Virus record (IMG/VR): IMGVR_UViG_3300043395_003277
Span: 21,450-85,449 of that record
DNA from: a virus
Length of the DNA: 64,000 nucleotides
Reading direction: 5' to 3' (one strand)
Shown here: piece by piece, positions 1-64,000 of the stretch
How the letters are laid out: each line of letters opens with the position of its first letter
How positions within the stretch are numbered: position 1 is the stretch's first letter
Notes under the pieces: model-generated
What the model was told of the DNA's origin: nothing
Databases searched by the model: none
What the model saw: the letters and a program-made list of their open reading frames with translations, nothing else
Program-made: the position numbers and the translations under genes

Positions 1-342
1 TTAAACAACGCTGAATTGCTTTATAACTTTACACGTAAAGGTACTGGTATTACGTTGCGTGGTCGTCTTGTTACAGATAGCTGGACTGATCAGACCACAA
101 AAGAACGTAAGTCTCAAACCAAGATCCAACTGGTCAGCATGACGCTGGCACCTAAGACAACATCAGGTGATACCAAACAACCACAAGCTCAACCCGTAGC
201 AACCAATGCAGCGGAAGCGCCATCTCTTTGGAACAATCACAGTGCTCCTGTTGATCCTTGGAATGTGGCTTCTGGTGGTGGGCTTCCTGACCTCCCTGGT
301 CATTACGGCCCTACACCTGATCTTGAAGAGCAACCTTTCTGA
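1..342 (+). CDS. ssb: Single-stranded DNA-binding protein, 5' end outside window
   Basis: OB-fold motif ITLRGRLVTDSWTD..T.ERKS, low-complexity linker, acidic C-terminal EEQPF tail. Confidence 0.85.
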   Translation, partial: LNNAELLYNFTRKGTGITLRGRLVTDSWTDQTTKERKSQTKIQLVSMTLAPKTTSGDTKQPQAQPVATNAAEAPSLWNNHSAPVDPWNVASGGGLPDLPGHYGPTPDLEEQPF

Positions 343-575
343 TGGAACTGCGATCCTTGAGCTTCCTCTGCAAAGAGGAAGACTTCACCATCTCATTTGA
401 GTCTCAAGGTGTTACTTCTGATGAGGTAATGCAACACTTTGTTCAGTTCATGGTTGGCATTGGTTACACACGCGCCAGTGTTCATGACGCCATGCGGGAG
501 ATTGTTGAGGAACACGAAGATTACCTCAAGAGTTATGACGGTGCAAAAGCAGACCTCCCATTTGCAATAGAGTGA
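342..575 (+). CDS. Hypothetical phage protein
   Basis: 77-aa ORF; start overlaps ssb stop (TGATG). Confidence 0.6.
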   Translation: MELRSLSFLCKEEDFTISFESQGVTSDEVMQHFVQFMVGIGYTRASVHDAMREIVEEHEDYLKSYDGAKADLPFAIE

Positions 576-628
576 TGTTACGTCCTGGGATGACGTTAAA
601 CTCATCCACTGTTCACTCTGAACAAACC

Positions 629-1729
629 ATGACACAAACACCGATTGATCCGCTAACTGATGAATGGATGGATAACATCCAAGCTGAAGAAATCACTCCT
701 CCTTCTCTGAAAACTCTCAACAAAATGACTACGAAAAAAACCTCTGCTCTTGCTACACGCGGTCTGGAATCTTTCCAGATGTTCCAGTCCAAAGAATTTG
801 TTTCGGGTTACCAGAACCTGGTCACTATTCAACCACTGAATAAGTCCAAGACTCGTGGCTGGTTTGTCCGCAAGTCTGATCTAGATACTTGCAGTTGGTC
901 CGCAACTGAAGATCAGTTTGCAAAAGGTTCTGTAATCTGGAACTACAAACAAACTTTTGGGATGGCTCCCAACACTTCAACAGAAGAAGGTCTTAACTTT
1001 ACTGAGCCTCGTCTCCAAATTCTGTTGCGTTCTCCACTCATGGTGGAAGAAACTACCGGTATGCGCCAAGTCATTGGCTCGTTTGATCACCCACAAGTCA
1101 AAGAACTTTTTGAGGCTGACAAGATTGCTTCTGATCTTGCCAACAGCAAAGGTGAAATGTACAAGCGTAAGTACAGCGTACGTACAAAATACTTGGTTTA
1201 TATCCTGACCCAGGATAATAAACGTGCCCATAAGATCCCAATGGTGCTGACTCTGAAGGGATTAAACGGTACCGATGTATCGGATAAGATCCGTATCTAT
1301 GAAAAAGAGATGTCCAAGTGCTTGAGTAAAGCGCTGGATTCCGAGGTGCCTTTGGCATTCAACGAAAAGTTTTATGCCACTACAGTATTCTGCCCGGTAC
1401 TTGCAAATGAAATGCGTGGTGCCAACAACGTTGAAATCTGCGCTATCGAATCGTTTGACATCCCTGATTACAGCTCTCAAGAAGATGCAATTGAATCACT
1501 GAATCGTCTTTCTATTCCTGATGAAGATCGGGAATCCACATGGAAGATGCAAGAGATGTTCCAGGATTACATCAATATCCACGCAAAACAAGATGCTCAA
1601 AAGTTAAATGGTGCATATGGAATTAAAGAAGGAGTCGAAATCCTTCCTGCTTCACGCACTACAGAAACAGTAGATGTTAAATCTTTGCCCGCTCGGGATC
1701 CTCTTACTGGTGAAGATTCTGAACTTTGA
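629..1729 (+). CDS. DUF5895-like cyanobacterial/cyanophage protein
   Basis: Motif RTKYLVYIL..DNK..HKIPMVLTLKG; ATG 629 chosen as start within ORF 572-1729. Confidence 0.55.
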   Translation: MTQTPIDPLTDEWMDNIQAEEITPPSLKTLNKMTTKKTSALATRGLESFQMFQSKEFVSGYQNLVTIQPLNKSKTRGWFVRKSDLDTCSWSATEDQFAKGSVIWNYKQTFGMAPNTSTEEGLNFTEPRLQILLRSPLMVEETTGMRQVIGSFDHPQVKELFEADKIASDLANSKGEMYKRKYSVRTKYLVYILTQDNKRAHKIPMVLTLKGLNGTDVSDKIRIYEKEMSKCLSKALDSEVPLAFNEKFYATTVFCPVLANEMRGANNVEICAIESFDIPDYSSQEDAIESLNRLSIPDEDRESTWKMQEMFQDYINIHAKQDAQKLNGAYGIKEGVEILPASRTTETVDVKSLPARDPLTGEDSEL

Positions 1730-1735
1730 TTGGCA

Positions 1736-2158
1736 ATGCATCGATTTTTATCTTTAATTGATGCAGAAGGAGGGCCAGCATCTTGCTGGCCTTTTCTTGG
1801 TTCTGCAATGGGTGCAGGTTATGGGCAAATGCCTCCGAATCCAGTAACACGTTTAGCACATCGTTGGTCTTACAACTTTTTTATCGGTCCAATTCCAAAA
1901 GGTAAAGTGGTTATGCATATTTGCGATAACCGCAAATGCTGTAATCCACTGCATTTAAAAATTGGAACCCAACAAGAAAATTTGTTGGACATGAATAAAA
2001 AACAAAGGCATGGCACCCATCCTAAAAAATGCACACCAGAACTTTTAAAACAAATTATTACTATGAAACAACAAGGATTTACTGCAGTTCAAATTGGAAA
2101 CGCTGTTGGTTACAACAAGCGTACTATTTTTCGTTTGTTAAGTGAGGCTAAGGAATAG
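1736..2158 (+). CDS. HNH homing endonuclease with C-terminal HTH
   Basis: CWPF..GYG, AHRWSY, VMHICDNRKCCNPLHL..GTQQEN..DM. Confidence 0.9.
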   Translation: MHRFLSLIDAEGGPASCWPFLGSAMGAGYGQMPPNPVTRLAHRWSYNFFIGPIPKGKVVMHICDNRKCCNPLHLKIGTQQENLLDMNKKQRHGTHPKKCTPELLKQIITMKQQGFTAVQIGNAVGYNKRTIFRLLSEAKE

Positions 2159-2402
2159 GGGGATTGGCAATATCTTCCTCGTTAACAGAAACATTATTGA
2201 AGATGAACATGTCTTGAACTAATCCCCGAATTACTCCTTGCCTATTTGTTGCAATTTGTGCAAGCAAGGTCGCCATCTCTTTTAAAGTACTTATCGAATC
2301 ACATTCATCAATGCTACGTTTAATTTTTTCTAACCAAAACTTATCCTCCATGCTTGGTTCAATCTGAAATTTAGTTAACGGTACGTACTTAATTTCTTCC
2401 AT
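2148..2402 (-). CDS. Hypothetical protein
   Basis: 84-aa helical ORF with ATG start and AT-rich leader. Confidence 0.55.
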   Translation of the reverse strand: MEEIKYVPLTKFQIEPSMEDKFWLEKIKRSIDECDSISTLKEMATLLAQIATNRQGVIRGLVQDMFIFNNVSVNEEDIANPPIP

Positions 2403-2481
2403 TTGTATTTAGTTGTTACAGTTATTTTACTCACACATTTAAACTGTAATCAAACCTTCTGATTGTGTTAACAATTACAAA

Positions 2482-2679
2482 ATGAAACCAGAAGAAAAAG
2501 CTGCACTCAAAGCGGGTGGTACCACAGCTCTTGTAGCTGGTGCCATTGCCGCAACCATTGCCAATCCTGTTGCGTGGGCTGCCGTTCTTTACGGTGCTTA
2601 TCGAATGGGTAAGACGGCTTACCGTGCTGCCAAGGAGCGCGATACACTGGAGAAGCAGAGGGAAAGTCATTACCTCTGA
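2482..2679 (+). CDS. Small membrane protein
   Basis: Ala-rich hydrophobic segment. Confidence 0.55.
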   Translation: MKPEEKAALKAGGTTALVAGAIAATIANPVAWAAVLYGAYRMGKTAYRAAKERDTLEKQRESHYL

Positions 2680-2711
2680 CTTCAATCAACTCAACTCAAT
2701 TCAACACAACA

Positions 2712-3650
2712 ATGGACATTACTCTTCAGCTGACATCTGATCAATCTCTGATCTATAACCGCACCAACATCAGACGTGCATATGAAGGATTTGATGACAC
2801 CGAAATCGCTGGGATTTTTGTGCGAGATGATGATTGTCTCGTGGTGCGTCGCGATGGTACTGAGCAAAGTTATGACAGGCAATTGATAAGAAATGCTTAT
2901 GTCTCTTATACACATCGCCTTAAAGACTTTTTTGCTTACCTAGGTCCAAACTATAGGGGTCCTAGTATTTGGCACAACAATGCCTATGTCCTTTTCAAAG
3001 GATGGAACTACACCCATGTCCTCGGACACACAACCCCTAACGCTAAGCTCCAAGCAAACTGGGCAGACAAATTTATCCACCTCTCAGACCCCAATAAACT
3101 TGTCACGTTACTACAGTCTGACCAAACGGACCTGGGCTATTTGGTGGCACCAGACGGGATGCGGCTTCCGGATCGGCCGCTTGATATGGACTCTTCACTG
3201 GATTACAGCCAAGAACAAAAGCCGATGTTTGGCGAACCTTACTGCTCGTGTGGGTCGTTTCAGCGTCAGCTCGGTGCTATACAAACTCTCCAAGAAGAAA
3301 TCCAGGGATATAAGCCGTGGTGTATCCACCTGACTTGGTTCAATAAATACCGTGAGCTTCTGTGCAAACGCACTGAAGTACGTAATGCTGCGCCCTCTGG
3401 AACACCAGATAAATGTGTAGCTTGGTTTTATGCACCTCCAGCAGATCATATCAGTGATGGTCGCTTTGTGCTTTTGCATACCAAACAAGGTGCTCAAGCC
3501 CCGCTCAGTCACTGGCGTACCTACAAATCTAAAGAAGTCCTGACGCAACATGATGCGTGGGATCTTTTCTTTAATATGCTTGAGGCCGGTTACGTTCCAT
3601 TCCCTGGTACCGCACTGCCTCAATTAAAACCAGCACTTAAGAAACAATGA
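2712..3650 (+). CDS. SWIM zinc-finger protein
   Basis: YCSCGSF...WCIH (CxC...CxH). Confidence 0.65.
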   Translation: MDITLQLTSDQSLIYNRTNIRRAYEGFDDTEIAGIFVRDDDCLVVRRDGTEQSYDRQLIRNAYVSYTHRLKDFFAYLGPNYRGPSIWHNNAYVLFKGWNYTHVLGHTTPNAKLQANWADKFIHLSDPNKLVTLLQSDQTDLGYLVAPDGMRLPDRPLDMDSSLDYSQEQKPMFGEPYCSCGSFQRQLGAIQTLQEEIQGYKPWCIHLTWFNKYRELLCKRTEVRNAAPSGTPDKCVAWFYAPPADHISDGRFVLLHTKQGAQAPLSHWRTYKSKEVLTQHDAWDLFFNMLEAGYVPFPGTALPQLKPALKKQ

Positions 3651-4081
3651 CAACAACTCAAGAAATGCTTGAGTATACAAAAACAAATGCTTGGTGCACC
3701 AATGAATAACACGCAAACCAAAACTAAAATGATTCGTTATGACTTAGAAGTTCCAGAAGAGTTCCATTGGAAACTTGTAGCATTAGGTGCTAAGCAAAAA
3801 CTTCATTACGAAGATTATGCTGAACGCGTACTTCAAGAGTTTGCCGTTAAAGCCACTCAAAAAATCAACGATGATTTCAAACAATCCATCATTAACCAGT
3901 TGGGTCAGCAAGTTAAAACTCCAAGTAATGGAGGACAATCCTGACGGCAGCTGTGACATCCACATCGAATGGGATGAAACAGATCCAGATCTTGCTCTGT
4001 GGAATTCATGGGGTGAAGAAGGACAGAAGCAATTTGTCCTTGATGCATTAAAAAACGCTTGCAACCACGCTCTTTCAACCG

Positions 4082-4465
4082 ATGACAATTGATGCTTACC
4101 AACTGCCAGAAGAGCAGTACACAAAGTTCTTTGAGAAGAACGCACGTCTTGCCTGTCAGCTTTATCTAAAGCTGCACAACATTGCAACAATTGAAGGTGT
4201 TGGCAACATTGATTTCCGCACCTTAATGGAGCTTTATAACGATTGCATCTATGCATCGAATGAAGATTGCCGTCAGTACCAAAAACAACATGATCCAGAA
4301 GTTGTTGCTAAACAACAAGAAGATCTGTTTATTTATGGATCGCCATCTAGGGAAGAGATGATGGAAGAAATTAAATCTATCAATGCCAAAGTTGAATCTA
4401 TAGTTGATTACATCACAGGACTAACAGATACATTAAAGACAGGATTTACTAAAATTCAATCCTGA
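4082..4465 (+). CDS. Hypothetical protein
   Basis: 127-aa ORF in the early operon. Confidence 0.55.
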   Translation: MTIDAYQLPEEQYTKFFEKNARLACQLYLKLHNIATIEGVGNIDFRTLMELYNDCIYASNEDCRQYQKQHDPEVVAKQQEDLFIYGSPSREEMMEEIKSINAKVESIVDYITGLTDTLKTGFTKIQS

Positions 4466-4520
4466 TTCATAGTCCTGGTCACGACTTTAAACTGACCAAT
4501 CTATATCTTCAACTCAACTC

Positions 4521-4640
4521 ATGTTTGAATCTATTCTTGGTGCTGTTGTTCCAGTGTTTAAAGATTTGCTTTGGGCAGCAGCAGGCATGCTGCTGACCTA
4601 TTGCATTAACAAATTTCAATCTCATTTCAACACCATCTGA
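4521..4640 (+). CDS. 39-aa hydrophobic peptide (not in ORF track)
   Basis: MFESILGAVVPVFKDLLWAAAGMLLTYCINKFQSHFNTI; stop 3 nt before the next ATG. Confidence 0.55.
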   Translation: MFESILGAVVPVFKDLLWAAAGMLLTYCINKFQSHFNTI

Positions 4641-4643
4641 GCC

Positions 4644-5345
4644 ATGTCCCAGATCACTTCGACTAAACTTAACGAGCTAAACATCATTAAGTTATACGAG
4701 CACTACAATGCTCTTGAAAAATCACTGCCTTTACTTACTCCTGAGTCCCAGGACTTGGCAAAAGCAGAGCTTGAAAATTGCGCCAACTTACGGTCTGAAA
4801 AAATTGATCGTATTTATTACGCCATGGCGGCGCACGAAGACGCCTTGGAGCGCATCAAAAAAGAAGGTGAGCTCATTACGCAAGCCAAGCGTCACCACGA
4901 ATCCCAACTGCGGCAACTCAAAAACTTGTTAAACTGGTTGAAGCGGTCGCTACCTTTTAATACCAATAAGATTGTTGGCCGCAACTATCAGTTCACACTT
5001 GTTAAGAAAAAGGATTTAACAGTTGAAGTCTCGTCAGATCCGGAGCTTTGGAACCCTGAAGAAAGAGAGCGTTATTGCGTTGAAGAAGAAGTCACCACAA
5101 CCAAACGAACCGTGCTACGTTCTATCTCAGGAGAAGTTCTTTCAGACAGAACAGAACCTACAACCAAAACTAAAATCCTCCCAAACCTTGATGCCATACG
5201 TAATGCCTACCAAACAGGACAACACCTTCCGGCTGGAGTCAAAGTCACTCAAGAATATGGCATCCGATCAAAACGAATCTACATTGAACCAAAAGTGGAA
5301 ATACCTGCATCCGAGTATCCAGGAGAGCTTTTACCAGAAGATTGA
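4644..5345 (+). CDS. Siphovirus Gp157-like protein
   Basis: Coiled-coil N-terminus (EKIDRIYY..ERIKKE) and C-terminal PNLDAIR..G..LPAGV. Confidence 0.65.
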   Translation: MSQITSTKLNELNIIKLYEHYNALEKSLPLLTPESQDLAKAELENCANLRSEKIDRIYYAMAAHEDALERIKKEGELITQAKRHHESQLRQLKNLLNWLKRSLPFNTNKIVGRNYQFTLVKKKDLTVEVSSDPELWNPEERERYCVEEEVTTTKRTVLRSISGEVLSDRTEPTTKTKILPNLDAIRNAYQTGQHLPAGVKVTQEYGIRSKRIYIEPKVEIPASEYPGELLPED

Positions 5346-5633
5346 TCCTCCTTTTTCCGTAGAGGATGCCAAGATCAAAATGAACTGTCACCAACATGCA
5401 GTAAAAGATTTTGATCTACAAATTGAAATGAATGATCTTGAGCTTGAAATGCTTAAAGATCAAGGTGAGATTCTTCCATATAACGAATCACGTGCTGATG
5501 ATCTTGAGCAGAAAAAGCTCAAGCTTTTACTTGGTAAACGGTTTCACCAAAATGCCATGAATGCCTATTGGTATTACTTGGCCAAAATGGCTAAATAAAC
5601 TGTCATACAATTAAAGAACAGCTGAGGTGTCCC

Positions 5634-5897
5634 ATGGGTGGCGATTCAATTCTTAATAAATTGATTGCTGGCTTTACCCAAGACGGGACACCTCTTACTG
5701 CTTTGCTTGGTTCAAAGCAAGAACTAGGTGTTGTTATCTTGACTGCTGCAATGCTTTCAAATGAAAGTCTTGCTTCTCAAATGACAGCAGAAGAAATGGT
5801 TGATGGTGCTATTAACTATTACAACGTTATCCAAGAACGTCTTGGTTACTATCAACAACACCAAGCTCATTCGCTTGAACGTCTTCTGGGAAGCTAA
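5634..5897 (+). CDS. Hypothetical protein
   Basis: 87-aa ORF with GAGG RBS and upstream TACAAT. Confidence 0.55.
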   Translation: MGGDSILNKLIAGFTQDGTPLTALLGSKQELGVVILTAAMLSNESLASQMTAEEMVDGAINYYNVIQERLGYYQQHQAHSLERLLGS

Positions 5898-7474
5898 TAC
5901 TAATGTCTTTAATTCAACGTTATCCTCAATTCTTTTCAAGTGACACTTATATCATTGGTAACTTGGCCAATGACTATAGTGCTGCACCAAGGCACAAGCA
6001 GAATTTTTTTGATATTGCAAGGGCTGGGTCTTCTATGCCAGCACAACCAGACTATTACTACCCAATGCGTTTTGCTGCGCCTTACACCAGCCAATCACGT
6101 TACCTGCCATTTGAAGCAGTACAACCAACCATGGGGTTTGCTGCGCCAAGAAGCACTGCTCCACAAAGACTTGCTTACCGTCTAAACACAAGTCCAAATC
6201 CATTTACTGCAGCTGAAACAATTGCAAACATTCCTGGTAAGATCCAGGCCAATGCACTGGCTGGTCGTTTTGTTGGCTCGTTATTTAACTGATACACTAT
6301 TGAGGTAATTAACTGTTCCCGATGGAATCGGTTGTAGTGCCCAAACTTGTCGTATCATTTGCAGTGGACATCGAAGTAAACTACGATTCCTTTGGTGGTA
6401 AAACACCTCAGGATATTGCAATTGCTTTGCAAGATGAGATCGATGATCTCCTTTACGAAGCAAGTCCCTCCGTTTCTTCTGTCTACACATCTATTACTGC
6501 ATTGGATTCCAATGACTGATGACCTCGTAAAGCGGCTTAATACTGCTGGGGGTTTTGATAGCCCCTGGTTGCGAGAGCAGCTGCTTGCCTGGAGCGCCCA
6601 GGAAGAACAGAAAAAAGCTGATTTCATGGAGCACATGTATAACTGCTCCGGACGGCAAGACAAATCCCATCCAATGCATGCTCTCTACACGGGTTTGTGG
6701 CAAGACTTCTGCATCAAAGAAGCTGGGCCTTACTGCCGCCAAGAGTGGTTTGACATGGTTGAAGCTGTTCGTCTCTTTGAACAAGGCAACCTCCAAACAG
6801 TTTCTACTGATACAAAACAAACTGTTGAACTTTCTTAAGCTTTAGAATATTCCAAAGTTGGTTTGGCGCATCACACTGGGATGTGCCTTTTTATTTATGG
6901 ACATTAACGAAAAGCCAATGGAAACCATCCAGCAATGGCAGGATTGGTACCGATCACACAGAGGTCTTCCTTTGGAAAATGAAGATGTAGTCTCAAAAGA
7001 CTCAGTAGAAAATCTTAATGAAACTTTTGCTGAAGCCAAACCTGAGACAGACTTAGAAGTCGTTTACTTAAAGCAAAGGGCAAAGGGATTCTTTGCGGAT
7101 ACCATTGCCGAATTTCAAAATGAACTAACTGCACAAGAACTATTCCAGTCCTTTAAAGAAGCTGTCATTGAACAACATGAACTCAACAAACAACAATTCG
7201 AAAGAACCCAAGAACTCCTTGGCTACCTTCACGGGAGCAGTTGTAAAAAAGCCTGTGAAAAAAAGTAAACGTTCCTATGGCCCTTCTTGGGTTTGTTATT
7301 CTTGTGGTATTAAACACGGTGCTTGGTACCAGGATGATGGTACATACATTGGACCTACACCAAGTTGCGCTACTTGTCACCACGGTAAATGTGATGTTTG
7401 CGGAACAACAAACATTGCTGTAACTGAGCCAAGGGATTATGGTTACCTTACGCGTAACCTTGATGGCCTTTTGC

Positions 7475-7762
7475 TTAAGTAGCAAACACACGCACTGGTG
7501 TTACTGGCGTCACCTCATGCTGCGTCCACCCATCCGGCAGCTCACCGATGTAATTGACGTGCCAGCCCGGCAGCAGCGTGGGCGGGGTGATGACTTCGCC
7601 AGTGTCGGGGTCGTAGACGCCGCCTTCGTAAATGAGACCGATCACATCCAGCGCGTGCGTGTGACTGGCGACGATGGGGTTACCGTCAGCATCCAGCAGC
7701 CCAGCAGCATCCAGAGCAGCCGTGCCGGTTGGCTCGTCGGGGAAGCGTAGGTATCGGGTCAT
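7475..7762 (-). CDS. Small tail-fibre-associated protein (MTRYLRFPDE...)
   Basis: GC-rich ORF with GWHVNY..ELPDGW..P.TP.RVFA; ATGA overlap with upstream stop. Confidence 0.65.
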   Translation of the reverse strand: MTRYLRFPDEPTGTAALDAAGLLDADGNPIVASHTHALDVIGLIYEGGVYDPDTGEVITPPTLLPGWHVNYIGELPDGWTQHEVTPVTPVRVFAT

Positions 7763-8421
7763 TGGGTCAGGGTCTGAAGCGTGCTGTTGCTGAGGCGCTG
7801 GGGCCGACCAAGAAGAACTTCTTCGTCGGACCAACCACGCCTGATCCGTTTGTAAACTTGGGCATCTGTAAGGCCAAGTTCTGTTATCCAGTCGGCAGCT
7901 ACCTGAGTCCTGCCGTTTAGCGTAAGCAGTTTGGTGTTTGACTTATTGCGGCTTTGCTCTGCGTAAGAAGCCCACCTGCAGTTGTCAGGGCTGTATCCCT
8001 TGCTGTTGTCAGCTCTTTCCAAAGTCAATCCATCTGGCGCCTCACCCATATCAGCCACAAAGCCCTCAAAGGTTTGCCATGTTTTACACACGTTGATTCC
8101 AGCGCCTCCGTAACGCGAGTACATGGGGCAAGTTGGATTGCTTGTTCTTTGGATCATGTTTTTCCAGATCCGCATAGTCCGTGTTGGCTTGCGGCCTACG
8201 TAGCCCCCGTGCTTGGTCGCTGTCTCTGCTGCGCGTTCGGCGCGCAAGCAGCCACAGGAGCGTGTTTTGCCATTTCTCAAGAGTTGGCCAATGACCACCG
8301 TTGACTGCCCGCATTCACATCGGCACAGCCATCGAGTCTTGCCATTAGAAAAGGAATCACGCTCCAAGACGGTCAACCGTCCAAAGACTTGGCCCTGCAT
8401 ATCGGCTAAAGGCTTTCCCAT
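7759..8421 (-). CDS. HNH-family homing endonuclease
   Basis: FGRLTV, WLCRCECG, TRSCGC, RYGGAGINVC..W, LTLERADNSKGYSPDNCRWA. Confidence 0.85.
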   Translation of the reverse strand: MGKPLADMQGQVFGRLTVLERDSFSNGKTRWLCRCECGQSTVVIGQLLRNGKTRSCGCLRAERAAETATKHGGYVGRKPTRTMRIWKNMIQRTSNPTCPMYSRYGGAGINVCKTWQTFEGFVADMGEAPDGLTLERADNSKGYSPDNCRWASYAEQSRNKSNTKLLTLNGRTQVAADWITELGLTDAQVYKRIRRGWSDEEVLLGRPQRLSNSTLQTLTQ

Positions 8422-8423
8422 GA

Positions 8424-10346
8424 TTACTGCGTGATCGTCTGCAAAACGCTATTGGGCAAGCGCTGTCCCCAATATACTAGGCGGCGGATGGTGCCAGAAA
8501 GGAACTCAGTGCCCCCTGTCGCGCCGCCAATGTTTGCCTGGTTGATACCAATAGGCATCGCACCACTGGTGTCTGATCCAGCCGTAGACGCACCTGTAGC
8601 CCATGACGCAAAGTCGTCAAGCTTGACAGCAGCTGCATATTTCCTAGTTGTTGTCCCAACAGCGGACCCGTTGCTACCAAATTGAGCAGTTGTTGCAGCG
8701 CCAGACCTGATTGTTAATTGATCGGCAGTTGTCGCTGATGTTATTGCACGGATGTTAAAACGATTATTAGTTGAACCATCTGTTAGGTCAATTGTTGTCC
8801 GACTGCTGGTATTCGTGGCGCTACCCGCTGGCAGCTGCGTCTCAGCAAACACCGTCCCCTCATCCTGCCGATACCAACTAGAAAAGTTAGTTCCGGTGAT
8901 ACTTGCCACGTCCGCACTGCGGGTGACCGTGGCGGTGGTGGTGGGGATGTAGCTGGTGGGGAAGGCACCGGCTTCTAACTGGGCGCCCCAGATGTACATG
9001 CCGCTGGTGCCGTCGCCGGTGTAAGAAATCGTTGAACCTGCCGAAACAATGTTTAAGTCGCAAAAAATGGCAGTGTTGGTCCCGCCAAGCGTCAAAGCGT
9101 AAGAACACCTGTACCAGCCGTCTCCGACATTTTGTATTGAAGCGACACCGCCAGTGGCGCCATTCAGGCCGGTGCTTGCGCTAAATATAGTGCCATTTGA
9201 CAAATTAAAAACGGCATTGCCTTGCCTGGAAAAACCAGGAGAGTCAACAATTCCAACATAGAATCTAGTGCGCTCTTTTGCTTTTACATACACCGACAGT
9301 GTATAAGCGTTGGTATTTACAGTGCCAGACACCGTTTGGTAAACTCTGTGCTGCCCTGTTGAGGTGTCTTCGGTTAAAAGATCAGCGGTAATAGATCCAT
9401 TTGGAGCGGCTATTGCATTAGCAGTTGAGCCACTGCCAAATGCAATTAGACCTGCCTTTATCCAACTCGCATTATCAAACTCCTCACTCCGCAGCATCAG
9501 GTTCGTCCTCTGCTCCTCCACCAGCAGCCCTAGGCTTTCGCCGGTTGTGGGGTTGTGGTCGAAGCGCGGGGCTGAGTTAATCGTGCTGGTGGTGGGGATG
9601 TATTCACCGACCGTGCTGGACTGCTCTAGTTGGGCGCCCCAGAGGTAAAAGTCGGTAGTCAGTGAGACGGAGCCAAAAGTATTGAGCCAGATTTGTGGTT
9701 GAACTAACGAAAAGGGAAGACTTGAAAAACTGCAGGAAGCCACAACTCGATACCAGCCCCCGCCAACATTTGCGATTGAGCCAGTTTGTCCAGATGCCGT
9801 TGTACCTTCGTTTGTAACGCTGACAGTGCCGTTACTAAGATTGGCGGAAACCCTTAAGCCGTTTGCGCTACCTTCTGTGAGGCGAACAACGACTGAGCTT
9901 TCAGTGCCTGCCTTGAGATAAATGGAAAACGTATAAGCGCCAGTCTGCGTTGCCGAAATGTTTCTTGTTAAAAACTTGTTAGCGGAGCCAGCGCTACCAG
10001 TTACTTGGTCTGCAGTAACAGCTCCCGTTGGCGCTGCAATTTGATTAGCCGTGACGGTCGCTGTATTTGCCGTAAATGCCGCAGCAGCATCTTCGCTGTT
10101 GGTAGCAAGGTTCGTCGTTGCCGTCTTGATCAGCCCGTCGCTGCCCACAAACGTGCCGCTGCTAGCGCGGGTGAACGTCACCAGGCTCTGCCCCGTAGTG
10201 GCGTCAACTAAACTTTTGTTTTCTGCAAAACGTAAATCTAAACTTGGAACTGCTTGTGCACTACGCCACAAAGCATTTTTTACCCAAGAAGGAGCTAACG
10301 CGCCGCCAGGTGTTACTCCGGTTCGAAACGCTGCAATGCCACGCAT
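8424..10346 (-). CDS. Tail fibre/spike protein with tandem carbohydrate-binding-like domains
   Basis: PSLDLRFA, TFTRAS, two GWYR...WGAQLE...YIPTT repeats, PRFDHNP..GESLGLLVEEQRTN. Confidence 0.75.
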   Translation of the reverse strand: MRGIAAFRTGVTPGGALAPSWVKNALWRSAQAVPSLDLRFAENKSLVDATTGQSLVTFTRASSGTFVGSDGLIKTATTNLATNSEDAAAAFTANTATVTANQIAAPTGAVTADQVTGSAGSANKFLTRNISATQTGAYTFSIYLKAGTESSVVVRLTEGSANGLRVSANLSNGTVSVTNEGTTASGQTGSIANVGGGWYRVVASCSFSSLPFSLVQPQIWLNTFGSVSLTTDFYLWGAQLEQSSTVGEYIPTTSTINSAPRFDHNPTTGESLGLLVEEQRTNLMLRSEEFDNASWIKAGLIAFGSGSTANAIAAPNGSITADLLTEDTSTGQHRVYQTVSGTVNTNAYTLSVYVKAKERTRFYVGIVDSPGFSRQGNAVFNLSNGTIFSASTGLNGATGGVASIQNVGDGWYRCSYALTLGGTNTAIFCDLNIVSAGSTISYTGDGTSGMYIWGAQLEAGAFPTSYIPTTTATVTRSADVASITGTNFSSWYRQDEGTVFAETQLPAGSATNTSSRTTIDLTDGSTNNRFNIRAITSATTADQLTIRSGAATTAQFGSNGSAVGTTTRKYAAAVKLDDFASWATGASTAGSDTSGAMPIGINQANIGGATGGTEFLSGTIRRLVYWGQRLPNSVLQTITQ

Positions 10347-10936
10347 CAGAGACCAGCCTCAAGTGTATTGATACGAAGAGTAACAGTACTTGCGCTAACA
10401 GGTGTATAAGCCCCACGGGTTTCAATCTCTACAAATAAACTGGTACTTGCAGTGTTTAATTTAATTAGGCGTCCTGGATAATCAACTTGTGTATATAAAC
10501 TACTGCCAAAATCTTGTGGGGTTGGTAAATCAACGTATCCCATGTAAGCACTGCGCTCACCGCTTGCTAAATCAAACGGTGCATTGTCTGCAATTGCAGT
10601 AGGACTAGCATTATAAAAGTGAATGCGAAATGCTGCCATACCAGCGGGAACAGTGCTGTCACTAAACACAAGAGACAAGCTTTGTAAGAGCACAAAACCA
10701 GCGGTTGGCCCTGCGTTTGTTAACGTAATAATTGCACTGCCGCCTGTATCACCAACAACATCGCCAGCGGTATAAGCAGTTGTATTGCTAGGACGTGTGA
10801 TAGTTGCTGTAGTTCTATATGCTTTACCATCTACAGTAAGACTGCTATTGTTATCGCTTACGGTAACAGGTTGGCCGCTAACAGTGCTTACTTTAATGAC
10901 TTCGAATAACTGTGAATTCTCTTTTACTAAAGGCAT
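10346..10936 (-). CDS. Putative virion structural protein
   Basis: TRPSNTTAYTAGDVVG motif; coupled to the fibre gene. Confidence 0.55.
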   Translation of the reverse strand: MPLVKENSQLFEVIKVSTVSGQPVTVSDNNSSLTVDGKAYRTTATITRPSNTTAYTAGDVVGDTGGSAIITLTNAGPTAGFVLLQSLSLVFSDSTVPAGMAAFRIHFYNASPTAIADNAPFDLASGERSAYMGYVDLPTPQDFGSSLYTQVDYPGRLIKLNTASTSLFVEIETRGAYTPVSASTVTLRINTLEAGL

Positions 10937-11009
10937 GGCCTATCTCTGTTTTTTAAAATTCTAACAAAGGTTGTCGCAATTAAAATAAAAGAAATAGCCT
11001 TCTCTGGTC

Positions 11010-12347
11010 ATGGTTCTTATTAGGTATATCAACGATTACGGAGATGGCACCTCTGGTTATTTAGACTACGGTTCAGGTATTGTTGTTTCCACAGTAAGTG
11101 GACAACCAATCGAGGTTGTAACTCCGGCAACTGGTGTTGTTGCTGTTCAAGCTGGCGGTGTTGGCGCAGATGCTTTTGGGAGATTACGTTCTTCTACTCC
11201 GCTAACACTATTTGACTCAAGCCATCGTTACCGTGACAACGGTCTATGGGCAACAACCAGTGGTACTGGTGGCACAACATCTTTTAATGCAAACGCTGGA
11301 CTTGTAGATCTCAACGTAACTACAACTTCTGGGTCGGAAATTGTAAGAGAAACAACAAAAGTTTTTGCTTATCAGCCAGGTAAGTCCTTGTTGATAATGT
11401 CTACTTTTGTGATGAACGCAGCAAAAGAAAACTTACGTCAACGTATTGGCTATTACGGCGCAAACAACGGCATCTATTTAGAAAAGAACGGGACCGCTGC
11501 TCCAGCTTTTGTTGAACGTAGCTACGTAACAGGAACCGTAACAGAAACTAGTGTTTCTCAGTCAAGCTGGAACATCGATAAACTAGATGGCACTGGTAGA
11601 TCTGGATTAACACTTGATCTAACTAAAGCTCAAATCTTATTTATTGATGTTGAATGGTTGGGATTAGGCACGGTACGTGCCGGTTTTGTAATTGATGGAA
11701 AACTTATTCATTGCCATTCATTCCATCACGCAAATCTAATTACGTCTACATATATAACAACAGCGTCTTTACCTTTGCGTTATGAAATTAAAAACACAGG
11801 TACTACGGCAAGTAGCAGCACACTAAAACAAATTTGTTCAACCGTAATTTCTGAAGGTGGTTACGAGTTGCGTGGTAAACCGCAAGGAATTGGAACATCA
11901 ATTACATCTCCTTACAGTTTGACAACTGCTGGTACGTTATATCCGGTAATTTCGTTACGTCTTAAAGCTGCTTCTCTTGATGCTATTGCCATTCTTAATG
12001 CTATATCAATCATGGCCGCAGGAGGTACTGCTAACTACACATGGCAACTACTGGGAAACCCAACAACATCTGGTGGATCCTGGGTTAGTGCAGGAACCGA
12101 GTCTGCAATAGAATACAACTTGACAGGTACTTCTACCTCTGGTGGTAGTGTTCTTGCGCAAGGATATTTTGCCGCAACAAACCAGGCAACAAACTCTGTT
12201 GATGTTTTAAAAGAAGCTTTGTTTACGTTCCAGCTTGAACGGAATGGCTTAACTGCAACACCGTATGAACTCTCTTTGGTTGCATCTGCAAGTGCAAACA
12301 CATCTACATTGCATGCATCAATAAACTGGCAAGAAATTAGCCTTTGA
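11010..12347 (+). CDS. Putative virion structural protein (DAFGRLR family)
   Basis: DAFGRLR..P.TLFDS, YQPGKS, EWLGLGTVR.GF; Thr/Ser/Gly-rich. Confidence 0.6.
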   Translation: MVLIRYINDYGDGTSGYLDYGSGIVVSTVSGQPIEVVTPATGVVAVQAGGVGADAFGRLRSSTPLTLFDSSHRYRDNGLWATTSGTGGTTSFNANAGLVDLNVTTTSGSEIVRETTKVFAYQPGKSLLIMSTFVMNAAKENLRQRIGYYGANNGIYLEKNGTAAPAFVERSYVTGTVTETSVSQSSWNIDKLDGTGRSGLTLDLTKAQILFIDVEWLGLGTVRAGFVIDGKLIHCHSFHHANLITSTYITTASLPLRYEIKNTGTTASSSTLKQICSTVISEGGYELRGKPQGIGTSITSPYSLTTAGTLYPVISLRLKAASLDAIAILNAISIMAAGGTANYTWQLLGNPTTSGGSWVSAGTESAIEYNLTGTSTSGGSVLAQGYFAATNQATNSVDVLKEALFTFQLERNGLTATPYELSLVASASANTSTLHASINWQEISL

Positions 12348-12383
12348 TATTTTTTGTTAAACTAGAATTACTGACAAAAACTT

Positions 12384-12926
12384 ATGTATAGCTCCGCACC
12401 TCAAGCCATTCAGCAACCTGTTCTTGAAGCTGTTCCAGAGCCTCAGGCAAAGCCCAAAGCACCAGGTAAATCAAAGAACGGTGATGTCGGGTCCTTCATC
12501 CAGCAGTGCATCTCCCTCTGTGCTTACATCAAGGAACTTGAGACACAATCCCATCTCATTCACCTGAACTACGAGGGGGCGAACTTCCTCGGGGTGCATG
12601 CCTTCCTTCGAGATCAATACGAAGCACATCTGGAACAGTTCGATACGTTAGCTGAGTTTGTTCGCTCGATGGATTATCTCATGCCTCAGTGTAGCTGTGG
12701 CCTCAAGGATGCTGCCCCTCCCATTCAAGTGGTAACTTCTTATAAAGGAATTGAGATGCTTGGTGTGTACTACAAAAACCTTGAAGAACTGGGCATGAAA
12801 GCCAAGAAGCTGGAACCTCTTGCGGCCAAAGTGGGTGCAATTGATATCCAAAACTACATGGCTGATCTTGTTGGTCAGGCGTTTAAAGCAGCTTGGTTTG
12901 TTAAAGCTACATTAAGGAATGGGTGA
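12384..12926 (+). CDS. dps: Dps/ferritin-like protein
   Basis: HLNYEGANFLGVH...QY....FDTLAE ferroxidase pattern; C-terminal KAAWF. Confidence 0.75.
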   Translation: MYSSAPQAIQQPVLEAVPEPQAKPKAPGKSKNGDVGSFIQQCISLCAYIKELETQSHLIHLNYEGANFLGVHAFLRDQYEAHLEQFDTLAEFVRSMDYLMPQCSCGLKDAAPPIQVVTSYKGIEMLGVYYKNLEELGMKAKKLEPLAAKVGAIDIQNYMADLVGQAFKAAWFVKATLRNG

Positions 12927-12939
12927 AAAAACAATTGTA

Positions 12940-13010
12940 AGCCCTACTCCGGTACCTCCCCGGATTCTCTGCGTTACAAAGGCAGCGCTTCAATTTAAAG
13001 CTTGCAGGGC
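12940..13010 (-). tRNA. Atypical tRNA-Thr(UGU) or pseudo-tRNA
   Basis: Acceptor GCCCUGC/GUAGGGC, D stem GCUU/AAGC, loop UUUGUAA, T stem UCCGG/CCGGA; non-canonical T loop GGAGGUA and A8. Confidence 0.55.
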
Positions 13011-13013
13011 GTA

Positions 13014-13089
13014 TCGGAGCGCTCAGATTTGAACTGAGATTATTCCTGTCCCCAAAACAGGTGCCATGACCAAGTTAGGCGACGCTCCG
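13014..13089 (-). tRNA. tRNA-Pro(UGG)
   Basis: Acceptor CGGAGCG/CGCUCCG, anticodon arm CCUGU-UUUGGGG-ACAGG, T arm CUCAG-UUCAAAU-CUGAG, discriminator A, no encoded CCA. Confidence 0.92.
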
Positions 13090-13550
13090 AAACTGTTTAC
13101 GTACTTTAACACCTTTTCTTCAATTAAAGCGCGATGTCTTGAGTGCCAAATCCGATGGTGGTTTGGACATAAAGGTATTAAATTCAAAGGACTGTTATCT
13201 TTATTGTTTCCGTTTAAATGGTGCACCTCAATAATTAAATTAAAACCGCAAAGGCAACATTCTTTTTTGTGATATGCAAAACAAATTGTTCTGTAATTAT
13301 TGCCTTGATAATTTGGATTGCATGTGCCTTTTCTAAAAAAACTGTTGTAACAACTTGTGCTACATGTTTTTTGTTCAGGATGTTTTAAAACGCCGCACTT
13401 CGGGCAAGGCGTCCCAAAAGCTGGGTTTTGCGTGCAAGTTTTTAAATGACGAATAATAAAAGGTTTTTTAAATTCTTTTTTGCAAAAAATACAGCACACT
13501 AAAGGATCTTTGCGCCCTCGCAAAAGATTGTTTAAAGAATTTTTATGCAC
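13023..13550 (-). CDS. HNH endonuclease with Cys-rich zinc ribbons
   Basis: CCLCG..IEVHHLNGNNKDNSPLNLIPLCPNHHRIWH; AT-rich insert in the tRNA cluster. Confidence 0.85.
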   Translation of the reverse strand: MHKNSLNNLLRGRKDPLVCCIFCKKEFKKPFIIRHLKTCTQNPAFGTPCPKCGVLKHPEQKTCSTSCYNSFFRKGTCNPNYQGNNYRTICFAYHKKECCLCGFNLIIEVHHLNGNNKDNSPLNLIPLCPNHHRIWHSRHRALIEEKVLKYVNSFGASPNLVMAPVLGTGIISVQI

Positions 13551-13589
13551 TCATATTAAAGTCTTTTAAAAGCTTAGCAATAAATATAA

Positions 13590-13859
13590 ACCGGGGCGAG
13601 GATATCCGCCGACGATAATCTACGATGCGGCCTAGGGGATCCTTCGTTTAATACAACATTCCTTGTTGTACCCCAGGGGTTGAGCTGGACTCGAACCAGC
13701 TACTGAATGTGTTATCCACGTGCCTTTCCCTTTGGCTTCCAACCCATTGGGCCTCCTTCCAGGCTATCTGCCTGACGAGTAACCCCAGCCTTCGCGCTTG
13801 CCGAATGGGTCCCCGGCGCATCAGCGGCCAACTGAGCCCGATCAAAAGAGAGCGGGAAC
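13590..13859 (-). ncRNA. Candidate structured ncRNA containing a tRNA-like module (13676-13745)
   Basis: TATAAT at 13866-13871; many stems with G-U pairs on -; T arm GCUGG-UUCGAGU-CCAGC; acceptor GGGUUGG/UCAACCC. Confidence 0.6.
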
Positions 13860-13874
13860 ATAAACATTATACAT

Positions 13875-13902
13875 AAAAAATCCCGGTTTCTCAGGCCGGG
13901 AT
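13875..13902 (-). terminator. Intrinsic terminator
   Basis: AUCCCGG/CCGGGAU hairpin followed by a U run. Confidence 0.7.
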
Positions 13903-13904
13903 CT

Positions 13905-13990
13905 GTCTTCCTTACCGCTGACGCGAGCACTTCAATAAACGAAGTGTCAGGGAGTTCGACTATTTCCCTGGAGCGTTAGTGCTCAGGAAT
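13905..13990. ncRNA. Candidate small structured RNA
   Basis: Non-coding multi-stem region (CACTTC/GAAGTG, CAGGGA/TCCCTG, GAGCACT/AGTGCTC). Confidence 0.4.
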
Positions 13991-13996
13991 ACAATA

Positions 13997-14167
13997 TCAT
14001 TTTTTCTTTGCTTTTTTGGCAGTCCTTGCGGATTCTTTAAAAGCCTTGGCGGTTGGTGCACCTTTTTCACCAGGTTTACGCATTTTTTCTCCGCTGCCAG
14101 CGGCAATGCGCTCACGTTTGGCATTGATATTAGCGTATAAACCAGGCTTAGATTCCTTCTTTGCCAT
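13997..14167 (-). CDS. Small basic protein, 56 aa (not in ORF track)
   Basis: MAKKESKPGLYANINAKRERIAAGSGEKMRKPGEKGAPT...; recognisable phage small basic family. Confidence 0.7.
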   Translation of the reverse strand: MAKKESKPGLYANINAKRERIAAGSGEKMRKPGEKGAPTAKAFKESARTAKKAKKK

Positions 14168-14629
14168 TGTTTTGTTTGCGTTCTTCTAATAGTTTAAGAT
14201 ACTTACATGGTTTTGCAGACTTAGCCCAATCTCTGGGAGGGTTTGGCATGATCCTTTCCAGCTCCCAGAAATAACGCTCTAGTCTTTCGGCTTCGCTGGG
14301 AAGTTTAAACTTCTTTTCCTTGCGTTGCTTTGCCAAACTTTTGCATAATCTCATCCATGCACTCTAGAGACTCCAGGCGCATCAAGATGTCTGTGATGGT
14401 GGAGATCGTGATTGGATGTTCAGCCCGCGCTGCAAACGCCAGGGCATCACGCAAATTAGCACTTGCTTGATCAATGGCATCTTTGACTTGATTAGATAAA
14501 GACATCTGGGATTGTTTGGGTGCTTTAAGTATAAAAGAAAGTGTTTCCATGGCGACTATCCCGTACGTATTAATTATCAATCAAAGATAAAAATAATACG
14601 TACGGAATATACAACCTAGGGTGTACGGT

Positions 14630-15202
14630 TTACAGCTCGTACCACACCCAGCCAACTTGATATTCGTCCAGGAAGGGTTCAATACCAATCGCATCCATTA
14701 ACTCATAAATCAATCGGCCTTTCCCCATTCGAACTCCATTTCTCTTGATGTTGTCATCGACAACAATCAAGGTTCCATCTTTTACCAGGTCTTTGGCAGC
14801 AAACAATTCTTTTAGATGGTGGGCCGCTGGTGCCCAATCATTTGCCCAGTTGTCAATGTTGTACGAATCCAGGTACAACAAATCGGCTTTCCCTTTGAGA
14901 GTGCTAAGAAGTTCGACAGAATCTGATTGAATAACTTCTGCATGTACAGTCGATACCCTCGCTAGCTCACAAGCTTTCTCATCAATATCAACAGAAATCA
15001 ATGTGCCGCCACGGTAATGAACATAATTGTCAAAAAGAAGGGTTGAGCAACCATCGCCACGATAGTTGTTTTCTTCTCGGTATGTGCCGGTTTCAATGAT
15101 TGTGGGATTAGGGCGTTGGTCTAAATGCGCAAAGATCCTCTCGAAGCCGTGTGCGCGGGCTCCAAGATTGGACTTAACCTCAGCAAAGTACTCTTCCCAC
15201 AT
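14630..15202 (-). CDS. Class I SAM-dependent methyltransferase (Methyltransf_24-like)
   Basis: IIETGT, SVDID, DLLYLDS, IVVDD. Confidence 0.75.
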   Translation of the reverse strand: MWEEYFAEVKSNLGARAHGFERIFAHLDQRPNPTIIETGTYREENNYRGDGCSTLLFDNYVHYRGGTLISVDIDEKACELARVSTVHAEVIQSDSVELLSTLKGKADLLYLDSYNIDNWANDWAPAAHHLKELFAAKDLVKDGTLIVVDDNIKRNGVRMGKGRLIYELMDAIGIEPFLDEYQVGWVWYEL

Positions 15203-15339
15203 GTTCGCCTAGTTATAAATCAACTCGAGTATAAGTGATATCCTGTTCGTCAAGCTTTTCTTCGTATTCGTCGGCTTCGATTGTTTCAATGTCTTCTACA
15301 ACGGGCCAACCATCGATGTCGTAATAAAACCTGGTGAGA

Positions 15340-15588
15340 TTACAGGACATGAACCAATTCCAAAATAGAAGTTTTTGTTAAGAATTCACAAAGAAAAATA
15401 ATGAGGACTGCAATCATCGCGGTCCTACCATTAACGCGTTCTGCGTACCAAATAAAATCATTTGGATGGTTTGGTGGATTCCAAAACGCCAGGTCCGGTA
15501 ACCATTCCTTAATAATTGCTTGAGGTATCCAGGCCAAACAGGAGATCCAGCCCATGCACCAGTAACGTACTTTGCTAAGACCGTCCAT
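15340..15588 (-). CDS. hli: High-light-inducible protein
   Basis: AERVNGRTAM chlorophyll-binding motif followed by a TM helix. Confidence 0.85.
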   Translation of the reverse strand: MDGLSKVRYWCMGWISCLAWIPQAIIKEWLPDLAFWNPPNHPNDFIWYAERVNGRTAMIAVLIIFLCEFLTKTSILELVHVL

Positions 15589-15739
15589 TATTTGGCAGCA
15601 AAATTAAACACAAGATACACGTCGAGGAGTGTCACTGTCAACATTGCCATCAGAATGCTAGCAATCAAATACGTAAACTCCTTCATTCGCACCAAAACAA
15701 AAATTGTGATACCTTGAGGATAATATATAAAAACCTCAA

Positions 15740-16594
15740 GTGGTTGCTAAAATAGATTTATCAAATCCTTGGATTAAGATCCAGGACAAGCAACCAGCTT
15801 TGATGCGGGACCTCAACAGGGCCGCAACCAGAATTACACTTAACGGCAAAAGGCATTACACCACTCCGTTACCATCTGGACCGGCGCCGTCCGTAACTAC
15901 TATCATCTCAGAGACAGCTTCCGAAGCAAACAAACGGAAGCTCGAAATGTGGTCCAAAGCAAATCCAGGCGTTAAAGAAGCTGCTGCTGAACGGGGAACT
16001 GCCATCCACTACGGCATGGAACAGTACCTCAAAGGTAATAAACGGCCGGAGATTGCAGATGATTATAAAGAATTTTGGCAAGGCATGCCATCAATTCTGG
16101 ATCAATTTGAAGAAGTACTCTGGGCTGAAACCCCAGTACTTGATAAGTTTCAATTTACTGTTGGGGCTGATGACGTTGCTCGCGTTTGGGGTTGCGATCC
16201 TGATGGGCGTGCCTGGGCTGGTGCTCCCGACATTATCGGCGTGGTTAATAATAAGCTTACTTTGGCTGATTTAAAAACCAGCGTTAAACCTTACAGTCGC
16301 AAATGGCCAAAAGACCTGGAAAAAGGTTCGCCTGAATGGCGAGATCTGCTGGGTGGTCACATGAAATTTAAAAAAACCTGCAAACAACTTGCAGCTTATG
16401 ATTTAGCGATTACTCAAACGTTAGGCCTTAAGGTACAACAAGCTGCTATTCTGGTATCAACTCCAGTACGCACGCAAGTCTTTAAGATCTCCAGGAACTT
16501 CCTTAATGCTTTGCACGAAGATTGGTACAAAATTGTTGAGGAATACTATAGGCAGATCGAAGAATATGGTAGTGCTGATCCTGATTTGATTTGA
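15740..16594 (+). CDS. PD-(D/E)XK exonuclease
   Basis: PSVTTII, ERGTAIH, AGAPD...ADLKTS, QLAAY. Confidence 0.85.
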   Translation: MVAKIDLSNPWIKIQDKQPALMRDLNRAATRITLNGKRHYTTPLPSGPAPSVTTIISETASEANKRKLEMWSKANPGVKEAAAERGTAIHYGMEQYLKGNKRPEIADDYKEFWQGMPSILDQFEEVLWAETPVLDKFQFTVGADDVARVWGCDPDGRAWAGAPDIIGVVNNKLTLADLKTSVKPYSRKWPKDLEKGSPEWRDLLGGHMKFKKTCKQLAAYDLAITQTLGLKVQQAAILVSTPVRTQVFKISRNFLNALHEDWYKIVEEYYRQIEEYGSADPDLI

Positions 16595-17021
16595 GATGGT
16601 TTGGAATCCCGAAGATCCAATCGAAAAACAAAAGCGTATTGCATGGTCTGTAGCCACTTCGACTGCTATTCAAACAAAAGAAGATCCTGTCCTTATTTAC
16701 GAAAGGTTAATGAAACAACCTGTTCTCATGAATGTCTCATTGTGCGACACAAATGATACCTAAAAATTTCAGGTTGCTCTAACGGCTTGTTGGTTTTCTG
16801 GCCGTAGGATAAAGAGACAATCAATACCACGCCCTCATGGACATTCACGTCAACGTGGGTGAGTGGATAAATACTCTCCAAAGTCGCATGAGCAATGCGT
16901 CTGATGGGGATTGTTTTTATCTGCCCACCAGTATGCATCTCCATGCGTTTTCACTCTTAAAAGAGGGCTATTTCCCAGAGCGAGACTTTAAAGTAAAGCT
17001 TGACGATTCGACTTTTGTGAA

Positions 17022-19670
17022 ATGAATACAAATCAATATTCCCTTAAGCCCGGCGAAATCCGTCTCGATTTCATCCCCGTTGATTGGCCTCTTACTCCAC
17101 TTGGGGCCAATAAAGATCCTTACGTTATCGGCTGGCAGGCCAAGCCGTTTAGCGTTAAAGAAATAGAAGAGGAGCTGACAACTGGTAACTGTAAAGCAAT
17201 CGGTGTGTTAGGTGGTCCGGTATACAATCACCCGTATGGACTTATTTGGGTTGATGTGGATGGTCCCAGTGTTTATGCACTGATTGAACAACTCTCCAAC
17301 ACAACTTTTGCTGAAGCACTTCCTGCCACTCTTACAGTATTCAGTGGTAAAGAGGGGCGTGAACGTCGCCTTTACAAACTTGATCGCGATTCACATAAAC
17401 ACCTCATCCGAAACAAATACACTTGGCATGCAGAAGAAAATAAAGAGAAGCTTGAAATCTTGTGGAAACGCCATCAAGGCGTGCTAATGGGACTGCATCC
17501 GGAAACGGATGGTTACTACACAATTGAAAAGCAAGGTTTTGAGTGGGCTCACCAGTTGCCTGAATTTCCGGCCTGGCTACTTAACGCCATCATCAATAAA
17601 AACGTTAAACAGGGGAAACCGGCAAAAGAAACAACCAGGATGATCGGTGCCAACTTTGCCATGCAGGCAGAGATTGGTCTTGACCGTGACATTCAGGTTG
17701 CAAAAGAAGCAATGTGGGGCATGCCTCCAGATGCCGCTGATGATTACGACATCTGGATCACGGTTGGACAATCGCTCCATTCGTTAGACGAATCCCTGCT
17801 TGATGAATGGGATAACTGGTCTAAACAATCAAAAAAGTACCGAGATGGTGAATGCCATCGTCGTTGGCTTTCTTTTAGTCGTGGTGGTGGCAGGACTGTT
17901 GGTTCTCTCCTTCATGTAGCTCAAGAGAATGGCTGGCAGCCGTCCCAGGAGCACCGGGTACTGAACGTTGATGATGCGACACTTGAGCATGTGTCTGCAT
18001 TAGTTGAAAAAATTGAAGCTGATCTAGGACTGTCTGCGATGGAAACTGTTGAAAAGACTCGCAATTCTCACACAACTGGTAGCTGGAACGCATCACGGCG
18101 CTTGAAGGCAAGCAGCAGCCAAGAGCAAGGAAAGCAAGAAGACAACCGTTCGCGTAACCCTTCATCTGATCGCGTTGCTGATACGGTGCTCACCATGTAT
18201 ACAGGTGATCTCAGGTACAGTCAACCCCATGGTCAGTTCTTCTTATACAACAAACGCAAAGGGTTGTGGGAACCTTTAACAAAAATTGAGATGCTCGGTG
18301 ATATCAGGGGCAAACTTAAAACTCTTGTGGAATCTGAATTCTTGCCTAAAGGATTTAGTACAAACTTGATGAATGACGTATACACCCAACTTCAATCAGA
18401 AGTACCTTTTGATGATTGGTATGACGGTGCAGACTATCTGCTGTTTACCAATGGTGTGCTGGATGTTACGGCAAAAGAACTAATGCCGTTCGATCGAAAT
18501 CTATATTTAATTCAACAAATGCCATATGAATATGACCCAGGGGCAACCTGTGAAGATATTGTTAAATGGCTGAAGCATACGCAGCACAACAACTGGAATC
18601 GCACCCAGGTGCTTAGGGCATGGCTGCGTGCAACACTGCTTGGTCGCTATGAAATTCAAAAGTTTGTTGAGATCGTAGGGCCAGGTAAATCAGGTAAATC
18701 AACTTATGCAAACCTGGCTGTTGCATTGGTTGGTAAACAAAATACATACTCAACTGATTTTGAGAACCTGGAGAAAAACAGGTTTGAAGCTGCTAGTTAC
18801 ATGGGTAAAAAGCTTCTGCTGTTCCAGGATGCTGATCGTTGGGGTGGTTCAGTTTCAAAACTGAAGGCAATCACGGGTAATGACTGGATTCGTTCTGAAC
18901 GTAAATATCAGACTGAAAGTCAAGATCCATTTCAGTATCACGGGGTGGTCATGATTACGGCAAATGAAGCCATCCAGTCCACTGATTACACTTCTGGTTT
19001 GGCACGTCGTCGACTTACTATTCCTTTTGATCGCCCCTTCGAGGGCGGTCAAGCAGAACAAAAAGAATTAATTAAATTTGATAACAAGGGTAATCCGCAA
19101 GGTGTATTTGCGCCACTGCTATCGGGATTGGTCAACTGGCTTCTGGACATGACGGAAGAAGACATGCGTTCTTACCTCATGGAGACTGGTAAAAATGTCT
19201 TGTTCTTCCAGAAGTATGAGAAGACGCAGAGTCTCCGTTCTAATCCGTTGCTTGATTGGATGGATCACAAGATCGTATTTGATCCAGGTGTATCATCTCC
19301 TGTTGGTTTCTGCAAGGCTCAACCTAGCGGTGGCTCTGGTTACTACATGAACTGGAGCGAATGGCTGTATGCAAGCTATGCAGAATTCTGCCGTAGCTGT
19401 AATGTTGGCATCATGTCGCGTGGTCGTTTTGAACCACTATTCCTGGACATCTGTAAGCACCAGCTGAAACTCAATGTCTATGGCATTAAGAGCAACCGGG
19501 GTATGCGCATCATCAATGCCGCAGTACGGGAATCAAACAAAACTAAATATGAGAATTATCCATCCATTGTTGAAGTGGCTGCCAAGCCTGATGAGTACCA
19601 ACAGCTGTATGGTGCTGTGCTCACTGCGCCTACTGATGCCATAATGGATGAAAATGCTGTCGATATGTGA
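17022..19670 (+). CDS. Primase-helicase (Prim-Pol + PriCT-2 + D5-like SF3 helicase)
   Basis: WVDVDG; YDIWITVGQSLH..WDNWS; LLFTNGVLD; Walker A GPGKSGKST; ITGND, MITANE, RRR. Confidence 0.9.
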   Translation: MNTNQYSLKPGEIRLDFIPVDWPLTPLGANKDPYVIGWQAKPFSVKEIEEELTTGNCKAIGVLGGPVYNHPYGLIWVDVDGPSVYALIEQLSNTTFAEALPATLTVFSGKEGRERRLYKLDRDSHKHLIRNKYTWHAEENKEKLEILWKRHQGVLMGLHPETDGYYTIEKQGFEWAHQLPEFPAWLLNAIINKNVKQGKPAKETTRMIGANFAMQAEIGLDRDIQVAKEAMWGMPPDAADDYDIWITVGQSLHSLDESLLDEWDNWSKQSKKYRDGECHRRWLSFSRGGGRTVGSLLHVAQENGWQPSQEHRVLNVDDATLEHVSALVEKIEADLGLSAMETVEKTRNSHTTGSWNASRRLKASSSQEQGKQEDNRSRNPSSDRVADTVLTMYTGDLRYSQPHGQFFLYNKRKGLWEPLTKIEMLGDIRGKLKTLVESEFLPKGFSTNLMNDVYTQLQSEVPFDDWYDGADYLLFTNGVLDVTAKELMPFDRNLYLIQQMPYEYDPGATCEDIVKWLKHTQHNNWNRTQVLRAWLRATLLGRYEIQKFVEIVGPGKSGKSTYANLAVALVGKQNTYSTDFENLEKNRFEAASYMGKKLLLFQDADRWGGSVSKLKAITGNDWIRSERKYQTESQDPFQYHGVVMITANEAIQSTDYTSGLARRRLTIPFDRPFEGGQAEQKELIKFDNKGNPQGVFAPLLSGLVNWLLDMTEEDMRSYLMETGKNVLFFQKYEKTQSLRSNPLLDWMDHKIVFDPGVSSPVGFCKAQPSGGSGYYMNWSEWLYASYAEFCRSCNVGIMSRGRFEPLFLDICKHQLKLNVYGIKSNRGMRIINAAVRESNKTKYENYPSIVEVAAKPDEYQQLYGAVLTAPTDAIMDENAVDM

Positions 19671-20020
19671 GCAATGGTCGCCACTTAATCCTTGATCTTT
19701 ACGATTGCGATCGGGAAATCCTGGATGATTACGCAGAACTACAGCGGTTGCTGGAAGCTTCTCTTGTTATGGCTAAAGCAACAATTCTCCGCATCTTTGG
19801 AGAAAAGTTCCAGCCACAAGGGGTTACGCTTCTGGCACTGCTGGCTGAATCCCACGCATCTCTGCATTCATGGCCTGAGTTGGGATATTGCGCAATCGAT
19901 CTCTACACATGTGGCGAAACTACGGAAACACATCGTGCTGCTGAGTTCTTAAAGAAAAAACTGCACGCAAAAACAGTAGAACAAAAAGAACTTGTACGGT
20001 CTGTAACGCCACAGAATTAG
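19667..20020 (+). CDS. speD: S-adenosylmethionine decarboxylase proenzyme
   Basis: GRHLILDLY, FQPQGVT..LLAESH.S.HSWPE.GY.AIDLYTCG. Confidence 0.92.
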   Translation: MSNGRHLILDLYDCDREILDDYAELQRLLEASLVMAKATILRIFGEKFQPQGVTLLALLAESHASLHSWPELGYCAIDLYTCGETTETHRAAEFLKKKLHAKTVEQKELVRSVTPQN

Positions 20021-20049
20021 ATATACTAAGGCGAGCAATCACTTAATAA

Positions 20050-21330
20050 ATGACTAAAAAACCTAAGCTCCTTTGGTGTGGTGACATTGTTGCCATGACG
20101 GGTTTTGCGCGGGTAACCGAAAACGTACTGAGCCGCATCAAGGATGATTTCGATATTGTTGTCCTTGGTCATAACTGGTGGGGTGATCCAAGCCCGCTGC
20201 AGGCTGAGTATTTAATGTACCCTTCGTCCAATCGATTCCAGCAGGCGCCGTTTGGTGAAGAACGCATTCGAGAAATTATTGAAAAAGAAAAGCCGGACGT
20301 TGTTTTTACCATTAATGATATGTGGATCATTAATGAGCAATACCGTCGTATTGAAGACCTTCACAAAGAAGGTCGGTTTAAATTTGTGGGTTATGCGCCC
20401 ATGGATTCTTATGCATGGACCGGCTGCCTTGCCGAAACAGCCAACAATTGGGATGCGGTCATCTCTTATACGGAATTTGGCGCTCACGAATTTATTCGTG
20501 GTGGTATCAATAAACCAATCGCTGTCGTGCCCCATGGTGTGACTTCTGGTCAGTTCCAACCCATGGATAAGCTGGAGGCTCGTAAGCGTCTTGGGTTGGA
20601 TCCAGATACTTTTATTGTGTTTAACGGTAATCGCAATCAATTCCGTAAACGGATTGATATCACCATTGATGCTTTTGCCAAGTTTGCTGTCGATAAACCT
20701 GACACTCGCCTTTACCTACACATGGGTATGAAGGACCAGGGCTGGGACATTATGGCGGTGTTTGCTCGTGCCATGCATCGTGTGGGACTTGATCCCAACA
20801 ATCGCATCATCCTTTCAACGAATACAGCGCAGCCGCCAAACGTATCTGTTGAAATGCTGAATGGCATTTATAACGCTGTTGATGTTGGCGTCAACACCTG
20901 CAAAGGAGAAGGCTGGGGTCTGGTTAACTTTGAACACGCTGCCTGTCGTGTAGCCCAGGTGGTGCCTGACCATACTTCCTGTAAGGAAATCTTTGATGGG
21001 TATGGTGAATTGATTCGTTGTGACCACGTTGATGTGGATACCAACTACTCCAGGGAGATGCCCTGTCCATCTATCGACCACCTGGCGGAGATCCTTACAG
21101 ACCTCTACAACGATCGGGAACGCCTCGACCAGGTCGCTCAGAAGTGCTACGACCGTGTGACCAGCCCGCAATACGACTGGAGTACGGTTGCTTCCCAGTT
21201 CGCTGGAATCTTTGAAGAAGTCCTGAAGGAACCTTCTCTGGTTGATACGCAAGTTGAGACTCAGGAGAAAAAGAAGAACAAGAAGAAAAAAGAACGTAAG
21301 GAGCGTCGGCTGGTAGGTGCCGTAAGCTAA
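20050..21330 (+). CDS. GT4-like glycosyltransferase
   Basis: TGFARV, PHGV, NRNQFRKRID, GEGWGLVNFEHAAC. Confidence 0.88.
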   Translation: MTKKPKLLWCGDIVAMTGFARVTENVLSRIKDDFDIVVLGHNWWGDPSPLQAEYLMYPSSNRFQQAPFGEERIREIIEKEKPDVVFTINDMWIINEQYRRIEDLHKEGRFKFVGYAPMDSYAWTGCLAETANNWDAVISYTEFGAHEFIRGGINKPIAVVPHGVTSGQFQPMDKLEARKRLGLDPDTFIVFNGNRNQFRKRIDITIDAFAKFAVDKPDTRLYLHMGMKDQGWDIMAVFARAMHRVGLDPNNRIILSTNTAQPPNVSVEMLNGIYNAVDVGVNTCKGEGWGLVNFEHAACRVAQVVPDHTSCKEIFDGYGELIRCDHVDVDTNYSREMPCPSIDHLAEILTDLYNDRERLDQVAQKCYDRVTSPQYDWSTVASQFAGIFEEVLKEPSLVDTQVETQEKKKNKKKKERKERRLVGAVS

Positions 21331-21353
21331 GGCGCGATGATCGCATGGGGAAT

Positions 21354-21379
21354 AGCCTCCGCTCTGCGGGGGCTTTTTT
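21354..21379 (+). terminator. Intrinsic terminator
   Basis: AGCCTCCGC-TCT-GCGGGGGCT followed by a T run. Confidence 0.85.
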
Positions 21380-21500
21380 CGTGCCCTTTTAGTCTCACCA
21401 GCACCACCTGAGACGCGTAATGGCTGCGGCATGCAGGTATCATCAGAAACTGACGCATGAAAAGTGATGATACGTCGTCTCTAAACCCCTATATGACGCA

Positions 21501-21637
21501 AATTACACTTTGAATGTAAAGTGTATGAAATTGCTTCACGTCGATAGAATGAGTCTCAAGTTGAGATACGTATTCTCAGGTTGATCTCATTTGAGAATCT
21601 CTGACAAATCAATACACTTTACATACAAAGTGTAATT
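21501..21637. repeat. 26-bp inverted repeat of self-palindromic sites
   Basis: 21501-21526 matches the reverse complement of 21612-21637 at 25/26; each is TACACTTT-N6-AAAGTGTA. Confidence 0.85.
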
Positions 21638-21691
21638 AGGCTCTAGTAAAAGAATAAACCATACGTATGATCAGTTTTTGGCGTTCCAGGG

Positions 21692-22057
21692 ATGCCTCGC
21701 ACCTATGAGCCACTACCACCCCTCTGGTACGTGGAGGAGCATCTTGCGTTATCTGATCGGTACCCAACGGGCTTGGAGTGGCGTCAAACCACAGGCAGGC
21801 ATGGTGTTGGCGAAATGGCTGGGAAACGCATGACAGGGAAGTCTTTTTATTTGGTCTCACTTTTCTCGCGTCGATACCAAGCGCATCGCCTGGTGTACTA
21901 CCTGCGTTCCGGAACTGATCCCGGTAGTGCAGATGTACTTCATGGTGATGACAACCCGGAGAAGGACAACCGCAAGGAACTGGTCTTATTCCACAGGAAA
22001 GATCAGTCTCATACAAGACGATCTAAATACCGATCGGATTACTGTTCTTTATTTTGA
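21692..22057 (+). CDS. HNH endonuclease-like protein
   Basis: TGLEW, GEMAG, YQAHRLVYYL..G.DP...VLH.DDN..KDN. Confidence 0.7.
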   Translation: MPRTYEPLPPLWYVEEHLALSDRYPTGLEWRQTTGRHGVGEMAGKRMTGKSFYLVSLFSRRYQAHRLVYYLRSGTDPGSADVLHGDDNPEKDNRKELVLFHRKDQSHTRRSKYRSDYCSLF

Positions 22058-22078
22058 CTTCAACTGACACTTTGTTAC

Positions 22079-22795
22079 ATGGCAAACCTTCCACAAAAAA
22101 CAATCAAACTTGCCCAGACCATTCCTTCTTTTTCTCATATTCCAAATATCGATTCTTTCTCCGATGAAGTTCTTGAACGACATGGTTACTACAAAGGATT
22201 TCCCTGCGCACATGACCATGTCATCCGTAACGCAACAGACCACTGGTGCTATCACTGCGCTGCAAAAATACGTGACAATATCTGTGGCTTTGATGTGAAC
22301 TATATGAATGCAAACTACAAACACAAATATGCTGACCTCTGGAGCAAAATACCTGTTGGCTATCTTGAAGACTGCTGGGAGGCCCCAAAACTCACAAAGA
22401 AACGTTTGTGCATGCCTTCGTATCGTTCTGCATATGCAACGCAAAATTCAGCAAACGTCACTGTTCACAAGATTGTTTATCAATGCGCATGGGGCGATAT
22501 TGGCGCTATGTTCGTAACACGCGTTTGTGGCAACAAAGATTGTTTAAATCCCCTACACTTAATCTCAAGCTGGAATAGGACGTTTCCTCCGGGTGTTATC
22601 AGTCCTTTTGACTATGAATTTAAACCAGAAAAACTGATGCAGTTTGCCAAGATTAAAAAATCAAAAGAGTTAAAAATTCTTCGAGAACGCAGTTATAAAC
22701 AGACGATTCAACATCCATTGGTGCATCGGAATTGTCCCGATTATGATGAGGAGTACAGGCAGTATTACAAAATAGAATGTCAAGACCAACCGTAG
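22079..22795 (+). CDS. His-Me-finger/zinc-binding protein (degenerate HNH-like)
   Basis: CAHDH..WCYHC; CWE..VHKIVY..VTRVCGNKDCLNPLHL. Confidence 0.6.
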   Translation: MANLPQKTIKLAQTIPSFSHIPNIDSFSDEVLERHGYYKGFPCAHDHVIRNATDHWCYHCAAKIRDNICGFDVNYMNANYKHKYADLWSKIPVGYLEDCWEAPKLTKKRLCMPSYRSAYATQNSANVTVHKIVYQCAWGDIGAMFVTRVCGNKDCLNPLHLISSWNRTFPPGVISPFDYEFKPEKLMQFAKIKKSKELKILRERSYKQTIQHPLVHRNCPDYDEEYRQYYKIECQDQP

Positions 22796-23523
22796 TTCAA
22801 TCTCAACGTACTCAAAAGAACCCATTAATGCTGGGATCTTTTAGTGCTACAGCGATTCGTTATCTACGTGGCTCTTTAGGTCCCAAGAATCAATTGGTTG
22901 GTTCTGCAGATACATGGGATCAATCTCGCGGTGGTTACGGTGGAGGTACATATAATCATTGGTTTAAAGTTAATATCACAACACCTGGTTGGATCATTGT
23001 TGCAAACGATTCACCCAGGCCTAACTATATCCAATTGTCTGCATATGACTTAAACCTGAAGCCGATTGAAAGCAGGGCAATTATTGATGAAGATTCAATC
23101 AAGGTGCAAAATGGAACCAGTGTCTATTATCCATATTTAAACGATATTTCTGCATCGCAAGCAAATCTGTACAACATATTTTCTTCCTTCCGATTGGACC
23201 GGGGAGATTCTCGCTATTACCCTTTGCCTGCAGGCAATTACTTGATCTGTGTTTCTAGCACCAGGAATGAACCGATTGATTACGCATTTGCTCTTGTTAT
23301 TGAGTTTCCAGCAAATGAAGGCTATTTCCAGGTTGAAGACTTTGAAGGCGGTTTGTTTTTAGCAGAAGACGGAACTAGGATTCTTTTGGATCCTGCCGAT
23401 CCCTTTTACTTTGATTCCAATCACGATCATTCTCTGTCAGAATGGAAGGAAGTGTGGAGCGCCTCTCACCAGGATACCGATAAATTCCCCAGTGTTTTAG
23501 TTCCTTTAGCTAACCGAGCATGA
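22777..23523 (+). CDS. Hypothetical beta-rich protein
   Basis: 248-aa ORF (NHWFKV, LPAGNYLICVSS). Confidence 0.55.
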   Translation: MSRPTVVQSQRTQKNPLMLGSFSATAIRYLRGSLGPKNQLVGSADTWDQSRGGYGGGTYNHWFKVNITTPGWIIVANDSPRPNYIQLSAYDLNLKPIESRAIIDEDSIKVQNGTSVYYPYLNDISASQANLYNIFSSFRLDRGDSRYYPLPAGNYLICVSSTRNEPIDYAFALVIEFPANEGYFQVEDFEGGLFLAEDGTRILLDPADPFYFDSNHDHSLSEWKEVWSASHQDTDKFPSVLVPLANRA

Positions 23524-23636
23524 TCAAATTTATCTTAAGACTGTTCTCTCGTACGTCTTCTCATAAAAAGTTTAACTGGAACGAGTATTGCTCCAAGCAT
23601 CCGCACGAATGCGGTTGTCGTATTTACGATCTTTAA
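23520..23636 (+). CDS. CP12 C-terminal-like mini-protein, 38 aa (not in ORF track)
   Basis: EYCSKHPHECGCRIYDL* matches CP12 C-x3-P-x4-C-R-x-Y-D; ATGA overlap with upstream stop. Confidence 0.65.
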   Translation: MIKFILRLFSRTSSHKKFNWNEYCSKHPHECGCRIYDL

Positions 23637-23686
23637 AGGTTTAAATATTACGTTTAACCCTAGAATATAAGAAAAGGATAAATCCA

Positions 23687-23851
23687 ATGGCCCACTTAAA
23701 TCAGTATTTTGAAGTTGCGCTTGCAATTCATGCAGCCTGCTCTGCTATTTGCGCACTTACTCCCACGCCTAAAGATGACTTGTTTGCTCGCAAACTCTAC
23801 CGTCTGATTGAGATTGGCGGCTTGGTGATTGGTCGTGCCAAAGAGCGCTGA
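23687..23851 (+). CDS. Small holin-like membrane protein, 54 aa (not in ORF track)
   Basis: Hydrophobic helix then LTPTPKDD; AGGA RBS; near the endolysin. Confidence 0.6.
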   Translation: MAHLNQYFEVALAIHAACSAICALTPTPKDDLFARKLYRLIEIGGLVIGRAKER

Positions 23852-24013
23852 TTAATTAGGTAACGCTTGGAACCAAAATACGGTTCCATCATTTTTTTCT
23901 ACCCATTCCCTTGTTGCGTAAGCCTGTTCTTTTGACAGGGTTACGCATTTTTTTTCGTCGCCTACTTCCCAGCAAATATTGACGCGTATATAAGGTTCTT
24001 TATACTTTTTCAT
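23852..24013 (-). CDS. Hypothetical protein, 53 aa
   Basis: MKKYKEPYIRVNICWEVG...; starts right after the endolysin stop. Confidence 0.5.
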   Translation of the reverse strand: MKKYKEPYIRVNICWEVGDEKKCVTLSKEQAYATREWVEKNDGTVFWFQALPN

Positions 24014-24014
24014 C

Positions 24015-25040
24015 TTAATAATCCCATCTGACTTTTGGCCTTCCTGCTCTCATGCCAATATGAACAAATCCTTTTGGAGCGCCATAACCAAGAGAGTATG
24101 GCCAATTTTTGTCACACCATTCTTGCAATGTCCAGATATTGACACCTTCAATATAAAAATCAACTGCCCCCACATTTGGCGCTGAGTATAAATGCTCAGA
24201 ATTTGTTGCGCCCCCAACGGATGCATTAATCTTTGGAGGACGGTGTGCACTTGTAATAATTACAGGTTTATTGCCAAAATATGCACGTGCTTTTTCAATA
24301 AAACCACAAAGCTCTAATGCTGCATCACATTGGTACTGTTTGTTAAAGCGACGACCTTCTTGGTTGAGAGTTAATTCTCCATAGGAAATATGAGGAGTAA
24401 TTTTATAGAAAAATGGGCTCCAGGGATTGAATTTACTGACGGGTGCTGGTGTTGGTTGTGGTACTGGTGGCTTGTTTAGCACAAGCTCTCGATCCATGAT
24501 CTGCATTAGTTTTGATGCATAATCTGGATCAGTGGCATATCCTTCTACAACAAGAAGACGTGCGCATTCATTGCGATCTTTTGCACGATTCACACCCTTG
24601 AATTGACCAAAGTCTTTATACCAACGCTCAACCAGGTAACAAACACAGGTATAAAGATCAGGAAAATCAATAAATCCTGCTTTGATTGTGATCCACTTTC
24701 CGTTTAGAAATTCTTGTGTATTGACATTGGATCCATTTCCTTTTAATCCAAAATAGTTGTGTGTACCAGAAGTTGCCTTGCCCCAGCCTGATTCAAGCGC
24801 CCACTGTGCAGCAACAACTTCTGGAAATTTAGCTCCTGCTGCTTTGCCAGCTGATAGGACTCCGTTCCATGTATTGGTAAAAGTCTGTGTTTGAGGAGGT
24901 GTTTTTTCTTGATTACGATACTTTTTAGCAAAAAGATCCAGGTCTTCTTTTGTTATCTTTGACTGCAGCCAATTGAACGCATCGATTTGATGTGGTAATC
25001 CCTTGTAGTACTCAGCCGCCTCTACAAGCCTTATTGCCAT
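24015..25040 (-). CDS. Endolysin: GH73 glucosaminidase + M15A peptidase
   Basis: AQWALESGWG..NYFGLKG, GYATDPDY; ITSAHR..N..VGGA..SEH..AVD..FVHIG. Confidence 0.9.
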   Translation of the reverse strand: MAIRLVEAAEYYKGLPHQIDAFNWLQSKITKEDLDLFAKKYRNQEKTPPQTQTFTNTWNGVLSAGKAAGAKFPEVVAAQWALESGWGKATSGTHNYFGLKGNGSNVNTQEFLNGKWITIKAGFIDFPDLYTCVCYLVERWYKDFGQFKGVNRAKDRNECARLLVVEGYATDPDYASKLMQIMDRELVLNKPPVPQPTPAPVSKFNPWSPFFYKITPHISYGELTLNQEGRRFNKQYQCDAALELCGFIEKARAYFGNKPVIITSAHRPPKINASVGGATNSEHLYSAPNVGAVDFYIEGVNIWTLQEWCDKNWPYSLGYGAPKGFVHIGMRAGRPKVRWDY

Positions 25041-25086
25041 TACTTTAGAGCTGTTGTACTAACTCTAAATCAGGTCTATTAAATGT

Positions 25087-25584
25087 TTATTGGACGGTTA
25101 ATTTGTAAACTTTGTCAAGACTGCCGGCTGCCATTACGGATTCAAGTTCGGACGTTTCTTCTGTTGTTAGTGTTAACGCAATCATTAAAAGTGTAATACA
25201 CGCTTGGATTGCATTTTTGTTTGCCCTACCAGCTTTTGCATCTGATATGGCGGCAATAAATTCTGTACAACAAGTGTTCACGTTTAAGCTTTGAATTGCT
25301 TGTGCACGAATTGTTTGGTATACATTACTGATCAGAAGCGCGTCCCAAAAAGCGTAGTAATTGCATTGTGCCAACAGTTCTTCTTCTGTTGGAGTATGTT
25401 CAATTACAACTTCAATCCATTTATTTAGTTGATTGTCATATTGATAGGTTTTGCCGACTGCAAGTGCCTGCGGAACTGCAATGCAATTAGCTGGTGGTTG
25501 CCATTCTGACTGCCCATCCCACTTCGTAATGTTAATACAAACGTTGCTGCTATCAAGGATCGAATAAATCATTTTAATTACCAA
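25087..25584 (-). CDS. Tail fibre assembly-like protein
   Basis: WDGQSEWQPP motif; directly downstream of the fibre gene. Confidence 0.55.
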   Translation of the reverse strand: MVIKMIYSILDSSNVCINITKWDGQSEWQPPANCIAVPQALAVGKTYQYDNQLNKWIEVVIEHTPTEEELLAQCNYYAFWDALLISNVYQTIRAQAIQSLNVNTCCTEFIAAISDAKAGRANKNAIQACITLLMIALTLTTEETSELESVMAAGSLDKVYKLTVQ

Positions 25585-27911
25585 GAAGTAACACGAACAA
25601 AGCCATCGGTACCGTTACCGCCAGCACCAGAGTTAAAACCGTTTGGAGAAGCTCCGCCGCCACCACCACCAGCTCCAATGCCGGAACCATTAGCGCCTGC
25701 TTCTCCGCTTGAAGCGTAAGCTGTCCATGTTAGTGCACCAGACCAAGTAAGACCGTCTGTAGAGCCGTTGCCGATTGACGTAATGCCAGAGGATGGCGAT
25801 CCTGTTACTGTTGCTGAAGCAAAGAAATCAGTACCGTTATAAACCACCCCATCCCATCCTTGTGTTGTACCTGTAATACGTGCAGTCCATGTAATGCCAT
25901 CTGTACTACTTGAAATATATCCAGAGCCAACATGGATAAACTTAGATTCAGCGTAGATAATCTGTCCACCCTTAGTAGTTGAAATAGTGCCACTTACGGT
26001 AACACCTGTAGAACTCCAAGTTGTTCCTGTGTCTGTGCTATAACGAATGGAATTGTTATATGCCGCAACAATAGTACCTGCATTGTTTGATGCAATTCTG
26101 TAAAAAAGAAAACCAGTAGCATTGCCTCCTGATGTCCAAGTTGATGCATTAGTAGACGTATAGACTACTCCTGCGGATCCCCCTGTAGTAGTTCCGCCAG
26201 CAATCCAACGGGAACCATCGTAGATGATATCGTTAAAATTCCCTGCTGCTGTTCTTGCAGTCCAATTAACCAAGTCTGTTGATGTAACAATATAACTATT
26301 GTTCCCAACAACAACGTACGTTCCTCCGTTATAGGCTAATCTAATTGGCCCGCTAGCACCTAAATTTGTTTGTAATGTCCAATCAGAAAGATTGGTAGAA
26401 GTCCAAATTCCGTTACTAACAACATCATCTTCACTGTCGTAACCCTGAGCTAATGCAACCCACTTGGTGCCATCAAAAAGAATTGTTTTAAACTCAATGA
26501 TTGACCTGGTTGCATATACTGTCCAGGTGCTTAAATTTGTGCTAGCAATCAAATAACCAGCTGAACCTTGCATGACATACGTACTATTTCCATACGCCAA
26601 TGCTCTATAACCACCGTTAGCGCTTACACCACCATAAGATAAAACATTTAACTCTCGACAAAGACCACCGCGACCTCCTGTTGCAAATAAAGACTTACCT
26701 CCGCTACGCGTATAACCAAATACAGCACTACTGGTGCCAGTAGTTGTACTTCCTCCCCCCGCGCCACCTGGTCCTCCATACAAACTAAAGCCACCTGTAA
26801 CGCCAGCAAGGTTAGAATTAATATTAATCTCCGAGCCTCCTCCGGCGCCGCCGTTGTAATCGTATTGGCCGGCTGCAGAAAAAAGAGCCCACGCAAGGCC
26901 GCCTGTGGCTTGGGATGCGCCACCTCCACTAGCTCCGGCGTTCCCTCCTCCACCTCCATTCCCTGTGATATACGTACCAAAAAGACTAGTACCGCCGGAT
27001 GTTCCTGTATTACCACTGGTATCATTGACAGTTATTGCAGTTCCGCCTGCTCCGCCGGCGCCAACAGTAACGCTTACTGTTGAAGTTAATCCGGTTGCCA
27101 TAAATGTTTGTTGTAAATATCCACCACCACCGCCGCCGCCGCCTGCACTACGAGCAGTGTTGGTAGCACCTCGCCTGCCGCTTCCGCCACCACCGCCACC
27201 ACCCCAAATTTCGACTAAAACATACGTAACACCAGTAGGTTTATTCCATGTTCCATTAGATGTGAACTGCTGAACATTTACCGCTGTAGTACCATTTTGC
27301 CAACTTGGAGCACCGTTTGGACCATTGCTAGTAAACACTTGGCCGCTAGTACCATAATTTGCACCAGAAATACCAACAGCACCACTGGAATTAATACGTA
27401 GTTTTTCTGTGCCGCTTGTACTAATTGCTAACTCATTGGCAGCAGAACTATATAAACCTGTATCAACATCATTGCCTGCAATAATTGCTGGAGCACCGGC
27501 GGATCCTGCTCCGAGAACACGAACTTGACCAACTGAATCAACGACAACACGACTACTACCGCCAGTACTAATACCTAATTCATCAGTACCAGCCCCATAT
27601 AAACCAGGCGAAACACTTGCGCCTGTTCCAACTTGAAGCGAAGGAATTCCTGCTGTGCCAGCTGGTGATTTAACAATGGCACCAGAAACTTGAGTACTGA
27701 AATTTCCAGATGTAAAGTTTGCCGTTGTACCTGTTACTGTTACACCGGAAATAGTTGTACCGCCACGAATAACGTCACCAGAAATTGTGCCAGTAGCAGT
27801 GACGTTTCCAGTGAAGGTAGGATTTTTAACAAGACCAGAAATCGAAATATCTTTATCCGCTCCACCGTCTGTAAAGCTGATATTGTCAACTTTGATCCTA
27901 CCGTATGGCAT
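25578..27911 (-). CDS. Tail fibre with Gly-rich domain and BNR/propeller-like repeats
   Basis: DTGLYS..ANELAIST.G.E.LRI; FTSNGTW.KP..GGGGGG; repeated STD..TWT. Confidence 0.75.
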   Translation of the reverse strand: MPYGRIKVDNISFTDGGADKDISISGLVKNPTFTGNVTATGTISGDVIRGGTTISGVTVTGTTANFTSGNFSTQVSGAIVKSPAGTAGIPSLQVGTGASVSPGLYGAGTDELGISTGGSSRVVVDSVGQVRVLGAGSAGAPAIIAGNDVDTGLYSSAANELAISTSGTEKLRINSSGAVGISGANYGTSGQVFTSNGPNGAPSWQNGTTAVNVQQFTSNGTWNKPTGVTYVLVEIWGGGGGGGSGRRGATNTARSAGGGGGGGGYLQQTFMATGLTSTVSVTVGAGGAGGTAITVNDTSGNTGTSGGTSLFGTYITGNGGGGGNAGASGGGASQATGGLAWALFSAAGQYDYNGGAGGGSEININSNLAGVTGGFSLYGGPGGAGGGSTTTGTSSAVFGYTRSGGKSLFATGGRGGLCRELNVLSYGGVSANGGYRALAYGNSTYVMQGSAGYLIASTNLSTWTVYATRSIIEFKTILFDGTKWVALAQGYDSEDDVVSNGIWTSTNLSDWTLQTNLGASGPIRLAYNGGTYVVVGNNSYIVTSTDLVNWTARTAAGNFNDIIYDGSRWIAGGTTTGGSAGVVYTSTNASTWTSGGNATGFLFYRIASNNAGTIVAAYNNSIRYSTDTGTTWSSTGVTVSGTISTTKGGQIIYAESKFIHVGSGYISSSTDGITWTARITGTTQGWDGVVYNGTDFFASATVTGSPSSGITSIGNGSTDGLTWSGALTWTAYASSGEAGANGSGIGAGGGGGGASPNGFNSGAGGNGTDGFVRVTSW

Positions 27912-27951
27912 TGCTGTTACTCTTTGTCTTTGTTAATTTTAACTCAAAAAA

Positions 27952-29745
27952 TTAAGCCAAAATGATCAATGGCCCCTGGATCACAAAACCAGAGGTTCCA
28001 CCAGAGACCACACCAGAACAAACAATGGCAGGTGTTGCTCCAGATGGAGTTGTTACTGCAAGCGTACTTCCAGTAACACTTGTAAAAGCACCTGTTGCAC
28101 CGGTGACAGTTACGCCAGAAACAACAGTGCTGAAATTACCTGTTACAAAGTTGGCAGTAGTGCCTGTAACAGTAATTCCCGTTAAAGAAGTAAAGGCGCC
28201 CGATGCACCTGTTACCGTAACAAACTGAGCAGTTGTACCGGTAACCGTTGCGCCGGACAACAGTGTTGTATAAACACCTGTAACAAAGTTGGCGGTAGTA
28301 CCTGTTGTTGTTGTACCGGTTAATGATGTAAACGTACCGGTTGTAGCACTGACGGTAATAAAACGACCGTTCGTACCTGTGATCGTGGTACCACTAAGTG
28401 TCCCAGTAACCGTAACACCAGATTGGAATTGAGCATTGCCAATGGTGTTAGTATCACCAGAGAAGGTCAGTCCTCCACCGAATACCTGGTTAACAGCGGT
28501 GAGGTTGTCGAAAACACCACTGATCGCTCGAATAATATTGCCTGTAATTGTGGCGCCAGAAAGCTGAGTCGTGTAAACGCCTGATGCAAAATTAGCCGTT
28601 GTACCAGTGACGGTGACACCTGTAATGACGGTAAAGCTGCCACTAATGCCTGTATATGTTGTGAATTGGGCTGTGGTGCCGGTTACGGTTGCACCCGTAA
28701 TAACGGTAAAGCCGCCGCTGATTCCGGTATAGGTAGTAAATTGAGCCGTCGTTCCTGTTACGGTTGCACCAGAAACTCGGGTTGTAAATACACCAGAAAC
28801 ACCTGTTACGTTACTGAATCTTCCGGCATCTCCGGTAATAATTGCGCCAGAGACCTGGGCTGTGAAGACTCCGGTTACACCTGTTAAAGATGTAAAAACA
28901 CCCGTAGCACCTGTAACTGTAGTGCCACTGATTGTTCCAGTTACCGTTAAACCGGAGCTAATAGTACCTGAACCACCAACAACTAAGTTCCCACTGGAAT
29001 TAAGCGTACCCGTTGCTGTGATATTTCCACCAGCAATGATTGCGCCAGTAACAGTGAGATTGTTTTGTACTGACTGAGAAGTTGCCGTTAATGTGCTAAA
29101 AACACCAGTTGCACCGCTAACTGTTTGTCCTGTTACTGACGTAAAACGACCAATGTCTCCGGTGATGGTTGCACCAGACAAAGCAGTGGTAAAAACGCCA
29201 GACACACCGCTGATGTTTGCGCCTGAAATGCTCTGTCCTGTGATTGTTGTAAACCGTGCTGTTGTACCAGTGACGGTTGCACCAGATAACAACGTTGTGA
29301 AAACACCTGTTACACCGGTAACTGATTGAAAATTACCTGTTGTTGCATTGACTGTATTGCCTGTAACCGTTGCACCAGATACAACAGAACTAAAAGTACC
29401 CGTTGCAAATTGCGCAATACCTCCGCTTGCAGTACCGGTGACCGTCAGATTGTTTTGAACAGTGACACCACTGAAGGTAGCGCTGCCACTGGCAATGATT
29501 GCATTAAATGAGCTGGTACCGGAAGCAGTTAAGTTGCCTTGGACAGTGACATTGCCACTGAACGTAGCGTTCCCGCTGGGACTGACGTAGTAAAGATCTA
29601 AATAGTTTTTGAATTCTGTAAACGTAATTTTTTTGTTACGTAACGCTGGGTCAGCCTCAAAGACGTGAACCAGCGTCAGTACATCCGCTTCGTCAATAGA
29701 AGCGCCGTCAATTGACGGAAATTCAGTAATCTTTCTATTCGACAC
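27952..29745 (-). CDS. Thr/Gly-rich repetitive fibre (beta-solenoid-like)
   Basis: Many SGATVTGTT.xFT repeats; N-terminal RKITEFP. Confidence 0.7.
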   Translation of the reverse strand: MSNRKITEFPSIDGASIDEADVLTLVHVFEADPALRNKKITFTEFKNYLDLYYVSPSGNATFSGNVTVQGNLTASGTSSFNAIIASGSATFSGVTVQNNLTVTGTASGGIAQFATGTFSSVVSGATVTGNTVNATTGNFQSVTGVTGVFTTLLSGATVTGTTARFTTITGQSISGANISGVSGVFTTALSGATITGDIGRFTSVTGQTVSGATGVFSTLTATSQSVQNNLTVTGAIIAGGNITATGTLNSSGNLVVGGSGTISSGLTVTGTISGTTVTGATGVFTSLTGVTGVFTAQVSGAIITGDAGRFSNVTGVSGVFTTRVSGATVTGTTAQFTTYTGISGGFTVITGATVTGTTAQFTTYTGISGSFTVITGVTVTGTTANFASGVYTTQLSGATITGNIIRAISGVFDNLTAVNQVFGGGLTFSGDTNTIGNAQFQSGVTVTGTLSGTTITGTNGRFITVSATTGTFTSLTGTTTTGTTANFVTGVYTTLLSGATVTGTTAQFVTVTGASGAFTSLTGITVTGTTANFVTGNFSTVVSGVTVTGATGAFTSVTGSTLAVTTPSGATPAIVCSGVVSGGTSGFVIQGPLIILA

Positions 29746-29789
29746 CTATGCTAACAGCGCATTCTATCCCTTTATTATAAAGGGCTTAC

Positions 29790-30122
29790 TCACCGGAATT
29801 TTACTTCAACTTTTGGTAATGCGTTAGAAATAAAACTCCAAGACCATTGAATTCCTGTTACAATTCCGCAAGAGAGTAAAAGGACTAACAGTAATTCTGC
29901 AACCGTCAGGTTTCTCCGCACATAAACAACTTGTGGAGGCTGGATTGCAGGGGGAGCAAAAGCGGCTGTCTGTTGCGCCAGGGCTTGTTGCATCGCAATC
30001 TCCTTTGCCCTTGCCTTTAGTTCTGCCAGTTGCTCAGGAGTGATCTGATTCACCGGATACGGCGCAACCGGCTGACTGGGCGGCACTTGTTGTTCTTCCA
30101 TGTTCTTGAACTGTTTTCTCAC
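29790..30122 (-). CDS. Membrane protein
   Basis: Pro/Gln-rich N-terminus, C-terminal TM helix. Confidence 0.55.
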   Translation of the reverse strand: MRKQFKNMEEQQVPPSQPVAPYPVNQITPEQLAELKARAKEIAMQQALAQQTAAFAPPAIQPPQVVYVRRNLTVAELLLVLLLSCGIVTGIQWSWSFISNALPKVEVKFR

Positions 30123-30150
30123 ACATTAGCACTTCGAAAACGTTGTTGGC

Positions 30151-30576
30151 ATGCAGTACGGAATTCGAAAAGGATTTGAAGATGTTGCCTATGAACTAAA
30201 GGGCATTAAAAATGTCCTTTCGTCTCTATGGCATAGCCGGTACGCCGATGGCGAAACGGATGCACTCAACCCCGAGGCATATGCTGATGAATACATCTCC
30301 ACGGAAGAATGTGGTCGGCGCCTGGGGGTATCAGATCAAACCATCCGAAACTGGATTGCAATTGGACGAAAAGCTCCGGAAAAAGGCTGGGTTGAAGGCA
30401 TTCATTATGTCAACATCTCACCTGATCACAAACGTAAGGCTTTGATTCGCATTCCTTGGACCGCATTGATTCAGTCGTTTGCCAAAAACCGTGAGATTGA
30501 ATTTAAAGATATGTCAGGAAAAGAAAACATAAATACCGAGCTTTACCAAACAAGGACATTTGGGCGGCTGGAGTGA
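30151..30576 (+). CDS. HTH DNA-binding protein
   Basis: YISTEECGRRLGVSDQTIRNWI...EGIHY. Confidence 0.75.
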   Translation: MQYGIRKGFEDVAYELKGIKNVLSSLWHSRYADGETDALNPEAYADEYISTEECGRRLGVSDQTIRNWIAIGRKAPEKGWVEGIHYVNISPDHKRKALIRIPWTALIQSFAKNREIEFKDMSGKENINTELYQTRTFGRLE

Positions 30577-31034
30577 TGGCACATCGCTTTCAAGGTATTG
30601 ATATTTCGCAAGTTACTATTGATAACCATTGTGATTTGCTGCCAAAATCACTGGTCAATCAAGTAGAAACCTTTCTTCCTCCAGGGGGTTCATTTGATGA
30701 CGGCTGCTTGCAGCGGTATCTAGAGAACCTAAAAGCTTTTGAGGAAGAAGACGAGAATTCCGGTATGACGTTGGCAAATCGTTTACGACTGGCCTTCAAG
30801 GACATGCAACCAGATACAATCTGCGGGAAATTTCCGCAAGCTGAGCTGCCTTTAAAGCGTAGGTTGCGTTGCGTAGCTGAGTATTTGATCAGATCTGGCG
30901 AATTTAATAAGATGAGAGATGATCAAGGCAAGCTTTTAAAAAAACGTGGGGCACTTGGCAAGCTTGTTGTCATGTACCAGCCAACGTTTAAACTACTTGA
31001 AGCATTACAAAAACAAGGATTAGTTGAACGATGA
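30573..31034 (+). CDS. Hypothetical protein
   Basis: Coupled ORF within a + operon. Confidence 0.55.
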   Translation: MMAHRFQGIDISQVTIDNHCDLLPKSLVNQVETFLPPGGSFDDGCLQRYLENLKAFEEEDENSGMTLANRLRLAFKDMQPDTICGKFPQAELPLKRRLRCVAEYLIRSGEFNKMRDDQGKLLKKRGALGKLVVMYQPTFKLLEALQKQGLVER

Positions 31035-31420
31035 GCAGGCGCGAAAAATTGATTGCATCCATCATTGGTCCCAAGATGGATAAAACAAAAGCAAAGATGC
31101 TTGATGCCACAGTCAAGCTTGTGCTTGGCGACATGGGCCAGCAATACTGTAGATTCTGGGAGGCTGAGGGTCCAGGCGTCATGGTGTTTCAGCCTGAAGC
31201 TGGGGAACGCTCCATGTTTTTCCTAACACTCAAAGAATTGCATGCTGCGCAAGAACAGTGCGAAAGAAATAATGACGGTGATATGGCAGAAAGCTTTAGG
31301 CGTATTTTGGGCGCAGCCCAAAAGATTGATCCAGAGGAAAAAGCTGGATATGTTATTAACGATTCTGACGGCATCCGTTATTTTGAGGTTGACTATAACA
31401 AGGTAGATGACAGTATTTAG
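31031..31420 (+). CDS. Hypothetical protein
   Basis: ATGA-coupled ORF. Confidence 0.55.
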   Translation: MSRREKLIASIIGPKMDKTKAKMLDATVKLVLGDMGQQYCRFWEAEGPGVMVFQPEAGERSMFFLTLKELHAAQEQCERNNDGDMAESFRRILGAAQKIDPEEKAGYVINDSDGIRYFEVDYNKVDDSI

Positions 31421-31994
31421 CCCTGGACTTCGCAAAGAAGATTCCGAATTAATCACAAGCCAAGATCTTGTGACATCTGCCCATGCCCTGCTGGAAGGTA
31501 TTGATTTGGATGTTGCCAGCTCTACTCTTGCCAATCAATACGTTGATGCAAAACATTTCTATACACCATTGGATGATGGCTTAAACAGCCAACAGTGGTA
31601 CGGTAAGGTTTATTTATTTCCTCCCAGCGGTTGTTATTTTTGGGAGGAAAAAAACCAACGCTGGAAGATGACCAGGGCTTCTTCCAAGACGCTTACCTCA
31701 TCGCACGCGGTGTGGTTTAGGAGAATGTACCGCGCGTGGATGGCCAATGAAATTGAGCAGGGTCTTTATTTTTCCAACTGTCCTGACATGATTCGTTATG
31801 AACAAAAAATTTTTGACCTGCCCATGTGCATCCTTCGGACTGCTCCAATTTTGATGCGACGTGTCGAAAACCAAGTAAAAACACATAAAACCTGCACGTC
31901 TTTTTTGGTATACTTGCCGCCAACAAACAATACGGCAAACGCCATTGATCGATTTGTAGACATTTACTCAGCAAAGGGTCGTGTTCTTTGCTGA
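31407..31994 (+). CDS. Phage DNA N6-adenine methyltransferase-like protein, variant catalytic motif
   Basis: IDLDVASS..AN..V.A..FYT..DDGL..QW.GKVYLFPPS. Confidence 0.65.
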   Translation: MTVFSPGLRKEDSELITSQDLVTSAHALLEGIDLDVASSTLANQYVDAKHFYTPLDDGLNSQQWYGKVYLFPPSGCYFWEEKNQRWKMTRASSKTLTSSHAVWFRRMYRAWMANEIEQGLYFSNCPDMIRYEQKIFDLPMCILRTAPILMRRVENQVKTHKTCTSFLVYLPPTNNTANAIDRFVDIYSAKGRVLC

Positions 31995-32027
31995 TTTCTG
32001 TATACTGAAGGACGATTACAAGGGCTT

Positions 32028-32615
32028 ATGAGCGTCCTGGCAGATTGGGAAATTCGTCAACTGGCTGAACAGGAGCAGATGATTGCTCCATTCGTTGATC
32101 ATCTTGTCAACGAAGATCAGGGACGCAAGATGCTGAGCTACGGACTTAGCTCGTACGGTTACGACATCCGCCTTTCTCCTAAGCAATGCTTAATTTTTGG
32201 TCGCATTTCAGAGGGTGAGTGCGATCCCAAGGAATTTAAGCCTGAGATTCTTAAACCTGCTGATTTACTTTTCGATGAAAAAGGAGAATATTTTCTTCTG
32301 CCTCCTTATGGTTATTGTTTAGGCGTAGCCCAAGAACGTTTAAAGCTTCCGCGTGACGTAACTGTTGTTGCTGTTGGCAAATCAACTTATGCACGCTCTG
32401 GGATCTTGGTCAATATCACTCCAGCAGAGTCCGGCTGGGAAGGATATTTGACCCTGGAAATCAGTAATTGTACGGGGTTATTTAACCGCATTTACGCCAA
32501 TGAAGGCATTACACAATTACTGTTTTACCGTGGTAATCCTTGCGAAGTAACGTACCAAGATCGTAAGGGCAAGTACCAGGGCCAGCCTAATAGTGTGGTG
32601 TTTTCCCAGGTTTAA
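32028..32615 (+). CDS. dcd: dCTP deaminase
   Basis: SYGLSSYGYDIRL, GKSTYARSG, E.GWEGYLTLE, YQDRKGKYQGQ. Confidence 0.93.
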   Translation: MSVLADWEIRQLAEQEQMIAPFVDHLVNEDQGRKMLSYGLSSYGYDIRLSPKQCLIFGRISEGECDPKEFKPEILKPADLLFDEKGEYFLLPPYGYCLGVAQERLKLPRDVTVVAVGKSTYARSGILVNITPAESGWEGYLTLEISNCTGLFNRIYANEGITQLLFYRGNPCEVTYQDRKGKYQGQPNSVVFSQV

Positions 32616-32986
32616 ACGAACTGCTTACCAAACTGGGACTTAGGAGTACGGGCGTAACCGACACTGCCGGTGCGCCCACCTGAATCCCCTGTGGTTGGCA
32701 GCTCAACACCATTGATGTTGGCACCAGCGCGTGGAGTACGGCCACGAATCATGGGTTCAGCAATGCTGGCACGCTGCCTGTAGGCACCTGCTGTCCGTGC
32801 TGCACGCATAAAACGTCCTACACGCTCCTGGTTCTGGTTCAGTGAGGCAGCAGCGGGACGTTCTTCTGGTTCGACACGACGTAAATCAGTGTCATACGCC
32901 TGCTCTGGGCGCAAATCTGATATCTCAGCGCCGGAGGTACCAGCGTTGATACGTGGGTCGTAATTGGAACTATATATGTTTGCCAT
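32612..32986 (-). CDS. Hypothetical protein
   Basis: MANIYSSNYDPR...; preceded by CTACAAT. Confidence 0.55.
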   Translation of the reverse strand: MANIYSSNYDPRINAGTSGAEISDLRPEQAYDTDLRRVEPEERPAAASLNQNQERVGRFMRAARTAGAYRQRASIAEPMIRGRTPRAGANINGVELPTTGDSGGRTGSVGYARTPKSQFGKQFV

Positions 32987-33022
32987 CTTATTATTGTAGA
33001 AGCAATAAATCATGCGCTAACT

Positions 33023-33373
33023 GTGATGCATTCCGCTGCTGGATTTTTAGATAGCTTTGTACAAGACGAAATTGATTGTCGTTGTCTGACAGAAGAGGAC
33101 TTTGGTGCACCTCTTGATAACGCAGAAAATGACGTACCCTTGTACGATATGTATAACCGTGGGTTAGCTGCATGCGAACAAGGCTTGAATCGGAATCCGT
33201 TGCATCTAGAGGGGCAACGGCCCGGAATGACGGGTTACATTCCTTCGATGGAAGAAGCGCTGGAGAAGTACCCAGCTTCCTCGCCACGACCGAAGAGCTT
33301 AGTGCTGGAACTGGAGGGGCCATCGGAGAAGGAGAGACTTCTGTCGGCAAAACGTCGTGGTTTGCTCCAGTAG
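33023..33373 (+). CDS. Hypothetical protein
   Basis: 116-aa acidic ORF. Confidence 0.5.
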   Translation: MMHSAAGFLDSFVQDEIDCRCLTEEDFGAPLDNAENDVPLYDMYNRGLAACEQGLNRNPLHLEGQRPGMTGYIPSMEEALEKYPASSPRPKSLVLELEGPSEKERLLSAKRRGLLQ

Positions 33374-33678
33374 AAGCAGTGGATGAGATCCATGATTGCC
33401 CTGGAGGCGTCTGCCCTGTACCCTGGGCAGTGAAAGAGGAGCCTGTCATTTTGTCCCAGGACACGGTTAATCATCCATCGCATTACACCGATGGTGAAAT
33501 CGAGTGCATTGAAGCAATTGAAGCTTCTTTAACTGCAGACGAATATCGTGGTTACCTGAAAGGCAACATACAAAAGTATGTCTGGCGCGAACGCCTTAAA
33601 GGAGGTACTGAATCACTGCGCAAAGCACAGTGGTATATTGAGCGCCTAATTCGATTAGACGAAGCTCAAAAAGGCTGA
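33172..33678 (+). CDS. DUF3310 (SaV-like) protein; start uncertain
   Basis: VNHPSHYT.GEIECIEAI, GN..KY.WR..KGG.ESL.KA.WY. Confidence 0.8.
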   Translation: MRTRLESESVASRGATARNDGLHSFDGRSAGEVPSFLATTEELSAGTGGAIGEGETSVGKTSWFAPVEAVDEIHDCPGGVCPVPWAVKEEPVILSQDTVNHPSHYTDGEIECIEAIEASLTADEYRGYLKGNIQKYVWRERLKGGTESLRKAQWYIERLIRLDEAQKG

Positions 33679-33974
33679 AGGTCGTCTTCTTCATCATCGT
33701 ACTCGTCGTCGTCATAAACACATGCGGCGGCGAGTTCTGCTAGTTCAATATCTGTTGGAATATCAAATTCAATCGAAACGTTTTCGTCTTCCATCAAAGA
33801 CTTGAGTGCATACCACTCCATCAATCTTTGGTGATATAAATTAAGAAGAGCGTAATACAGCTCTTCCCACGTCATCTCCTTGGCGGCAAGCTCTGCTTTG
33901 CGCATGGAAAATTGCAGCTCCAAGGGAAGCTCAAATTCCTTGGGTTCAACTGAACGTTCCATTCCGCTCTGCAT
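33666..33974 (-). CDS. Hypothetical protein with acidic tail
   Basis: LPLELQFSMRK helix (loosely NblA-like), D/E-rich end. Confidence 0.5.
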   Translation of the reverse strand: MQSGMERSVEPKEFELPLELQFSMRKAELAAKEMTWEELYYALLNLYHQRLMEWYALKSLMEDENVSIEFDIPTDIELAELAAACVYDDDEYDDEEDDLQPF

Positions 33975-33998
33975 ATTCTCAATGCAATTATTCTAAGC

Positions 33999-34658
33999 CT
34001 AGCCGCCAAATACAAGATCTGTGTCTTCGTGGCTGTACTCGCACCAGATATTGTCATCAATCTGGAAGTCGTTAGCAAATTGCGACAGGATGTAAGGACT
34101 GATGTTTTCTTCCAGGCGCCTGATTGCACGCACCTCATGTGGCGCAGCAGTGTAATTCCTAAAAGCTTTCAAAAGGATTTCTGTTGACGACCAAGGATTG
34201 GCATCTATTTCTGTTAAAAATAAATTGATTTCTTCTCTGCGTCGATCCAGCAAACCTCCTACAACCTTGTGGTACACATCAAAGATCCAGTGCCCCATTT
34301 CCTCTGTTGCACTGCAGAAATCTTCCCTTTCAATTGCGTCAACAATACCGCTGTAAAGAAAAGGTTCCCATCCTACCGAATGGATAAATGAAATCAAGGC
34401 CTGGCGCATGTGATCATCCAGTCCAAGATTAAGCTTTAACAGTTGAGTGTCGATTACACCCACCTCGTGGAAGAGGTATTCCAGGGCTTTTTCTCGACTA
34501 CAACGTTGCCCTTGTTTGACTGGTGAGCCATCTGGGTAATATTGGGTGCCGAAACCAATAGTGTAGGGTTCGACACCCGTGGCGGGATCTGCGTACGCCT
34601 TTTCGCTAAACCCTTCGTATTTACGAATTAGGTTAATGGCATGCGTAAAATCCGCCAT
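33999..34658 (-). CDS. GH24 lysozyme
   Basis: LIRKYEGF..AY.DP....TIGFGT; ALISF; GLLDRRREE. Confidence 0.88.
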   Translation of the reverse strand: MADFTHAINLIRKYEGFSEKAYADPATGVEPYTIGFGTQYYPDGSPVKQGQRCSREKALEYLFHEVGVIDTQLLKLNLGLDDHMRQALISFIHSVGWEPFLYSGIVDAIEREDFCSATEEMGHWIFDVYHKVVGGLLDRRREEINLFLTEIDANPWSSTEILLKAFRNYTAAPHEVRAIRRLEENISPYILSQFANDFQIDDNIWCEYSHEDTDLVFGG

Positions 34659-34753
34659 GGTAATAATAAATAGTTATCACCAATATACACAATTTTAAAA
34701 GCGACGGCCGCATTGCGATGCTACCCTGGCATTGACATGTCAATAAGCTTACA

Positions 34754-35305
34754 ATGAAAGTCAAATCACTTCCGTCTTTTGAGGTATTATCGGAACATTT
34801 TGAACTTGCTGGTAACGATGTTGTATGGAAAAAGAACTATTTTAAAGCACGTGTCGGGAAGCGTGCAGGGTACAAACGGTCCGATGGATATGTTGAAATT
34901 AAATTTCAACATCAAAAAATGCTAGCCCATCGAGTTGCGTATGTTTTACATAACAAAAAAGATCCTGGCGACTTTTTTATTGACCATATAGACAACAATC
35001 CGTCAAACAACAATCCAGATAATTTAAGGATTGCAACGCACTGTCAAAATCTTGTTAATTCAAGAAGACTAAGACGCAATAATACATCGGGCAAGCACGG
35101 TGTCAATAAAGCTATTGTTAATGGAATTGAATATTGGAAAGCGACAATCAGCATTGAAAACAAAAACTATTTTATTGGAGCATATGCAACAAAAGAGGCG
35201 GCAATTGCCGCCCGTGAAGTTGCCGAAAAATTCGCTTATGGAGAATTTTCACCACTAACGGCCTTGCCCGCGCCACGGCTTTTTCCCCTTGCGCCTGGGT
35301 CTTGA
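34754..35305 (+). CDS. HNH-AP2 homing endonuclease
   Basis: AHRVAY, IDHIDNNPSNN.PDNLR, NTSGKHGV..WKATI...IGAY.TKEAA. Confidence 0.9.
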   Translation: MKVKSLPSFEVLSEHFELAGNDVVWKKNYFKARVGKRAGYKRSDGYVEIKFQHQKMLAHRVAYVLHNKKDPGDFFIDHIDNNPSNNNPDNLRIATHCQNLVNSRRLRRNNTSGKHGVNKAIVNGIEYWKATISIENKNYFIGAYATKEAAIAAREVAEKFAYGEFSPLTALPAPRLFPLAPGS

Positions 35306-35380
35306 ATTTGCTCCTTGTCCAATTGATGTTGTCTTGGGCTTGCCTTCGACATGAGCAGTGTTGGATTTGGGTTTTGCCAT
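35255..35380 (-). CDS. Small basic peptide, 41 aa (not in ORF track)
   Basis: KPKTTSIGQGANSRP..K.WRGQGR. Confidence 0.6.
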   Translation of the reverse strand: MAKPKSNTAHVEGKPKTTSIGQGANSRPRRKGKKPWRGQGR

Positions 35381-35385
35381 AAAAG

Positions 35386-35673
35386 TTACCAGTTGTAATT
35401 ACAGGCCCACCACCCAGGAGTCAGTTTGTTTTTCTTCTCCGAGCAGTTGTGCCTGGCCTTGAAGTTAGCACGTCTATCCTCGTCTTGATGCTGAAGATAA
35501 TCTTGATATCCCCTGGCACCAAAACGTACTATTGCTTCCTTGCCATCTTGACAAGCCTTGACAACATACTTGTGCTTATCCCCCTTTGGAGCACGCTGCG
35601 GCTTATTACATTCCATCTTATCCTTCTGATATCTCTTAGCAGCTTTAGCTGCTTTTTTCCTTTGTTCAGACAT
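35386..35673 (-). CDS. Small basic hypothetical protein
   Basis: KYVV..IVRFGARGY.D...RRANFKARHNC..PGWW. Confidence 0.65.
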   Translation of the reverse strand: MSEQRKKAAKAAKRYQKDKMECNKPQRAPKGDKHKYVVKACQDGKEAIVRFGARGYQDYLQHQDEDRRANFKARHNCSEKKNKLTPGWWACNYNW

Positions 35674-38495
35674 TAACTAAATCCTTTAAATAAAGATGTG
35701 AATTCGCCAAGGATTTTCTTTCCTGTAGTGGATTTGTAGTCCTCGTCTGTTTTATCTTCTTCAAATAGTTTAAAATAGCTAGGCGCACTTTCTTCCTCTT
35801 CTGTTGGTGCGGCTTCTTGATCAGAGAATAAATTCTCAACAGATGCCAGACTTTCAAAGGGATCTTTACTAGTAAGACCAGCGTAGCTGCCACCAAGGGT
35901 CAGCCCGCCCGGCTTGGTGCCTTGCGTCACAAGTTCCATTTCACCTCGATCAATATCCGTCATAAAACTTCCGTAAAATTCATCTTCCGATCCTTGATAA
36001 CCAGCATTTTTAAAGATCTGGTAAAGTTGCGTTTCTTCTCCTGTTCCTGTTGTAATAGGTTTTGCATCTTCTGGGCGTTCAATATATTCAACACCTAAAC
36101 GTTCTTGTGTTGGCGTTAACCGTTTTTCGTTTAAGTATTGTATGGATTGACGAATCTGCTGAGCAGCATTCGTGCGGAAAGAATTAATAATATAATTTCG
36201 TACTTCATCGACGCCAGCGTCAGTACCAGAGAGTCCTTGAGATTCAAGCAATTTATCCCACTCAGCTTTGTCTGTTGTTGGATCAATCCCTTGCAGCATG
36301 GTATCTGCAAAGGTTTCTGGGGTAATGAAATTCATAAATGTCATGTCCCCCAGATCATTCTTCTCTGTTGCAATAGCAGGTATTAAGTTGTTGTCAATAT
36401 AGTCATTTGCATCTTTAAACGTCAGAACATCTTCTGCAGCATCGAAACCATAAGTGGTACCGCCAAGCACCTCGTAGTGTAGTTTTGCAAACTGCTGGGG
36501 GTCGTTAATATCCAATCCGTAATAATATGACCAATAAGCCCAGGTTTTTCCTGTGTCACCTACCAAGGAATTTGGATCGCTTTTGGCTGCTGCATAATCA
36601 GCGGCAATAGTTTCCTTTTGAGTTTGATATTTAGCAATCTTTGGATCATCCGGAGTGAAATTGCCAGTTGGATTAAGATAAAACTCTGGATCAAAAGCTT
36701 TGGCACTTGTGCTGTAAATCTGATTTAGATAACTGCGTGCCCTCAAATCTGCAATATCTTTCAATGCATCAAGTGCGCTTTGTGTTTGGAAAATATTCTG
36801 CTCTGCTTTTTCAACATCCATATAACTGGCAAACTCTGACATTGATTTTGAACTATCAAAGCGTGGTACCAAGTAATCCTTAATGTATTTTTCCGCAAAT
36901 TTAGCATCAAGAGTATATGTTTTTGTGGGATCTTCAATGTCCTGAAATGTTGCTCCTTCTTTATAACGTTGCGTGAGCTGCTCGTCAAACCATTTCTGCC
37001 AGTTGTAGACCGCTGTACTCCTAGAGGGCACTCCGGTAACTTTCTCTAGTGCGGATTTAAATTTATCTGCAGCACCTTCTTGTCCTCCCATCCAGCCCAT
37101 CATGCCACCGGCGCTAAAATCGCCCATGATGGAATTAGTTAAATCACTGCTAAGCGAAAAAACTTCCTTAAAACCTTCTAACTGAGAGTACGTTTCAAAT
37201 TGTTGTTCTTCTTGTTTTGCATTTTGCAATGCTTTAAGAGATTCCCGAAGCGTATCTAGGGTCATTGCCCCAAACATTCGTTCTTTTTCTCTTTCTGCTT
37301 CGCTGGCAAGCTGTGAAACCTTCTCGCCAAGAATGGCGCCTTCGCCTACGCCTAAAACTCTATCTCGATAAAGCTGATAATCAGCATCTGTCAGGTACTC
37401 TGTGTATTTTTGAACAAGTGCTGCGTTCTGTTCTTGATTGCCACGTGCCCCTTGGTCTTTACCAATGGTGGTGTAGTGGTAATGAGAATAAAGATTCCTA
37501 TCAAAACGACCAAGGATATCAAGATCGTCTGTTTCAACAGCATTGTTAAAACGCTGATCAGCTTGACTTCCTAAAGCGCCTGTCTGCGTGCGGTAATAAA
37601 GCGAGTCAAAGGGGCCAATCGGTGGTTGAGCACCTTCTGAGTCGTCCCAGGGCTGGAGGCGGTCTTTTAAATAGTATCCTTTGTAAGAACTTTTAGCTGC
37701 GTCAATAAAATAATCTTTTTCTTCTTCTGTTATATAACCACTATCGACGGCATCTTCTAGTTCTTGTCGTGGAAGTCCATCGCGATTACTTAAATACTTG
37801 GGATCTTCCGGTGTTCCTGTTGCCGTCTTCTGATAATAATCTGCAACCTTATTACTCCAATCATTTAATATTGAGTTTCTTGTATTTGTCCATTGATTAT
37901 CTTTGTTATCAGCAACATATTGCTCCCTAAGTGCATCTTGCTCTTTGTTATATTCAACAGAAAGTTCTTCGCGTAAGCGATCTTGTTCTTGATTGTATTG
38001 AACAGCACGTTGCTCTCTAAGGGCATCTTGCTGTTGGTTATAAGCAGTTACCTCTGCTTGAGCAGTTGTATTGTTTGTATTTAACTCAGTAATTTTTGTC
38101 CTAAGGCTGTCTTTTTGTTGTGTAGACAGTGAATCTAGGAAACCGCTATTAAATTGTTCAGATAGTTTTTTGTCGTAAGTTAATGCTTTTTCGTTCCAGC
38201 CGGATCCAGTGGGTTGCGTCCAGCTGATCTTTTTGCTTCCGTCTGCTAACGTTTTAACCCAAAACGTTGTGGTTGTTGGGTACTGTGTTGCGTAATCTGC
38301 TTGTGTTTTATATGGAAATTGATCTACAAAATCAACAGCAGTTGAATAAGGTAGTTGATCAATAAAGTCTTGAGCTGTTTTGTAAGGATAAATAACCTCT
38401 GGCTTTATAGTGCTATAAAATTCTGTATGATGCACCCCGTAATCAGTTGGCAGCGCAAAAGATTGCCAACCTGTTTTTTCATTCCATACAGCCAT
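35673..38495 (-). CDS. Large putative internal virion protein
   Basis: 940 aa, acidic, with short N-terminal repeats (PYKT..DF.DQ; YN.EQD.LRE). Confidence 0.55.
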   Translation of the reverse strand: MAVWNEKTGWQSFALPTDYGVHHTEFYSTIKPEVIYPYKTAQDFIDQLPYSTAVDFVDQFPYKTQADYATQYPTTTTFWVKTLADGSKKISWTQPTGSGWNEKALTYDKKLSEQFNSGFLDSLSTQQKDSLRTKITELNTNNTTAQAEVTAYNQQQDALREQRAVQYNQEQDRLREELSVEYNKEQDALREQYVADNKDNQWTNTRNSILNDWSNKVADYYQKTATGTPEDPKYLSNRDGLPRQELEDAVDSGYITEEEKDYFIDAAKSSYKGYYLKDRLQPWDDSEGAQPPIGPFDSLYYRTQTGALGSQADQRFNNAVETDDLDILGRFDRNLYSHYHYTTIGKDQGARGNQEQNAALVQKYTEYLTDADYQLYRDRVLGVGEGAILGEKVSQLASEAEREKERMFGAMTLDTLRESLKALQNAKQEEQQFETYSQLEGFKEVFSLSSDLTNSIMGDFSAGGMMGWMGGQEGAADKFKSALEKVTGVPSRSTAVYNWQKWFDEQLTQRYKEGATFQDIEDPTKTYTLDAKFAEKYIKDYLVPRFDSSKSMSEFASYMDVEKAEQNIFQTQSALDALKDIADLRARSYLNQIYSTSAKAFDPEFYLNPTGNFTPDDPKIAKYQTQKETIAADYAAAKSDPNSLVGDTGKTWAYWSYYYGLDINDPQQFAKLHYEVLGGTTYGFDAAEDVLTFKDANDYIDNNLIPAIATEKNDLGDMTFMNFITPETFADTMLQGIDPTTDKAEWDKLLESQGLSGTDAGVDEVRNYIINSFRTNAAQQIRQSIQYLNEKRLTPTQERLGVEYIERPEDAKPITTGTGEETQLYQIFKNAGYQGSEDEFYGSFMTDIDRGEMELVTQGTKPGGLTLGGSYAGLTSKDPFESLASVENLFSDQEAAPTEEEESAPSYFKLFEEDKTDEDYKSTTGKKILGEFTSLFKGFS

Positions 38496-38833
38496 TAAAA
38501 ATCACCAAAGATAAAAACAGATTTTTGATTAGTCCAGGCTTCAATCCTATCAAGGTTTTCAAGTGAAAAAAACTCTTGTTTCTGGAACCAGGTCTTCATG
38601 TCTTCCGATCCCTTGTTGGCATTGCAACGCCGACAGCAAGGAAGTAAATTATGGCGATTAGAAGATCCAGATTTAAACCGTGGGACAATATGATCCAAGC
38701 TTGTTGCTTTATCTAAGCAATATCCGCATTTATGATTCCAGGCTTCGTATATACTTTCGCGAAATTTCTTTTTTGCCAATTTAGGAGTTAATTCAACTAG
38801 CAGGGCGAGGGGCTCATGCTCGTTGCAGTACAT
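38495..38833 (-). CDS. HNH endonuclease
   Basis: CGYC..SLDHIVPR..G....NLLPCCRRCNANKG. Confidence 0.9.
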   Translation of the reverse strand: MYCNEHEPLALLVELTPKLAKKKFRESIYEAWNHKCGYCLDKATSLDHIVPRFKSGSSNRHNLLPCCRRCNANKGSEDMKTWFQKQEFFSLENLDRIEAWTNQKSVFIFGDF

Positions 38834-38948
38834 ACTCTTTGATTGCCGTTAATTTATTCTAATTTCCACACACGTATAAAGAACTGCTACTGACACATGA
38901 AGTTTAGATTAAGACTCTTGACGCAACACATGAGATGGGTATGCTGCG

Positions 38949-39191
38949 ATGGCAAGCGTTACACGCGCCATGTCACAGAGCACCGGATGGGTGTCCGTCC
39001 AAAAAGCAGAAGAGATGCTTGGGCTGGACCGCAAAACTCTCTTCAAGTACCGCGATGACGGCACCCTGAAGCTTGGTCCTCATTACGCAGCTTTTCCTGA
39101 GACCCGCTCCAGGGATGGTTACCGCTGGAACGTAAACGCAGTCAGGAAACAGCTGCGAAAGCTCGAGCGTGTTGCTGAGGTTGCTGCTTAG
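38949..39191 (+). CDS. Excisionase-like HTH protein
   Basis: WVSVQKAEEMLGLDRKTLFKYR..G.LKLGPHY..YRWNV. Confidence 0.7.
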   Translation: MASVTRAMSQSTGWVSVQKAEEMLGLDRKTLFKYRDDGTLKLGPHYAAFPETRSRDGYRWNVNAVRKQLRKLERVAEVAA

Positions 39192-39570
39192 GCTTATGGT
39201 AAAAGCTTTTGCGTAAACGATGCGCCAAGATTAAGTCAGTCACATTTAATGTGACCTCTTGATATGCCATCGTTCGATACAAGGACGAACAAAGGGGACC
39301 TAAGCAGCTCTGAATGTTTCGGGGCTGCTTTTCTTTTAGTTGAAACAGTGCAACCCACTGTGGGTGTAGTGGTCGAATCGATCTTTTCTTGTCGTCAAAA
39401 AGAATACAGTCTTCTTGCCAGGTCCACTGTTTATCACGAAACTGATCTGGGGTAATTCCAAATGTGGCAACCATTCCATAAAGCCAGGCCACGGATTTGG
39501 TTGCACGTTTCGCATCGAGGTTGAAGTAGTCATCCACGATGCGCTGATCAAGCGGTGGAGCGTGTCTCAT
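39142..39570 (-). CDS. Truncated tyrosine-integrase-like protein, catalytic residues apparently lost
   Basis: WLYGMVATFGITPDQ and R.IRPLHPQWV.LF.L resemble cyanobacterial integrase W.YGM.ATYGLRPHE and PL.P.WV..F.L. Confidence 0.55.
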   Translation of the reverse strand: MRHAPPLDQRIVDDYFNLDAKRATKSVAWLYGMVATFGITPDQFRDKQWTWQEDCILFDDKKRSIRPLHPQWVALFQLKEKQPRNIQSCLGPLCSSLYRTMAYQEVTLNVTDLILAHRLRKSFYHKPKQQPQQHARAFAAVS

Positions 39571-39914
39571 GATTGTAATGAATTGAAGTACACCCAACCT
39601 ATCACCACAGGCGCACTGGCAGCAGGATTGAAAGGAAACCTTAACGAGTCTATTTAGACTCACTATAAGTTTACCTTATGGGTGTTTTTACTTAGTCGGT
39701 GGGTCCTACCCCGCTGGCGAAAGCGGCCCAAGCCAATCCAATCGCTTCAATAGTCGAGGTTTCGTTGTTTTCATACGGAAGATAAACAACATCTCCGGCG
39801 TGATACGTCACTGGTGTGCCCTCGTAACTAATCGGACTAAAGCCTCGCTTTCGTACTTCTTGTTGCTCTGGGGATGGAAGTGTAGTTGTGTCTACAACAT
39901 CACCAAATTTAGGC

Positions 39915-41525
39915 TCAGACATTTTTGAATACCAAAAGATTTTGAACAAACCAACCCATGTGATAACCCTGCATCATTTCATTGCGAAGGTCTTCGGCCA
40001 AACGCGTGTCTTCACTCAAACCTTTTGAAACAAACAGAGAACGCCAATACTCTTTTTCTTGGCAGTTGATGTGTCCAACACCGCCTTGTCCAGGTTTTGC
40101 TGCTGTCCAAATTAAAGTACCACCTGGCTCAATTAAATTATAAACAGCATCTACAATTTCATAGTTTCTGATTGATTCAATGTGTTCTGCAACTTCCAGG
40201 CAGATTACTGTATCAGCGGAATCTGTAACGCTGAATAAGTCCTGGCAATATAAGTGTAATTTATTTTTTACACGCTCATCTATGTCATATCCAATTGCTT
40301 CAACGCCCCGCTCTCGCAAGGAGTGGACATACATTCCTGGCCCACACCCAACATCAATAACTTTTTGTGGTTTAAGTTCAGTATGTATCCAGTGCGCAAG
40401 TCGGTCAGCAAACGGTTTTTCTTCCTCCTCTAATTCTGCGTAATCAATATTCCTTAATTGATACCAGCCCTTATCATTTAAGTTCGCAATATCTTTAAAG
40501 ATCTTGTCGTATTTTTTGCCACAAGATTCCAGGCCATATCGGCTTCTTGTCATATCTGCAACGGCATGACGATCAAGTATATCAACTTGTTCTACGGCAT
40601 CCATCCAATCTTGAAGAGTGTGACAACGAAATCCCGTGACCCCATCAATGATGGTTTCTGTAAATGCGCCATAATCTACAGCAATTAATGGCGTACCACA
40701 CAACATTGCTTCTACACCACTACCTCCGAATGGCTCCGTGAAATTCGTTGGCATTAATGCAGCTTTTGCATGACGCAAGAAATGAGAACGTTCTTTACCA
40801 ACTAGTGGACCTCTGTAAATAATGTTTGGATGTTCCCAGGGGGATGGGTCTCCTTGTCCTGCAATTACAACCGGGATTGAACTGCGTGCGGCAATTTCTT
40901 TAACGGTGTCCATTCCTTTGACCGAACAAATGCGCCCAAGGAAAGCAAGGTAGCCACCCTTCTCGTACCGTGGATCCCACTCATCAAGATCAAAGTAATT
41001 AGGCACCACCCATTCATAGTTTTTGCCCTGTCTGTCTTCTTTGCCCTGGTGGTAATGCATCCAGGCATATGACTCAAAGATCCGAAAACTATTCGGCATC
41101 AAAGTCGGATATCCAATCCCAGTTTCGACATGGTGATGCGTGGGGAACTTCTCCATGAGGATTTGGTGAGCATGGCCAAAGGGATGACAAATAATGTCCC
41201 CTGGCTCCAGGCGTTTACGCATCTCAACGATCAAACGTTCTTCAAATGCTTGATGCCCTTCACTACCAACAGTTGCGTCATCCCCATGAAAATCGGTTTT
41301 CTTTCGATCTCCATAGAATTTTTTGAATTCTTGCCTGGTCAAGATCGGTACGTGTTCTGTTGCACCTGCTTCGCTACCTTCGTTACTGTATTCAATCACG
41401 TCATAACCATATGCCTGCATCATTTTAGGAAAGCGTAAAGCTTTGCCGGTAAAAGCACAGTGGGAATATTCACTGGTTGCTTGTGTATGAAAAATACCGA
41501 CCAGGTGCAAGCGAGGTTTTGCCAT
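39915..41525 (-). CDS. GT4 glycosyltransferase fused to a class I methyltransferase
   Basis: FLGRI..KG, EPFGGSGVEAMLCGTP; VIDVGCGPG, CLEVAEH, GQGGVGHINCQ. Confidence 0.88.
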   Translation of the reverse strand: MAKPRLHLVGIFHTQATSEYSHCAFTGKALRFPKMMQAYGYDVIEYSNEGSEAGATEHVPILTRQEFKKFYGDRKKTDFHGDDATVGSEGHQAFEERLIVEMRKRLEPGDIICHPFGHAHQILMEKFPTHHHVETGIGYPTLMPNSFRIFESYAWMHYHQGKEDRQGKNYEWVVPNYFDLDEWDPRYEKGGYLAFLGRICSVKGMDTVKEIAARSSIPVVIAGQGDPSPWEHPNIIYRGPLVGKERSHFLRHAKAALMPTNFTEPFGGSGVEAMLCGTPLIAVDYGAFTETIIDGVTGFRCHTLQDWMDAVEQVDILDRHAVADMTRSRYGLESCGKKYDKIFKDIANLNDKGWYQLRNIDYAELEEEEKPFADRLAHWIHTELKPQKVIDVGCGPGMYVHSLRERGVEAIGYDIDERVKNKLHLYCQDLFSVTDSADTVICLEVAEHIESIRNYEIVDAVYNLIEPGGTLIWTAAKPGQGGVGHINCQEKEYWRSLFVSKGLSEDTRLAEDLRNEMMQGYHMGWFVQNLLVFKNV

Positions 41526-41588
41526 GGTTGATAAACGTTTTGACAGTATCTATCAAGGATAGATCAAAACCAAACTAAAATACAGTCT

Positions 41589-44500
41589 TTATGCAAGTCT
41601 TGTAAGTTGCATGGTAGAACCAATTTGAAGAGTTATCGCCGAAGCGTTTATTTCACTGGCAAATCGAATTTGGAAGTTACCCGCATTAGCGCCATTCTTA
41701 ATGATGCCGCTAATGCGTGCAGTGTGGTTACTGTTGATAAGCGACACACCAGTGCCAAGAACGTTGCCTGTTGTGGTTGATCCAGCACTCGGAAACGTCG
41801 TGCGAAGCGCTGAAGCGACAGCAGTAGACGCAATTGGTACCACAACCTCAACCATTGGAATGCAGTTAGTAGGCGATGTAAATCCTAAGTTCAAACCAGT
41901 TGTAGTTGCAGCGCTTTGGAATGTGACAAAACAATCCACTTGATACGTAGCGTTCGCAGCCAAAGAAACAACTAATTGAGTTACGTCAGCAAGTGCTGTA
42001 GAAGTGCTTTGCTGAGTTGAAGTTAAGCTGACTATCTGTGCAGAGGCGGCAGTTGGAGCAGCCCACGTTCCATCTGCTCGCAGGAAGTTTGAAGTGCCGC
42101 CACCTGATAATGGAGCCAATCCATTTAAAGTGGCGGTAAAAGTATTAAGTAATGCAGTTGCCTCTGTTGCCGTTAAATCTTCAGGCGCTCCAGTGCCTGC
42201 TGTTTTTCTTCCTTTGAAAGTTGCAGTAGCAACTTGAGATAACATCGTATTAGTAACTGTTGCGGAATCTCCTGTAGTTACAACAGTGCCGGTTGTATCT
42301 GGAATTGTTAACGTCCTGTCAGCACTTAAGATGCCAGGCTTCAAGGTTGCCTCAAAAGAACTTGTGCCACCAGCACGGCCGGCAAGAACAATACCATCTT
42401 GCGTGGCAGTATTAGATACACGCACGGATCCAATAATATCCAGTGCATACGTTGTTGATGGGCTTGCGCCAATACCAACTTGACCAGTAGATAAAACCCA
42501 GAGCCTGTTGGTATTGTTGGTGCCAATACGAAAATCGTCAGCGCCGAGTGTACCAACAGCCAATGTTCCACCGGCGCCGTAAAGGTATGTACCGTCGGTA
42601 TCACCAAAGGCACCACCACCTGTAAAACCTGTGGAGTTAATACCAAAGTCGCCGTAAATTGCTGTACCACCAACCCTGTCATTATTGACGACAAAGTCAG
42701 AGGATGCGCTTACTCCAGAACTTTTGTTCTGCAGAATGATCTGCCCATAGCTATTAACGGTGGTTGCAAATGTTGCAACTTTATCTGTATCGTTAAACGT
42801 CAGAGAAGGGCCAACAGAAACAAAACCTACGTTGTTATTGGTCGAAGGAGGTGTTGATGAAAGGTTTAATGTTTGGGTTGCAGTTCCAGAAAGTGCAAGT
42901 GTTGTGACGGAAGGATCAGATGTCCAAGCTGTGTCGTAATTTGTTGCCGAAGCTTTATTGAGAAGTTGGTTAGTTGTGCCGCCAACGGGAACACCTTGTC
43001 CTGCAATACCAGTGGCACCGGTGGGGCCTGTGGGACCAGAAGGACCTGTTGGACCATCAACACCTGTAGCACCTGTAGGACCAGTAACACCTTGAACACC
43101 TGTAGCACCCTGTACGCCAGTAGCTCCAGTGGCACCAGTGGCACCCGTAGCCCCCTGTACGCCAGTAGCTCCAGTAACACCTGTTGGGCCTGTGGTACCC
43201 TGAAGGCCCGTAGCACCTTGTACGCCAGTAGCGCCGGTGGGGCCAGCGGCACCTGTGGCACCTGTAATACCTACGCCAGTTGCACCTGTAGGACCAGTGG
43301 CACCTTCTGGTCCGCTAACCAGGGCTAAGAATACAGCCAGGTTATTTGCAAAGTTTGTCGAGCCGGTACCACCAGATGAAACAAGTGTTACAGGGTACGT
43401 CCAGTAACTGTTTGCTGTTCCAGGATTTGTATTTGTTGGTGTACCATTAACTTTCCATGTCTGATAATTGGAACTAGACGCTTGGTCTTGAATTGTAATG
43501 CTTTCTGTATTAAGAACTTGTGCAAGGAAAATGTCAATATCAATCGAATCACTTGTTGTGTGATTGATACTGATTGACGTTGCGCTTGTTTGTGTTGCGT
43601 TGTTCCAAATTAAAAATCCTAAGCCTGGATCCCCGGTCGTGATTGTTGTTTTGGCGTTGTACTTAAAGAGACTGGACGAATAACCCGCTGGGCCAGTAGC
43701 ACCTGTGGGGCCTGCAATGCCAGTGGCTCCTGTTGGGCCTGTCGTACCTTGAATGCCTGTAGCACCTGTGATGCCTACACCTGTAGCTCCAGTAGGACCA
43801 GTGGTTCCTTGTACGCCAGTGGCACCAGTGGCACCTGCAACACCCGTAGCACCCTGTACGCCAGTGGCACCATTGGCACCAGTGGCTCCCTGTACCCCAG
43901 TAGCACCTGTGGGGCCTGCAATGCCAGTGGCTCCTGTTGGGCCTGTCGTACCTTGAATGCCTGTAGCACCTTGTACACCTGTGACACCAGTAGCACCTGT
44001 GTCACCTTGGATGCCTGTGGCACCTTGCACGCCTGTAGCCCCCTGTGGCCCTGATGCACCAGTAGGGCCCGTAGTTCCTTGAATACCGGTAGCACCTTGA
44101 ATGCCTGTGACACCAGTAGCACCTGTTGCACCTTGAATGCCTGTGACGCCAGTAGGGCCCGTAGTTCCTTGAATACCGGTAGCACCTTGAATGCCTGTAG
44201 CACCCTGGACACCGGTGGCGCCTGTGGTACCTGTTGTGCCCTGCGTACCGGTGGCACCTGTGGGACCTGTTGTGCCCTGCGTGCCGGTGGCGCCTGTAAC
44301 ACCAGTGAGTCCTTGTGCACCGGAAGGGCCCGTGGGCCCTGTTGGGCCAGACGGACCACCCGAGGGACCTGTGGGGCCAGTAGCCCCAATCATGTTGTAT
44401 ACCTTTTCTAAGCCAGAGGCATCATATAAACGCCATGTGCCATCTTGTGTTAATACAAGTTCTTCTTCTGCGTTTAATGTGCCTTGCCAAATGGTCGAAA

Positions 44501-44765
44501 CAATGGTGCCATTGGTGTGATTAACTGTAATTGTGTTGGATCCAGCATCTTCGTTTTTGATGAAAAGTGTTCGAACATTACGCTGAACCGTTGCTGCTGG
44601 TGCCTCAACAATCACAGTTGTTGTTGAAGTTGTAATTAAAGTATTTAAACGACCAGGGGTAACTGTACCACTAGCGTTATCAACATATGACGCGTGCACT
44701 TCAATAGAACCAGCGCTGCCGGTTACCAGTTGAACTTGATCAGATGTTGACGTTAAAAGAAGCAT
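41589..44765 (-). CDS. Collagen-like fibre protein
   Basis: Two long Gly-X-Y blocks (GAT/GPT/GVQ) plus [11 protein letters not shown]. Confidence 0.85.
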
Positions 44766-44810
44766 GGAGTATTGCCTTGGTCCTTATTGTTGTATTTTAA
44801 ACGAAAAAAA

Positions 44811-46448
44811 TTATGTTCCCGGCTTTTCGCCAAGTGATGGCACATAAGGCGCACCATTCTTGTCGTACATTGTAAACCCTTGCATGCGCACAAAGGTAGA
44901 CGGCACGTTAAATAGTTTCTGCATCATTGGCATCATCATGGGAGCCTGACAGTTGTAAGGAGGAACATCCATGTAAGCCAATGCGTTATAGGCAAGTTCT
45001 CTATTGATTTTCTCTTGCTTCTCTTCTGTATCTGTTACAAGTTTTTGTTCCCATGCCACCATGCTGCCAATATCCACAGGAAAATCAGAAGGCTCAGGGG
45101 GAAAGACACCCTCCTTAAACTTCAAGGCATAAATATGCTTACAGTATCGCACTTCATCAAGAAGGGGCGTCCAGGTATCCGTAAGTGATGTGATGACATT
45201 TCCAACGGCAGAATAATCTTCGTAGGTCGGCATTCCATCTGCCCTGGATCCAGGGAGAGAAGGGTTGTTATTTCTTAAGTAAACAGAACCAAAATCACGG
45301 AACACGCCTGGATTGTCACGATTTGCGCCTGGCTCTGTTGAGGAGTTCGGGCTAATAGATGGAGGAATGTTGTATTCAGCACTTGGGGAAACAACAGTCA
45401 TATTCCTGTTTTCGGTTGCGGATGTCATTGCTCTATTGTCAACGCGTCCGCTACGGTCTTTCATGATTTCATAGCGACCAGGCTTCAGTGCGGCAAGATT
45501 GGTTCTTGGGAAGTAACGCTGAGCGCGATTATTCAAATTCGTCATATATGCATAATCACGACGCGTGAAGTCCTGGCAAGAACAGCAATAGCGCGTACCT
45601 GTCATTAAGAACCGACCAACGGTGGGCGGTCTTGTCGCCGGTGTTATAAGCAAACGATCTGGCGTGGCTTCAACGGATCCTTGTTTTCTAAGTTTTAGAA
45701 TACCCGTAAAAGGATCAGTGTCAGCAAGGACAGCTTGAGTGTATCCGTATCGTTTTTGAGTTAGAGGATCAATCGTATCTCGTGTAATCGGCACGCCACC
45801 TTGAGTAATAATGCGGTCTTCCAGTATCTCGCCGTTGATGGCCTTAATGCCACCTGGTACGCCTGGTACAGGAACGTAAAGCGGAGGAGGTAATGGATTA
45901 GCAGTACTCCAGTTACCCGCTAGTTTTACGTACCAATAATCTGCATCTTCCGTTACCGATTCAATGTAAGCCAACTGAGAAGAAACACGTGTATCATCAT
46001 CGAAAAGAAGGCCTTCATTTTCGTAATCTTCAAATTGAATATTTGGCCAATAGTCGGAACTAAGAAGTCTTGAGCTTCGGATATTATCAAGCCGCAGGCT
46101 ACCGGCAACACGGGTGCCTGCCCAGTGCATGCCAAATTCTTTGTTAACTGTTGGAAATCCTTGAAATACCCCAGGAATTGTCGGTGGGTTCGTACCGGTT
46201 TGTGTTGTACCAGGGGGCAGTGGAATTTGATAGTTAAAAGAATATTCGTAATTATTGTTGATGCTAAGAGCAGTTGCTAATTCAAACCCTCTGCGCCAGC
46301 GGGTCCAGGCTGATTCTCTATTGATAGTGGCAATAGAACCTTGAACACTACCTTTAGAAAACTCAGTCGTGATCGGCTTTACACCATTCGGCTTAAAGTC
46401 CTTTGTCTTGCCGAATGAACCAAAAGCAGTTCCCCGTGAGGGAGACAT
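44811..46448 (-). CDS. Hypothetical protein with split SWIM-like motif
   Basis: CCSCQDF ... YCKHIYA. Confidence 0.55.
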   Translation of the reverse strand: MSPSRGTAFGSFGKTKDFKPNGVKPITTEFSKGSVQGSIATINRESAWTRWRRGFELATALSINNNYEYSFNYQIPLPPGTTQTGTNPPTIPGVFQGFPTVNKEFGMHWAGTRVAGSLRLDNIRSSRLLSSDYWPNIQFEDYENEGLLFDDDTRVSSQLAYIESVTEDADYWYVKLAGNWSTANPLPPPLYVPVPGVPGGIKAINGEILEDRIITQGGVPITRDTIDPLTQKRYGYTQAVLADTDPFTGILKLRKQGSVEATPDRLLITPATRPPTVGRFLMTGTRYCCSCQDFTRRDYAYMTNLNNRAQRYFPRTNLAALKPGRYEIMKDRSGRVDNRAMTSATENRNMTVVSPSAEYNIPPSISPNSSTEPGANRDNPGVFRDFGSVYLRNNNPSLPGSRADGMPTYEDYSAVGNVITSLTDTWTPLLDEVRYCKHIYALKFKEGVFPPEPSDFPVDIGSMVAWEQKLVTDTEEKQEKINRELAYNALAYMDVPPYNCQAPMMMPMMQKLFNVPSTFVRMQGFTMYDKNGAPYVPSLGEKPGT

Positions 46449-46451
46449 GGC

Positions 46452-47237
46452 TTAGAAGAATCCGCCTTGAGCAATAACGTGAGCGCCTGGTGCATAACCA
46501 GCTGCATTTGCACCATCAGGGAAAACACCAACGTAAATGCGATCACCGCGCTCCAGGTAAATGCCCTTATTGCGCAGGGGAGCAGTGGTGCCTAAACCAT
46601 TGGTGTTACCTGCGTGCATCACAGGTGCAGCCAGTTGTGGCATTAAGTCTGAACAGTCAACCACACCGCTGTCTGCTGGGACTGTTTTGGCAAATAAGAT
46701 TCGATAATCGCCAGAAGCAGGGATTGGAGTAGTCGTACCACGGGTGTGGTAAAACACAAAGGTCACCGGTTGTTGATAACCGTAAGATACACCTTTGTAA
46801 TCAAAGCCAGAAGCAATACCGCCCGAATAATTAAGGGCTGTATTGATACCGGTTAATGTCGTGGAGCCTGTGTATTGGTAGTAACCATAACCACTGAAAG
46901 GCGCACCACCACCAGTCAAAGAACCTGTGGCAGAAATAAAAACAATCTGGCCGCTCACCAGGGAAATGGGCGTGCCAGAAGTTGTTGTATTTACGGTGTA
47001 ATCAGGTTCGCGATAAAAATCATTACGAGAAATCGTAATTGAATCAATTACACCACCGCTATTATTGTCTTCTTCCAGGGCGGCATCCATATCCACAAGG
47101 ATGGAAGGAGCCTGACCACCCTGAACAAACAGTGTGTTGGTAGAAGCACTACCAACTGTTTGCGTTGTAACCCGTACCGAATCAAACAACGGACGGTCAA
47201 CCAGCATTGGTTGTTTATTTGTAGATGTAGAAGCCAA
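46452..47237 (-). CDS. Putative structural protein
   Basis: TNKQPMLVDRP start, Ser/Thr/Gly-rich, ends AQGGFF. Confidence 0.55.
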   Translation of the reverse strand: MASTSTNKQPMLVDRPLFDSVRVTTQTVGSASTNTLFVQGGQAPSILVDMDAALEEDNNSGGVIDSITISRNDFYREPDYTVNTTTSGTPISLVSGQIVFISATGSLTGGGAPFSGYGYYQYTGSTTLTGINTALNYSGGIASGFDYKGVSYGYQQPVTFVFYHTRGTTTPIPASGDYRILFAKTVPADSGVVDCSDLMPQLAAPVMHAGNTNGLGTTAPLRNKGIYLERGDRIYVGVFPDGANAAGYAPGAHVIAQGGFF

Positions 47238-47270
47238 AGCTATACGTCCTGTTTTTACTTATTATAGACG

Positions 47271-47951
47271 TTATCGAATCAGGGATCCAAACATATTCAA
47301 GAAATTCCCAAAAGAAGAAGAAGTGGGAGTAGATCTTGGAGCCAATAAAGGTGTCAACAGTGGTTGAACAATCTGTTGAGCCATTTGCATTAATACCGGA
47401 TCACGTTGTCCTGCCAAATCGGTAGGTGCTGCTGGTGCCGGAGTTTGGGGCTGTGATTTTAGTGGTTTCGGTGCAGCAGGTGCACCAGGGCCGCCTACTG
47501 GGATATCACCTAAAACACGCCTTGCATTTTCATACAAGTCACCGCCTTTCCTGAATCGTGGCAGAGCGCCTGCAACAGATGTACCAAAGGAATCCTTTGC
47601 GTTTAATGAAACGTTTGGATTGCCTCCAAGGACTGTCGCATAGGCTCGTGCAATGCCCATGCCAGGTTTGTAGCCACGGTCTTCAAAAAACTGAAGAACT
47701 TTAGGCATCTGCCCAGCTCTTGTTTGCTGGCCAGAAATACCATAAATGTTCTGTTCATTGGGACCGAATTGAATCATCCCCTTGTAGCGGCCACCAGCGC
47801 CGCCAACAATGTTGGGATCCATATTTGGACCAGACTCTAAAGAGAGAAAAGCACCAAACTCATATGGATCCAGGCCTAATCGTTTGGCGCCTTGAATAAT
47901 TGCCATCCGATCTGCCTGTGGCAGGATTCCGACTCGTGCTGCACCTGACAT
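47271..47951 (-). CDS. Virion-associated lysozyme/transglycosylase-like protein
   Basis: A.RLG.DP......LES.....GGAGG.Y.GMIQFG...Y.TVL.GN; start set at MSGAARV. Confidence 0.6.
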   Translation of the reverse strand: MSGAARVGILPQADRMAIIQGAKRLGLDPYEFGAFLSLESGPNMDPNIVGGAGGRYKGMIQFGPNEQNIYGISGQQTRAGQMPKVLQFFEDRGYKPGMGIARAYATVLGGNPNVSLNAKDSFGTSVAGALPRFRKGGDLYENARRVLGDIPVGGPGAPAAPKPLKSQPQTPAPAAPTDLAGQRDPVLMQMAQQIVQPLLTPLLAPRSTPTSSSFGNFLNMFGSLIR

Positions 47952-47956
47952 TGGTT

Positions 47957-49279
47957 TTACTGGGTCTTCTGGAGTTTCATCAGTTCTCGGTACGCAAGAC
48001 CAGGGTTCGCTCTCACCCAAGCCTTCAGTGCTTCCTGCTCCATGTTCGGAGCAGCTCCAAGGTCCGTCAGACGGCGCTGAAGCTCTCCCGTTTGGGCCAT
48101 GCTCCTACCCAATTGCTGCTGGCCCGCATAGTAGGCAGGAAGAGGGACATTTGTAGGAGCAGGATACTGCTGAGCAGCATTAAGTACTTCTTGAGAGAGT
48201 GCGCGTTGTTGAACATTTTGGCGTTGTGCGGGAACACCGGCCCCATTGGACAACACCACTTGACCAAACGGCGAGGTTGGTGGAGGTGGCAGTGTCACTT
48301 GTCCGGCTTGTGCTCCAGGTGCTGCTGCTTCCTGTAAAGGAGGGGCAGCGGGAGCAGGTGGTGGAGAATAACCTCCACTTAAATCTGGCGGCGAAATACC
48401 ACCAACCGGACCTTGTCCCATATCTCGATATTGCGCAAAGCGTTGCTCACGATCTGAAGCTCCGCTGTAATCTGGGGCTAATTCACCAGGATTAACAACA
48501 GGGCGATTTTGGATTGGTGTAATGCGAGAATCTTTACTTGGATCGTAGGCTAAGCCTTTACCTTGCAAGAAATCCAATACATTTCCACCAGCTTCAATCA
48601 TTGGGACTGGATCAGCAAGGCCCCATGCCATGCCACCCATGCCACCAAGAACCGCAGTGCCTTTTAACCCTGTGATACCACCGGGAGAAAGACTGCGAAC
48701 TAAACTTCCTACTTGGCCAAATCCTGTCTGACCGGCTAGGGCACGCGCTGCTTTTTCTGTTGTTCCACCAAATTGACGCAAGAACTCACGGCGTAAACCG
48801 GGGTCTCTTGCAAACTGACCCCCAGTTTGGATAGCAGTTTGCAGTGGATTTGTAATTACAGCTTGACCTGTACGCAAAGCATCGCCAATAATAGGAGCAC
48901 GAAGCGCACCTTCTGCTGTTTGCGTTACACCCCGTGACAATGCTGGAGCAAAACCAGCAGCTTCTTGGATGGCACGATTAACCATACCTGTTTGTACAGC
49001 CTGACCGACACCAGCTGGCATATTGGTCAGATCGGTAATCATCCCAGTGAAACGAGTTGGGATGTTGCCGAAATTAGGGCCAGCAAACTGTTTTGGCAGT
49101 GGCCGCTGTAAAACACGTTCAGCTTGTCCGGCTAAAGCACGATAGGTCTGAGGATTAGTGACAGTATCGGCCACAGCTCGAACAGCAGGAGCTGCTTTGG
49201 CGCCAAAGCCTTGTACAGCGCTCATCACCTGAGGTGCGCCTTGAATAAATAAGCGAACGAAGGGATTCATCATCGCCAC
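47957..49279 (-). CDS. Putative internal virion protein
   Basis: 440 aa, Ala/Gly/Gln/Pro-rich. Confidence 0.5.
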   Translation of the reverse strand: MAMMNPFVRLFIQGAPQVMSAVQGFGAKAAPAVRAVADTVTNPQTYRALAGQAERVLQRPLPKQFAGPNFGNIPTRFTGMITDLTNMPAGVGQAVQTGMVNRAIQEAAGFAPALSRGVTQTAEGALRAPIIGDALRTGQAVITNPLQTAIQTGGQFARDPGLRREFLRQFGGTTEKAARALAGQTGFGQVGSLVRSLSPGGITGLKGTAVLGGMGGMAWGLADPVPMIEAGGNVLDFLQGKGLAYDPSKDSRITPIQNRPVVNPGELAPDYSGASDREQRFAQYRDMGQGPVGGISPPDLSGGYSPPPAPAAPPLQEAAAPGAQAGQVTLPPPPTSPFGQVVLSNGAGVPAQRQNVQQRALSQEVLNAAQQYPAPTNVPLPAYYAGQQQLGRSMAQTGELQRRLTDLGAAPNMEQEALKAWVRANPGLAYRELMKLQKTQ

Positions 49280-49731
49280 ATCTCATGTAAGTACAAACGA
49301 GAACCGATTGCAGTATCTGCAGGTCCAGGTAAGGCCTGAATAAATTCAGCACCTGAACGTTCGTAACGATACCGTGCTTGCAATGGATCTTTATAGTTGG
49401 GTACGTAAAGAATTCCAGCTAAACGATTGGTTTCGTAAAGGTAGATCTCATCCCATACCTTTAAAGCTTCTTTTGCATTGCTGGAGCGAATCGTACGATC
49501 GACATCACCAGCAATACTTTCCAGACGAGTGGAGGGGGAAGTTGCAACCTCAGTTTTCTTCTCGGCCGTGTCGCAACGCCCAAGTTGAATAACAATCTTA
49601 TCGTAAAAATAAGAATCAGGCACAGTATTAAGCGCTTCTTCTAGACGCGCATAATCACCCGCTGGCACGGAGACCGTGAAGTAGCCCAGATGATACCGGA
49701 CCCTACTTTTGTCAAAATCTGACAGCTGCAC
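49270..49731 (-). CDS. Putative head-tail connector protein
   Basis: Helical 153-aa ORF downstream of capsid genes; positional inference. Confidence 0.45.
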   Translation of the reverse strand: MQLSDFDKSRVRYHLGYFTVSVPAGDYARLEEALNTVPDSYFYDKIVIQLGRCDTAEKKTEVATSPSTRLESIAGDVDRTIRSSNAKEALKVWDEIYLYETNRLAGILYVPNYKDPLQARYRYERSGAEFIQALPGPADTAIGSRLYLHEMWR

Positions 49732-49770
49732 AGTTTACTTCCGTATGTTTTTAATTATAGATGAACTGAA

Positions 49771-50529
49771 TTAAAGCAAAGGATTACCAAGTCCTTGTGC
49801 GTTAAGACCTCCATAAGCCTGCATCATTTCTTGGAATTCAGCAAATGGGTCTTTGCGTTTTTGGAACATTTGAGAAAGAAGATTTGATTTGATTTGATCC
49901 TCTACATATTGACGCAAAAACTCTTCTTCTGTTTGTGCCTTGGCGGGAGGCTGCGAAGGTGCCTGTGTTGTTTCTGGTGCTGGAAGCTGTGGTGCGGCTG
50001 GTGTTGGACCTAAAACATTTAACTCATTACCTTGCTCTGGCCGATCAATGTTTCCGTGGCCAACACGAAAAACAACTTGACCGGCGGGATTTAAAGATTC
50101 GGAATAGTATCCGTAACCACCGCCTGATGCGCGACGAACTTTGCCTCCTGCTATACCAGGCAAAAAGATAGAAGCATCTTCTACAGCCCCTTTGTCAAAA
50201 CGGCTTTTACCTTTAAAAGGAACGTAAAAATCTAAAGATTGCCAACCAGGATGCTTGCTGTGTGCATGTGCAGCAGCAGCTTGGTTTAGTAATGCAACAC
50301 GATCACTTAAGTCGGCTTCTGGATTCCAGCGTTTACCCGAAACCGCAGGATTTGAGAACTCAATCTCACGTCCAAGGCCCCTGTATTGTTTTGCCAAGGT
50401 ATCCAATGCCTTGACACGTTCAGCAATTGGCAGGGATTCCAACATCTTTAAATCGATGTGGTAATCAGTAGAGCCGCCAATTTTTGCGCTTGGTCCTGTA
50501 AATCCAGATCGAATTGGAACGTATGCCAT
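49771..50529 (-). CDS. M23-peptidase-like virion protein (divergent)
   Basis: H.....SLDFYVP, GGGYGYY, FRVGHG; Pro-rich linker. Confidence 0.45.
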   Translation of the reverse strand: MAYVPIRSGFTGPSAKIGGSTDYHIDLKMLESLPIAERVKALDTLAKQYRGLGREIEFSNPAVSGKRWNPEADLSDRVALLNQAAAAHAHSKHPGWQSLDFYVPFKGKSRFDKGAVEDASIFLPGIAGGKVRRASGGGYGYYSESLNPAGQVVFRVGHGNIDRPEQGNELNVLGPTPAAPQLPAPETTQAPSQPPAKAQTEEEFLRQYVEDQIKSNLLSQMFQKRKDPFAEFQEMMQAYGGLNAQGLGNPLL

Positions 50530-50557
50530 TATAGGTTTTATTTTTAATTGTAGAACG

Positions 50558-50583
50558 AAAAAACCCCTGGTTTCCCAGGGGCC
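50558..50583 (-). terminator. Intrinsic terminator of the capsid operon
   Basis: CCCCUGG-GAAA-CCAGGGG followed by U6. Confidence 0.88.
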
Positions 50584-50608
50584 TCAATAGTTTTATCTAC
50601 AGAAGGAA

Positions 50609-51040
50609 TCACACACGAATGAGGTCTGCAGCCAGTACCGCCTCCCAATCAACTCGTTTAATTTGTTTAAGCTGTTCAAGATTGTTAAATCTTTCACCCG
50701 ATAAGGACATCTGAAGATCTTTAATCTCGCGTGCCGTTTTTAACCCAATACCTTTAATATGATCAGCGATCATTTGTGCGGTAGCTGAATTAATGTTTAA
50801 ACGGTGATCGGGTGGGAAAGTACGAGGCTCTTCTTTCGCTGCTTTATCTTTAATCTGAAGAGTTTTAACTTTTTTGGTTGCCTCTTCATCAGGGGCAAGT
50901 TCAGTTTTGTAAGCAGTGAAGAGGCGACCGTCTTGATCTTCGACCATGTACCAGTCGCCATCATCCCATTCACTTACAACCTTTACGCGTGCACCTGTTT
51001 TTTTATGCTGATAAAGCATTGATGCTGGAAGAGTTGACAT
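50609..51040 (-). CDS. Helix-hairpin-helix DNA-binding protein
   Basis: LNINSAT......IKGIGLKTA..I....F..LEQL..IK.V. Confidence 0.8.
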   Translation of the reverse strand: MSTLPASMLYQHKKTGARVKVVSEWDDGDWYMVEDQDGRLFTAYKTELAPDEEATKKVKTLQIKDKAAKEEPRTFPPDHRLNINSATAQMIADHIKGIGLKTAREIKDLQMSLSGERFNNLEQLKQIKRVDWEAVLAADLIRV

Positions 51041-51075
51041 AGGACCAGATGTTGTCTGGTCCTAGTTTAACTTAT

Positions 51076-51879
51076 TCAGCTAACAGTGCGGCCCAGGAGG
51101 TAACCATCAATATCTTCGTAGCCAGGAGCAACATCCGGCTGGATGTAGCACACTTCAACCACAAAGTAACCAGTGCGGCCAGCAGTTGCATCGCCACTGG
51201 AGATATAGAAGCCACCAGACGTTGCGGTACTGTTAGCAGTCTCCTTGGCAAACACCTTGAGAATGGTGGAAGCAGTCGCGGAGTAGTAGACGTTACCAGC
51301 CGTCACACCAGCGGCACCGCTAGCGATCAGGAACGGGTTGGCGCTGTAGCCAGCCGAACCACCAGCGAAGAAGATCTCACCGACCTGCGAACCGGAAGTA
51401 GTGGAAGTCAGGTTGGCCTGAATCACGGCTTCACCGATACCAGAAGCAGCGACAGGGCTACCACCGTTGCTACGACCGAAGGAGAGAACGTTACCGGTAG
51501 CAGCGTAGATACCGGAAGCAACGCGACCATCACCCCAGCCAGAAGCAACGGAGATGGTGGCGCGATACACGTAAGCAGGGAGGGTGCTGCTACCAGAGAT
51601 CACCATGCCGGTGATGTCGGGGCGAGTGTCGTCCTGGCGATAAGGCGAAGGCACGATCACATCTGCGCTTGCAACGGCGCCAGCGCCCGAGGTGGCTGTC
51701 ACGGGGACATAACCACGCTGCTGGAAATAACGGTAACCAGGAACGGCCAGAACCGAAGTAGGGCCACCTTTGGAACCATCAGTGCTGCCGCTGTCGTCGG
51801 TATCAATGTTTTTGTACCAGCCGTTCAGAGGCTCAGCCCAGTTGCCTGGGTAGATTTTTTTAGCGGACAAATAGGTCAT
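51076..51879 (-). CDS. Putative minor capsid/decoration protein
   Basis: Follows the major capsid gene and shares its strong codon bias. Confidence 0.55.
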   Translation of the reverse strand: MTYLSAKKIYPGNWAEPLNGWYKNIDTDDSGSTDGSKGGPTSVLAVPGYRYFQQRGYVPVTATSGAGAVASADVIVPSPYRQDDTRPDITGMVISGSSTLPAYVYRATISVASGWGDGRVASGIYAATGNVLSFGRSNGGSPVAASGIGEAVIQANLTSTTSGSQVGEIFFAGGSAGYSANPFLIASGAAGVTAGNVYYSATASTILKVFAKETANSTATSGGFYISSGDATAGRTGYFVVEVCYIQPDVAPGYEDIDGYLLGRTVS

Positions 51880-51914
51880 TTATCTTTTCCTATGTTTTGT
51901 TTGTGTACTAATTA

Positions 51915-53353
51915 TCAGACAGTACCGTCATCTTGGACGTAGCTGTAAGCAGTGGTAACAAAGTCCTTATTGAGGATTTCAAAACCAGCGTACAGTTGCC
52001 AAATCAGAATGATAAAGCGGCTGAAGTCATCGTTGTTGTTGATGAGCACCTGAGCGTTCGGGCCGCCGATGCCAACGCCAACAGACTGAGGACCGAAGAA
52101 GAAGCCTTGGGCAACTTCCTTGGAAGCATAAGTCGAACCACCATCGAAAGAAGTGGTGATGTTCTTGGTCGGGAAGTTGGTCGACTCGAAGAACTTAACG
52201 CCTTCAAACTGAACGCCGGTAGGCATCACAGGTTCGCCAGCCAGGAAGTAACCTTGACCAGCCTGAGGACCCATGTAGAAGCTGGCATTGTTCGGCATCA
52301 TGGGGTTGCCCATGTACATGCCTTGGCCAGGGTTACCAGCGTAACGGGCGATCTCACGGAAGTCTGGGTCACGACGCAGGTGCATCATGAAGGTGGGATC
52401 GCAAATGCAGCGATACAGGCCATCAGCGAACGTAGGGGTGTTGCGCTTACGCAGATCCTTAACAACGTTCAGAAGGTCGGTACGCACCGAGAACTGCTGC
52501 AGGTCGGCAGTGTACTCAGTACCGGTGTAGGAGATACGACCGGAAGAATCCTTGGTTTTGCCACCGGGGAAGAAGTAGCCACCTTGGGTGGTAGAAGCAG
52601 CACCATTGGCTTCTGCTTTGGCGAGTTCATCAATGAACACGCGGTCACGCCAACGGCGGTAGTCGTCAAGCAGCGTCAGGCTACCAATCGACTGGTGGAA
52701 CATATTCAGGTTGCCCGAATCCAGCAGCAGACGCTGAGCTGTGATCAGAGTTTCGCGAGCAATCTTGAAGGTGCTGGGCTGGGTCGGATCGCCCGGATCT
52801 GCAGGACCGGTGTATTCCTTAAGCACCACCAGGACCTTTTCCTTGGTGATGTTACGGCTGTTAGCGGTACCAATCGTTTGATCGGCAATACGCTCACGGC
52901 TGTCCTTAGTACCAGGGGTACCCCAGAACTTATAGCGATCTAACTGAACGGTTTGACCGGGCTGACGGGTGAAGTCGTGGACAACCACAGGCTCCACAGC
53001 CATTTCGGCAATGTAAGCAGGATGGGGACGATAGAGTTCCGCACCCAAGATTTTTGGAAAATCGTTCTCCTGGTCTCTAGTTTCTTAGAGGGGTGGACTA
53101 TCTCTTCATCCCTGTGGGATGCCGGACGCTAAATCTGGTATTACGTAACAAGATCGTGTTACCCCCAGTAGTCTCTGCACCTTCCAATCACGACTTGATT
53201 GGCTTGGCTCAGGATTACCCTCGTCTTTACGTTAGGGCTTCCCTGAATTCATCCGGTTTGCACCCATCAATTACTCGATGGGGTGACAACGTTGAGCGTT
53301 CAGTTGAAGCAATTTATTGCTTACCAGGACCTGAACCAGCTATCAATAAACAC
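51915..53353 (-). CDS. Major capsid protein, spliced join(53353..53342,53066..51915), 387 aa
   Basis: GGAGG RBS, GTG TTT ATT GAT exon 1, in-frame AAC GAT TTT CCA exon 2 (MFIDNDFPKILGAELYRPHP); strong codon bias; lies after portal and scaffold. Confidence 0.85.
53067..53341 (-). ncRNA. Group I self-splicing intron, ORF-less, 275 nt
   Basis: P AAUUCAGGGAA, Q AAUCCUGAGC, R GUGCAGAGACUA, S AAGAGAUAGUCC; P3 CCGGAUG/CGUCCGG; IGS CGUUGUCA pairs exon UGAU (U-G) and AACG; terminal G. Confidence 0.93.
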
Positions 53354-53450
53354 CTTGGTTTATCCTCCAGTGTCAGTGTTTTTATCGGGTGAAAGATAAA
53401 GACACGTGTGCCTTATCTAACACAAATTTTAGCAGGTAGTAAACTTAAAG

Positions 53451-54011
53451 TTACATGTACTGCATGGTTGGTGCTTTGTAACGAGCACCTTCTGAATTGC
53501 TGGAACCATAAGATTCTGGATCAATGGCACCACCTTGAACGAAACCAGGCACACCGAGAGCGCCAGGAATCGCACCAAGGGCAACACCACCTAAACCAGC
53601 TGCGCCAGCGGCAGCAGGTGCGCCGAGGCCAGCAGTGAGCCTAGATACCAATTGCTGACCTTTCGGACCAACAGTGGCACCCTCAGCTGCCGCAATAATA
53701 TCGGCAGCTTTACCAACAATTTGACTGCGCTTATTCGCGCCTTCTGGCAGATTGCGGCCAATGTCGCCAACAATGTTGCCGAGTGGAATAACAGCTTTTT
53801 CTTGCACTGCATTCAGTAATTCTGGGGCATATTTACCAGCCAGACGACCAGCACCTAATGCACCTCGTGCACCAAGAGCAGCACCTAAGCCGCCAAGGAT
53901 TGCACTACCTGGATCTTCACCCTGTGCAGAAAGAGCCCCGCCAACTGCCAGACCGGCAGCGGCGGGAACTCCGTATGCAATCAGAGGACGAGTTTGTCCT
54001 AATGGTCGCAT
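53451..54011 (-). CDS. Gly/Ala-rich membrane-like protein
   Basis: Several GxxxG hydrophobic segments. Confidence 0.55.
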   Translation of the reverse strand: MRPLGQTRPLIAYGVPAAAGLAVGGALSAQGEDPGSAILGGLGAALGARGALGAGRLAGKYAPELLNAVQEKAVIPLGNIVGDIGRNLPEGANKRSQIVGKAADIIAAAEGATVGPKGQQLVSRLTAGLGAPAAAGAAGLGGVALGAIPGALGVPGFVQGGAIDPESYGSSNSEGARYKAPTMQYM

Positions 54012-54014
54012 GGA

Positions 54015-54992
54015 TCACTCCATCACAAAGAGTTTATTTGCAACAACTTGAGGTTGAGCATGGTTCAGAAGGCGCCAAGCTTGGCTGGGGTCCATATCCA
54101 TTTGTTGCTTAAAGCTGCCCCAGAAATTTTCAGGTTGCTGAGGAGCAGAAGCAGCGGGAGGAGCAGGGAACTGAGCGTTGGTCATGGGGTTAACAGCCTG
54201 AGTGGGATACCCCTGAGTCTCAAGTTCAGTCTCATTCTCATACACAGGGTATGGACCTTCCGGACCAAAGAACTTGAGAGTGTAATCACTCAGTACGTCA
54301 GGATTGGTCAGGATCTCGTTATATGCCAGGTTCTCTTGGTGCTCATTTACAGCGAACTTGGCATAGTTCTCGATCATGTCCTTGGCTTGACCGCCCCAAG
54401 CAACAGCGCTATCCAGCATGTTCTCCAGTTGGAGAGCATAGTTATTTAGGATTGCGGGCGCTTCCAGGCCGTACGCGTTGATTACGAACTGGCTTTCCGG
54501 GCTGAGGTTTTGCACCACTGCTTGCGCCGCCTGCTCCAAGGAGAGATTGGAGGAAGTTGGGGAAGAGTTGGGCGAGAATGTCTGGTTGGGAGACCAGGTC
54601 TGCGGAGCCGATTGTTGCGTAGCTGGGCTGCTGTACTGCTGCCCGTAGTTGGCCTGACCGTACTGGGTCGTCGGAGCTGACGGTTGAGTCTGGAACGGGG
54701 ATTGAACTGGTGCGCTCAGCAGGTTCACCACTTTGTTGAACGCCGATTCCCATGGGTTGCTGCTCGGAGCTTCCGGTTGGGACTGGGGGGCGTACTGAGT
54801 AGGGGCGGATTGGTAACTGGGGGCCGCCTGAGGAACCGCCTGCGGGTAGCTGGTACCCACCTGGTACGGAGCTGGAGCCTGTTGGACCGGGGCTGCTTGG
54901 TAGCTGGGGCTCGGAACCACGTAACTGCTTGGAGCCACCGCTGCCGGAGTTTGGCTCGTCTGTGGGATCGATTGGACGGTAGCGTCCTGCAT
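54015..54992 (-). CDS. Putative capsid scaffolding protein
   Basis: AGGAG RBS; Pro/Gln-rich plus acidic helical region; between portal and capsid genes. Confidence 0.6.
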   Translation of the reverse strand: MQDATVQSIPQTSQTPAAVAPSSYVVPSPSYQAAPVQQAPAPYQVGTSYPQAVPQAAPSYQSAPTQYAPQSQPEAPSSNPWESAFNKVVNLLSAPVQSPFQTQPSAPTTQYGQANYGQQYSSPATQQSAPQTWSPNQTFSPNSSPTSSNLSLEQAAQAVVQNLSPESQFVINAYGLEAPAILNNYALQLENMLDSAVAWGGQAKDMIENYAKFAVNEHQENLAYNEILTNPDVLSDYTLKFFGPEGPYPVYENETELETQGYPTQAVNPMTNAQFPAPPAASAPQQPENFWGSFKQQMDMDPSQAWRLLNHAQPQVVANKLFVME

Positions 54993-56739
54993 AACTCATC
55001 TCCTTTTGTAGAGCTTCTAATGTTCGATACAGATATGGCGTTAAATCCAATCTTGGATCCGCAGCCATCGGTAAATCCGGGGCTTGCGGGTGAGGAGTCT
55101 GCATCATTCCCCCCACTAGTTTTGAGAATGCAGCGTAAGCACCCTGCAACTCATTCACCATCCTGAACGGGAACCCAGATAGCATCTCGGCCCGTTCCTC
55201 ATCCGTCTTAGACGGGAAGAGGTATTTCAGTGCTTCAATGCTATCAACACCTAATTCCTGAAGATTTCGCACGACAATGGAGTTGTTCAGGATGTCTTGA
55301 GTTGATTCCTCATAGACAGGACCCAACCAACGCCAAAGAACCGTGACATCACCATCAGGTATAAGACCCATTACTCCAGGTGGAATTACCTGGGTCTCAA
55401 TACAAGCAAGCATAAGCCTTTTTAAGATGTCATTGTATTGTTTCATTGCTTCTTTATATGCCTGCTCTTCTTCCGGGGTGGCACCAGTAGCAAGATCAAC
55501 TGGTTTCTCGATACCTGCTGCAGCTGCAAGCGTCGACTTGAAAAGCTGTTCTTCTTGATAAATAATCAGTTCAAGACAACGGCAAATACCATGAGTGTAA
55601 ATAGCATTTGCTTTTTTCTTTGATGTTGCAGCAACACGACCGAACAGAGACTTGTACTCTGTTGCGGTAACGCCAGCAGAAATTGATAACTCATCAACAC
55701 CGCCTAATGCGGTACGAATTTCTTCTCGGTACTGACGAGCGAATGCATTCTGGTCTCCAGTAATTGCATCTGGGACGATGTAACCAACACGATCGTTAGG
55801 CTCCAGGTTTGCAATGATGCGTGGCACACGGATAGCACCATCAACGCCACGACTGACTGGATCAGCCTTAAACATGGAACGGCTTAAGGGTGACGGACTC
55901 GTGAAGCCCGAGTTTGCTGCAATAGAAGGACGCTGAACTGTTGCACTATCACCTGACTCCATCAGGTCTGTCTTTGGCCTGGAAGAAAGAAGAGTTGGAT
56001 TACCAAAGAAAGTAATATTCTTTCGAATAGTACGCATTAATTCATCATGGGTGCAAATGTGATTCGCCATGGAATCAAATTCGCCAACGCCTTCGGTTGA
56101 GAACCCCTTGGGATTATTAAAAATTTCAACGCAAGGAATAAAACCAAGACTGTTTTTAAATGTTTTTGTTGTACCCGTTAATGCATAGGTGGGAACATCA
56201 AAAGAAAGCTCGGCTTCAGAGTGCGTTTCTTCAATCTCCCTTTGTTTAATTGCAAGCCTGATATAGCGTTTTGCTCCGGGATTCCAAGTTGATTGAGTGC
56301 CTGAAATATTGTTAACAGCAATATCATTGCCAAAGCCGTTACCACGACGCACCTTGTAGCTGTAAATGATTACAACTTCATCCAGCTCACCATCAACGTT
56401 GTAATACGCTCGATATTCGTGTTGACGGAAATAGTAAAGTCGGTAGCTCTGTTCAGTAGGACGAATATAAAACAACCCTTTTCCATCGCACAGGAAATAC
56501 TCCCAGATTGAATCCAGGCGTGTATCCATTTTGTTGTATTTCAGCACACGATCAAGAAAATCTTTGCGTTGTGCACCGAAATTGTCTTGAGAAGGAAAAA
56601 ATTCAACACCCTGTCGGATGCCAAATAACTTCATCTGAGCAATATGAGACGCTACAACGCCAGTGTCGACAACAATGTCACTATCTTTTTCAAGATAAGA
56701 ATTAATGATTTCTTGAAGACGAGCCTTGGCGTCAGCCAT
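54442..56739 (-). CDS. Portal protein
   Basis: Position between terminase and scaffold; NSLGFIPCVEI.N, GVGEFD, SAGVTATE, V.WRW.GPV. Confidence 0.7.
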   Translation of the reverse strand: MADAKARLQEIINSYLEKDSDIVVDTGVVASHIAQMKLFGIRQGVEFFPSQDNFGAQRKDFLDRVLKYNKMDTRLDSIWEYFLCDGKGLFYIRPTEQSYRLYYFRQHEYRAYYNVDGELDEVVIIYSYKVRRGNGFGNDIAVNNISGTQSTWNPGAKRYIRLAIKQREIEETHSEAELSFDVPTYALTGTTKTFKNSLGFIPCVEIFNNPKGFSTEGVGEFDSMANHICTHDELMRTIRKNITFFGNPTLLSSRPKTDLMESGDSATVQRPSIAANSGFTSPSPLSRSMFKADPVSRGVDGAIRVPRIIANLEPNDRVGYIVPDAITGDQNAFARQYREEIRTALGGVDELSISAGVTATEYKSLFGRVAATSKKKANAIYTHGICRCLELIIYQEEQLFKSTLAAAAGIEKPVDLATGATPEEEQAYKEAMKQYNDILKRLMLACIETQVIPPGVMGLIPDGDVTVLWRWLGPVYEESTQDILNNSIVVRNLQELGVDSIEALKYLFPSKTDEERAEMLSGFPFRMVNELQGAYAAFSKLVGGMMQTPHPQAPDLPMAADPRLDLTPYLYRTLEALQKEMSYAGRYRPIDPTDEPNSGSGGSKQLRGSEPQLPSSPGPTGSSSVPGGYQLPAGGSSGGPQLPIRPYSVRPPVPTGSSEQQPMGIGVQQSGEPAERTSSIPVPDSTVSSDDPVRSGQLRAAVQQPSYATIGSADLVSQPDILAQLFPNFLQSLLGAGGASSGAKPQPGKPVRNQRVRPGSARNPK

Positions 56740-56887
56740 TAATATTTTCCCTGTTATTTAATTTCATCTTAGCAGCTTTTTTGTGCTGCTTTCGCAGGTA
56801 TAACCAGCGTTTAAAATACTCAAGCTCAGCCGGAGTGTATAGACCCGGCTGTTTAAGAGCTCTTTTTACAAGTTTTTTCTTTTTCAT
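56732..56887 (-). CDS. Small basic protein, 51 aa (not in ORF track)
   Basis: MKKKKLVKRALKQPGLYTPAELEYFKRWL...; overlaps both neighbours. Confidence 0.5.
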   Translation of the reverse strand: MKKKKLVKRALKQPGLYTPAELEYFKRWLYLRKQHKKAAKMKLNNRENING

Positions 56888-57219
56888 CAAGAAACAAATT
56901 TATTTTGGAATCCAGCGGGAACTTGGCCCATCTGTGGACCAGCAAAGAAACCAGCGTTGCCCATTGGAATGGGGCCCTGCATGGAATTATATGCAAGCGG
57001 CAGCTGAGGACCCATGCCAGGAAGAATACCTCTCCTGCGCAGTTCATCATTTAACTGCTGGTTTTGTTGAGTGCCGCCTTCGTACAGTCTCTTTAGCTGC
57101 TCACCGGAACGACCCCCAAGTGACCCAGGGGTACGATTGCTGTCAAAACTAGGGCCACCAGCAAATAAATTACCGGGTGCCCCAGGTACGTTTGATTCAC
57201 CGCCGTAAAACATGTACAT
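56887..57219 (-). CDS. Hypothetical Gly/Pro-rich protein
   Basis: 110-aa ORF after CTAGAAT. Confidence 0.5.
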   Translation of the reverse strand: MYMFYGGESNVPGAPGNLFAGGPSFDSNRTPGSLGGRSGEQLKRLYEGGTQQNQQLNDELRRRGILPGMGPQLPLAYNSMQGPIPMGNAGFFAGPQMGQVPAGFQNKFVS

Positions 57220-57241
57220 GTGACTACTCGTTTTTCTTATT

Positions 57242-57427
57242 CTAGTCTTCTACAACTTCATAGCTAGAGGGATCATTAACTTTTGAAAGAATGATACCTT
57301 CTGATTTAATATCCCAATTCAAAAGATCACCTTCTTGCCAGCCAAGATGATCAATGATGTCGTCAGGTAAAGCAATAAAAAGTTCCCCGCTATCGTCTTC
57401 TTGAACTTCAAGGATGTAGCTTGTCAT
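57242..57427 (-). CDS. AbrB/MazE/SpoVT-type DNA-binding protein
   Basis: GELFIALPDDI...LGWQEGD.L.W....GIILSK. Confidence 0.75.
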   Translation of the reverse strand: MTSYILEVQEDDSGELFIALPDDIIDHLGWQEGDLLNWDIKSEGIILSKVNDPSSYEVVED

Positions 57428-57717
57428 TTGCTCAGAAGCTTTTCCATCAGTTTATCAAGTTTATTATTGATCTCACGAAAATTATCGTGCATTTCTTGAA
57501 TTTCTCTTAAGAAGTCGACCTTAAGTACATAGTCAAGTGGCATGCGGTTGATTTGGTCTTCCAAGAGATCAATTCGACGTTTCTGTGAACTGGTATAACT
57601 CATTGCCTGTTGTATCTTGTCTTGATGATTATGCAAGATCCTGGTTGCCACCCAGGAGCCACCGGTCACCGCTGATATAACAGCGGTCAAACCAATGGCC
57701 AAATATTCGGGTCCCAC
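57424..57717 (-). CDS. Membrane-anchored coiled-coil protein
   Basis: N-terminal TM helix; YVLKVDF...INNKLDKL. Confidence 0.6.
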   Translation of the reverse strand: MGPEYLAIGLTAVISAVTGGSWVATRILHNHQDKIQQAMSYTSSQKRRIDLLEDQINRMPLDYVLKVDFLREIQEMHDNFREINNKLDKLMEKLLSK

Positions 57718-57746
57718 TGAAATTAAGCTTTTTATTCATTCTAAAT

Positions 57747-59273
57747 TCAGTAATCAACCTGAAGGTTGCCCTTACGCATAAGACCGTTGATTAAAAATAC
57801 CAACGCATCAACACAGTCATCATGACTACTAACACCAAAGTTCGTAAGTTCTTCAAACATTGCCGTGAAGTTGCGATAACGATTAAAGATGATCTTGCGT
57901 TCTTCAAAAAGACCCATGCAACCTCGGAAGCGAGCAAGCTTGTCAGAACGGAAACCTTTAACTGGATGCCAAAGCAGGTTCCAAAGGCCCTCGCCATTTA
58001 AACAAACACGTTTAAAATCTGACTCCAAGGAAGCTTGGTACGCAACTGCTTCCGAATAAATGTCACAGGTTGAATGTGTAGGAAAATACAAACCATTCAC
58101 ATCAGCACCAAGTACTGACCAGTCGTGAAGCAATTCTTTCATTGCATCAAGTTTTTCTAGATTACCCATGACACGAATGCGTCTGTAATCAATCACGTGA
58201 ATCTGATCACCAATGCGTCCGCCAAGGACCATAACGGTGTAGTCATTCTTTTCTTTAGTGCCAGCAGAAAGGTCCACACCCAAGCCAAGCGTGTCAAACT
58301 CCGTTGCAATTTCTGCTTTAACAATTAGTTCAGGTGCAAGCGACAGCTCATTCTGCCTGATGACCTGGTTCATGTACTGGAAAGAGAAAGCAATTGGAGC
58401 TTGCCGTTTCTTTTCTTTCAAGTAATCAAGTGACCACATCTCTGGCCAATAAGAAAGCTCTTCTCCTGTCTTGGGATCATTCAAGATGGCAGATAGAACA
58501 ATCTGACGCCAGTTGTTTTGTTCATTAAATGTCGTTGCATGAATATCATCATGGCGGAAGCGTGTTCCAAGGCAAATGGCCCTGGCGCCTTCAAACATGG
58601 TCGGCGCAATCACCGCATTCCAGTTCTCTTGCATTTGTTTGCGGATGTCTGGGTTTGCAATATCAGCTGCAGATTTAATAGCGTCATCAATCATGACAAG
58701 GTGAGATCGTTTTGATGTCACCGAGCCTTTCAAGCCTGCAGCGCAAAGAGTGAATTGTTCTTCACCTGTGGTACTGATACCAGCAAACTTGTGATCAATA
58801 GACCAATACTCGTTACTGGTCGCGCTCTTCAGTAAACGGACTTTAGGAAAAACTTCTTGATATCGTTTGCTCTCAATGATACGTTTGATGGTTGCCGATT
58901 TAGACCGTGCAATATCAACGGTATAGGAAAGGTATAAAATTTGCAGCGGCATTTTGGCATGCGTGTGGATACCAATAGCCCATGCGGTTAAAAGGCCAAG
59001 GACTGTAGATTTTGCCGATCCCCGTGGTGCAAGTAAATCAATATTGGGACCAGCAATCTTGATCAGACAACTACTATCTTGCTCTGTGACAAAGTGTCGG
59101 TGCCAATGCTTGTGGTGCTCGGCGGGAGGTTTATTTGCAACGTATTCACAAAAGAAGCCAAAATCCTCACGCGCACGTTGAAGAGCAGCTGCGTTTTTGG
59201 GTGGCCTAATTTGCTGTTGCTGTGCCGCAGCTCTGGCATTACGACGGTAAGCAAGATGTTGGTATGCGGGCAC
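57747..59273 (-). CDS. terL: Terminase large subunit
   Basis: Walker A APRGSAKST, Walker B VMIDD, GTRFRHDD, GVDLS, HDDCVDA. Confidence 0.92.
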   Translation of the reverse strand: MPAYQHLAYRRNARAAAQQQQIRPPKNAAALQRAREDFGFFCEYVANKPPAEHHKHWHRHFVTEQDSSCLIKIAGPNIDLLAPRGSAKSTVLGLLTAWAIGIHTHAKMPLQILYLSYTVDIARSKSATIKRIIESKRYQEVFPKVRLLKSATSNEYWSIDHKFAGISTTGEEQFTLCAAGLKGSVTSKRSHLVMIDDAIKSAADIANPDIRKQMQENWNAVIAPTMFEGARAICLGTRFRHDDIHATTFNEQNNWRQIVLSAILNDPKTGEELSYWPEMWSLDYLKEKKRQAPIAFSFQYMNQVIRQNELSLAPELIVKAEIATEFDTLGLGVDLSAGTKEKNDYTVMVLGGRIGDQIHVIDYRRIRVMGNLEKLDAMKELLHDWSVLGADVNGLYFPTHSTCDIYSEAVAYQASLESDFKRVCLNGEGLWNLLWHPVKGFRSDKLARFRGCMGLFEERKIIFNRYRNFTAMFEELTNFGVSSHDDCVDALVFLINGLMRKGNLQVDY

Positions 59274-59307
59274 AGCTTAAGTATTCAGAATATTACTGAA
59301 TACTAAC

Positions 59308-59478
59308 TTACTTTTCGGTTTCTTTGTCTTCTTTGCCTTTTTGACTTTTATACTTGCGGGCCTTGTCCAAAGCGGCCTTGCGCTTCTCGTTGTCCGACAT
59401 CTCGCTGCCGTCCTTGTTCTTGGCTTCCTTTTTCTTGAAGTGCTCCAGGAGCTGGGGCGGCATTTTGTTCTTGGTCAT
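59308..59478 (-). CDS. Small basic protein, 56 aa (not in ORF track)
   Basis: MTKNKMPPQLLEHFKKK... Confidence 0.55.
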   Translation of the reverse strand: MTKNKMPPQLLEHFKKKEAKNKDGSEMSDNEKRKAALDKARKYKSQKGKEDKETEK

Positions 59479-59676
59479 TTTGTTGTTTGTTTTTACTTAA
59501 AGCATTTAAAACAGCAGATCCTTTTGTTTCTCCGCCAATTGGGGAGCCCTGGAGTTCACGAACCCCACCAAAGCGATTCTTCTGTAGTTGTAAAACGACA
59601 GACATCAGCCCGCCTGCAAGACGGGCATCAGAAGTCGCTGGTGATGGGGTACTGGGATCCATTTATCTACTTTAAG

Positions 59677-60297
59677 TTAACCTTCATCAAATTGTATTTT
59701 AGCCCATACGCTCATTGAAGCTTCTTCCAAAGGAATTTCAATTGGATCATCCTTGAAGACAGAAAGCAACTCTCGAATGGCGCGATCAGCGCCAGCCATT
59801 AACAAACCTTTGCGATCTCTGTTGTTAACAAACTGCTCAATCTGAGCAATTGTGCCACGTAGTTCTTTTTGCATAGAAGCAATGCGGGCGACACCGGCAT
59901 CACGTTTTACCAGACCGTCATCCACATCGCCACGAAGCTTGCGGATGTCTTCTTGCATTTCAGAGATTTCGTAAAGCAAGGTCTTACGGTGATCCGGTTT
60001 TGGATACCGATCGTTTACCCACGCTTCGCAACAAACAATGCTTCCGTTATACCCAAGGAAACGAGCATAAAGGAAGCTTTCAATTACAGAGTAATTACTA
60101 GCGGCAAAGGCGGTAAAGGCTTCTTGTTCAGAACACGTTAAGTTATCGACCCATTGATCAAATAACTCAATATCGATAAGCTCGTTGGGCCTGGTTGTAG
60201 TCCCTTGCTTCGTCCGATTGCCTGAACTGCTGGCCTTGTTCAGCGGAGGTGCGCTGTTCTTCTGCGCCTTTGCCAATGGTTTCACGTTCTTGTTCAC
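59677..60297 (-). CDS. Possible terminase small subunit
   Basis: Helical ORF upstream of terL; GGAG before GTG; positional inference. Confidence 0.4.
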   Translation of the reverse strand: MNKNVKPLAKAQKNSAPPLNKASSSGNRTKQGTTTRPNELIDIELFDQWVDNLTCSEQEAFTAFAASNYSVIESFLYARFLGYNGSIVCCEAWVNDRYPKPDHRKTLLYEISEMQEDIRKLRGDVDDGLVKRDAGVARIASMQKELRGTIAQIEQFVNNRDRKGLLMAGADRAIRELLSVFKDDPIEIPLEEASMSVWAKIQFDEG

Positions 60298-60415
60298 CAG
60301 CGGTCTCCATTTTTTTCTTAGAGAAACTATAAGCTACTTCAGCAGCTTGCTTATATTTATCTAAATCAAACCAGTCGTCTAAGTCCGACTGACCTGCGGG
60401 AACGCTGGATGTCAT
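60167..60415 (-). CDS. Hypothetical protein (MTSSVP paralog 2)
   Basis: N-terminus shared with 60436-60615. Confidence 0.6.
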   Translation of the reverse strand: MTSSVPAGQSDLDDWFDLDKYKQAAEVAYSFSKKKMETAGEQERETIGKGAEEQRTSAEQGQQFRQSDEARDYNQAQRAYRY

Positions 60416-60435
60416 TGTAGTTAATTATTTGTTTA

Positions 60436-60615
60436 TCAGAAGTTGCTCATCATGCTTGCCAGGCCTTGGGCAAACACGTCGCGACGGCCTTCAACAGATT
60501 TTTGACGCTGTTGGCGACCTTTGGAGGCTTCCAGCTTGTCAAGCAGCTGCTGAAAACGATCAATGTTGAAATAATCGTCGGCTTCAGTCTGGCCAGTGGG
60601 AACAGAGCTTGTCAT
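60436..60615 (-). CDS. Hypothetical protein (MTSSVP paralog 1)
   Basis: N-terminus shared with 60167-60415. Confidence 0.6.
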   Translation of the reverse strand: MTSSVPTGQTEADDYFNIDRFQQLLDKLEASKGRQQRQKSVEGRRDVFAQGLASMMSNF

Positions 60616-60651
60616 GATCAATCAGTTGTTCTGTTTATATTTTATAGTATA

Positions 60652-61380
60652 TCAACCAAAAGCTGCGTTAATAAGATTGTACATGTTGCCAGCAAGCTGA
60701 ATTTTACCAAGTGATTTATCCGCTTCAGCACGTGTTTTTGTCGATTCCAGGCCGTACCGCCCTGTGGTTTCCGCAACATCGCGTGCTGCGTCGCCTTCAA
60801 TTTCTGCGACACGAGCTAAGCCTGCGTTAATGATTGGTTGCAGTTGTAAACGCCCCTCAATCTCAAGCCCAGCAACAGCTCTACGCCATTCAGCTTCTTT
60901 ATCCGCACTGTACTTGGTGCCCTCCAGACCAAGCTCACCTAAATAACGTTGAGCACCAGCTTGAACTTCGGTGCCACGAAGACCAAGCTCTGCTGCATAG
61001 CGCTGGGCTTCTGTTTGTAAACGAGTACCCTGAAGACCAATATCTGCTACGTAACGATCTGTATCTGCGCGGGAACGCTGGATTTCTTTATCGGCTTCCG
61101 CACGAATAGTTGTTGAGTTGACAAGACCGCTATAGCTGATCTGTGCCAGCTGTACATCGTAATCACCACGCTGTTTGCCAAGAGCAAGTTCACCTCCATA
61201 AATATTTTCCCAGTAAGTGCCATAACCAGATGGGACTACTGTGCCAGAAGGAACAAACCCACCGCCTGAATAAGTAGGACTTACAGAACTTCTCGGCAAA
61301 GGGCCAACAAAACCAGAAGAATATGTTGTTGGTCCCAAAGAGATGGGGGTTATGTTAGATGATCGGTTTCTTCTTGGCAT
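60652..61380 (-). CDS. Putative ejection/pilot-like protein
   Basis: Three 18-aa RY....GL.GT repeats. Confidence 0.5.
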   Translation of the reverse strand: MPRRNRSSNITPISLGPTTYSSGFVGPLPRSSVSPTYSGGGFVPSGTVVPSGYGTYWENIYGGELALGKQRGDYDVQLAQISYSGLVNSTTIRAEADKEIQRSRADTDRYVADIGLQGTRLQTEAQRYAAELGLRGTEVQAGAQRYLGELGLEGTKYSADKEAEWRRAVAGLEIEGRLQLQPIINAGLARVAEIEGDAARDVAETTGRYGLESTKTRAEADKSLGKIQLAGNMYNLINAAFG

Positions 61381-61403
61381 TGTATTTATTGTTTTCTTTT
61401 AGT

Positions 61404-62111
61404 TTAAGCGCGGTTGGTTGAAACTGTAGCAGTTCCGGTATTGGGTCCATATTTTGCCAGCATGCCAGCGAAGTCTGGTGTTCGATAATAATTGGTATAA
61501 CGCCCCGTTTCGTCGCGATAAGGATCACCAAACATCATGCTGAGTTGTTCTTGTTGCGGCGTCATGACCTGACCGCGAGCAACCATCTGTTGTTTGAGCA
61601 TGTCGCCAAAAGCTTGGGGGCTGCGGATATTTAAGCTTTTTGCACGATCAACAAAAGCACCAAAATCTTCAGGGCTAAAGCTTAAATTCTGCTGTTTATA
61701 CAACTCATCCGCTGCACGCCAATAGCCAGTTTGAGAATAGTCAGGATCTACTTGATAGCTTTTTGTTAACTCTTTTTCAAACTTTTTATTATTTACATAC
61801 CGATTAATATATTGCTGTAAAAGATTTTCTGCAGCACCGGGGTTGCCGGCACGCTGATACATCTGCGCTTCAGATAAAATGCGATTTTTGGTGGCTTTAG
61901 TCGCACGTACTTGTCTTTCGCCATATTTGATTAAATCTTCCTGCAGTGGTGTTGGCTGATAAACAGGAGGTTGAATAGCAGCGCCGCCACCAAAGCCGCC
62001 AAACAAGCCACCGGCAATGCCACCGATTGCCGTGCCGATAGGACCGAATGTTGAACCAGTGGCAGCACCAGAGCCAATGCCCCCAAGTAACCCACCAAGA
62101 CTAAAAGACAT
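61404..62111 (-). CDS. Glycine-zipper protein, putative ejection protein
   Basis: GGLLGGIGSGAATGSTFGPIGTAIGGIAGGLFGG. Confidence 0.6.
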   Translation of the reverse strand: MSFSLGGLLGGIGSGAATGSTFGPIGTAIGGIAGGLFGGFGGGAAIQPPVYQPTPLQEDLIKYGERQVRATKATKNRILSEAQMYQRAGNPGAAENLLQQYINRYVNNKKFEKELTKSYQVDPDYSQTGYWRAADELYKQQNLSFSPEDFGAFVDRAKSLNIRSPQAFGDMLKQQMVARGQVMTPQQEQLSMMFGDPYRDETGRYTNYYRTPDFAGMLAKYGPNTGTATVSTNRA

Positions 62112-62151
62112 ATCTAATACTTACAGTATTTACATTTTAAACGAACAGGAC

Positions 62152-62565
62152 TTAAGAGACAAAAGCACCAAAGCGTCCGTAGCGGCCAGCAAGTTCTGGA
62201 AGTGCGGCACGTGCTTGATTTTGACGATAGAACGGATTATTGGCGCGATACTGATCAAAGAAACGGGGCATGTCTCTTTGTTCAAAAATATCTTTATTTG
62301 TTGCAAAAAGATCTCCACCGAAATCAATATCACGCAGCGTAGCCATCGTATCAAGTGCTGCTTGACCAGAAGCGCCTGCTGCTTCTTGTCCCATCATACT
62401 GGCACCAAAGTTGCCAACGCCAAGCATACCAGCCATCTGCATGGGATTCAAGGATCCCAGGAGGCCGCCAAGACCGCCCCCGCCGCTAAAGCCACTGGAA
62501 GCCATATTAAAGGCACCTGGTGCCAGGTTTAGACCGGAACCAAAAGCAGTACCTGTATAGTTCAT
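62152..62565 (-). CDS. Gly-rich putative internal virion protein
   Basis: GGGGLGGLLG segment. Confidence 0.5.
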   Translation of the reverse strand: MNYTGTAFGSGLNLAPGAFNMASSGFSGGGGLGGLLGSLNPMQMAGMLGVGNFGASMMGQEAAGASGQAALDTMATLRDIDFGGDLFATNKDIFEQRDMPRFFDQYRANNPFYRQNQARAALPELAGRYGRFGAFVS

Positions 62566-62603
62566 GTGTTAAAAGTATTATTTACTATTGTAACCAACAA
62601 GTA

Positions 62604-63155
62604 TTAAACAGCCGTTGCGTATTGCCGTGTCACAAAGCGGGAGACTTGGGGCGGCTGAGCAGCTTGCATTTGATACGGAAGGTACTCCATGCGTCGCTCT
62701 GCAGCAGCGGAGAATTGTTTGGGAAGATTAAGAAGACCAGCAAAAAGATGGCCCTGCATAGCGCGGGCATTTGCCTTATCGGCCATCTCGTTCATAATAT
62801 TGCCATAAATTTCACCGCGCTGTTTAATGATCTCAGGATCATTTTCGTACATATCGCGGAAAACAGACCACCGCATGTATTTGGCCATGGGATCTTTGTC
62901 GTCACCAAACAACTCTGGTGGGAGTTGAGACATCACCCGTTGATAAACATTACCAGCTTGGGTTTGACCAGCGATGGGAGGTGTCTGCATGCCGCCTGGA
63001 GCCGGGGCAATCGGCGTACCTTGCTGGATGGTCCCAGGGGGAGCAAAGTCAGCCATTGTGGGTTGTACACCAGCTCCTGGAGCTTGGTTGCCGTAATAGC
63101 TAACCCACTTCAGCGCATTTGGCGAATCAAAAAAGTTTCTTGTTGCCATGATCAA
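62604..63155 (-). CDS. Putative internal virion protein
   Basis: Pro/Gln/Met-rich ORF in the late block. Confidence 0.5.
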   Translation of the reverse strand: MIMATRNFFDSPNALKWVSYYGNQAPGAGVQPTMADFAPPGTIQQGTPIAPAPGGMQTPPIAGQTQAGNVYQRVMSQLPPELFGDDKDPMAKYMRWSVFRDMYENDPEIIKQRGEIYGNIMNEMADKANARAMQGHLFAGLLNLPKQFSAAAERRMEYLPYQMQAAQPPQVSRFVTRQYATAV

Positions 63156-63991
63156 CCAAAGCGAATTTGCGGGGCTTGCAGAACAGAACCTGCGTATGGG
63201 GCAGAAGTCAGTGCTGTACGTAGGGTTGCACCAGATTCAGCTTGTGCACCTTGAGCAAGAGCACCACCTGTGGCGAGAGTACCAAGCATGGCCTGCTGTT
63301 GTGCCATATGAGCATTTAAAGCTTGCTGGCGAACAAGCTCTGAATTCTTCATACGCTCAATCAATGGCATATTGCGCTGCAGATCGTAATATTGTTGATC
63401 GGAATAATGCTTGGAAAGATCTTTAAGGGCACTGGTATATACACCCATTTGATCACGGTATTGCGTAATACCAAGCTCATTTACTTGCTCAGCAATTGCT
63501 TTTTGAGTACTAAACTCACCCTCTTTACCCTTGGTAGGCTCACCTGTTACTTTCTGGCGAATAGACTCAGCAGCAGAAGCACCGGTTGGAGCGCCAAGAA
63601 GGCCGCCAACAGCAGGAAGAATGGCGCCGGCAATCTTGCCGTAAGGACCGGGAAGCATGCGAGCGGCAGCAGCACCTAATCCAACGCCTGCTGCGCCACC
63701 ACCAATAGCACCTAATGCGCCCACAGGGCGACCAGCTTGCGCTTCACCAACTGCTTCCATCACCGGAGCGATCATCCCAGCAGCAGCACCAAGACGACCA
63801 ACGGGCAGCGCACCAGCACCCTGCATGAATGTATTAAGAAACTGCTGACCCATACCCGCTGCTCCCTGTAGACCTTCCCGAATGCGTTGTGCAGCACCGG
63901 GTTCCGGAGGCTTTGGGGCGCCTACAGGTGTTGCACCAGCAGCAGCCGTTTGTTCACCATAATAGGCACGAGGATCCATGCCAGCTTGCAT
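63152..63991 (-). CDS. Glycine-zipper putative ejection protein
   Basis: GALGAIGGGAAGVGLG and AVGGLLGA segments, then a Gln-rich helix. Confidence 0.55.
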   Translation of the reverse strand: MQAGMDPRAYYGEQTAAAGATPVGAPKPPEPGAAQRIREGLQGAAGMGQQFLNTFMQGAGALPVGRLGAAAGMIAPVMEAVGEAQAGRPVGALGAIGGGAAGVGLGAAAARMLPGPYGKIAGAILPAVGGLLGAPTGASAAESIRQKVTGEPTKGKEGEFSTQKAIAEQVNELGITQYRDQMGVYTSALKDLSKHYSDQQYYDLQRNMPLIERMKNSELVRQQALNAHMAQQQAMLGTLATGGALAQGAQAESGATLRTALTSAPYAGSVLQAPQIRFG

Positions 63992-64000
63992 TAATTGTTG

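Follow-up and report, generated by a model that had tools for sequence, protein, structure and literature searches.

An ORF-less group I intron in the predicted major head protein gene of an S-EIV1-like freshwater cyanophage

Introns in phage capsid genes are already known. Mycobacteriophage LittleE carries one, with splicing demonstrated by RT-PCR and N-terminal sequencing, and Tuc2009 is cited as another case in the same report (Pope et al. 2013; PMC3706429), which also describes an ORF-less, 265-bp relative in a tail gene. Among cyanophages, the few introns that our searches brought up lie in psbA of S-PM2 (cited in PMC3706429), in psbA of S-CBWM1, where the intron is annotated, and in Pf-WMP3's DNA polymerase gene (PMC3428280). 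Our literature search turned up no description of a capsid gene of the S-EIV1 type interrupted by an intron, and the group I intron database paper (PMC11835236) mentions neither phage, nor capsid, nor antisense orientation. The intron described here, a structural-gene intron that joins this small cyanophage set, is genuine, though phage introns of its kind have precedents.

As PMC3706429 describes it, the LittleE intron resembles ours in lying inside the gene for the major capsid subunit, with exon 1 ending in U and the intron ending in G, and in being limited to some members of its phage cluster, in line with the polymorphism reported below. Its length of approximately 820 bp and its homing endonuclease ORF on the bottom strand recall the long alleles of our locus. 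LittleE differs in that its endonuclease is LAGLIDADG-like, whereas here it is HNH, in being a siphovirus of an actinobacterial host, and in that its authors call the intron type 'most likely group I'. Splicing was demonstrated in LittleE, whereas we infer it for the present allele, whose intron sits only four codons into the gene. The Pf-WMP3 intron (with the endonuclease I-PfoP3I), as presented in PMC3428280, likewise comes from a freshwater cyanophage, is assigned to IA2 by P7.1/P7.2 with G-U-A, and shares a 4-bp P10 and, with our long alleles, an HNH-family endonuclease. It differs in interrupting a DNA-metabolism gene rather than a structural gene, in lacking P2, which our intron has, and in its ORF, which is in sense orientation and spans P6a-P7.2, whereas the HNH gene of our long alleles is antisense and lies in the P1 extension.

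The stretch analysed (the window; 64,000 nucleotides, positions 21,450 to 85,449 of IMG/VR record IMGVR_UViG_3300043395_003277) is part of a complete genome, 85,449 bp long and with terminal repeats, that was recovered as a metagenome-assembled contig and comes from an S-EIV1-like freshwater cyanophage. This lineage has at least 596 capsid-gene relatives in IMG/VR. A covariance-model scan, asked for by a first-pass annotation made from the sequence alone, yielded one match to Rfam RF00028 in the whole 85,449-bp genome, covering 53359-53074 on the minus strand and the full model (positions 1-253 of 253) at 92.5 bits (E = 1.8e-22; gathering score 50 bits). The minimum free energy fold has z = -2.84, and none of 200 shuffles was as stable. 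The element at 53341-53067 (minus strand) is thereby confirmed as a genuine full-length group I intron, for which self-splicing catalysis is predicted. The annotation had proposed exactly such an intron, free of any ORF, and its sequence elements all lie where it had placed them, on the minus strand; its helices are likewise reproduced, from P1 with the U.G pair, the internal guide sequence, P10, P2 with its GUAA loop and P3-P9 to the additional hairpin that separates P7 from P3' and the terminal G53067. U53342.G, omega-G53067 and P10 (AACG/CGUU), by which group I membership is judged, are all present as complementarity. The features are collected in Table 1.

Table 1. Features of the intron-bearing capsid locus, in window coordinates.
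Feature	Position	Strand	Remarks
Shine-Dalgarno GGAGG	53364..53368	-	10 nt 5' of the GTG start
Exon 1, GTG TTT ATT GAT (M-F-I-D)	53342..53353	-	Ends in U, the exon partner in the U.G wobble of P1
275-nt ORF-less group I intron, IA2-like	53067..53341	-	A53341 to omega-G53067; Rfam, intron-less alleles and RNA-run contigs
Internal guide sequence CGUU-GUCA	53284..53291	-	GUCA with exon-1 UGAU gives P1; CGUU with exon-2 AACG gives P10
P1 extension, P1a GUUCAG/CUGAAC, P1b hairpin cap 53322-53307	53298..53336	-	P1b covaries; site of HNH in long alleles
P2 hairpin, GUAA (GNRA) loop	53263..53282	-	5/8 pairs change on both sides
P3 5' strand, J3/4, P4-P5, P6-P6a	53179..53256	-	Rfam alignment; P6 and P6a compensatory
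P7 5' strand, G-A(bulge)-GACUA	53169..53175	-	Pairs with 53100-53095, giving the P3/P7 pseudoknot
P7.1/P7.2, CUGG..GUAACA-loop-UGUUAC-GUA-AUA-CCAG	53135..53168	-	Between P7 and P3'; covaries; IA2 hallmark (PMC3428280)
P3 3' strand, P8, J8/7 (AAGAGA), P7 3' strand (UAGUCC)	53095..53128	-	Rfam alignment and covariation set
P9.0 and P9 (GAAA-containing loop), then A, omega-G	53069..53092	-	P9, 1 compensatory pair; P9.0 invariant
Exon 2, predicted major head protein gene, starts AAC GAT TTT CCA	51915..53066	-	383 codons and stop

The boundaries 53341-53067 are fixed by intron-less relatives, which read straight from exon 1 into exon 2. For example, in Synechococcus phage S-EIVl a single unbroken ORF runs from its GTG start as MFIDTDFPK..., preceded by an identical GGAGGAT and spacer, and Rfam gives no match at E<=1. 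The intron-less orthologues that the first-pass annotation had expected, beginning MFIDNDFPK, do exist, in the form MFID(T/N)DFPK. We compared the 80 IMG/VR loci closest to the window's protein, a choice by which the counts are not population frequencies: 66 of them, like S-EIVl, run from GGAGG...GTG TTY MTT GAY directly into AAY/ACC GAY TTY CC, while in the other 14 the intron directly adjoins exon 2. The ribosome-binding site is kept in all 66 intron-less loci (as GGAGAAT in L063 and L064) and in all eight intron-bearing loci with a visible exon 1. The insertion is in phase 0, after U, and the last intron base is G. Distant homologues, at 37-50% identity, likewise begin with MF..DFP or MTFIDNQFP.

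Profile comparisons indicate that the product of the interrupted gene is a major head protein. The window's protein matches phrog_1357 (major head protein; E = 2.7e-16), as do 34 of 40 homologues, and all four PHROG families matched among the homologues are major head proteins; five of the 40 also match Pfam Phage_capsid_2. The earlier designation of the gene as that of the major capsid protein stands on this evidence. The protein encoded by exon 2 shares 85.6% amino-acid identity with the S-EIVl ORF. Pfam searches with the window's capsid protein returned no families, and the same was true of each of the five proteins searched (capsid, scaffold-like, portal-like and neighbours). Against PDB sequences, phmmer with the window's protein found only a cytochrome c4 (E = 0.27), and a profile of the 40 homologues gave four non-significant matches, three of them capsid proteins (E = 0.22-0.95).

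Helix support was examined in 57 distinct alleles with 68 proposed pairs. Paired cells amount to 98.3%, compared with 27-42% when partners are slid, and 16 pairs change on both sides, compared with 2-4 in the slid controls; none of 500 shuffles equalled the observed value. The compensatory pairs are located in P2, P6 (one), P6a (two), P7, P7.2 of the P7.1/P7.2 element, P8 and P9, so that a conserved core with a P3/P7 pseudoknot is seen under compensatory change. In P7, a U-A pair becomes C-G in 7/57 alleles. The inner stem of P7.1/P7.2 changes on both sides at five of its six pairs, and its outer stem is swapped to GGCG/CGCC in four alleles, in which the GUAAUA linker, kept in 57/57 rows, is indel-shifted. 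Two-sided changes were not seen in P1, P1a, P10, P3, P4 or P9.0, whose support is complementarity; P3, P4 and P5 either do not vary across the 57 alleles or vary on just one side. All 57 alleles have the P10 pairs and omega-G, and 10/10 distinct short-allele rows have the P1 pairs.

Together, the Rfam match, the intron-less orthologues, this covariation and the head-protein family support what the first-pass annotation had proposed, namely that the ribosome-binding site and start must be joined to the ORF by splicing. We consider it very likely that an ORF-less group I intron interrupts the capsid gene behind its fourth codon and that the full-length protein requires splicing.

The annotation had also likened the core to IC3 introns of the tRNA-Leu type, and this part is unsupported. 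Two stacked stems, P7.1 and P7.2, both with swapped pairs, lie between P7 and P3', and a GUA immediately 3' of the inner stem's 3' strand is conserved in 57/57 rows; in PMC3428280, P7.1 and P7.2 linked by G-U-A are the hallmark of IA2. The nearest introns by DNA, in host genes and at insertion sites different from ours, are found in terminase large-subunit genes of Vibrio phages, in Klebsiella and Escherichia jumbo phages, in DNA polymerase genes of Bacillus phages, in Staphylococcus phages and in psbA of Synechococcus phage S-CBWM1. These phage introns are 71-79% identical over the catalytic core (at best across intron nucleotides ~67-267, including the P7.1/P7.2 region), and none of the 167 matching records spans >=80% of the intron. 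P7.1/P7.2 covaries and keeps its GUA linker unchanged, and the closest relatives by DNA come from phages; on both counts the core appears IA2-like rather than IC3-like. The P7.1/P7.2 insertion is not known from IC3 introns, and an IC3 assignment was rejected on the covarying P7.1/P7.2. The small size, the P2 GNRA loop, the GAAA-type L9 and the lack of P5abc are features that we take to be shared with cyanobacterial tRNA-Leu(UAA) IC3 introns, from which the window's intron differs by its P7.1/P7.2 insertion, a mark of IA-type introns.

The ribozyme could in principle be real but unneeded, if a shortened, functional head protein were translated from TTG 53048 or from the ATG of Met22 and exon 1 were irrelevant. 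The longest conventional ORF does begin at TTG 53048, and six public protein clusters begin exactly at the internal Met (MAVEP...), although several of these Met-start clusters look like frameshifted fragments. No start codon occurs between the stop at 53087-53085 and TTG 53048, and the TTG lacks a Shine-Dalgarno sequence 5-10 nt away, the nearest AGGAG ending 18 nt upstream. Furthermore, the residues upstream of these two starts (NDFPKI onwards) are kept, in frame, by 80/80 relatives and by the homologues at 37-50% identity, and exon 1 with its ribosome-binding site is conserved in the eight intron-bearing loci where exon 1 is visible. Internal initiation is accordingly very unlikely, and the split reading frame is retained here. 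It is plausible that gene callers truncate such a split gene; the GenBank record of S-EIVl itself mis-calls the head-protein gene. Annotation of the head-protein gene would go wrong wherever the intron is present in S-EIV1-like cyanophages, and capsid-based marker surveys and primers spanning the gene start will be affected.

The RNA evidence consists of assembled Logan contigs from four runs, a format in which depth, ends and strand are unreadable. Contigs of two metatranscriptome studies (X5 and X8) join 53065 to 53341, skipping exactly 275 nt. Because intron-less alleles are common in nature, these joined contigs could derive from intron-less phages. On the exon-1 side, the joined X5 contig matches the window letter for letter over 30 nt, and that exon-1 haplotype (29 nt) occurs in 5/8 intron-bearing loci with a visible exon 1 and in 0/66 intron-less loci; in exon 2, the X5 contig departs from the window at 27/289 positions. 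In one RNA-run contig, X9 record 21, the long form remains unspliced and runs on into exon 2. We regard the joined contigs as supportive of splicing, not as proof, and the window's allele is presumably spliced in vivo.

At least 118 IMG/VR contigs, drawn from a wide range of metagenomes, share the intron-exon 2 junction, as do contigs of independent sequencing runs. Since the viral genome was assembled from a metagenome, the 275 nt could have been joined to the capsid gene in error during assembly; given this recurrence, we attach almost no weight to that explanation. These 118 loci were picked by a pattern fixing the 3' end, so allele frequencies among them are not population estimates: 94 have both exons in reach and in 24 exon 1 is not seen. 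Among the 94 complete alleles, 83 are long (821-827 nt) and 11 are short like that of the window. The long alleles bear an antisense HNH gene of ~550 nt in place of the P1b hairpin that caps the P1 extension, their contigs having 560 extra letters between 53311 and 53322. The antisense ORF, intact in 82/83 long alleles (54 variants), matches Pfam HNH_3 at 39.8 bits (cut-off 24.8) and HTH_38/HTH_23 below their cut-offs. An HNH domain within an intron loop is characteristic of homing endonucleases; it is present in the long alleles and absent from the window. The description 'ORF-less' in the first-pass annotation thus holds for the window's allele and fails for most alleles.

Three kinds of allele occur at this one site, namely intron-less, intron with intact antisense HNH, and ORF-less intron. 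The window's intron core is 98% identical to long-allele cores, and changes of ORF state recur across the tree of intron cores. The window's intron represents the ORF-less form of a mobile element for which natural phage populations are polymorphic. The HNH and HTH enzyme of the long alleles presumably cuts intron-less capsid alleles and would drive homing in co-infection. The window's copy lacks a cognate endonuclease and could spread only with an enzyme supplied in trans or by vertical inheritance; a search for such an enzyme elsewhere in its genome brought up no more than three distant matches to HNH (E = 1.8e-4 to 6e-4). Hundreds of independent environmental copies, all for one position in an essential late gene, give a natural snapshot of the homing cycle in populations.

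In the classical homing cycle, reportedly described by Goddard and Burt, endonuclease loss is the step that precedes degeneration of the intron. The window's allele has lost its endonuclease gene, and its splicing is deduced rather than seen, as would suit a decaying, splicing-defective relic in a defective genome whose capsid gene is effectively a pseudogene. Set against this, every core helix is intact in the window, with the near-identity to long-allele cores already described, P1b is maintained by compensatory changes among short alleles (three pairs change on both sides), and short alleles recur as 11/94 independent complete copies. The genome is also complete with terminal repeats, and exon 2 is an intact 383-codon frame. 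We therefore hold a relic to be highly improbable and continue with a functional intron.

In such an intron, the pre-mRNA would present the ribosome-binding site, the start codon and four codons (MFID), followed by the ribozyme. P1 would form as exon-1 UGAU and intron AGC meet the guide sequence 53291-53284, and exogenous guanosine would attack after U53342; P10 (AACG/CGUU) would then align exon 2, with ligation after omega-G53067. The spliced mRNA would read MFID followed directly by NDFPKILGAELYRPHP..., encoding a 387-residue protein. A ribosome on unspliced RNA would stop after MFIDSWFRSW, so that full-length capsid would depend on splicing. A scan of 52900-53700 found no promoter-like sequences and one terminator-like sequence, compared with 0.7 expected.

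With the 5' splice site a mere 12 nt past the start codon, an initiating ribosome would be expected to occupy it, so that P1 formation and the initiation of translation would exclude each other. In addition, UCCUGG in the enlarged P1 extension (53329-53324) can pair with CCAGGA (53073-53068) just before omega-G. On these grounds splicing might even act as a gate on capsid synthesis, with the intron as a kinetic or conditional switch (GTP, Mg2+ or host state) that times output of the head protein, presumably the most abundant in the virion, but we think this improbable. If it were true, antisense HNH transcription in the long alleles would be a second layer of control.

The proposal, made from the sequence alone, that a major capsid gene is split after its fourth codon by a group I intron is supported by comparison of the junction, by covariation within the ribozyme and by membership of the gene product in phrog_1357. 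The presence of an intron in the capsid gene is confirmed by intron-less relatives at the exact junction and by the Rfam group I intron model, which matches 53359-53074 (-) over model positions 1-253 with 92.5 bits (gathering score 50; E 1.8e-22). This is the sole Rfam match across the 64-kb window, and an Rfam scan of the entire 85,449-bp viral genome, which has direct terminal repeats and a completeness rated 100%, yields a single group I match. The exon-2 frame is closed by a TAA at 53087-53085, and its earliest conventional start is a TTG at 53048.

Features of the interrupted capsid locus and HNH-type ORFs of the same genome (window coordinates unless stated)
Feature	Position	Strand	Remarks
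Shine-Dalgarno GGAGG	53368-53364	-	10 nt before GTG start
Exon 1	53353-53342	-	GTG TTT ATT GAT
Intron	53341-53067	-	275 nt
Exon 2	53066-51915	-	opens AAC GAT TTT CCA, in frame with long ORF ending at stop 51915
P7.1/P7.2 element	53168-53135	-	CUGG-GG-GUAACA-loop-UGUUAC-GUA-AUA-CCAG
Distant HNH-type ORFs	G000:C1:13496-13627, 14215-14460, 56425-56685 (last = window 34976-35236)		E 1.8e-4 to 6e-4; G000:C1, whole viral genome

The intron boundaries follow from relatives that lack the insertion. The sole relative among 50,697 phage records, Synechococcus phage S-EIVl, is a freshwater cyanophage of a high-arctic lake; across exon 2 the two share 85.6% amino-acid identity. Its capsid locus carries an unbroken 383-codon ORF with a GTG start after the same GGAGGAT motif, reads MFIDTDFPKILGAELYRPHP, and yields nothing in Rfam even at E<=1. 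Scanning IMG/VR with the protein as guide gave at least 596 relatives, the best 80 of which were retained. Sixty-six of these 80 are intron-less and run from GGAG(G/A)AT and GTG through TTY MTT GAY straight into AAY/ACC GAY TTY CC, with an ATG start in place of GTG in two loci (L063 and L064), while in 14 of the 80 the intron 3' end (...ACCAGGAG) adjoins exon 2. The ligated junction predicted by the first-pass annotation, ATTGATAACGAT, is present in several intron-less loci (e.g. L033, L036, L037, L040, L045). Alignment alone places the intron with an ambiguity of 1 nt, an A lying on both sides; in group I introns a U precedes the 5' splice site and a G is the last intron base, which resolves the intron to 53341-53067. 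Distant homologues (37-50% identity) start MFNETDFP, MFIDEIFP or MTFIDNQFP, and in a library-wide search residue 1 of the window's exon 2 repeatedly aligned with residue 5 of full-length proteins, which identifies the four codons of exon 1 as the true N-terminus of this protein family.

Family membership and gene position make the label of major capsid protein well supported. The window protein has no Pfam match and falls in phrog_1357, 'major head protein' (PHROGs, E 2.7e-16), to which 34 of 40 diverse members of the family also match; the PHROG families hit by any of the 40 number four, all of them major head proteins, and Pfam finds Phage_capsid_2 in five, Phage_capsid_3 in two and P22_CoatProtein in one. 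The gene lies downstream of that for a 765-residue virion structural protein (phrog_20475), which also matches portal weakly. Between the two are a 186-residue ORF and a Gln/Pro-rich 325-residue ORF that matched no family and is read as scaffold-like, on position and composition alone. An imperfect inverted repeat, AGATAAGGCACAC / GTGTCTTTATCT, at 53394-53418 (-), about 25 nt upstream of the capsid RBS, has a similar counterpart at the same place in S-EIVl (locus L001, 2908-2935) and could form a hairpin between the capsid gene and the one before it, with a role in processing, as a terminator or as an operator.

Gene calls at this locus are error-prone. GenBank mis-calls the intron-less capsid gene of S-EIVl (L001, KJ410740.1 60784-62010; locus 2911-4137) as two 'hypothetical' CDSs, one of 762 nt on the opposite strand (2911-3672) and one of 471 nt (3667-4137), where an intact 383-codon GTG-start ORF with a GGAGG RBS occupies 2986-4137. 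Six public protein clusters (P0038, P0046, P0052, P0058, P0062, P0129) begin at an internal Met (MAVEP..., exon-2 residue 22), several running into frameshifted tails, and are probably truncated or erroneous calls. In the window, a 99-codon GTG ORF at 53093-53392 (+) spans the whole intron and exon 1 on the opposite strand; the same antisense frame is also open in other alleles, and it is most likely a chance frame that ribozyme conservation keeps open, liable to mislead gene callers.

Helices were assigned manually, using the Rfam alignment together with the MFE fold, and covariation was scored across 57 distinct alleles from the guide sequence through exon 2 (alignment A2). Standard pairs occupy 98.3% of 3,872 cells, compared with 27-42% in controls whose 3' partners are slid 1-3 columns, and 16 pairs change on both sides, compared with 2-4 in the slid controls and a shuffle mean of 7.7, none of 500 shuffles reaching 16. 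Compensatory changes are found in P2 (five pairs), P6, P6a, P7 (U-A to C-G in seven alleles), the inner P7-P3' stem (five pairs), P8 and P9. The outer stem of the P7-P3' element has CUGG/CCAG replaced by GGCG/CGCC in four alleles, which are misaligned by an indel and thus scored as unpaired. P1 (UGAU|AGC with GUU-GUCA, U.G wobble included), P10 (AACG/CGUU), P3, P4 and P9.0 show complementarity only, with no both-side change. The 5' part of the intron is unusual: P1a (GUUCAG/CUGAAC) and a capping hairpin, P1b, lengthen P1 and so place the guide sequence 50 nt inside the intron. Three P1b pairs change on both sides among 10 distinct short, ORF-less alleles.

The IC3-like core initially proposed is not borne out. 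The element between P7 and P3' fits the IA2 criterion, 'helical elements P7.1 and P7.2 linked by a G-U-A sequence', as worded in PMC3428280. The nearest phage DNA relatives are introns in Vibrio phage terminase genes, Klebsiella and Escherichia jumbo phages, Bacillus phage DNA polymerase genes, Staphylococcus phages and a cyanophage psbA gene, with 71-79% identity over the core; none of the 167 matching phage records in this DNA similarity search covers 80% of the intron. Together these argue for an IA2-like phage intron, a reading based on structure and one cited criterion, the Rfam model being single and generic.

The description of the intron as ORF-less holds for the window's allele but not for the element overall, with 83 long versus 11 short alleles among the matches listed. 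The intron-exon 2 junction pattern occurs in at least 118 contigs of IMG/VR; 94 have both exons within reach, with introns of 821-827 nt in 83 and 271-277 nt in 11, and the other 24 of the contigs listed have no exon 1 within reach. Most intron-bearing relatives, whose introns measure 825-826 nt, depart from the window sequence inside the P1 extension, where the long alleles carry, in place of P1b, an ORF of about 181-193 residues that runs antisense to the capsid gene, with a Pfam HNH_3 match (E 3.4e-10, above cut-off) and C-terminal matches to helix-turn-helix models below cut-offs. Among the 83 long alleles listed, 82 have this ORF intact, with at least 180 residues; it occurs in 54 protein variants and is thus under selection. 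Its end (..YQDLN, stop) is the complement of the first intron bases and the P1a 5' strand: AGCTAG, the intron start in 87 of the 94 alleles listed, supplies both the antisense stop codon and a sense-frame stop right after exon 1 (MFIDS-stop). Unspliced RNA of the window would read MFIDSWFRSW-stop in the sense frame.

The shared core (94 rows) gave a maximum-likelihood tree with rough bootstrap values, on which the 12 short alleles require nine state changes. Well-supported branches force at least five of these, and the core of one short allele is identical to that of a long one. The ORF has thus been repeatedly lost, gained or recombined away. The window's genome holds only distant HNH relatives of the intron endonuclease (E about 1e-4), one of the three with an internal TAG, so the window's intron is without a cognate enzyme. 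Among the alleles listed it is the minority form of a mobile intron.

Four public sequencing runs, all as assembled contigs, were compared over 52700-53600. In X5 (polyA) and X8 (cDNA), metatranscriptomes from two studies, one contig each joins 53065 to 53341, omitting exactly 275 nt with the expected 1-nt ambiguity. These contigs are not proof of splicing, intron-less phages being common. In the joined X5 contig (2,562 nt), 30 nt on the exon-1 side are identical to the window and exon 2 differs at 27 of 289 positions. The window's 29-nt haplotype of 5' UTR plus exon 1 occurs in five of the eight intron-bearing loci with exon 1 visible and in none of the 66 intron-less loci, which makes a spliced transcript the likelier source of this contig. 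The stronger argument for efficient splicing is the conservation of ribozyme structure across many alleles in a gene indispensable to a lytic phage. The same runs contain contigs of long alleles, in which 560 additional letters lie between 53311 and 53322; one in X9 runs on into exon 2 and is either unspliced RNA or DNA, and X1, probably DNA, has both intron-less and intron forms. One long-allele contig of the polyA metatranscriptome (X5 record 10) stops exactly at the last intron base, 53067; contigs cannot show RNA ends, and the stop could reflect either a branch in the assembly graph or an RNA species that itself ends at the 3' splice site.

Phage structural genes with introns have been described before. 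According to PMC3706429, mycobacteriophage LittleE has an 819-bp intron in its major capsid gene, with U and G at the borders like the window's; its bottom-strand ORF is of the LAGLIDADG type, whereas that of the long alleles here is an antisense HNH ORF, and RT-PCR and N-terminal sequencing demonstrated splicing of the LittleE intron, whereas here we infer it. The same paper cites an intron in the capsid gene of lactococcal phage Tuc2009. In jumbo gut phages small group I introns number in the thousands, with terL among the sites and about half having metatranscriptome read support (PMC12880540). Full-text literature searches turned up no earlier intron in a capsid gene of the S-EIV1 type. 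The intron described here is a further case of a known kind, distinguished by its place only four codons into the gene, by the long P1 extension hosting an antisense HNH gene and by rich natural polymorphism. The finding is useful for annotation and for the study of homing in natural phage populations.

Within the P1 extension, UCCUGG (53329-53324 (-)) is perfectly complementary to CCAGGA (53073-53068 (-)), which directly precedes omega-G, and the two are paired in the MFE fold. Neither strand varies among the alleles seen, the 3' strand being partly fixed by the search pattern, so that they show no covariation; in long alleles the UCCUGG strand doubles as coding sequence for the HNH C-terminus. 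At the splice junction, exon 1 ends in GAC rather than GAT in four intron-less loci (L009, L052, L053, L075), and the first exon-2 codon is ACC or AAT in other intron-less alleles. GAC would turn the P1 U.G wobble into C-G, ACC or AAT would weaken P10, and such alleles may be refractory to the intron or its endonuclease. GAC apart, L052 and L053 have the same upstream haplotype as the window.

Follow-up and report, generated by a model that had tools for sequence, protein, structure and literature searches.

In group I introns, which are textbook ribozymes, choice of the 3' splice site is attributed to the P9.0 and P10 pairings together with the terminal G. The 64,000-nt stretch of viral DNA analysed here (the window) raises the question of whether another helix may take part in this task. 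On its minus strand, the major capsid gene of an S-EIV1-like cyanophage is interrupted after its first 12 nt by a group I intron with an enlarged P1 loop (L1), and seven nucleotides at the base of this loop are complementary to the seven that precede the terminal G. Whether the two strands behave as a selected RNA helix, and whether such a helix would assist splicing, delay it or have another origin altogether, is addressed below. The gene and the position of the intron are defined by the following features:

53364 to 53368, minus strand: Shine-Dalgarno-like GGAGG of the capsid gene, read from the sequence, 10 nt 5' of the GUG start and kept in clade-1 relatives.
53342 to 53353, minus strand: exon 1, four codons (GUG UUU AUU GAU, M F I D), with the same beginning as the uninterrupted S-EIV1 gene and 42 uninterrupted alleles among 80.
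53067 to 53341, minus strand: group I intron of 275 nt, ORF-less and IA-like (P7.1/P7.2 extension), assigned from Rfam RF00028 and an 81-pair model.
53067, minus strand: terminal G (omega G) at the 3' splice site; the junction is deduced from uninterrupted alleles, and RNA-library contigs join 53342 to 53066 with an ambiguity of 1 nt.
51915 to 53066, minus strand: exon 2, major head protein gene (NDFPKILGAELY...), matching PHROG 1357 major head protein (E 2.7e-16).

The intron is inserted after codon 4 of the major head gene. Its ends were set by comparison with the uninterrupted S-EIV1 gene (MFIDTDFPKIL) and with related capsid loci (n=80), 14 of which contain the intron while 42 are uninterrupted and read GTGTTYATTGAT followed directly by AAYGAY at the insertion site. 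The Shine-Dalgarno sequence and the start codon are both located 5' of the intron and are left unchanged by splicing. Contigs joining the two exons at the predicted junction were found in three of four RNA libraries, but the common intron-less alleles, which occur as DNA, could give the same contigs and these were dropped as evidence of splicing. One intron contig from the RNA libraries terminates precisely at G53067. No report of an intron in S-EIV1-type capsid genes was found in the limited collection of literature searched.

The match to RF00028 scores 92.5 bits, above the gathering threshold of 50, spans model positions 1-253 (E 1.8e-22) and was obtained again with the whole record. In the 81-pair intron model, which comprises core helices P3-P8 and the P7 pseudoknot, pairing amounts to 98.1% versus 27-41% when partners are slid, and 14 pairs changed on both sides versus 5.3 in shuffles, none of 500 shuffles being that high. 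Subgroup IA, as defined by Michel and Westhof, has extra P7.1 and P7.2 hairpins between P7 and P3. Both hairpins are present here (CUGG/CCAG and GUAACA/UGUUAC at 53168-53135), and some relatives have an alternative P7.1/P7.2 module in which pairing is still intact. Elements surrounding the two splice sites are as follows:

53339 to 53345, minus strand: 5' strand of P1, UGAU followed by AGC, pairing with 53290-53284; the 5' splice site falls after U53342, at a U.G wobble.
53284 to 53291, minus strand: internal guide sequence, composed of GUUGUCA (P1 3' strand, 53290-53284) and of CGUU (53291-53288), which can pair with AACG of exon 2 (P10).
53331 to 53336, minus strand: 5' strand of P1a, GUUCAG, the P1 extension closing L1 (partner CUGAAC, 53303-53298).
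53298 to 53303, minus strand: 3' strand of P1a, CUGAAC, covarying with GUUCAG.
53307 to 53322, minus strand: tip hairpin AAGCAA-UAAA-UUGCUU, the site of a ca. 580-nt antisense HNH homing endonuclease gene (HEG) in relatives; its stem varies among ORF-less copies and stays paired.
53091 to 53095, minus strand: J7/9, CACCC, whose CC could make a 2-bp P9.0 with the GG of the tail and so rival the loop-tail helix, judging from its sequence and from relatives with a 3-bp P9.0.
53075 to 53090, minus strand: P9 hairpin CUCUA-AGAAAC-UAGAG, whose 3' strand runs straight into the tail without a gap.

The assignments of P1, P1a and the guide sequence, on which the geometry of the loop-tail helix depends, are backed by covariation. 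The splice-site U.G of P1 is invariant (84/84), the outer pair is U-A in 65 cases and C-G in 19, and four of the six P1a pairs covary across clades. P10, formed by CGUU (53291-53288) and the AACG that follows G53067 in exon 2, was read from the sequence and is invariant in clade 1. The P1 proposed by Rfam itself, a local hairpin across the splice site, was rejected because it places the splice site out of frame when compared to uninterrupted alleles. Within L1, which is about 47 nt long in the window intron, the helices GUUCAG (53336-53331)/CUGAAC (53303-53298) and AAGCAA (53322-53317)/UUGCUU (53312-53307) noticed in a preliminary description of this DNA are indeed present, and both covary in relatives. 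As for P9.0, the partner of the 7-nt tail is located in L1 (53329-53323), and J7/9 would provide CC/GG at most. The two strands of the putative loop-tail pseudoknot are:

53323 to 53329, minus strand: 5' strand, the L1 7-mer UCCUGGU, antisense of the HEG codons TAC CAG GAT in HEG-bearing relatives.
53068 to 53074, minus strand: 3' strand, the 3' tail ACCAGGA, immediately followed by G53067.

A script confirmed that UCCUGGU (53329-53323) and ACCAGGA (53074-53068) are exact reverse complements, as previously noticed, with G53067 directly 3'. When the intron body was shuffled 20000 times with its dinucleotides preserved, an exact 7-nt complement of the tail arose at any position in 417 shuffles and within the P1-loop span in 75. 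The energy of the duplex is -10.3 kcal/mol and the helix is included in the nested MFE fold (whole-fold z = -3.43); as a pseudoknot across P1 and P1a, it forces any nested fold to pick one or the other. The sequence CUGGU at nt 3-7 of the window intron was considered as an alternative partner of the tail and was dropped, nt 4-5 being variable (UAG, UGG, UUG, GGG) while the tail is constant. In the limited collection of literature searched, no pairing between L1 and the 3' tail has been described.

Conservation of the helix was assessed in 98 distinct complete related introns from IMG/VR, 90 of which have UCCUGRU at the base of L1. Seven Watson-Crick pairs are formed in 86 of these 90; in three others only the terminal pair is affected (U x C), the last one (L392) has a single G.U, and internal mismatches do not occur. 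Covariation among homologs had been suggested as a check of the 7-bp pairing, and the result is in its favour: the helix is kept in 89 of the 90 carriers of the loop element, counting the three that lack the end pair. At pair 30/836 (alignment A1), clade 1 has G-C, and the 23 clade-2 loci all have A-U. One clade-1 intron (L167) displays the A-U state. Over 284 non-HEG columns, the loop G to A is the sole change private to this intron and, as its exon 2 is 98% clade-1 and 71% clade-2, the A-U state is unlikely to have been imported from clade 2. Judging from the alignment, the variable pair appears to have switched between G-C and A-U at least once between clades and again in this clade-1 contig. 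Variation is nevertheless confined to one of the seven pairs, so that the covariation amounts to one or two events plus one G.U intermediate, among introns that are closely related and whose clades swap modules (P7.1/P7.2). No covariation of the helix was obtainable from distant ribozyme relatives, in which P1 loops are short.

The pairing is also perfect in 13 distinct copies that have no intact HEG (12 ORF-less and one partly deleted), while adjacent unpaired positions vary in the same copies (intron nt 4, 5, 12 and the tip hairpin). Divergent tails (AUCAGGU, ACUAGGU, AUUAGGA and AAACACU) were found only in introns that have no loop partner or a noncomplementary loop element. The pairing is missing from eight distinct related introns inserted at this same site and is therefore accessory. 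These helix-free introns correspond to L085, L091 and L168 with short loops, a minimal-loop group (6 loci, tail AUUAGGA), L422 and the HEG-bearing L226. Among helix-free relatives, the short-loop introns and L226 have a 3-bp P9.0 that uses the last three bases of the tail; in clade 1, in clade 2 and in introns with short or minimal loops, the AGG of the tail does not vary. Compensation for a weak P9.0 by the helix was retained as an explanation only in part, the minimal-loop group having the same weak J7/9 as the window intron (CACCC) and being helix-free. The closest out-group introns, in a Vibrio phage terminase gene and a Klebsiella phage tRNA gene, also differ from the window intron in having an ordinary 3-bp P9.0 and no loop-tail helix.

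In most relatives, L1 houses an antisense HNH homing endonuclease gene (192-aa ORF; Pfam HNH_3, 3.4e-10; PHROG 59, 5.7e-27). The endonuclease ORF is absent from the window intron, which is an ORF-less deletion derivative of the HEG-bearing form. The L1 7-mer is the antisense of Tyr-Gln-Asp (TAC CAG GAT), among the final codons of the HEG, and the stop codons of the HEG and of the exon-1 frame overlap in the palindrome CTAG. Of the seven loop positions, five are non-synonymous for the HEG, so the constancy of these five in HEG-bearing copies needs no RNA explanation. Upstream, 152 of 182 degenerate codons are variable at the third position, whereas of the last six codons four are invariant and two show singletons; a search of IMG/VR for an HEG copy with CAG replaced by CAA gave 0 matches. 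The gene is antisense in every HEG-bearing copy examined, and all 20 HEG-relative loci searched have a group I core on the other strand.

The complementarity, its conservation and covariation, its overlap with the HEG and its dispensability in some lineages are all observed. The explanation that accounts for them best, although we hold it tentatively and at somewhat less than an even chance, is that the 7-bp pairing is a pseudoknot tethering the 3' splice site to the P1 domain. It would be a selected helix of the intron strand, made of the base of the enlarged P1 loop and of the seven nucleotides linking P9 to the terminal G. With no nucleotide between the tail and the 3' strand of P9, the helix could stack on P9; its far end would abut P1a, and the terminal G and the first bases of exon 2 (AACG, forming P10 with CGUU) would therefore be kept beside the P1 substrate helix. 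In this way the helix would constitutively clamp the 3' splice site, much as an extended P9.0 would but by means of an unusual partner strand, and we infer that the helix promotes rather than delays the second step of splicing. Regarding its origin, the loop partner would have been fixed earlier because it is the antisense of the last HEG codons (Tyr-Gln-Asp), the ribozyme tail appearing to have adapted to the loop sequence; the window intron would be an ORF-less descendant in which the helix was retained. Against such a clamp, the GG of the tail may serve a canonical P9.0 with J7/9, in which case the helix would compete with the active fold.

The first descriptions of P9.0 and P10 reportedly concerned the T4 sunY and Tetrahymena introns. 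These pairings determine where group I introns have their 3' splice site (PMC11417360, PMC3984707), and in engineered Tetrahymena constructs an accurate second step needs a duplex adjoining the terminal G, largely regardless of sequence (PMC11417360). The loop-tail helix resembles them in using the nucleotides immediately 5' of the terminal G and in adjoining P10 (AACG/CGUU). Unlike P9.0, it has 7 bp versus 2-3 and joins the tail not to J7/9 but to an internal loop located at the foot of the P1 extension.

An alternative that we regard as unlikely is a regulatory or timing switch, in which the helix would act as an anti-P9.0 that holds the nucleotides before the terminal G off J7/9 and the G-binding site, thereby blocking use of the 3' splice site or hydrolysis until it is melted. 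Melting could be brought about by a ribosome translating the four-codon exon 1 into L1, or by a rearrangement following GTP attack, and maturation of the capsid mRNA would then be coupled to translation or GTP. The helix and a P9.0 between J7/9 and the tail indeed want the same GG, the tail AGG is invariant, helix-free relatives have a 3-bp P9.0, and a pseudoknot over P1 and P1a makes the nested fold choose. However, 2-bp P9.0 pairings are normal in other introns, which makes competition with P9.0 possible at most, and several lineages at the same insertion site have dropped the helix with no evident replacement.

Translation of exon 1 is the part of this alternative that can be followed in the sequence. 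Since exon 1 is 12 nt long, a ribosome initiating or terminating there must cover P1 and P1a and, in the window, the 7-mer as well. The preliminary description had reported a stop codon overlapping the 7-mer:

53321 to 53323, minus strand: UAA stop reached in unspliced RNA by the exon-1 frame (MFIDSWFRSW*), from translation starting at GUG 53353.

On unspliced RNA, the frame from GUG 53353 does read (M/V)FIDSWFRSW* and its UAA begins with the last U of the 7-mer, but the overlap is limited to some ORF-less copies, namely those that lost the UAG at intron nt 4-6, which counts against the switch. All HEG-bearing clade-1 copies (52/52) end the frame at this UAG, and clade-2 copies likewise stop immediately after AGC. 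Translation is known to interfere with intron folding, and in-frame stops are known to occur near the 5' end of introns: according to the review PMC3984707, splicing of the T4 td, nrdB and sunY introns depends on translation and in-frame stops lie shortly past the 5' splice site. The window intron is like these, as described there, in interrupting a phage protein gene, in being IA-like with P7.1/P7.2 and in having an in-frame stop a few nucleotides past the 5' splice site; an interplay between ribosome and P1 is possible in both cases. It is unlike them in its exon 1 of four codons, in the antisense HEG located in L1 of its relatives and in a tail that pairs with L1 and not with an exon.

A precedent had been put forward for such a switch, that of the allosteric group I ribozyme of C. 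difficile, which is reportedly controlled by a c-di-GMP-II riboswitch and whose splicing is said to create or unmask a translation start. Both are bacterial-type group I introns at the very beginning of a coding region, where alternative pairings could gate expression; here, unlike in C. difficile, the ribosome-binding site and start codon precede splicing and no alternative splice site is evident. The parallel also fails for want of a ligand aptamer or other RNA family adjoining the intron, no Rfam family besides RF00028 being detected in the window at gathering scores and none except the intron in 52950-53550 at E <= 1, a search that covers catalogued families; L1 itself has only about 47 nt. 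The earlier claim of a novel helix is thus retained in part: the pairing behaves as a selected RNA pairing, kept in 89/90 cases with matched G-C and A-U states, whereas the proposed switch, which would make capsid output depend on translation, GTP or a phage factor, is unsupported. In its strongest form, in which the helix would be an anti-P9.0 lock on the terminal G, opened by ribosome traffic on exon 1 or by the first splicing step and gating the capsid gene without any protein, this alternative is distinctly doubtful. If true, translation or GTP status would control production of the major capsid protein in a widespread lineage of freshwater cyanophages, and the RNA switch responsible would be built from the antisense of the last codons of a homing endonuclease.

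It is also improbable that the pairing is a relic or hitch-hiker with little or no effect on splicing, the loop 7-mer being kept for the end of the HEG (or, in ORF-less copies, by recent deletion) and the tail for P9.0 or core contacts. The 7-mer is the antisense of TAC CAG GAT, and L226 retains CCUGGU through the same Tyr-Gln codons while its tail, AAACACU, is noncomplementary; in addition, helix-free introns persist and the end pair is lost in three distinct sequences. Such a history would leave unexplained the matched G-C/A-U states (86/90 fully paired, no mismatched combination and the paired double change of L167), the frozen synonymous sites of the HEG and the chance level of the match.

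Finally, a role on the opposite strand, by a 5'-3' pairing affecting stability or translation of the antisense endonuclease transcript, or at the DNA level, as a 7-bp inverted repeat for recombination of the HEG with the core, is very unlikely: all pairs but one are Watson-Crick and equally feasible in antisense RNA, and the HEG and group I core are consistently on opposite strands, but the helix is perfect in 12 distinct ORF-less introns, where there is no endonuclease transcript for it to act on, the L392 intermediate is G.U, a legal pair, in the intron strand alone and A x C in the antisense strand, a promoter scan for an antisense transcript spanning the tail complement gave nothing above shuffles (a weak test), and a recombination repeat of 7 bp would be very short.

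Antisense endonuclease genes in phage or bacterial introns were not encountered in the limited literature collection searched. As in the nuclear rDNA group I introns described in PMC9548176, the HEG of the relatives lies on the strand opposite the ribozyme. Those described there are eukaryotic His-Cys box genes expressed with spliceosomal introns, whereas a phage HNH gene is found here; unlike in that description, its stop codon overlaps that of the exon-1 frame in CTAG, and its last codons also provide the ribozyme with a pairing strand. The intron of a cyanophage DNA polymerase gene, as far as its partial description goes, is similar in its cyanophage host, its group IA type and its HNH homing endonuclease; it differs from the present one in the gene interrupted, here a capsid gene, and in that no loop-tail helix is reported for it.

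As a 7-bp pseudoknot of the P1 loop with the 3' tail, for which compensatory variants occur naturally, the pairing would represent a new way to present a 3' splice site. It is associated with a three-way overlap in which an antisense HEG occupies the P1 loop, its stop shares CTAG with that of the host frame and its last codons form a ribozyme helix on the other strand. S-EIV1-like cyanophages are common in lakes and, with the element located in their major capsid gene, any effect on splicing efficiency would bear on virion production. The population is naturally polymorphic, with the intron in 14/80 loci and uninterrupted alleles in 42/80, and constitutes a good system for studying gain and loss of the intron and of its endonuclease.

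The virus record that contains the window is 85,449 bp long with terminal repeats, and its nearest named relative is Synechococcus phage S-EIV1. An Rfam search detected one group I intron on the minus strand (RF00028, 92.5 bits) and no other RNA family, either in the window or, at E <= 1, in 52950-53550. The gene split by the intron encodes the major head protein (PHROG 1357, E 2.7e-16). In S-EIV1 this gene is uninterrupted and starts with GTG TTC ATT GAT ACC GAC TTT (MFIDTDFPKIL); among the 80 closest IMG/VR capsid loci, 42 are uninterrupted and read GTGTTYATTGAT joined to AAYGAY, 14 carry the intron and 24 could not be assigned, being truncated or too divergent. Because the uninterrupted S-EIV1 gene and alleles show the joined sequence, the exon and intron limits could be fixed (a slash marks the splice site):

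53353-53342, minus strand: exon 1, four codons, 12 nt
53341-53067, minus strand: group I intron, 275 nt
from 53066, minus strand: exon 2, major head protein gene
53345-53339 with 53290-53284, minus strand: P1, UGAU/AGC with GUUGUCA, U.G wobble at the splice site
53291-53288, minus strand: possible P10, CGUU complementary to AACG of exon 2

An imperfect hairpin, AGAUAAGGCACACGUGUCUUUAUCU (53397-53421, minus strand), lies between the end of the upstream gene (53451) and the capsid SD. S-EIV1 and relatives of clade 1, the clade of the window's intron, share this hairpin, which may function in termination, processing or stability.

The preliminary description had proposed that a 7-mer in L1 pairs with the 3' tail of the intron, and all the elements that it listed were found where it had placed them: UCCUGGU (53329-53323) and ACCAGGA (53074-53068), the latter immediately 5' of G53067, are exactly complementary. 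In dinucleotide shuffles a complement of the tail arose in 417 of 20000 cases anywhere in the intron body and in 75 of 20000 within the P1-loop span. The duplex (-10.3 kcal/mol) is present in the nested MFE fold and, since it crosses P1 and P1a, constitutes a pseudoknot; its L1 strand sits one nucleotide away from P1a and its tail strand runs on from the 3' strand of P9 with no spacer. This loop-tail helix would represent a new peripheral variant of the group I intron.

Pattern and protein searches of IMG/VR yielded 98 distinct complete introns at the capsid site, 90 of which have UCCUGRU at the base of L1. Seven Watson-Crick pairs with the tail are formed in 86 of these 90; in three (L104, L137 and L149) the sole defect is a terminal U x C, one (L392) combines UCCUGGU with AUCAGGA, giving a single G.U, and internal mismatches are absent from all 90. 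At the position of G53324-C53073, clade-1 introns have G-C and every one of the 23 loci of another clade, clade 2, has A-U; the capsid exons of the two clades are only ca. 71% identical. The A-U state also occurs in L167, a clade-1 intron with a clade-1-like exon 2, in which the loop change is the sole private substitution in 284 columns outside the homing endonuclease gene (HEG, see below). With this single variable pair as its basis, the covariation of the helix is roughly equal to that of P1 or P8 among the sequences compared. Elsewhere, the splice-site U.G of P1 is invariant in 84 distinct relatives, with an outer P1 pair that is U-A in 65 and C-G in 19, and four of the six pairs of P1a (GUUCAG/CUGAAC) covary. 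On 65 clade-1 sequences, an 81-pair intron model is 98.1% paired, versus 27-41% with partners slid, and has 14 doubly changed pairs versus 5.3 in shuffles. When columns 740-773 of the intron alignment were compared, four clade-1 introns (L122, L136, L150 and L161) differed from the rest by a clade-2 type P7.1/P7.2 module (GGCG...CGCC, different inner hairpin), indicating that modules have been exchanged between intron clades.

In 77 of the 98 introns, including 76 of the 90 with the loop element, L1 is enlarged by ca. 580 nt, whose opposite strand codes for an HNH endonuclease of 192 aa carrying a C-terminal helix-turn-helix (for example L038:678-1256, minus strand of the locus, and the same place in L013, L014, L065 and others). 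The position of this HEG corresponds to window 53322-53307; a diverged set (58-65% identity) occupies the same place, opposite a group I core in 20 of the 20 loci searched. The Shine-Dalgarno of the HEG is the antisense of the CCUC adjoining P1a and its last codons, TAC CAG GAT CTG AAC TAG, are the antisense of CUAGUUCAGAUCCUGGUA, a notable overlap between a ribozyme element and an antisense homing endonuclease gene; in the literature searched, antisense endonuclease genes in introns were found only in nuclear rDNA introns. The palindrome CTAG supplies both the HEG stop and the UAG that terminates the exon-1 frame. Of 182 degenerate HEG codons, 152 vary at the third position; in the final six codons of the gene, four do not vary and two show singletons, one being the compensated change of L167, and a scan for CAG->CAA copies found none. 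The helix is perfect in twelve distinct ORF-less forms (the window and eleven others), in which a short hairpin replaces the HEG, and in one partly deleted HEG form; in copies with no intact HEG it is constant, with intron nt 4, 5 and 12 and the tip hairpin being variable.

The helix is missing from three short-loop introns (L085, L091 and L168), from a minimal-loop group (three distinct sequences in 6 loci, tail AUUAGGA), from L422 (loop deleted, tail AUCAGGA) and from the HEG-bearing L226, with loop GCCUGGU via the same Tyr-Gln codons and tail AAACACU. Such introns at the same site are evidence against its necessity. J7/9 can form a 3-bp P9.0 with the final three bases of the tail in the short forms, in L226 and in out-group introns (Vibrio phage terminase gene and Klebsiella phage tRNA gene), and the window's J7/9 provides only CC/GG; the idea that the helix compensates for a weak P9.0 is not clean, since J7/9 is as weak in the minimal-loop group. 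If the tail GG forms P9.0, this pairing and the loop-tail helix would be mutually exclusive. The divergent L226 has a second Rfam group I match further downstream in the capsid gene (877-1148, minus strand, 65.7 bits) and thus seemingly two introns. The ribozyme core is ca. 76% identical to that of a jumbo-phage tRNA-gene intron (L084:1454-1702, Klebsiella phage Muenster) and likewise to that of Vibrio phage 1.187.O (L083), in which three introns split the terminase gene, indicating a core that moves between widely differing phages and genes.

Overall, the loop-tail helix is probably functional, and the sequence comparisons favour a pairing selected in the intron strand. We tentatively propose that it would clamp the 3' splice site constitutively, which is consistent with findings on engineered ribozymes, whose second step proceeds accurately with an arbitrary duplex next to the terminal G (PMC11417360). 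A lock or switch, as in the preliminary description, where capsid output was tied to translation, GTP or a phage factor, is unlikely and unproven: the translation argument is physically reasonable, with an exon 1 of 12 nt and P1 necessarily covered by ribosomes, but Rfam detected no ligand-sensing domain in the window, or in 52950-53550 at E <= 1, and the stop overlapping the 7-mer, which does exist in the window, is restricted to ORF-less copies that lost the UAG at intron nt 4-6. It is similarly improbable that the helix is a relic without effect. An antisense or DNA-level role is more doubtful still, as the G.U state of L392 and conservation of the helix in ORF-less copies argue against a role in the antisense strand.

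Logan contigs from four metatranscriptome runs were compared with 52700-53600. In three of the four runs a contig joins 53342 to 53066 (reported as 53065 to 53341, one letter being ambiguous); these contigs and those described next are hints of splicing, short of proof, given that alleles lacking the intron are frequent and RNA libraries may carry contaminating DNA. An 853-nt contig of a HEG-bearing relative runs from 30 nt upstream of the 5' splice site precisely to G53067, which would fit cleavage at the 3' splice site with no 5' cleavage, or an assembly-graph artefact; two other contigs traverse the 3' splice site. The 853-nt contig comes from a poly(A) metatranscriptome library and comprises 5' UTR, exon 1 and the HEG-bearing intron (window 53067 and 53370).

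Finally, a second copy of GAUCCUGGU, absent from the window and from 43 distinct clade-1 UTRs, was observed in the capsid 5' UTR of clade-2 and minimal-loop relatives (16 of 17 distinct UTRs; loci L203-L225 and L385-L433). It lies ca. 39-40 nt upstream of the capsid ATG, partly within a small hairpin (GGAUC...GAUCC) with variable flanks, and could pair with the intron tail via G.U pairs.
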